Assembly (NCBI GenBank): GCA_900088475.1
Contig: FLMG01002556.1
Coordinates: 1 to 46,174, forward strand
Reading direction: 5' to 3'
Length of the DNA stretch: 46,174 nt
Source of the DNA: Hyphochytrium catenoides
Taxonomy: Eukaryota > Protista > Hyphochytriomycota
Part shown: positions 1 to 46,174 of the stretch, piece after piece
Position numbering within the stretch: position 1 is the first letter of the stretch
Layout of the letters: the number at the start of each line of letters is the position of its first letter
The notes under the pieces: generated by a model
Told to the model about the DNA's origin: nothing
Databases searched by the model: none
Seen by the model: only the letters and a program-made list of their open reading frames with translations
Position numbers and translations under genes: made by a program

Positions 1-840
1 AGGACATGCTGGCTAAATTGTAGAAAGTGCTCCAACACTACTACTTAGTAGTACAATTTACCTTGCTTGGTCTTCAGCGTGACAGACCCACGCTTATCAA
101 CAATGATCAAGAACGAAGGTCCCTAAAATGCCTCGAGGATGCTAGAGGACAGCTATCTGCTGCGTGCTGGACGGAGCAACGAAGGCTAAAGGAGATCCGA
201 TAATTGTACTCGTACCTGTACAACTTTTAGTAAGATTGAGACAGGCGCCCAGTAAGCTTTACATAGAACTAGAAACTTGCTCTGTCAGTGTACTTTCTGG
301 ACTCATTCTCTTCTTCAACGATTGCCTGAGTGATGATGAGAGCTCGTAGTGAACCCTGAAAGTGTATGTCGGTCGGACAGTAAGAGCCGGCGCCGGCTAT
401 CAAACCTCCATGTCAACAGGTATATCGCACACGTACACTCAGCAAAAGGCACCGAGCGGCTAACGCCCGTCCCTACTTCTGAGTCTCACGTGGAACTTTC
501 ATAGAGACGGCGGCGCACACACGAGACTCTCGAGAAGGCAATGAATGAAGAGCTTTCTGATGATTTGTAGACCTTCAAAACCTATGTGAGAATCTTGAGA
601 TAGAGCACCAGCTTGATGTCTCGCTTGATCCTTGACAGCCTTTCTTATAGAACTAGGATATATGACGCTATATTCGCTAGGTTCCTGGTAGCCCTTCTAC
701 CTCGTGCGACATATAACCAGCGAGTCTAGGGAGGCTGAGTCGCTGTGCCGTCGCCAAAGATGTTGTTCAGAATGGGACACCGACTGTAGGTTAAGCACCA
801 CTGGAGTCCCCGCTTACGGAGCGGTGACCGGGCAAAGATA

Positions 841-3800
841 ATGGGGCCCGCGGCGGGATTGAAGGAAGAAGGTGCTCTATCCAGCACGGAAGAGGTCGGC
901 AGCTTCATTGCTTCATTTCTTGATGATAACTTCAAAAGCGTTGTCCTGTTAGAGGCAGCCGCCACGTCCGATGCTGCTAAAGACAGTGAGCACAGCAGAC
1001 TACAGCTCGGTTCCCACATTGCAAAAGTCAGGGACCACGTAGCAATGGAACTTGCCAGCCTGAGGAGTCAGGCCGCAGAGCTACAGCAGTCACGGCCGGC
1101 ATACTTGAAACAGGTCCTTAGCACCACACTAAAAAGTATTGATAACGTAGCAACACTTGAGCAGCAGCTTGAAGAAACAGATCGAGCCGTCGGAGGTGAG
1201 CACGACCGGCCCATGTTATCGCATCAAATGTTCTCTTCTGTTCCCTTCTTCCTCTTGTAAGGGCTTTGGAAATAGCTTGTCATTCAGGCCCGGAAGGTTA
1301 TAAGGGCTGCTTCATAACATCAGCCTTCTGTCATTGGTTCTCCTACCTCACTCTCAGATCACCTGAAGTCACATCAACCAAACTTGGACCGCCTCACTTC
1401 GCTCCTGGAGGATTATCTCTGGCTTCACAAAGAGGAAACCTATCTTAACCTCTTACTCCAGGTCGAAGAGGAGACACACTCTGCTAAAGAGCTCTTGGTG
1501 AAGCATGAGGTAGGGAGACTTTGCCTGGCTCAATTTCTGCTTTACTTCCCTTTCACGCCTGAGTTTCTTGTCTTCCTCTTGTCCTCGTTTGTCAACTCTG
1601 TCCAAAGCTTATGCACTCTCGACTCAGGGTGACGACATTATCGATAGCGTCATGGCTCTAGAGCGGCTAATCGAACTCAGGAAGAAGATCCCCCCGTCCT
1701 GCACACACCTTGAGGTTCGGCTTTGTAGAGAACAGACTATCATGCAACTCTTATATGAGCCTCAAAGTCGGTTCCTTTTTCCATCCTCCCATGTTGGGTC
1801 CACCACCTTGCTGCCTTTCTCCAACTCCATGACTAAGGTGATTATAAGATGTCTGATGGTTCTCCGCATCGTGTTTCCCCTTTTTTAACATGCCCTCTAG
1901 TCCGTACTGAGCAGTAGGCTGTGCTCTCTATCAACGGGTGTTAAGGCCAAGGCCATGACAGACATGAAAAAAGCCTTGAAGGAGCTCAAATGGCCAGCGA
2001 ACAAAGGCACTGCTCTCAACATCACCGAGGTAGCTACTGTCTGTCATTCCTTCCCGCTTGGATCTTGGCAAGCTGCTTACCATAGTGCCTCTTCCCATGG
2101 CCCTCATGGTGGCCAGGCAAGTATTCTCCTTTTTCGTAGGGCCTTGAAGCATCTTTTGTTGGTCCAGAGAGGTATCAGCAACACAGATAAGGTAAAATCG
2201 TATTGTGGTCCTTATCTTTTAGACTTATTGCGTGGTCTCCGCTAGGTGCTCCTTTTCTTCTCAGCGTTTACCGGTGCATCCTGTCTCGCTCCCCTCGGCC
2301 CTCCCTAATAGTAGCTGTCCTAGCAACTGACGCCGGACATGGAAGTCTGGGCTGTATCCGCCCTGACTGAGCCTCTCGTACGCCGTTTCCGATATCACTT
2401 TGAGGGCGATGTTAAGACGAACCGCTTGGACAAGCCTGAGTGGGTATATCACCACCTCGTGGCCGTCTTTCGGTAAGGACATTTCTGTCACGTCTCCTCA
2501 TAGTAGCTACAGGAAGAGTGATGACCTAGGATTAGTGCATCTGAAGCTATGATATCCGTGCAGCCTCTGCTTCCCTCTTGCTCTGCCGTCTTCTTGTCTC
2601 CGACGTCTCTGTGACCTAGTCTGACTATCTCTCTTTCCCGTTGCGGCTAGTCTCCATATCCCATTCACCAGTCAACACGTACAGCCAGTATTTGATGAGA
2701 GTGGATATGGCGCATGCGACGTATCCTCTCTCTTCATCAAGGATTTAATCCGGGCGGCCAGCAAAAGGCTTCGCGTGATTCTTCCTTCACTTGCCAACGA
2801 ACCCAAACTCCTTTCCCTGACAATTGACGAGACAATCTCGTTTGAGCAGGTAAGGCCCTTCCAAGGAGAGCACATGAGTAGAAAGGGGGATTCAGACGAC
2901 GGAAATATGAACAATAGCTGAGATTGGCCATCCAAACGGCAGGATATCTGACCTCCTATCTTCTACGTCGAAGGACATGTAAGCAGGAATGTCTTACGGT
3001 TGTTCTGCAGGCGATGTCAAACGAGTTCCAGTATGGCACAGCTCTAGGGCAAACCAAGGAGGATGGCGCCGGGTGGCCCCACTGCCTGTCCGTTTTTGCT
3101 GAGACTCCAGCTAAACTCGACCTTTGGCTGACCGTAAGTCTTGCTCCCTTAGCGATTTTGCTCCTACGGCTCGCTCCGCCTATGACATCCTTTCATCTAG
3201 CACCCCAAATGGACTTCTATAACTGCATCAAATCTCGAAGCCCACGTTGTGTTCATGTCAATGACACCTAACGGAACAGGCTGCTAACACACGATTTCTT
3301 GCTCTTGCAGGTGGACTATGACATTACATTCTCACGATATGGGGAGATATTGAGCTCAAAGGCGGCATGGAAACAACCCTTAGGGAGAGGGGGGTTGCAG
3401 CAAAGAAAGTCAGAGAGAAGAGGCACAGAAGTTGACGAATTGGAGATGAAGGTGCCGGAATCGGTCCTTAGGCTGATAGAGCTCCTTAAGAGAGTAGAGG
3501 AGCGATTCATTTTTCTCCCGCGGCAAGAGGATAAGTTCCTATTCATTGAGAGGATACAGCGAGTGCTGTTGAGGAAGTATAGCGAGGTACGCTTCACCGT
3601 AGGTCTTCTACCTCCTACCCGTCCCAACGATTGCTACACCTCGTCATTGTCTCGACATACCTGTTTGCTATTCTCCACACTATTTACCACTATAGTTTCT
3701 TTGAGCACCGTAGTTCTGTACCCGATGATCCACGTTTCTAGGTTCTGTGACCTATCTCGTTATCAGCTCAAGCATCTAAAGTTAGAGGGTTAGTGACGTC

Positions 3801-6068
3801 TAACGGACACACCATAGCAACTTATCCTGCTGGGACGAAACTGTTATATCCGAGAAGCCGTGAGCGATCCACAGGTATTGTCTAGACTACTATGGAAGCG
3901 CAGTATATGATAGAGGCGAGAAGAGTTACAACCCGTGTTGGTTTGGTGTGAGAGAAAGGAGATTTGCCTGGAAATCATTGGAAGAGAAATCTGTAAAAGA
4001 TTGCTAAGGTTAACTGTTTACGTCTTACAGAGTTCTCTCCTGAGCTCCTATTGCATGGCCATGAATGCGTCCAGATATCTCGATGTGATTCTGTCCGATA
4101 TTCAGGAGGAGCCACTGTACCTTCAGATTCACTTTGAAAGACAGGAGAGGAGGAACCTAGCTAATGCTAGAAGAAGGGGCCCAAGTACTTTGATTTCAGC
4201 TCTTCAAAGGTTAAATGGCTATCTCGCTCAAACTTGGACGGCAGCACTAACCTTACCCTATCTACCATCCAGAGTTGGTGGGACTCTATCCAGTGCTGTC
4301 GACTCCAAGCTTGGACTTCCTCATGACGCAGAGCAGACCATCTCACAGGCTATCGCCTCAGTCAAGAACTCTGCCGAAGCTACCGCCGTACGGTGCCATC
4401 ATTCTATCCTGCTATCCTCGCTGTGCCGTTACCTCTGTCCTTACTCATACTAGTCGCTCTTGCTACCATATGTAAACAAGGGCTCTCTTCTCTCGCAAAG
4501 GGCTGTGCTCTGATTCTCTCCACTAGGTCAATTTCCTGTTACGCTTGTCTGGCTCCTCTCAGCAGGATGTGCTCTGAATCGCTCTATGCGATTCCCTGTT
4601 GAGCTTCTAGGGCCTCTTCTCACGTTTATACTCCCTTCCTTTGATTCTGTCATAAAGGTGTCTAAGGTGCCTCACCGCGCTAACAGAATCTAAGGCCCTA
4701 GCTCCTTGTTCTTAATATTGCTATTTACAGGTGTCTGAGGCGGTGCTGGGCCCACAGTCCATGATCGGGCCTGCCGCTGCGCTTTCAGCTGCGTTTAGCA
4801 CTATGCGCGGAGCTGTACAAAGCAAGGCGGTAACCGACGTCCTAACGATGGCCAAAGGGTCGTTGAGAAGACGGAGCAATGTCCCACTCTCTCCTACTGG
4901 AAATAGGAATAGTTTCTCCGCTAAAGTGAACTCTCCCATACCCTCAGCACCAAAGGGGGAGGAGAGTACTGAAGGACAAGCTCCGCAGACGTCATCTGAA
5001 GAATTGCCGGCTATGGACGTCCAATACGATAGAGATGCAGTTGAAGAAGAGGTTGTGGAAGGTTTACTATTTCAAGCCGAGATAGAGAGACTGCGTCTGG
5101 TTCACTCCTCCCTCATTGAAGATCTTGTAGACTCCATAGTCCTCTCCTTCAAAGTCCATGCCCGGGATTACTTGCACAGGTATGAACCCTACTCTATAAC
5201 CTAGGGTCAGTCATAGTGTTTATCCATAATCTTTCCTCCTCATACGCGATTCGGCATGCTCTCTCTCATCATCGGTGGTCTTTACAGGGAGGACTGGGAA
5301 GACATGACGCATCCTGACGGTGAAGAACTCCAGGCTGCTGGGCCTTCGTCGGAGCTATGGCGCCCTTTATCTATGCTGAAGGAACAACTGGTACCTTCCT
5401 GTTTCATCATTAGTTGGCCCTAGTATCTTCTGATCGTTACTACCATGTCTAGATAACCTTCAGAGAACTGTTACCTTTCGAGACGTTTGCCACAGTCCTA
5501 CACAACTCTCTTTCGAAGCTAGATCTTTACCTCTCCGATTGGATTGTAAACCAGGTAAGCAAAATCATAGACAGGGGAGGGGCTGTTAGCCTTATGTGAA
5601 CTGAGGGGAAGGGAAAACGGAAGCAAATCACTCATTTACTTTTTCCCGCGATAGCGTTTTTCTGCAAGTGCTAGGACTCAAGTCTGCATAGATTTCGATG
5701 GCCTGTTGCAGCTCTTGGGACTTTTCTCAAAGAAACCCTCAAATTGTTTACCCAGGTGGTTCTCTCTCCCATGTTATAGTTGAGTCTGATACCTTTCTTG
5801 TGAAGTCGACGGACTGAATCCCACCTCTCTTTGTTTTCGATCAGAACCACCTCCTGACTAATTCTGTCCATTTCCTAGGCTCAAAGAATGTTGTTTGATC
5901 TTCCAACTACCGGTGGGAAAAGTCAAAGAGCTGCATGCAGCCTTTAGTGGGCAATTGGACACCTCCGAGCTTCAAGAGCAGCTGAGCACGATTCTTGAGA
6001 CGTTGGGTGTGTTCAATCTCTCAGCTAGAGATGCACGGACTCTCTGGAGGAACATGTTGGAGGCTTAA
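841..6068 (+). CDS. RINT1: RINT1/TIP20 family ER tethering protein (NRZ/Dsl1 complex), multi-exon
   Basis: An exon at ~2324-2472 translates to LTEPLVRRFRYHFEGDVKTNRLDKPEWVYHHL, the hallmark RFxYHFxG...TNRLDKPEW motif. There is an N-terminal coiled coil (ORF 841-1260). C-terminal exons read FSASARTQVCIDFDGLL and LKECCLIFQL...RNMLEA* (TAA 6066-6068). Introns are GT-AG. Confidence 0.9.
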
Positions 6069-6070
6069 GA

Positions 6071-8826
6071 CTAAGACATGAAGGAAAAGGCAGAAAATGA
6101 TAAGGAGCTTCGAGACCTAGAGCCATCGAAGGGTGTCATCAGGCACCACAGATATTTCACGCAGAGGCAAGCGGTAGTTTTGACTATACGTTATAGCGCT
6201 TTAAGCCGATCCTATGCATACCGGAGGATATTGAGCGACAGACAGGCCAACGGAGATATCCGCAGCCGCTGTCTTGCCTCAACCTCGTAGATCTGTATAC
6301 TGGAGTTCAGATATCTCAATTAGGCTTCAGTTGCCAGGACAATTTTGGCGAGAGCCGTGTCCTATGTCTGCGGCCTTGACACGATTGTCTCCAGTGAGCT
6401 AGACCTGATATCGGTAGAGACCAATCTGCTCGGGCGTCGGCCTTAGCTGTTGTCATACGTAGATTATATGTCGTTGGTCTGCCCAAGGTAAGGCATGTCC
6501 TGGTCTTTGTATAAAGTTGCTGAATAGGGTGCCATGTGGCACTACCTAGTAAGGAGTTCAGTAATAATAGACAGATCTTCTCGATAAGTCTTGGAGTGTG
6601 GCTTTGCAGTCCCAGACATTAACGAACCCTCCGTGATGCCTTTGGGACAGAGGAAGAGGCTGCTTGTTGCCCTTTTCCTCCTTTGTGATGTCTCCTTTCG
6701 AAGTCCGGCTCTCTGCTCCGGTTTAACTTTGCTCTTCTCTTCACTGCCACCATATAGTTCTCCTCCCCGTTGTCTCCTTTACCCGCCTGAAGCCTAGCAA
6801 GCTCGTCTCGACAGCCGTTGAGCTCTTTAATACACAGTTCGTGTTGGCTAAGACAAAGAGGGTAAGAAAGAAAGGACTGCGCGGGAGATTCTTGCGGTGG
6901 AGACACTTTGAAGGAAAAGTTACATAGTGTGGTGGACACCTTCCTCGAGGAGAAACACCAAGATATCAAATGAGAGGATAGAATAATGTTGAAGCGATTC
7001 GTTACCTGCGCTCTTTCGCCAAGGCAAGTGTCAACTCCTCTATCCTTTCCTGATATCGTGCAAGCGTCTCTACCACCTGTAAAGCGTGTAGGTGCTGTGT
7101 CTCATACTTGAAGACTGAACAGCACGGATTGGTCCCAAGAGCTCACCTGGTCTTGATGAGGTAAAGAATTTGGTCGGGTATGACCTTCCCATAATCTGTT
7201 CAAGTCAGCTGAGCCTTCTAAACCAGTGAAACCTTTAAGCAAACTGGAAGTCTGCTCCGCTGGCGAAGTCAAAGGAGGGGAGTGACGGTCAGAGAAATGA
7301 GGGGTAGATATGTGGAAGCAAGAACAAAAGCAGCAGGACTGTGGGCTTCGCGTAGAGTACGTACTCTCGGGAGGATATTAGGGAGTAGATAGCGGGAGAG
7401 AAGGCTGAACTTAGGCTGAGTGGAGGGCATTAGTGAGAGCTCACCTCCGTAAACTTTGTCATTTTGGTATGAGAGGCATCTCGGCTCTATGTCAGATAGT
7501 TCACTCTGGAAGCTGACCAGACGCTCCTCAGCATCCCTGGCACGGTCTACAAGGATAAGGCAGGGACACTCTGGTTAGATCGATCTGAAAGGTAGGTGAA
7601 GGCGAGGCAGAGATCGATCCAGACGGAGGAGGTAGGTGATCTCCTGAAGAGAAACAAGAGCTTGTGATAGGTTGTGTGTTGTGGGAGCAGGTAGGCTAGC
7701 GTTCACCTGCTTCAATCTGGAGGCTCTCTTGCAGCTTCTTTATGTTCTGCTTGTACATTCTCTGAAGAGTGTGGACGTCTCGTTCCAGCTCCTCTTTCTC
7801 TCTAGCATGCTGACGCCTGACCTCCGCCAATTGCGCTCTATACTTGTCGCTTCCTGCATCCTCATCTTTAGCTTTCGTTGTGAACTCATGTTGCAACGTT
7901 TTTTGCACAGTGGAGCCTGCTGGACTTGATGGGAGCCTTGTGGCATGCAGTAGGAATCAATTAGCAGCTCTTGCTCTCTTCTCCATCCCTCTCTGAGTCT
8001 CGGCGTAGTAGTCTTCCCGGCACCCACTTCGGTCCTTTCGGTGTGCATTAACGCGCTTTTGACCTCAATGTGCTTGATCCTCAGCGGCTCATCACATACC
8101 TTGAGCTTTGGCTCTGAGACTGGCTGTTTTCTGAAAGGTAGCCTTGATAGGGATAAGAAGGGCGAGAAGTGCCATTGCAAAAGATTTGCAGGTCCTGAAG
8201 TACCCTTGCAACGTCTGCGGCAGAGGATGCTTCAAAAGACAATAGCTCTCCTGTCTTTAGAAGGATATCAAAGCAAGGTTTGGGACTAGGCCGTTGCCTG
8301 GCAGTAAGGACGCTCCCCAGTTTGCATTGCTCCAAGAGGCTTGCTTCTTCGGGCTGGTGGAGGTCAGCATCCCCGTCCCTTAGCACATTGCGGGAAAGTT
8401 AGTTAAAGTGGATGAGGACTTGTGCAACCCTTATAAGCTGATGCTTTACCTGCCGAGAGACCACGCCTGCAACTCCTCTGAATCTCTGTTAATCAATATC
8501 CGGCAAGGAAGCCAGTAGAAAAGACCATTCACGTCTTCTGTACGGATCTTAGCCTTCAGCACCTCATAGGTTTCGTCCAGCTTCATAACGCGCTCGTTTT
8601 CGACTTAAGTCCTCCCCCGTACACCCGGTTTTCTAGAGATCAGAATCTTACCCTTAGCATGCATATGGTGGATATCAAGAAGTCCAGACCTGGTAGAGGC
8701 TGGCACTAGATCAGCTGAATCATGCGGACAGAGAGGAAGCTCGGATTGCGTCCGTGTCAAACGTTCAGAGGCAACGATTGAAGATTGGAAGGTCAGCGCC
8801 TTCAGCTGAAGCTTCAGAAGCAGCAT
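6071..8826 (-). CDS. Uncharacterised multi-exon protein with a possible PH-like N-terminal region and coiled coils
   Basis: Exons read VENERVMKLDETYEVLKAKIRTEDVNGLFYWLPCRILIN, KPCFDILLKTGELLSFEASSAADVARVLQDLQIF (beta-beta-helix pattern like a PH C-terminus) and the heptad-rich KYRAQLAEVRRQHAREKEELERDVHTLQRMYKQNIKKLQESLQ. Both ends are uncertain; the gene could stop near 6619 or continue to TAG 6071-6073. Confidence 0.55.
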
Positions 8827-9153
8827 TTTCCAGATCCATCGTCAAAGCTCAAGAAATCGCGCTAGTAACGGCTTCTTCTCCTCCCATAATAGACGGAATA
8901 TGAGTAGACCCTATTACCACCAACGCCGGTAAAGCCACTTTGTATGACTGCAATACTTATTTTCTTTATAGAGAAGGAGTATGTGTCCTTCTAATGTCGT
9001 AATACTGCCTTGTTGATGACGGATGATGATTGATGATGATGTTTCCATACTTTCAAAATATTCTACAGGTGGGGAGGAGGTACGGCTTTACAAAAGGAAC
9101 GCGAAAGCTTCAGGCGTCCTCACTTGGGTTGAGCGATCTAGGCATGAAGACAG

Positions 9154-12046
9154 CTATTTCTTTGCCTTGGCAGGTACTGGCGCTGCAGCGGTAGAAGGGT
9201 TCTTCGTTTGCACGTGACGACTGGGTGGAGCTGGTGTCTCATCCTCCTCCTCTTCGGCCTCCTGCTCCATCGAATTAACAACAGCGAGCTTTAGTTGGAG
9301 TCGTAAGCGGTAGTTTTTAGAGAACATATAACGAACGAAGAGATACATGCAGAACGCAAGAAGCAAAGTAAGGCGTTCATCTCCTTATCAGCGAAAACCC
9401 TAGTCGTCACCCGCACACACGCCAAAGGTTGGTCAGTTAGTTACCTCTAATTCGGCCTTAAGGTCTTCAACCTCAGCCTCAAGGTTTGCCTTTTCCTCTT
9501 CAAGCTCATCGATCAGCTGCTCACTGTCTGCAAGCTTCATTTTCGTCTCGGCAAGCTCCGTCTAAGATTCGCACGTGCACGATCGAGGAAATTATAGTCA
9601 GAAGATGGAAGCAATTAGAGTTTGACAGGCGGAAGAGGCGCAAACATTAGCTCTGCGCGCCATAGAGAATGAAAGGGGAGGGACAATTGGTATCTACCTC
9701 CAGGCGTTGCAGAGTCTTCCCTGCCTCTGATCGCATGTAGCCCTCAACTTCCGTCAATTGGATCTCCACCCGGCCCTTCTCTGCCTCCAGTCTAGTGACT
9801 TCCTGCGGGGCAGAGTATTAGTGCTTTAAATCTTGCTTGCTGGCTCCTCTTCTACCGATTGGTACCATCGGTAAATTACGTGCAGGAAGACTTTTGGTAG
9901 CTATCCTCTGTCTGTCTAGAGATAAAGAATGCTACGGAAGTCGGAGGCATGTACCTTCTGAAGAATCGCAACTTGCTTATTTAGGTTGGCAATCTTCTCC
10001 TCTTGCCCAGCGAGAGTCTGCTTCTGGCTTCTGCTCTCGCATATCAAGGTAAGAGAGAAAACTAGATAGTGCTACAGCTTTTTCTCTCTTACGTTCTTAA
10101 CGAGTCACCCTCCTGTAGGAGCTGGCCCAGCCTTTCGTTCTCCGTCTCAAGAGCAATTATGCGATCCTATCACAAGAGAAAAACGTTAGACAGTGAGGAG
10201 TGAACGAGAGTGTCTCCTATCGATATAGTTGAAGAGGGAAGGTCTAGCAGAATAATATAGAGCTAATTGCAAGGATGTTCTACTGTCAACGGTGCGAGTG
10301 ACGGTAGCACTGTCCAGAAAATCAATAAGGCCTCAGCCCCTGACTTATTAAAGGTAAAACCTTTCAGGAGCGGATGGCACCGTCTAGAAGGCAAAAGGCA
10401 AAGCGCTCTTCAGCTCACCTTCAATCCTTCTGACTCGTTTTGCAACTTCTCCACGAGAACATCTTGCTCATCTTGCTCCCTTTCAAGCGCTTCAATCTCA
10501 GTCAGTTTTTCAGTCATTTCTTTCTCCAGCTCTTCCAGTCGTGAGTGCAGGGCTTCATTCTCTGTCTCATGCTTTTTAAGTTCCTGTGTATGAAGCGGGA
10601 ACATTCAAACAAACAGTTAAGAGACTTCCAGAGGGTTGCAGGGCTCCCAAATCAGAGATGTCGTTAATTCCAAGAGCTAGAAATAGTGTAGAAGCCAAAA
10701 AGCGGACTGGACTCGAGGCAAAGAGAGCGCTATGGATGTCTCACCTCCTCAACCTCCTGGTACTCAATCCTCAGACTTTGTAGTTCCTTGTCCAGTTCAT
10801 CACGTTGCATCGTGACTCCATAAAGCTTGCCTTCTAGCTCTATCGCCGTCGAATCAATGACTTCCAGTTCTTTTTGTAAGGCAGCCAGCTGCACCCTGTC
10901 GGTGCTTTGATGCTTCTTCCCATCCTGAAGTTCCTCTCTTAATCTCCTGTTCTCCTGCTCTAGTTGACCCAAATAGGCACTAAGCTCACTTTGGAGATTT
11001 GTGCGATCGCCAGTCAGCAGAAAGTTGAGCCTCTCTTTAGACTTTGTCCCTGAAGGGTTCCGATCAGAGCGCGCGGGAAATTTTCGGTAAGAACAAGATC
11101 GCCATTTAGAGAAGGAAGAAGGAATTACAGCGTCAGGATAGGCAATGAGTACTCTGGAAACTAAGGCCTCGTGGTTCGCACCTGAGACGCTGCTCCCATC
11201 TGACGGCATTAGCGACTTCTCAAATATATACACCATTTCATCTCCAAGCTTGCCGTCAACATAGTCCAATACTGGATTCCCAATCTTAGCTATTCCGTGA
11301 ACGAGGGGCTTGGCTCTGTAAAGCCACAAGGAAGCAGTCAACGGGGGGAAAGGGCGTGGGGGCTTCGGAGAACAACTAGATAGACAGGGCCCCAGTGGAC
11401 AAAGAGGAGGGATTGCAAGAAGGAACACGCAATTCACCTACAGTCTGTCAATCCGAGATAGGTGGAAGGCACCTTCGTAAAGCCCAAGGATCCCTCCAAT
11501 GACAGGTGCCTGTCTCGTGGCCGTGTACGCATTGCTGACCTTTAGCCAAAGGCCAATAGAAGGAGCTATAAGTGGAAGTACAGGGCCATACGTTATAGCC
11601 CATCAATCCGAACTTACCCCGTCCATAACTGAGTTTCCAAGCTTCCTCAGTGGTTTCACGGAAATGGGAGATCCAACTTCACCGCTCGAGACAGAGGTGA
11701 GGTCTACAACATCGGCGCCACTGCTGGAATCACTCTCAACACCCAGTTCCTCCTGTGTAGCTGGAATCAGGCTTGGAGGAGCTTGAGATGATGAGTAATA
11801 CGATGAGGCATCGGAGAGTCCATCATCGCCGTCAGGGCGATACCCCCACTCCGATCTGGACCCGGATTGAGAGCCCCCATTCTCATCCAGGTCCATGGTG
11901 GAAGCTCTGGCCTGCGGGGCTGGAGCCTGGCGCTTTTGAACTCCCTCAAACTGCAAGGCAAACTTATCTTGATGCTCTGCCCGGAGTGACTTGGCACTGG
12001 CGGCAGATAGCTGGTTCTTACCGACCGGCTTTACCTCTACGACCAT
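9154..12046 (-). CDS. Coiled-coil protein with Ser-rich N-terminus and a perilipin/PAT-like helical segment, multi-exon
   Basis: ATG at 12046 is followed by a GTAAG donor. A low-complexity exon lies at ~11620-11950. Spliced segment NSVMDG|VSNAYTATRQAPVIGGILGLYEG...AKPLVHGIAKIGNPVLDYVDGKLG is followed by many coiled-coil exons (ELSAYLGQLEQENRRLREEL, ELAETKMKLADSEQLIDELEEEK), ending APVPAKAKK* at 9154. Confidence 0.7.
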
Positions 12047-13224
12047 GGCGCGGAACAAGGACAAAAAGGTCGCTGCTATCAGGCTTTCTGCACTTTTGCA
12101 ATTTCCGACTGAGCTTCCACTTCGAAGAGATTAAATGCCAATTGACAGCAGGGGAAACAATGAAAGAACACCGTCTGGCCAAAATCCCGAGCTTCCAGCA
12201 GATTGCTCTTACTCTGAGGGAAAACTTCTCACTAGCAAGGTGCCAGAAGTAACACAGCGTTCCTGCTCTGAAAGCTCCCCTCCTCCTAAGCAAAGTCTTT
12301 GACACTTGCTAACCCGTTGCCTGTGCTCCAGAGCAAGGGTAAGAAGGAAGATAGACGTCGGTCAAGCCTGCAAATGCAGGAGCGCAAGTGAGACAGAGTG
12401 AGGGGATGATGAAGCAAGGAGGATGGAGCCAGCGCTACGTAGCTGGCACAGTGGACTAGAGAGGAGTGATCATCGTTGTACTGCAGAGACAAGCCTGTCC
12501 GCCCTTGCTCCCCAACTGCAAGGAAGGAAGTCAGTGGGATCCGATTCTCATCGTCCTGTCCCGTTCAGGTCTAGGCCTGCGTTATAAATCAGGAATCAAG
12601 TCTACAAGAAGCCTCTTTTTCCCCTAATCCACAAGGCCCATGACTGATATTAAGAATTCCCACGGTTCGTCCTTCAAAAGTACTTGTAGAACTGCTTTGG
12701 GTTTTGGCCGTTCAATTGAAGGAAGAAAAAATGGTCCTTCTACCACAGTACGGCACGCACACTCTGTCTCGTTTGCGTATGGGTGTTCCTTGTAACAATA
12801 ATAAAAGAATGATCCTATTCCTCCTTGCCCTCTCTCTCTCATTTCCTTTAGCCCTGGGGTTAGCCTTTATTTACAGGAAAGGTGCGGGAGGTATCTTAAC
12901 TGCGGGAAGTTACATGGCTTCTCTGTACAGTAGTGACAGCAGGTGAAGTGATACGGAAGATCTGGGAGAGGCCAGGAACAAGAAGCTTTCACAGGATTTC
13001 AATGGTACTTTTGAATCTTTGGAGTGGTCTTCTTTCTTTCTAGTCTTTCTTGGTACTTATTTATTCTACTAGTGATTGTTTCTTACTATGAAATATTTAT
13101 GCACGATTGAGGAATGCGTCACAACTTCAATTCACCAAAAATCCGTTTCAAACTCAGTAGCCGCTAACGCCCGAACAAAAACTGAAACTCTGTCTGGTAA
13201 GGATTCTCCATGGACAAGCCAAGA

Positions 13225-26443
<13,219 letters not shown>

Positions 26444-26990
26444 GGTTGGCCGCAACGGCGCAAGGCGCTCTTTCCTACAATTCCTCAGAATAATTTTTCG
26501 CGGCTACATGTCAATGCTCCTTAGCAGCTATGGCTACATGGGATCGCGCTTGTCTGCACCGCGCGCAGGGTGCATCTGTGAATGTGCGTTTTCCACCTTG
26601 GAAGAGGGAGAGTTGGGGATGATGAAGTGCCAAGATATGGCCTTCTTGCGTCTGCTGCTTCTGATGCCATCAGTGTTCACCCCACGATGGCTACGATCTA
26701 TGATGGCAGTCATGTCATGCTTCTTGTCCGAACCCGCTCTCTGATGATGATGATGAGATGTTCTTGTGCCTTGACAAACACTCAAGGGGAGCACTTGTGG
26801 TGACGTTCCAAATATATTCAGCCTATCCCACCTCCTGTTAGGAATAGAAGGCAACCAGCTAATGAAAATTCGCGTCCAGAATGTTTTCTGGATGGGTTTG
26901 GTAATAAAAAGAGTGCAGTACTTGTTGAATGATCAAAGATCATCAGAACATCAAGAAAGGGCACACGGGCGAACCGAACAGGATGGTCCC

Positions 26991-27059
26991 CAGTGCCCCA
27001 GTGCCCGCGTTCAGTGCCCGCGTCTCAGTGCTCGCGTCTCCGGACCAGCGTCTCAGTGA
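26991..27059. repeat. Short degenerate tandem repeat (cagtgcccgcgt(c)t-like units) upstream of the BEACH gene
   Basis: cagtgccc cagtgcccgcgtt cagtgcccgcgtct cagtgctcgcgtct ... gcgtctcagtg. Confidence 0.7.
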
Positions 27060-27394
27060 CCACGATCTAATCAACCGCTAACTCCAGTCACAGAACTGTT
27101 GATTAATTAGGAGAAGAAGAAGCGGAAGTCGATGGACAGCCTATCCGGTGTTTGTTGGGGGTGAACGAAGCTGCCGCAGGCATGACAAAAGTCAGCGAAG
27201 AAGATATTAGTTTAATTTGTCAAGGGCGAATAGGCATTGATCTCAAGTCCATGACAAAATGCCAAAGTTGTCCGAAATATGAACTCAAGTCCATTTTCAA
27301 GGGAGGAAAGCTTTTTTAGGTGCTATACTATGGTCAGACCACGGTGAACATTGAGAGCTAAGGGTGGTCCTTTCTAAAAAATTTATGTGCGAAA

Positions 27395-27476
27395 GTGAAG
27401 CATGGGCCTCTAGTTATTGCAAGAAGGCTAGTTAGTGACAGTGAAGCATAGACCTCTAGTTATTGTAAGAAAGCTA
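27395..27476. repeat. Imperfect direct repeat with 46-bp period just downstream of the CTD phosphatase stop
   Basis: gtgaagcatgggcctctagttattgcaagaaggcta versus gtgaagcatagacctctagttattgtaagaaagcta. Confidence 0.8.
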
Positions 27477-27516
27477 CTTTATTATAGTGGACTGAATAGA
27501 TACAGAAGGGCGGCGT

Positions 27517-29649
27517 TTATAGGTACGGCCGGTAGTTCGTGTCCCATAGAGATAAATGGTCGCGAACATCCTGCATAGGGATGAGAAGAGGCTATGTTCA
27601 GTAAAGGCATTTGAGGTGACGAATACAGTGCACTGACCTCTACACTAGCAATTGTTTTCAAAAAGTCCTGGATGGTGTCCAGTTCTCTATCGGCGGGGTC
27701 ATCGATGAAGCTGTGGATAGGTATGATTAACATGGCTCAACATCGCTTCACTCGAAAGGTGCCTTACCTCGAGCACCCAATGGCATTTTGTGGCTGAAAG
27801 ATGTATGACATTGGAGAGTTGTCAATGAAGATAACTTGAGCAAGGTCTCTGCCAAGCTGCGACAGATCCTTTACATAACTCCCCTGCGTGAGGCAAACCA
27901 CTGTTATGGATTGGGGTCCACTTCTCAGTCAGGCCTCATATCGCTATTACCTCATGGAAGACGCAGTGCTCCCGGAATAGTCTATAGCGGATCACTCCTG
28001 TCTTGTCCATTTGATCAAGCAGAGGGTCGGCATACTGTAAGGAAATAGCAGGTGGGGATCAGCACGGTTGTACGAAACCCCGCCGCTACCGGAAACCGGG
28101 ATATAATACCTTTGATAGGCTCGCCGTGTAGACTACGATCTCATAGAGCTTGGCCATCTCAATGAGGAACTCATCCACCTTAGGACGCTTGCGCACATAG
28201 ACATTGTGGGTTGTTCCTTCGATCTCAACTGGGATTGTATAGTCGGGACTCACAATGGGCTTTGAGACGGTGTTAGTCAAAACTACCGCATGAGCTCCCT
28301 CAGGCGCTGGAGATGCTTACCTTAAAGGAGCTGTGCACCAACGTCTCGTCTAAGTCAAGTACCAAGCACTTCTTGCCCGCATCTGCTGAGACAATGGGAC
28401 CCAGAAGTCCAGGTTTTGTCGGTACCTTAGTCTGTTTTACCTGCACACCCCCTAAGCTCAAAGTACTCGGGACTTGCATTTGAGAGGACATCATCTTACC
28501 CCTGTGGCAATTTGCTTGGGCTCGTCGTCAGTCTTCAGCTTCTCATGACTCCTAACCGCTAGGTTTGTCACGTGGGTGCCCACAATGCAACTACAGAAAC
28601 GCTGAATGAAACCCGCTACGCCCTATGAAGCCAGGGCGAGTTGGTTAATATGCGGGATAGTACAGTGAAGTGTTGATCAGTCCTCTCAAGTTGCAATCAG
28701 AACTGCAGGAAATGAAAGGATTACCCGAGGACGCGGAGGCGGAATGGAAGATTCGGTCTGCGCTCTTTGGATATTCGTGAACTCTTGTTGAGGTCGGGCC
28801 TTGAAGTGCTTGGGGGTGCCATTCCGATCTGTTTGGTGGACAACCGAAGCGAGTTCTACAACGGGAGAGACGAATAGCGATTAGTAACCCCTTGCAAGGC
28901 ATCTGTAAATAGCGTTAACAAGAACCATGAGGCGCATCCTCATCCGCAGCGGAGTTCTCCTTCTCTGCGTTGTCTGGTCTATTGAAGGTCTCCTTTCTCG
29001 AAAAGATGACTGGATAGTACTTCTTCTTTCCCTCACTTTGTCTAGGATCAACTGCAGTAAATGTCTGTCAGCTCGGCTTGTGTTACTTAGGACAGGTGGG
29101 CTATTCACCTCCTTTGGCCTTGTTGTCGGTGGATTTAAGCATAGCTTGTACTTTGAGCTTGTTTGGCCTCTCTATGGAGGTATATGAGTCAGAGGGAGGT
29201 TGCCGCCAGGCTTGAAGCTTAAGCTGCGTGACGCACCTTTCAATCCTTTGGATGCCGGTCCATCACTTGTCTCCACCGTCAAGCTTGGCTTGGGGTTATA
29301 CCCCGCTTTTTGTGGGTTAGGAGCCATTTATCTTTCTTGGTCAAAGCTTCTCAACGATTGTCTATAGGTCTGGGTTGATTGGTGCAAGGGGCTCAGTGCA
29401 ATATAAGAAGTGAGAGCTTGAGGCAGCTGGAGCCCCGGCCTTTTAACGAAGACTCTGTCCTTTCCGGCGGGGAAGTGCCGCTCCGCTGGGATGATGGTGA
29501 TCTCTGTCACCCTCATCCTTGCTTTCAGTTCCGCCACCATCCGAGTTACCTTTCGCTTCTGACCCTTCAAAAGAGAGTAATATGATACTATCAAGGGATA
29601 ACCCCGAGGGCTGACCCCCATAAAGGAGTCCGTCCATCTCCATCATCAA
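27517..29649 (-). CDS. SCP/CTDSP/Psr1-type small CTD phosphatase (NIF/FCP1-like HAD domain), multi-exon
   Basis: Spliced sequence [18 protein letters not shown]|[26 protein letters not shown]...VYTASLSK|[10 protein letters not shown]...RLFREHC|[14 protein letters not shown]...IDNSPMSY...RPYL* (TAA 27517-27519), with an intact DxDxT motif. The start is uncertain (ATG near 29327 or near 29646). Confidence 0.93.
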
Positions 29650-30118
29650 TCCAGTCTCTTGTGCTGGTGCTTGAAGTGTGGGTGATGGGGCGGGAATGCT
29701 ATTTCTGTCATCGCCTCACAGATTCCACCCGCAGATCACAATGCAGTAACTAACGGATTAACTAGACCGCACTGTATAATGATGATCACACGGAGGCTGA
29801 AACGGCTTTTTTGGGTGATGTGAGTGAGAAGGGAAGATCCAAATCTTCAAAAATCATCAGGTCAAAGCATTGATGACTGATGTCTGATGACTCGCATCCA
29901 TCGGAGGCTGTCCGGCCGCGCGTCAGGCAGGGTACGAGGATCTTCTCGCTAGTGAGAAATATGCTGTTGTCCGCTGTCCCGCGAAAGGAAGGTACCTGTT
30001 GAGATAAGTTTGTTATCGCTATCATGAATGGTAGTGAATGAGACTCGTTACCGACCTGCTGGCAGCAAGGTTTCTACTTCATATGAATACCAAGAAGTGC
30101 TAAGAACTGCCAGGAGCT

Positions 30119-31309
30119 ATGGAGGATAGTCCCCGGCAGATCCACCTAAAAAAGCTGAGTAATAGAAGTCGAAAACTTTCTATTACAAGCTCTAATGCAC
30201 TGCTGCATATGGATGAACTAGAAAAGCAAATAGCAGGGAAGCGTGTAGCGGTATTCCTGGACTACGACGGCACTTTGACGCCCATTGTCAACGACCCGGA
30301 GAGGTAGCCGAATTGTAGTCAGAGGGATTAAACCATTAGCCTGACTCCCCTTCTCTATTAGAGCCTTTCTATCGCAGGAGATGAGAAGCTTGCTGCAAGA
30401 GCTGAGACTCCACTACACAGCCGGCGTCATTAGCGGCAGATCCTTGCAAAAGATCAAAACCCTCGTCGGGATCGATGGGTTATTCTATGCTGGAAGTCAT
30501 GGATTTGATATTGAAGGCCCAGAAGGTTGTCATCTCCGACATCAGGTAGCTTCTGAAGTCCTGCCCTTCTGCACAGCGCAGTGACATTCACTACTCCGTT
30601 TCCGCCAATTGCCACAGGTGGCTTCTGAATATCTTGCTCTCTTGGCAGACACTAAAGACAAGCTAATGCAGAAAACTGAGGTGTACTCTGGCTCCACTGT
30701 CGAAGATAACGTCTTTGCTGTATCAGTACACTATAGGAACGCCCCCCAGCATAAGGATAGTATAGAAGCCACCGTGGATGGGATTATTAAGGAAACTCCA
30801 GAGCTCAAGTGAGAACTCATCTTCGTGGTCCAATGTCGTCTCTCTCCTTTTGTTTCCTCTTATCCACAATTCACAACCGCCCATATCACTCGTAAGTGCT
30901 AGTCCTCACTGGATGTTGTATGACTTCAGGAAGAGCGAGGGCAAAATGGTCTTTGAGATAAGACCGCGGCTAGAATGGAATAAGGGCAAGGCAGTGGTAT
31001 GGCTATTGGAAGCTCTGGGTCTAGATAAAAGGGATGATGTCTATACAATCTACGTCGGCGACGACATTACCGATGAGGATGCTTTCAATGTCCTCCATCC
31101 AGAAGAGGGCAGGAAAGGTAACTCTCAACGCCTTCTATCTGGTACATAGAAAAGGAGTTAACTAAGCAGACCTGAAAGGTCTAGGGATCGTTGTGACAGA
31201 CACAACCACTGATTCTGCAGCTCATCTTACCCTTCAGGATCCTCAGGAAGTGGGCCGATTCCTTACAAGTCTCATCGCCTTCTCGAGGAGCATAGCTCCT
31301 CAAAACTAG
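30119..31309 (+). CDS. TPP: Stand-alone trehalose-6-phosphate phosphatase (HAD IIB, OtsB/plant TPP-like), 5 exons
   Basis: Motifs VFLDYDGTLTPIVNDPE, GVISGRS, YAGSHGFDIEGP, VEDNVFAVSVHYRN, GKMVFEIRPRLEWNKGKAV and YVGDDITDEDAF; ends ...DPQEVGRFL...PQN* (TAG 31307-31309). Confidence 0.95.
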
Positions 31310-31444
31310 TAGCGACTAGATTTCAACGTTGTTGGAAGAGGTGGTTCGGACTAGGTATCGTCAGCTAAGTGTTGGAAGTGGATGGGACATGCGTGTGGTT
31401 GGTTTATAAATGTATGGTTAATGGTACTTATTATCCACTGAGAG

Positions 31445-33690
31445 TTATGAAATGACCGCAGTCGTGGTGTCAACAGCTATCTCTTCCTCAGGACTACTTT
31501 CTTGTTTCTGCAAGGAGGCACCGCCAGATGACCCTCGCTTACTGTCTTTCTTCTTCTTTTTCTTCTTCTTTTTTTTTGGCTCCGGAGAGGAAGATGTGGC
31601 CGTATCTCCCGTTTGAGCAGTATCAATCTGTAAGTCGTGCTTGGAGACTTCCTCTCTTGCTTCTGGTATTGTGGCAGCTGTCGTTGTCTCCTCTGTTCGC
31701 GATGCCATTGTGGCAGGCCCTGCCTTCCTGGCCTCATCATCCCGCGGGGAGGTTAGATTTGAGCTGGAGGTCGCCGGAGGAGTTTGGGGTTCAATTCCCA
31801 CCCTTGCCTTGTTAGTAAGAAGACTCTTTCTCAAGCTTGAATCTCTCTTAGGCATCGGAGACTCAATGGTGGGGGCCGCTTTCTTCGTGTCAGGGGACTG
31901 CGGTGTACTTTCAGGGTTATTAGTTGGAGGTATACTTTCCTCCACTCCTACTTTAGCACTGTTTCTCGTAAGACCGGCCAACAGCGACTTCCCTGACCTT
32001 GGACTCTTCATATTATCGTCTCCTGGCCCCGGCGACCCAGTCTTGGCAGCTCTTGGGCTTATCCCTGGCCCCGGCGAGCTTGAATTTGAAACATGCTCGT
32101 GGGCTGAGGAACCCTTTCCTAGCTCTGCTGTTGTCGCTGAAATTGGTGCCTTGCTCTCCGCAAGACATATTTCTGTTTTGACTCCTCCTAAGCTGCTACG
32201 ACTGTCTTGACTATACGTCGTATTTAGCGTTGAGGTTCTCTTTAATGGACTTGAGCTGCGCGCTTCGCTTGCCTTACGCTTACCTCCCTCATGGCTTGTT
32301 GGCTCGGACTTAGCAGTTCCCCTGTCCGAGCCGACAGACGCCTTTCGTTCTATTCTTAGGGTTGAGGCACGTGTAGCCTTCTGAGTCCTCTCCTTCTGAG
32401 CGGCAATGCGCTTAGCTTCATTTTCACTCTCGAACGCCTGAGTTTTTTTCAGTTGCATCCTTTGAATCTCCATGTCACTCGCACATTTGGCACAGATGGG
32501 CTCCCATCTTGAGGCTCCACATCGGCGATCTGCTGGACGTGTCCTACAGCTTGTGCAGAGATCCGTGTTGGTAGGATCTGGTTGCTGCATTACATCTCCT
32601 GCCGGGTGAGTGGCGGAGATCGCTCTGTCTTCACTTTCAGCTGTTCCAGTCTGTTGTCTGCTCTCCTTCACAGCGTTGTTGCTGACCGCAGGGGAGGCAA
32701 TTTCTTCCTTTGCGCTGGGTGCTTCATCCTTGACCTTCATTCCTTGTACCTTTTCCTCCAGGCGTGTGGCACACTCTTCGCAAACCGCCTCCCATTTGGA
32801 GGCCGCGGAGCGCCGTACAGCCGGATGATTTTTGCATTGAGTACACTTAATCACGTCCGCAGCACACTGCTCATCTTTTCCCTTCTCATCATTGGCTTCC
32901 TCACTCTTCTTTGCATGGTCGCCCGTGCCACTCTCCGTTGTTGCCTTTGCAGCCGCCTCTAATTTTGCAGCACAGTCAGCGCAGACAGCCTCCCACTTGG
33001 AAGCTGCACAGCGCTTCACAGCGGGCGAAGCCTTGCACTTCGTACATTGCACCACGTCTTGTGCTGCGTTATTCTCCTCGGTCGTCTTGTTGGATTGTGG
33101 TACCTTGTCTCCGGAGTTAGCTTTGTCTTGGTCAGGGTTGACCCCTTCACCTTTCGCCTTCTTTTCCTCCTCTTGCTTCTCTTCGTCTTCACGCGCTTTC
33201 TTTTCTTTCTCTATCCTTGCAAGAATAGCTTCCCGTCTCTTCCTCTCCTCCTCCTTTTGCACCTGAATGTCCTGCTCAACCCTTTTGGTCAGAGTCCCAT
33301 AATCTTTGTGCATTTGTGCGACCAGCCAGTCCACTCCTTCCCGCACTCGCTTGTCCTGCTTCTTATCCTTAGTCTGCGATGGGAGTGCAATGCAGGTCCG
33401 GATCTGATAAGGAGAGCCGGTTAGCTTGTCTAACATGAGAGAGGAGGCAATTTCCACCTCTGACAGCCGGTTTGACAAGTCTTCCTTGTTTGCCAACACC
33501 AAGATAGGTTTTCCTGAGATCTTGGGAAGGTTTTTCATCGTCTCGAACTCCTTTGCACTCTCTAGAATCCTTTCCTTATCCGCAGAGTCTACCACGTAGA
33601 TGACTCCGTGTACGCTATCATAGTACTTCTGCCATACATCTCTGATGCGCCGGCCACCACCTAGATCATAGAACGTAACTTCATAGCTGT
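31445..33690 (-). CDS. ARL13B: ARL13-type ciliary Arf-like GTPase with coiled coil, three zinc-finger repeats and a disordered tail (5' partial)
   Basis: YEVTFYDLGGGRRIRDVWQKYYDSVHGVIYVVDSADKERI...GKPILVLANKEDL. DxGGG (Gly in place of the catalytic Gln) followed by a coiled coil is characteristic of ARL13. The P-loop exon is not visible because the frame runs into the gap at 33691. Confidence 0.88.
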
Positions 33691-33715
33691 NNNNNNNNNN
33701 NNNNNNNNNNNNNNN
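33691..33715. other. Assembly gap that truncates ARL13; probably longer than the 25 N shown
   Basis: Run of N characters; no GxxxxGKT exon was found on the minus strand beyond it. Confidence 0.9.
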
Positions 33716-34715
33716 AGACTGTGAGCTTCTTGGGGGCCATCCCCAGCAGAGACATAAAGAATGCCTGCAGCTTCATGGTTCATATGCCAGCTTTTATTTC
33801 ACCGCCAACTGCCCTCCTCTTATTCTTCTAAAGCTTCTCTTCCACATAGGACTGCATCTTTTATGCCGGATGAAGAGGTCAGTAGCGGAGATAGAGGAAG
33901 AGAGAAGAAGGCCACGAGAACTATGATGCAGAAGAAGTGATGAAGACGCTTTAACGTTAAGCCCCACGGCAGTCCGTCCTCAGTCACCGTATCCTTTGTT
34001 GACTAGAGGCGATCCACACCCAGTCCTATGACTCAGATAGACGAGACTTTCCAGGCTGTATCAGGCGCTGTAGGAATTCGAGAAAGAGAGTAGAGAAGAA
34101 AGAGAGAGTAGCAGTCTCAGGAGCTTTGGCACTAACTGATCCCTGCGCCCGTGCGTCCGTGAGACGAAGGACCATATAATGGGGGATGGTACAAACTGAG
34201 AAACTACTATTTTTTAAGGTAATCTACTGAGATAATGAAGAGAGAGAGCTGGGGCGGTAACGTGCTAAACCCATGAAAGAGAGCGATAAATAGCTAGAGA
34301 TTGTGGAAGAGAACGCCAGAGAGGTGTAGTCAGAGAGACTACTGCCGAGCTCTACGCGTTAGAAATGTTCAGGCAAGAAGAGAAGCAGAGTAGAGATTAG
34401 GACTCGAAGTGAAGGACCATGGCAGACTTCTAACAGCGAACAATCAGCATAGACCGAAATAGCTCTACGGTGCTGGCCATGAGAGGATGGGAAGATAGTG
34501 AATAAAGAGTGTGACCTATAAAGAAAAGGTGGTTTGGTTTGGATGAGAGTTCGGGGAGAGAGCGATGGAAGAACAAGGGACTGCTCAAAGCATCGGAGAA
34601 GCGAAACGAAAGCGAGTGAGGAGACTTTGACTACTGTTGAGTGCGATAGTGAGGTAGTCGGGCACCAGACAGAAAGGCAAGCAGGGGAAGAAGAGAGAGA
34701 ACAAACCGACCGAGC

Positions 34716-34770
<55 letters not shown>

Positions 34771-35412
34771 GAGACAGAGAGAGAGAGCGAGAGAGAGAGA
34801 GAGAGCGAAAGAGAGAGAGAGAGAAAGGGAGAGCCAAAGAACACCCCACCAGATCTTGAAACGGACCAGCAAAAGATCAGCTTATTTGGGTGTTACACGG
34901 CGGAATATTCTCGGATCACCTCCGCATCCTCCCATTCTGCTAGAGCCATAGGCGGATAAGGTTCAGATCCTTTACAAACTAATCAGCTAGGCGTCTGCAT
35001 CCCTGCCGTCCTTTCTCTCTGCTCTACCTTCTTCCCCTCTTCGCTCTTTCTCTCTTCATCCCTCCTCTCGTTCTCTCTCCCTCGCTCTTATTACTCTTGC
35101 ATGCTCGCTCGCTCCCTCTCCGTCTTTGATCTGCCAGAGAACAAGGAATGTATGAGCTTTCCTTTCATCAACACTCTCTTCCTATCCCTTTACTATCTCG
35201 CTTGGTGCTCTGACTGTCCCGTGCTCTTCTTCCGCCACCTGCTTTACTCAATATCTCTATCTCATTAGATCAGCCTTCTCTCCGCAGGGTCTTCTCTCCA
35301 CCTTGTCGCTCATCGTCTCCTTCGGTACACGGCTCTTCCGTCTCTCTCAACATAGGTGTTCCCCTATGACTACATCGCTCTGACCCCGATGAGGAAGCTT
35401 AAAAGATCCTAG
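33716..35412 (+). CDS. Possible 3' part of an uncharacterised multi-exon gene
   Basis: Alternating short exon-like blocks and AG/GT-flanked introns. The last three blocks splice in phase to ENKEYQPSLRRVFSPPCRSSSPSVFPYDYIALTPMRKLKRS*. No recognisable domain. Confidence 0.3.
34716..34824. repeat. (GA)n microsatellite, imperfect
   Basis: About 110 bp of gagaga with occasional substitutions. Confidence 0.97.
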
Positions 35413-35539
35413 GGTGTCTTAGAGCATGCCTAGTTGTCAGTGGGCGACAAAAGACGTGATCTAAGCCATGCATCCCAGTGGAGCTACGCTTATTTAAGGT
35501 GTCAAAGGATAAAGGTGGGGAGCAGGGTCAGGCCGAGAT

Positions 35540-35952
35540 ATGTCAGAGCCTCCTTCAAAGCAAGCGGGAAGTTCCTGCTCACTGGCGGGGAACGGCTTCC
35601 AAGCTGTAAAGGCTGTCAAAAAGTCTGTGTCAGGGTCCCAAGTCGAAGGAACCATAGTTGGTGGTAACAATGAGAGCGAGCCATGTCCTGGGCTCTCTAT
35701 GTCCTCTTTCTCTTCTGAGAACATTAAGGTCCTAGTGAGGGTGAGGCCGCTAATAGAAAGAGAAAAGCTCGCGGGGTACAGCTCCTCTGTGGTCCAGACC
35801 GTAGGGACCAGCTGTATAGAGATCCATACCAAGGAATTCAACCTCAGCTGCAAGTACGACGCAGTTCTTAGCGGTTCAGGTGAGAGCGAAGGCGGGAAAG
35901 AAGGACGAGGAGAAAAAGGCCAAGAGGAAAGGACAAAAGAGAGGAGGAATGC

Positions 35953-35990
<38 letters not shown>

Positions 35991-38675
35991 GACACCCTTC
36001 TATCTGCTCCTCGCGTGACCTCGTTTCGATAGTGTTTGTCATTCCTTAAAGTTCCCTTCCATCCTATCCTCTCCTCCTGAAAAGAGTTATAGCCGCTGTC
36101 AGCCATCTCGCCGTCTTTCTTCGCTAATGGTCAGCTGATCATATTATGTATCCATATGACAGCGCCTCAAGAGCAAGTTTATAGCAATGTCGCTGACTGC
36201 GTAGTAGCAGTGGTCCAAGGGTTTAATAGCACGCTTTTTGCTTACGGGCAGACAGGAAGGTACATCATTTTGAACTAGCAGATCAACCAGCTTTGGTTAC
36301 GTTTCTGGTCCCCTTCAGGCGTCAGTGTTTGTAGGTGCTACATCCCTGGAATCTCGATCTCCCTTTCCTATGCTATCCTTTTCCCGGATGCTATACCCTG
36401 CTGCTCTGGCTGGTTCGTCTACTAACCTTCCTCGGCCCTCGTTCGCTTATCTGTGCTCTTTATCTCCGTAAAGTGGGAAGAGTCACACGATGTTTGGACC
36501 AGACGAAGCGATAGATAAGCTGGCCTCAGGAGCGATACACTCTGGTGCCGGTATCATCCCTAGAATGGTGAAGGAGCTGTTTAATAGCGTACGGAAGTAT
36601 GAGCTGGAAGAGGGAGACAGGGTAAGTTGTGGCCCACCTATCCCTGAACAATGGCAAGGCAGTAGCTACGGGATGTCTGCCTCGCTGGTCTCTTCATCGC
36701 ATCCTCTATCCTCTTGATTCTATCTCTGTCTCTCTCTCTCTCTTTCTCTCCCACTCTCCCTCCGCCTATTCCTCTCTTTCTCGCTCTCTTTTTCTCACTC
36801 TTTATCCTCCAATATACCTCTACGTCCTCTAATTATTCTGTTTTCTCCAACTTCCCACTCCTAACTGGGATGAGTAGATCGCGGTCTACTGCTCGTTCGC
36901 TCAGCTATACAATGAGAACCTCTTTGACCTGCTACGAGACGCACGAATGCAAACTCCACTTTCCATCCATGAGGATTCTAGACATGGCATATATGTAGAA
37001 GGGCTGTCTGAGTTCCACGTGAAGAATGCGACGGAATGTCTGCAGTTGCTCCGGACAGGAGAAGAGAATAGAGCGATCAGATCTACTCATATGAACCAGG
37101 TAATCAAACGAGCTGGACAAGGAAGACTTGGAACTCTTCTCTTGTCTACCTCTAGGTTCCTTGTGCTTGTGCCCTCTTCGTAAGAAGCCCTTACTTGTCG
37201 TTATTCGAGGTCAACGACTGCGCTGCCCGTAAAATACTGGCTTCTAGTGTCTGTCGGCAGCGCCTGCAAGAATCGCTCTTGCTTCCCGTGTGTGCTTCTC
37301 ACTCTCAACTTCCTCTCGTTAGGCCTCTAGTCGCAGTCACAGCATGTTCCAATTACTATTGGAAAGAACGAGGAAAGCTGACGGCGTCCTCGTCCGTTCC
37401 AAGCTTAATCTCGTGGACTTGGCAGGATCAGAGAAGTGGAATTCTAAGGAGTACATGGATCAAGTGCACATCAACGAAATGACCAACATCAACCTCTCTC
37501 TTCATACCCTAGGCAGATGTATTGCAGCTCTTTCCACACCACCCTCGGAGAGAAAGAGAGAGGGCTCTCTTCCTTCTAGCACGCCCTTCGTTCCATATAG
37601 AGACAGCAAGCTGACCCGCCTATTGCAGGACAGCCTAGGAGGCAATGCCAAAACAAGAGTGATATGCTGCCTCTCGCCCTCCCCAGACTGCGTTGAGGAG
37701 TCCGTGAACACGCTGCGATTTGCCGATAGAGCGAGAGAGGTGATGGTTTATGCCAAGCTCAACGAACAGAGACCCATAGACATGGAGTATGTAGGGCGCT
37801 TGGAGAGAGAGAACACTGCTCTTAAAAAAGTCATTGCACGGCTAACGAGCCAGGACAAAAAGTATGAGGGAGAAGCTGGTGTACCGACAGGCTCTCTATT
37901 CCAGCTCGAGAAGGGGACGTTTTCAAGCGGTGAAGGCTCGAAGCAACTCAACTCGGACGGGGAAAGAGGAGCTCAACTAGAGGTGGAGCTCATGAAGTTA
38001 AGAGAAGAGAATGCCACGCTTGCATCCGAGGTTCAGCAGCTGCGGCACAGCAGAAAGGATGTACATCCTATGCCACTTGAGCAAGCGCAGGCCCGTGTGC
38101 AAATAACTCCCTACGAACTGTCGGAGCTTCAAAATGCCAAGGAAGGGCTTAAGAGGCTCCTGGATGCCGCAGAAAAGTTCTTTGCCTTTCAAATAGAAGA
38201 GGACGAACTTCGAACCTTTGTGTCCGAAATGGCTAAAGAGCTGAAGAGTCAATCTTTATCGCCCTCCAGACGAGGAGAAGGGCAGGTCGCACCTCTTATG
38301 ACGAAGCTCAGGGGTAAGACTGGGGCTCAATCACCATCACTTTCCTTCCGCGTTAGAGGGAAAGCGGCTCAAGAAGAGATCACTCCCGCTTCAACAGTCA
38401 CAGAAGAGGAAGAGCACAGATTGCAAGAAGAGATGAGGAAAGCCAAAACGAAGTTAAAGAAACAGCTACAGCTTCAACAATGGCTAAAGGAGAAGGAAGA
38501 GAAGGAGCTTGCTAAGATCAAAGCCACGGAGGAAGCAATAGCGGCACAAATGAAGGTCAAGGAGGAGGAAGATAGAAAGTTCAGACAAAAAGCGGAACAG
38601 ACAAAGAAGAAGTTAGAGCTCATGAAGGCGCAATCCGAGGGCTCGGCGCCTGGGCTCTCTCCACCTGACACATAA
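35540..38675 (+). CDS. Kinesin with N-terminal motor domain and C-terminal coiled coils, multi-exon
   Basis: ENIKVLVRVRP; FAYGQTGS|GKSHTMFG (P-loop split by an intron); QLYNENLFDLL; NQ|ASSRSHSMF; LVDLAGSE; VPYRDSKLTRLLQDSLGGNAKT. The subfamily cannot be assigned by eye. Confidence 0.96.
35955..35990. repeat. (GA)n microsatellite in kinesin intron 1
   Basis: Read directly from the sequence. Confidence 0.9.
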
Positions 38676-38757
38676 TAAGTTAGCTCTGACATATGTAGAA
38701 GTCTCTCCTTCTGTACTTTAGAAATAAATACTAAAGACATTGCGTCGTCAAACTAGT

Positions 38758-41700
38758 TTACACAGTTCCATCTCTCGCTTGACTCTCTTCGTCGCTATGG
38801 CTATTTACACCAGGTGCCTCTTCTGCCTCGACACATCCCTCATGGAAATGAAGGGAAGGTGGAGAGCTCAGCTTCCTTTCTATGACGTCTGTCGATAAGG
38901 TTACGCTCTTCAAAGAAGGCGGAGAACTCATGTTTCTCCTCTGTTTTGCCTGCAAAGCGGCGCCAAGGGCAAGGTGGAGATCTCGCAACACTATGCCGGG
39001 AGAGGCAACCACAGGTTCTCTTGCTCCAACTTCACCTGCCACAGAACCATTTGCCTCGCTCGAGGGGGACGCCGCAGACAAGGAAAGAGGACTGCTGTTG
39101 TGGTCATCACTTGCAAATGACTCACTGCTGGAGGTTCTTCCTCTAGCTGAAAGAGGTCTTCTTCTCACTCTCCGCTTACGAGGTGGGGACGATATATTGG
39201 ACCTCGTACTGCGTGGCATGAAAACAATACACCTTAGTGACTATGCGACGATCGAACGTCTGACGAGAAGCCTATTGTGCGCTTACCCATAGTCAGCCGA
39301 GCCACGAAGTCCGTGCTCTGTAGATGTATCCTCTAAAACCGTCTCCAACATCTCCTTCCGCTTCTCCTCAACTCGCTTGATTCTGATCTTTGCTATGATN
39401 NNNNNNNNNNNNNNNNNNNNNNNNNNNNNNNNNNNNNNNNNNNNNNGTAGAGATTATGTCCACAACACAGCACAAGAAGGTGTGACAACGTGCCACACAC
39501 CTTGAGCGAGACAAAGTCCTTGACCGCATTTTCCTTCTCTCTGGCTCCTGCAGCAGTCTTCAATTGCTTCTGCACCAACTTTTGCCGATCCTCCTCCCTT
39601 CGCTTCTTCTTTTCTTCCGCAATCCGTTTTCTTTCGTTCTCCCTGCAGCAGCAAAGTTTAGCCCGTATACTGTACACTGTATCGAAAGAGACATTTTGAT
39701 GGCAAGGGAGGTGTCGCGGACCATGTCAATTGTATATACTAAAACGTATTCCACAGAGAGAAAAAGACTTAAGTCTTATGAGAGGAGAGCAAATCAGCTT
39801 AGATAATAGAGCAGCGACTAGAACCTGTCACAGGCATGGATCATTTGGTTAAAGGAGGAGAGTGCCGTGAAGAATTGGTCAGGACTGTTGTTGGGGTTAT
39901 CAGGGTTCTCTCCAAAGCGCGCTGAAGTCTCCCTAAAGTCCTTGTTGACGGACTCCATCTCTGTCTCCAGCTCCTCGACAACTCCCATCGCACGGTCAGA
40001 GATGGGACCTAAACATTGACAAGATATCGGGTAGATGGAACAATATAAGAAAAAAGTCACCCAGAGGAAACCCTGTGAAGCGGCCAGTGTGTTCAAAATA
40101 GGGTCCATACCTAAGACTTCGACAAACTTGTCATTCTCTTCTTTCTGGGACAACTTCCGTGCTTCCTCAACTTCGCGACACATAAGACCGGCGCCCTTGC
40201 GAATGTGATCCAACCCAGCCTAGGGAGGGAAAAGGTTTAAGGTCTTTCAAGCACTCGACACGTAAATGAAAACGGGCATTAGTGCATGGGCGAAGAGAAC
40301 GTGTAAAACCAAATAGAAAACAAGGGGCGCGGCCTGTTATGGTTATGTGCCACTAAAGAGTCACAGTAAGGAGACTACAGTATGCATGGTGGCTTCATCT
40401 TACTCTCATCGTTTGGTTGGTAATGTTGGCGGCCTGCTCCATGCTAGGTAGGTCTTCATGGAACCGGAGAAGATCTGGATCCTTTTCCCTTATTTGCTGA
40501 GAAATGAAGTGAAGCAGGGTCATGCTGTTGTCCGATGCTTTCACCTGGTGGCATTATACCATTAGACGCCAAAATTGAAGGCAAGGGAGTTGAAAGAGAT
40601 TCTCGGTGAATGCAAAGGCTCATGAGATAGAAGGCTGCAGAATCGAGAAGAGAAGCACCAACGCGAAGAGGACACCATGGCTGGCCTCTTTTTGCAGTCA
40701 TTGGGCAGACTGACACCACGAGCGGCCCTGAAAGCTGAACCTACTGCCATTTAGGTCTGCACCCTACCTGAGTCAGCTTGATAAGGATGCTAATGCGAAA
40801 GCCTTTGGCGCTTCCCCTAGCAGTCCCCTCGTTCATGGCGTTTCCCAAGGTGAGGACGATGAGAAGAATCTTCTTAAGTCGGTCGGAGGTATTCAGCTCG
40901 CGGCAGGCTGAGTTTATTAGCGCCATTAGTCGCTTTTGCTCCTGAAGGCCACAAACGTGAGGAAGAGGACAACCGGAAGAGAGTGTGTAAGGAGAAAGTA
41001 TTAAGCTTGCCTATGGATTCACTACAGACTACTGACCTCTACACTGCTATCGAACGTCTGGGCTGCCAACATGGCCTGCAATCTGAAAGAGTAGCGCGGA
41101 ACACTGATGACCTGTAGAAAGAATTTCTCCACATCCCCCAGCTTCCCGCTATCTCCACCTCCCGACTCATAGTCTTTAATTGCTGAGATCTCTCCATCGG
41201 TCGGAGCGTAGCCGACTAGCGCTTGCAGCTTCTCCGGTCCCAGCACAGAAGTATCTACTCTAAGAACAGCCTAAGGGCATTAAGTTGAGGCTATTAGCGG
41301 GCCGTGGCTAGAAGTAAGTAGAGCTGAAGAGGGGTGATGCCCAGCAGCCACACAAAGCTAGGCCTGAAGCAAAAGACACCAGAGAATGGCCTTTCTGCCA
41401 TAAGGAGCTGCCCGTGGCGTGGGTAAGCCGCCTTGTGATAACCTCTTACTGGTCTGGAAGAGCAGGTGGAAAGAGCAGGGAAGCAGCTGGATACGGAGGC
41501 GAGAGATAAATCTCTCACCTTCCTGATCTCGTCGTAAGGAAGTCTAAATCGTGCCAGGATAATCCCTATATTGTATGCTCTCTTCATCTCGACAAGTTGG
41601 ACAACTTTGGGCTGTCAGAAATGCTTTAGCAACATCCACAGTTTGACAAGAAACCGTATAAGCACCTCCTCCTTCTTCTTCTTGGCTGGAGCAGGGGCTT

Positions 41701-44700
41701 GAACCGCCTTCGCAGGCTGCATTGCAAACTTCTTCTCCAGCTGGCTGAGATCCAATTCTATTGCGTCTGACCCTGGAATAAAGAGAGTGAGACTAAGCGA
41801 CAAAACAGTTGAATTATAAAGAGCTACGGGGTAAGGGGCATTCCCAGTGATTCTTGCCCTACCATACACCAAAGTTGGTGAGTCACAAATAGCGGATGCC
41901 AGGGTAGTTAAGTGAAAGAAAGCACTGGCGGTGGACATGGGGGAGATTGTGATGTTTCTACCTATCTCATTCCAAATGGTGCTTTCTATCTTGCTCTCCT
42001 CCACTTTCTCCCAGTAAAGTGCTCGCATTTTCGGTTTGGGCTTGACTAGAGGCTTGGCGGCCTCAGTAACAACAACCCCTAGAAAGATGGGAGAAAGTAC
42101 GATGTTGGCACAGCAACGAGCAACTCTAGTTGGGACAACTTACAACGTTTGTTAGATTACAAGTGACAGGGTTCGAGGGGATGTAGGTTAGGCGACACAA
42201 GAAATAACTACCATTTTGTTTAGGCAAGAAGGAGTCAGGCGTATGGATTAGCTCAGGGTTGAGTCCTTCCGCCTGCATTTTGACCTTAACGTGCACTTCA
42301 GGAATCCCCATTTTTAGGAGCTTAAAGTACTTTTGATAAGAAGGATCATCTTTCACTTTGATTCTTCCCTCTTCTTCCTTCTCCTCTGCCTTGGAGCCTG
42401 CTTTGGACGACAGGTCAGATACCGGAACCAGACATAGCTGGAGATGCGCGAAGCGGTTCAACGCAGTCAGTGGAACTGAGATTCTAAACCAAGCGACAGA
42501 AATACGCAAAAGGCCGTCTTGGTATGCCAAACAGGGTCGTCATTCCAAAGTAGTAGTCTCGGAGAAGTTACTTAGAGATATCTTGGCATCAGGAGTGTCT
42601 AACAGCTCCGGCTTCAGTCCTTCCGCTTGCATCTTGAGTTTTAAGTGATCCGGAGGCATCCCAAGCTTCAATAACTTAAAGTACTTGGTGTAGGAGGGAT
42701 GGTCACAGGCAGGTACTCCTTCCTCCTTGACTTCCTCTTCCTTGTCCTCGTCGTCTAGTAAGTAAGGGGACATCATGAGACCAGGAGTTATACTGCGAAG
42801 GTCTTACCAATCTAAGTAAGAAAAGTTAAATATAGGACATAAGGCGACTTAGGTGCACCAAAGAGGTACAGCACAGCACAATCGTCTTCAGCGGCATGGC
42901 TAGCTACCCTCGACCCTCGTTTCCAGTACCTGGTGGAAGAGGAGCGTCCGGCGTCTCGAGTAGCTCAGGCTTTAGGCCCTCTGACTGCATCTTTAGCTGC
43001 AGCTGCTCAACGGGCATTCCCAGCTCTTTCAGTTTCAAGTACTTCGCATAGCGAGGGTCGGACCGGACGGAAGGGCCCGCAGTGGAGGACGGAGGGGAGC
43101 CTGAGAGTTTAAGTTATAGCAACGTCAAGCTAACTACAGAGCAAAAGTAGACCGAACGACCTCTGTAAGCTTTAGAAAAAGAAGGGCGACAGTTGGATGA
43201 ATGCTCTGAACCCTATCAAGATAACGGACTTGTGAAGAGAACTAAAAAGAAGGTCCTACCTCGTCCCTCTCCTTTCATGATGGCTTCAGGTGCGTCCAAG
43301 AGTTCCGGATCCAAACCTTCGGCTTGCATCTTAAGCTTCAGATGCTGCGCTGGCATTCCCATAGATAACAACTTGAAGTACTTCGAATACTGAGGATGAT
43401 CTCGAACTGGAAAGTAGGGTAGTCGAGAATAAAGGCCGAGGACGTCAGGAGCTATCCTTTCACATCTGATGATGGACTCGACCACCACTAGAGTCATAGA
43501 ATAGTGCCAAAGCCTACCAGATATGCCCTTGCCCTCCTTGTCTTGTTCCGACTCTTCCTGGAATGTCAAGTCACTCTCGGTCTCTTCTAGGACTTCGGGA
43601 TCAAGACCCTCAGCTTTCATCTTGAGCTTCAAGTTTTCTTTGGGTAAACCCATCTTTAGCAACTTGAAATATTTTTGGTAGGCGGGGGAAACCACTGGGA
43701 GAAGGACCAATAACGAGAGACAAGAGGAAGAACCGTTTAAAAGAGCAAGGGTAAAGTCCAAGTTAGAGCACGTAAATTTAGATTGTTCCTTTACCCTCCT
43801 TTCTGGCTGTCGATAGCATTCCCAGAACAGGGAAGTCCAATGATAAAGGTTTAGTCCTCGGCCTCCTGGCTATTATCCTTATCTTTTTGCTCAGCTCACT
43901 TAGTAGGTTGACCTTCCCTTCTTAAAAGCTCCCTACACCCTCAGAACACCGCAGCCCTACCTTTGCCTTTCGGCTGTTCCTGGGGCGTTCGAAAAGACTC
44001 GCCTTCCAAGGTCACCATCGAATCGGGCATATCTAAGGTTGGCATCACCAGGTAAACTCATCAAAATAAACTCCCATCACAAGAGAAGTGATGATAGGCA
44101 AAAAGCATGAACGAGGTGTTCAGAAGAGGAATGAGACAAGTCTCCAGAGGGCAAGTACCAAGCAGATTAGGCTCCAATCCTTCCGCTTGCATTTTTAGCT
44201 TCAGTGGTTCTAATGGCATTCCCATCTTCTTGAGCTTAAAGTACTTCTCATAAGAAGGATGTTCTCTTACTGGGACTGCGAGCAGGAGGAAGAGGATAGA
44301 CCGCACAACCAAAAGCTATTAGGTAACAGATGAACTCAAAAGCTCAATCTCAAGAGACGTAAAGATGAAAGGAGGAAGACAAGCCAAAGCTTAGCCTCTC
44401 CTATACCCTTCTTCTAAAATCTAAGGCCCAATATAGCAAGCGAATGTCATAGCTCCATCGAATCCCTATTCTGGTGTGCCCTTTCTTACCCTGACGCGCA
44501 GCTTCGAAAGTAATTCCTTCTTTCACCATCCTATCCAGGTCAGACTCCTTGCTCTTATTCACTTTCAAAGCTGCCTGTCGAAATAGCAGGTGTGGGTCAC
44601 TGTCTGGATGGTCCTTGCAGAAAGCAAGGAATTTGTCCCTGATCCTCAAAAGCAACTTTCGGTCTACAGAAGGTAAGAAAGGCAGGTGAGACTGTGATGA

Positions 44701-46174
44701 CAAGAATGACGAGGCAAGCCAACAGCTGACAAGTGGGAGTCAAAGTGGGTCGAGTGCTGAAAGGGGAGAGTGGAAGAACCTTCCAATATACCTTCAAACG
44801 TGAGCCTATAGTTCTCAGTTTCCTCTATTGGTGTGATGACAGAGATTTCTCTTATTGTGCGCTCAGCTAGTGACCAAAGGGCTTTTCCCAAAGGAATATC
44901 TGGGGCAAGAAACAGAAGATGTTGTAGGATTGACGTAAAGCAGTCCGACACGTCTTGGTCCTTCTTCACATTGAACTAGGTGAACGTAAGCGGTAGTGAG
45001 TTGTGATTAGCTCGACATGACGTCGTCAAAGAGTCGCACCTGCAGCTCCTTAAATATGCTCTGTGGATCCGAGAGGTCCGTTTTATCGTATAGTGTGTCC
45101 TCTCTGTCTTCAGACATAAACGAATTGAAGATCTCCAGTTGCTTTTCCATGGTCTCATACTGCAGGAGAATATCCGGGTACTCTGCCCCAAAACCTGCAA
45201 TCTAATGGACGTCTTAGTGATCTGGTGTGCTGCGTCTTGGCCCTTGGACATCCTCCAACCTTTTGTTTCACCTCCTGGTAGAACTCTCCAATACCCAGAA
45301 GAAGAAAATCGTTTCGTATTGAGACTCTTTCTTCCAGCTCGCCAGCAGCATTGACCAATATGTTGATGAAGGTCATGATGTCAGTCCGGAACTCCATGGG
45401 ATATCTAAAGGTTTAAGAAGATACCAGTTAAAAGAAGTTCCAGAGGAGTCGGGAAAAGAAGGCAAGAGGGCGGGTTCTGGTTGAGGGAGAATGGGCCAAA
45501 TGACACGGAGGCACAGATCGTCAATGAGGATGTTGCTAAGGGTGAGGGTACAACTAAGAACCCGCGTGGAAAGTGTTCAAGGGTGCAACAATGCGTTAGA
45601 CTTAGGCTACCTGGAGGACCGCAGCGCCTCCATTAGAGACGCAAAGCGCACAGCTTCCCCCTTGACCTCCTTGTAGTGGGTGAAGCTAACGCAATGTAGT
45701 TAGGAGACTCACTCTGTTCACCGAAGGTTTCAGAATGAAGAAGGCGGACCAGTATGAAATGTGACTCTTTTTGAACACTATAAAGACTAAGGGTTTAATC
45801 AAGATCGTCGGATTCGACCAGCTTCGGCACATTAATCAAAAGAAGAAAAGGTATCATAGGTGTCGAGTCTGCCGTCTAAGGATGACCATTTACCTCTCGA
45901 CGACGACGTCATGACCAGCTTGGTTATTATAGCAAACAATCCCAAGCAGTCGTAGTGTCAAGGTACGGAGGTCCATCTCATTTGAATGGAAGCACAGCGT
46001 CACTCGCTGCACGAAGCCTGTCACAGAGCATATCTGTCAATATGGCGACCGTCTCACCGCTCTGCTGTTAGAACCTGCCCCAATTTTGTTTGCAGTACCT
46101 GGAAGATCGGTAATGGCATCGATGCCATCAGGAAACTGACATATGACCATAAGGATGTGCAAGACTTTTAAGGC
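38758..46174 (-). CDS. Formin (GBD/FH3 - six CCDC53-like repeats - FH2 - tail), 5' partial
   Basis: GBD/FH3: LRLLGIVCYNNQAGHDVVVE, EFRTDIMTFINILVN...ERVSIRNDFLLLGI. FH2: MRALYWEKV, KRAYNIGIILARF, VEKFFLQVISVPRYSFRL, LKKILLIVLTLGNAMNEGTARGSAKGFRISILIKL, VKASDNSMTLLHFI, RFGENP...PDQFFTALSSF. The last exon ends at 38758. Confidence 0.93.
39400..39446. other. Assembly gap in the 3' part of the formin gene
   Basis: Run of N characters. Confidence 1.
42212..44277 (-). repeat. Six exon-encoded protein repeats, consensus [DH]PxYxKYFKLLKMGMPxxxLKLKMQAEGLxPELLxxP (CCDC53/WASHC3 C-terminal-like)
   Basis: Copies at approximately 44160-44277, 43520-43695, 43260-43408, 42930-43101, 42570-42756 and 42212-42400. 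Confidence 0.92.

What the first reader, a model, noticed from the sequence alone, without database searches (positions are those of the whole stretch)
42212..44277. Formin with no polyproline FH1: six CCDC53/WASHC3-like repeats sit in its place
Seen: between FH3 and FH2 there is no proline tract (only PLPP and SPPSS). Instead there are six ~40-aa repeats such as DPRYAKYLKLKELGMPVEQLQLKMQSEGLKPELL and DPSYQKYFKLLKMGIPEVHVKVKMQAEGLNPELI, separated by acidic linkers. Established: FH1 polyproline recruits profilin-actin, and the repeat resembles the C-terminal helical motif of WASH subunit CCDC53 (DPRYxKYxKMxxxGVPxxAxxxKMxxEGLDPxLL). Inference: the array may replace FH1 as a multivalent, profilin-independent actin-feeding or partner-binding module. 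Similar repeats may exist in other stramenopile formins, but I know of no functional characterisation.
Basis: partly seen in the sequence, partly recalled or inferred. Interest (0 to 1): 0.8.

Follow-up and report, generated by a model that had tools for sequence, protein, structure and literature searches.

The report
Formin with WASHC3-type repeats replacing FH1
This protist gene encodes an actin-filament-building formin in which the usual proline-rich feeder region is replaced by six copies of a small three-helix domain otherwise known from the tail of a WASH-complex subunit. The same layout is widespread but unstudied in water moulds and related microbes.

Summary
On the minus strand, between FH3 (44,490-46,174) and FH2 (39,824-42,078), lie six 36-aa repeats. 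Each matches the last ~40 positions of Pfam CCDC53/WASHC3 (E 3e-11 to 6e-15). No minus-strand frame between FH3 and FH2 encodes a proline tract.

A GT-AG model joins FH3, one exon per repeat, one linker exon and FH2. All introns are phase 1.

The layout is not unique. A profile of the repeats finds 1,623 proteins, and 98 of the best 150 are formins. Named ones come from oomycetes, labyrinthulomycetes and a pelagophyte; Atlas clusters add diatoms and Foraminifera. The array ends a median 39 aa before FH2, and 89 of 97 have no proline run above three.

The repeat folds as a three-helix mini-domain superposable on predicted vertebrate WASHC3 (TM 0.92). The same repeats precede a CHUP1-C-like domain in oomycete MYND proteins and accompany WH2 motifs.

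I found no paper describing this architecture. That the array feeds actin in place of FH1 is plausible, but it is inferred from position only. The scan's first readers noted the same motif in other genes of this genome (s1-371112, s1-371117, s1-343185), not in this formin.

The parts
44490..46174 (-). FH3 (armadillo/DID-type) region of the formin, in several exons. The 5' part of the gene, where a GBD is expected, lies beyond the window end. The last exon before the array is about 44663-44490.
   Evidence: Pfam Drf_FH3 on exon pieces. tblastn of P0002 residues 355-735 onto 46165-44793. Donor CAGG|GTAAGA at 44490/44489.
44159..44275 (-). Repeat 1 exon (core 44160-44267). The acceptor is at 44276 or, alternatively, 44270; both are in frame. 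Phase 1 at both ends.
   Evidence: Pfam CCDC53 E 2.9e-11; splice model.
43961..44032 (-). Linker exon (D MPDSMVTLEGESFRTPQEQPKGK). It supplies the 'LL-D-x-PD' tail of repeat 1. Phase 1-1.
   Evidence: Only in-frame GT-AG solution, and it restores the conserved post-repeat motif.
43518..43694 (-). Repeat 2 exon with acidic linker.
   Evidence: Pfam CCDC53 E 3e-11; splice model.
43260..43406 (-). Repeat 3 exon.
   Evidence: Pfam CCDC53 E 2.6e-14; splice model.
42930..43100 (-). Repeat 4 exon. It carries SPPSS and ETPDAPLPP, the most proline-rich bits of the whole linker region.
   Evidence: Pfam CCDC53 E 7.2e-12; splice model.
42572..42754 (-). Repeat 5 exon with acidic N-terminal linker.
   Evidence: Pfam CCDC53 E 5.6e-12; splice model.
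42212..42397 (-). Repeat 6 exon. The acceptor is uncertain, because several in-frame AGs lie just upstream of the repeat. The donor is at 42212/42211.
   Evidence: Pfam CCDC53 E 6.3e-15. AF2 model of 42213-42362, pLDDT 89, three helices.
39824..42078 (-). FH2 domain in at least five exons. It starts 23 codons after the repeat-6 exon ends (GVVVTEAAKPLVKPKPKMRALYWEK...) and contains the LGNAMNEG motif.
   Evidence: Pfam FH2 on exon pieces covering profile positions 2-35, 103-280 and 315-370. tblastn of P0002 residues 1306-1730. Sequence read.
39498..39704 (-). Basic C-terminal tail after FH2. The gene end is uncertain because a run of N (39400-39446) follows.
   Evidence: tblastn of P0002 residues 1709-1770; N runs.

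Best explanation
Shown: this is a real, intron-rich gene for a Diaphanous-type formin (FH3 ... FH2; the N-terminus lies outside the window). Its FH1 slot holds no polyproline. It holds six copies of the ~45-aa three-helix mini-domain that forms the C-terminal tail of WASH-complex subunit 3 (WASHC3/CCDC53). The copies are strung on flexible, mostly acidic linkers and end 23 residues before FH2. The gene belongs to an old, conserved and undescribed formin class found in oomycetes, labyrinthulomycetes and a pelagophyte, and probably in diatoms and Foraminifera (automatic Atlas taxon labels). Members carry 2-11 such domains directly before FH2 and almost never a proline tract. Inferred: the array does the job of FH1. 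That is, it acts as a multivalent flexible tether that captures an actin-assembly substrate and hands it to the FH2-bound barbed end. The substrate would be G-actin itself, profilin-actin or another monomer carrier. The three near-invariant surface lysines (K11, K14, K28 of the model) would contact an acidic partner. The ligand is unknown.
For: Identity of the parts: Pfam; clean GT-AG, all phase-1 splice model; collinear with the 1851-aa relative P0002, which one search shows to be GBD-FH3-8xCCDC53-FH2. No FH1. Family-wide layout: one search gives 1623 hits, 519 at E<=1e-10. One search finds FH2 in 98 of the best 150. One search covers 97 formins, with a median of 5 repeats, a median gap to FH2 of 39 aa, only 5 with a window of 6 or more P in 10, and a longest P run of 3 or less in 89. 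Taxa. The Mucochytrium quahogii member comes from a transcriptome. Selection: synonymous sites between the six copies are saturated and non-synonymous sites are not. Fold: pLDDT 89, three helices; TM 0.92 and rmsd 1.0 A to the predicted chordate WASHC3 tail. Link to actin assembly: the same repeats, interleaved with short PGPPP tracts, lie directly upstream of a domain whose model matches the Arabidopsis CHUP1 C-terminal FH2-like domain (Z 13.5, 220 of 226 residues, next row 9.6). CHUP1 needs its polyproline FH1-like region at that same position to polymerise profilin-actin (bioRxiv 10.1101/2020.01.14.905984). Repeats also occur with WH2 (P0138; giant-virus clusters).
Against: There is no binding or activity data for this domain in any protein. 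I found no paper that assigns a function to the WASHC3 tail. The fold is a generic three-helix bundle with no informative solved relative. The argument from position is correlative. The repeats also occur with FYVE and PH domains, which fits a docking role as well. No RNA of this organism was available, so exon use is predicted. Whether this genome has profilin or WASH subunits could not be checked. In the MYND/CHUP1-C-like proteins the repeats coexist with proline tracts, so they may cooperate with a profilin-binding element rather than replace it.
Confidence: 0.5

Rival explanations
1. The array is a docking or localisation platform for a non-actin partner, such as an endosomal or membrane factor shared with the WASH machinery, acidic lipids or microtubules. 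FH2 then works as an FH1-less nucleator, capper or bundler, like Dictyostelium ForC.
For: The domain's only named home is an endosomal complex subunit. Repeat arrays also occur behind FYVE (P0049, P0055) and PH (P0099) domains. Conserved lysines would suit acidic lipids or tubulin tails as well as actin. FH1-less formins are known (ForC, cited in PMC2386819).
Against: A targeting module has no need to keep a fixed position 16-50 aa before FH2 in nearly all 97 representatives, or to be multicopy. The same slot is used before a CHUP1-C-like domain. An Atlas cluster of CCDC53/FH2 proteins has diatoms as its commonest labelled phylum. Diatoms are reported to lack Arp2/3 and WASP-family proteins (PMC3298513), so the partner is unlikely to be WASH-specific.
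Confidence: 0.3
2. The array has no specific ligand. It is a flexible spacer, an entropic spring or a self-associating element that sets the distance or stoichiometry between the regulatory head and FH2.
For: Copy number varies from 2 to 11. Repeats within one protein resemble each other more than repeats of other species (64-82% against 43-49%), as in spacer-like arrays.
Against: Strong purifying selection acts on each copy, with invariant surface residues. The fold and sequence are kept from stramenopiles to vertebrate WASHC3, far more than a spacer needs.
Confidence: 0.1
3. Gene-model artefact: two neighbouring genes (a repeat protein and a formin) have been read as one, or an FH1 exon has been missed.
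For: No RNA evidence for this organism. The exons are short, and one acceptor (repeat 6) is ambiguous.
Against: Every junction from FH3 through the array into FH2 has a canonical GT-AG pair in one consistent phase, with no stop. No frame encodes a proline tract. The same continuous layout is found in 97 database representatives, including a transcript-derived protein.
Confidence: 0.03

Closest known systems
Diaphanous-related formins (GBD-FH3-FH1-FH2-DAD)
   Same: FH3 upstream and a complete-looking FH2 downstream, with the GNxMN motif. The closest relatives (P0001, P0002) also carry Drf_GBD.
   Different: There is no polyproline FH1. Its place is taken by six folded three-helix domains. A DAD was not identified, and the tail is interrupted by a run of N.
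WASHC3 / CCDC53, subunit of the WASH regulatory complex
   Same: Each repeat matches the last ~40 positions of PF10152 above the gathering score. Its model superposes on predicted chordate WASHC3 at TM 0.92 and rmsd 1.0 A. The 'LL-[DE]-x-PDAP' tail is shared too.
   Different: Nothing matches profile positions 1-100, the N-terminal part of the Pfam model. From my own knowledge, that part is the coiled coil that builds WASHC3 into the complex. There are six copies instead of one, inside a formin. This is domain sharing, not orthology.
Dictyostelium ForC and other FH1-less formins
   Same: A formin with FH3 and FH2 but no proline-rich FH1 (ForC is cited as FH1-less in PMC2386819).
   Different: From my own knowledge, untested here, ForC has no repeat array in the gap. 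In this gene a conserved multicopy domain fills it.
CHUP1 (plant chloroplast actin polymerisation factor)
   Same: CHUP1 has a flexible FH1-like region directly before an FH2-like polymerase domain. Oomycete MYND proteins with a CHUP1-C-like fold carry the same CCDC53-type repeats in that region.
   Different: The window gene has a true FH2, not the CHUP1-C fold. CHUP1 itself uses polyproline, not these repeats.
Tandem WH2 nucleators (Spire, Cobl) and the Ena/VASP G-actin-binding site
   Same: This is only a working analogy: several short actin-monomer-binding units on a flexible chain next to a filament-end-binding element.
   Different: No sequence or fold similarity to WH2. Actin binding by the repeat is unproven.

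Membership tests
Formin (FH2 protein) | FH2 domain | tested here: met
   Five exon pieces hit PF02181 across profile positions 2-370. They are collinear with the FH2 of P0002. The LGNAMNEG motif is read.
Formin (canonical) | Proline-rich FH1 directly upstream of FH2 | tested here: not met
   No window of 5 or more P in 10 aa in any minus-strand frame between FH3 and FH2. The longest in-frame proline runs are PP.
Diaphanous-related formin | FH3/DID region | tested here: met
   PF06367 matches on two exon pieces, 33.5 and 17.2 bits. tblastn to the FH3 region of P0002.
Diaphanous-related formin | N-terminal GTPase-binding domain | not testable with these tools
   The gene runs off the window at 46174. 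Relatives P0001 and P0002 have Drf_GBD.
Diaphanous-related formin | C-terminal DAD | tested here: inconclusive
   A basic tail resembles P0002 1709-1770. A run of N at 39400-39446 interrupts the end, and no DAD motif was identified.
WASHC3 / CCDC53 | N-terminal region (PF10152 positions ~1-100) that assembles with WASH1 and FAM21 | tested here: not met
   All six matches cover profile positions 105-147 only.
WASHC3 / CCDC53 | C-terminal conserved three-helix motif | tested here: met
   E 3e-11 to 6e-15 per repeat. Predicted fold TM 0.92 to the chordate WASHC3 cluster.
CCDC53-repeat formins of stramenopiles and other SAR groups (database family, unnamed) | Two or more CCDC53-C domains ending within about 50 aa of FH2, with no polyproline | tested here: met
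   Six repeats, with 23 residues from the end of the repeat-6 exon to the FH2 exon. This matches 97 representatives and Atlas clusters auto-named 'CCDC53/FH2'.

The most novel reading that the evidence does not exclude
The C-terminal mini-domain of WASHC3 is an ancient, so far unrecognised recruiter of actin monomer or profilin-actin. In SAR protists it has been multiplied to replace polyproline FH1 in formins. It also fills the FH1-like slot of CHUP1-type polymerases. This would give formins a second, possibly profilin-independent way to feed monomers, and it would assign a function to the uncharacterised tail of the WASH complex in animals.
Probability: 0.3. Interest if true: 0.85.

Novelty: new variant of a known kind. 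Interest (0 to 1): 0.6.

Why it matters
FH1-profilin delivery is the textbook way formins speed up filament growth. This gene belongs to a whole class of formins, conserved across stramenopiles, that dispenses with FH1 and puts a different folded multicopy domain at the same spot. That class includes major crop and fish pathogens such as Phytophthora, Albugo, Aphanomyces and Saprolegnia.

If the domain binds actin or an actin carrier, it defines a new monomer-delivery module. It would also explain why WASHC3 keeps this tail from protists to humans.

There is a practical point too. Several oomycete proteins named 'WASH complex subunit CCDC53/3' in public databases are in fact MYND proteins with a CHUP1-C-like domain. 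Those names should not be taken as evidence for WASHC3. The hypothesis can be tested directly with a 45-residue peptide.

Tried and rejected
- RNA evidence: the look-up of sequencing runs listed no run, so read laying was not used and exon use rests on splice logic and relatives.
- Solved structures by sequence: nothing matches the repeat profile, best E 0.08 and noise.
- Fold of the repeat against the PDB: Foldseek found nothing at E<=0.001. VIA-align gave a best Z of 3.4, to generic helix-turn-helix or three-helix pieces. My first guesses of a UBA-like or villin-headpiece-like domain found no support and are dropped.
- Literature: no paper holds CCDC53+formin+FH2. WASHC3+FH2 gave one unrelated hit. 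PF10152/IPR019309 appear in one paper, only as a row in a Pfam enrichment table for Peronospora. The two formin surveys that include Phytophthora do not mention the repeats. A 2026 preprint on CCDC53 assembly says nothing about its tail.
- CHUP1 likeness of the MYND proteins' C-terminal domain: not detectable by sequence, only by fold.
- Profilin and WASH subunits in this genome: the scan's notes hold nothing on profilin, and only motif notes on WASH. A literature search on oomycete profilin was uninformative.
It was replaced by a DNA alignment of the six cores.
Full report
**What is in the sequence**

The window is eukaryotic, about 49% G+C, with many short introns. Earlier notes of the scan call the organism a soil protist and a stramenopile. 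The finding lies on the minus strand.

A three-frame translation shows six copies of a 36-residue core, consensus RDHPSYxKYFKLLKMGMPxEHLKLKMQAEGLxPELL. The cores lie at 44160-44267, 43588-43695, 43297-43404, 42958-43065, 42600-42707 and 42246-42353. Fourteen columns are invariant.

Each copy on its own passes the gathering score of Pfam PF10152 (CCDC53, now WASHC3), with E from 3e-11 to 6e-15. The match is always to profile positions about 105-147 of 147, the C-terminal motif. Upstream exon pieces match Drf_FH3. Downstream pieces match FH2 over profile positions 2-35, 103-280 and 315-370.

**Gene model**

Reading the minus strand, I joined the pieces through canonical GT-AG introns and checked the result by script.

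- The last FH3-side exon ends at 44490.
- Then follow the repeat-1 exon (44275-44159) and a 72-base linker exon (44032-43961).
- Then follow the exons of repeats 2 to 6: 43694-43518, 43406-43260, 43100-42930, 42754-42572 and 42397-42212.
- The first FH2 exon starts at 42078.

Every intron is phase 1 and every array exon is a multiple of three. The linker exon restores the 'LL-D-x-PD' tail that follows the other repeats. Two acceptors have in-frame alternatives (repeat 1 at 44276 or 44270; repeat 6 has several), and none of them changes the picture.

Because all array exons are symmetric, any of them could be skipped without breaking the frame. That is a possibility only, since no RNA run was listed for this stretch. 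The gene runs off the window at 46174, so its N-terminus is not seen. A run of N at 39400-39446 obscures its 3' end.

**No FH1**

No 10-residue window with five or more prolines exists in any minus-strand frame from 42,140 to 46,174. The only such window near the gene is out of frame inside the FH2 region. The only PPP between FH3 and FH2 is out of frame within repeat 2. So the absence of polyproline does not depend on my splice model.

**The copies are real and selected**

The six cores are 50-78% identical as protein. At DNA level the invariant columns are first and second codon positions. The proportion of synonymous differences is about 0.88, which is saturated, against 0.23 for non-synonymous ones. 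These are old duplicates, each under purifying selection. They are neither a recent expansion nor an assembly artefact.

**Relatives**

A profile of the six cores was scored against 1.84 billion representative proteins. It found 1,623 proteins at E<=0.001, 519 at E<=1e-10 and 108 at E<=1e-30. All of the best 150 have 2-11 matched stretches.

Pfam on the top seven shows CCDC53 x7-8 directly before FH2. P0001 and P0002 also have Drf_GBD and Drf_FH3, the same layout as the window gene. A local FH2 model finds FH2 in 98 of the 150. Most of the rest are short fragments that end in the array.

In 97 formins with the array upstream of FH2:

- the median number of repeats is 5;
- the median distance from the last repeat to FH2 is 39 residues;
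- only five have a window of six or more prolines in ten;
- the longest proline run is three or fewer in 89.

A few have a short proline patch just before the array.

Named members come from these groups:

- Oomycetes: Aphanomyces, Phytophthora infestans XP_002999233, P. lilii, P. cinnamomi, Albugo, Saprolegnia, Thraustotheca and Globisporangium.
- Labyrinthulomycetes: Hondaea fermentalgiana, and Mucochytrium quahogii, the latter from a transcriptome.
- A pelagophyte: Chrysophaeum taylorii.

ESM Atlas clusters automatically named 'CCDC53 / FH2' have Bacillariophyta, Oomycota and Foraminifera as their commonest phyla. The window gene is closest to P0002, an unnamed 1851-residue protein from a public read assembly, at 35-60% identity over collinear pieces.

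Repeats within one protein are more alike (64-82%) than repeats of different species (43-49%). So the arrays grew or were homogenised within lineages while the multicopy state was kept.

**Fold of the repeat**

With an alignment of 49 repeats, AlphaFold2 gives a confident model of repeat 6: pLDDT 89, with helices at residues 7-17, 22-31 and 36-40. Near-invariant positions are K11, K14, P21, K28, M29 and G33.

No solved chain matches by sequence. Fold searches of the PDB give only generic three-helix or helix-turn-helix pieces, best Z 3.4.

Against Atlas models the best match is the chordate 'WASH complex subunit 3' cluster, with TM 0.92 and rmsd 1.0 A over all 50 residues. It is followed by giant-virus clusters that carry PF10152, some with WH2. 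Both sides of these comparisons are predictions.

**Other homes of the domain, and why they matter for function**

Among the non-formin hits are FYVE plus nine repeats (P0049), FYVE plus three (P0055), PH plus repeats (P0099), and a 1786-residue protein with six repeats and a WH2 motif just above the Pfam cut-off (P0138).

A further family has a MYND finger and three repeats. Each repeat is followed by SPNDPGPP, and some members have longer proline tracts. The protein ends in a conserved ~320-residue helical domain. This family is present throughout oomycetes, with 38 hits including P. infestans PITG_04846. Several members are named 'WASH complex subunit CCDC53/3' by their sources, which is a misnomer.

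Two first-reader notes of this scan (s1-371112, s1-371117) had suggested a CHUP1-like domain for such a gene in this genome, so I tested the idea on the oomycete proteins.

- Sequence searches found nothing.
- An AlphaFold2 model from a four-sequence alignment (pLDDT 77) has the Arabidopsis CHUP1 C-terminal fragment as its top three Foldseek matches (probability 1.0, target TM 0.57-0.65).
- VIA-align gives Z 13.5 and rmsd 3.5 A over 220 of 226 residues, four units above the next row.

CHUP1's C-terminal domain is FH2-like. It polymerises profilin-actin only when its upstream polyproline 'FH1-like' region is present (bioRxiv 10.1101/2020.01.14.905984).

So the CCDC53-type repeats sit in the FH1 slot of two different barbed-end polymerase folds. 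They also accompany WH2 motifs, and they end a subunit of an Arp2/3-activating complex.

**How it most likely works**

Three things are shown. The protein is a formin. It lacks polyproline. A conserved, selected, multicopy folded domain occupies the FH1 position on flexible linkers.

The function is inferred. I propose that the array works like FH1, as a multivalent tether that captures an actin-assembly substrate and delivers it to the FH2-bound barbed end. The conserved lysines may contact an acidic surface. I put this at roughly 45-50%.

- The main rival, about 30%, is a docking or targeting platform for a non-actin partner.
- A ligand-free spacer is unlikely, given the conservation from stramenopiles to vertebrates.
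- A gene-model artefact is very unlikely.

Profilin independence is not supported or refuted. In the MYND family the repeats coexist with proline tracts. Stramenopiles also have FH1-bearing formins (PTEN-FH1-FH2, PMC2386819).

An Atlas cluster of CCDC53/FH2 proteins has diatoms as its commonest labelled phylum. Diatoms are reported to lack Arp2/3 and WASP-family proteins (PMC3298513). Together these suggest that the domain does not need the WASH complex. That rests on automatic taxon labels.

**Comparison with what is known, and novelty**

The gene is a formin and, by its FH3 and its relatives' GBD, a Diaphanous-type one. It fails the FH1 criterion. It is not a WASHC3, because only the C-terminal motif is shared.

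FH1-less formins are known (ForC). I found no description of formins with this array:

- no paper holds CCDC53, formin and FH2 together;
- PF10152 appears in one paper, only as a table row;
- two formin surveys that included Phytophthora do not mention it.

The architecture is visible in automatic database annotation. The window gene is therefore a new member of a family that exists in databases but is uncharacterised. Measured against the literature, that family is a new variant of the formin design.

The paper library does not cover most subscription journals, so an existing description cannot be excluded.

**Limits**

- There is no RNA for this organism.
- There are no complex predictions or binding data.
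- Fold comparisons for the repeat are model against model.
- The CHUP1-like model rests on a shallow alignment.
- Taxon ranges from the Atlas are automatic.
- Only the best 150 of 1,623 hits could be inspected.

Noticed in passing
Related proteins P0084 (Pythium insidiosum), P0112 (Saprolegnia diclina SDRG_08984), P0173 (Phytophthora infestans PITG_04846); not in this window: An oomycete-wide family has a MYND finger, three CCDC53-type repeats interleaved with PGPPP tracts, and a C-terminal domain whose model matches the FH2-like C-terminal domain of plant CHUP1 (Z 13.5, 220 of 226 residues). CHUP1 is described as plant-specific. Several members are mis-named 'WASH complex subunit CCDC53/3'. 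First-reader notes s1-371112 and s1-371117 report such a gene in this genome.
   Followed up: partly
Related proteins P0049, P0055 (FYVE), P0099 (PH), P0138 (WH2): The same repeats occur in arrays behind FYVE or PH domains, and in a 1786-aa protein with a WH2 motif (23.8 bits against a cut-off of 23.1). The domain is therefore a mobile module with membrane-targeting and actin-monomer-binding partners.
   Followed up: partly
ESM Atlas clusters found with the repeat model: Giant-virus (Nucleocytoviricota) protein clusters carry PF10152-type domains, and 12% of one cluster also carry WH2. This suggests viral capture of the module.
   Followed up: no
window 42212-44275, minus strand: All eight introns from FH3 through the array into FH2 are phase 1, and each repeat is one exon whose length is a multiple of three. 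Exon duplication could therefore have built the array, and exon skipping could vary the repeat number without breaking the frame.
   Followed up: partly
window 39400-39446 (also 15240-15291 and 33691-33715): There are runs of N in the assembly. The first lies in or just after the formin's C-terminal tail, so the stop codon and any DAD motif cannot be placed.
   Followed up: no
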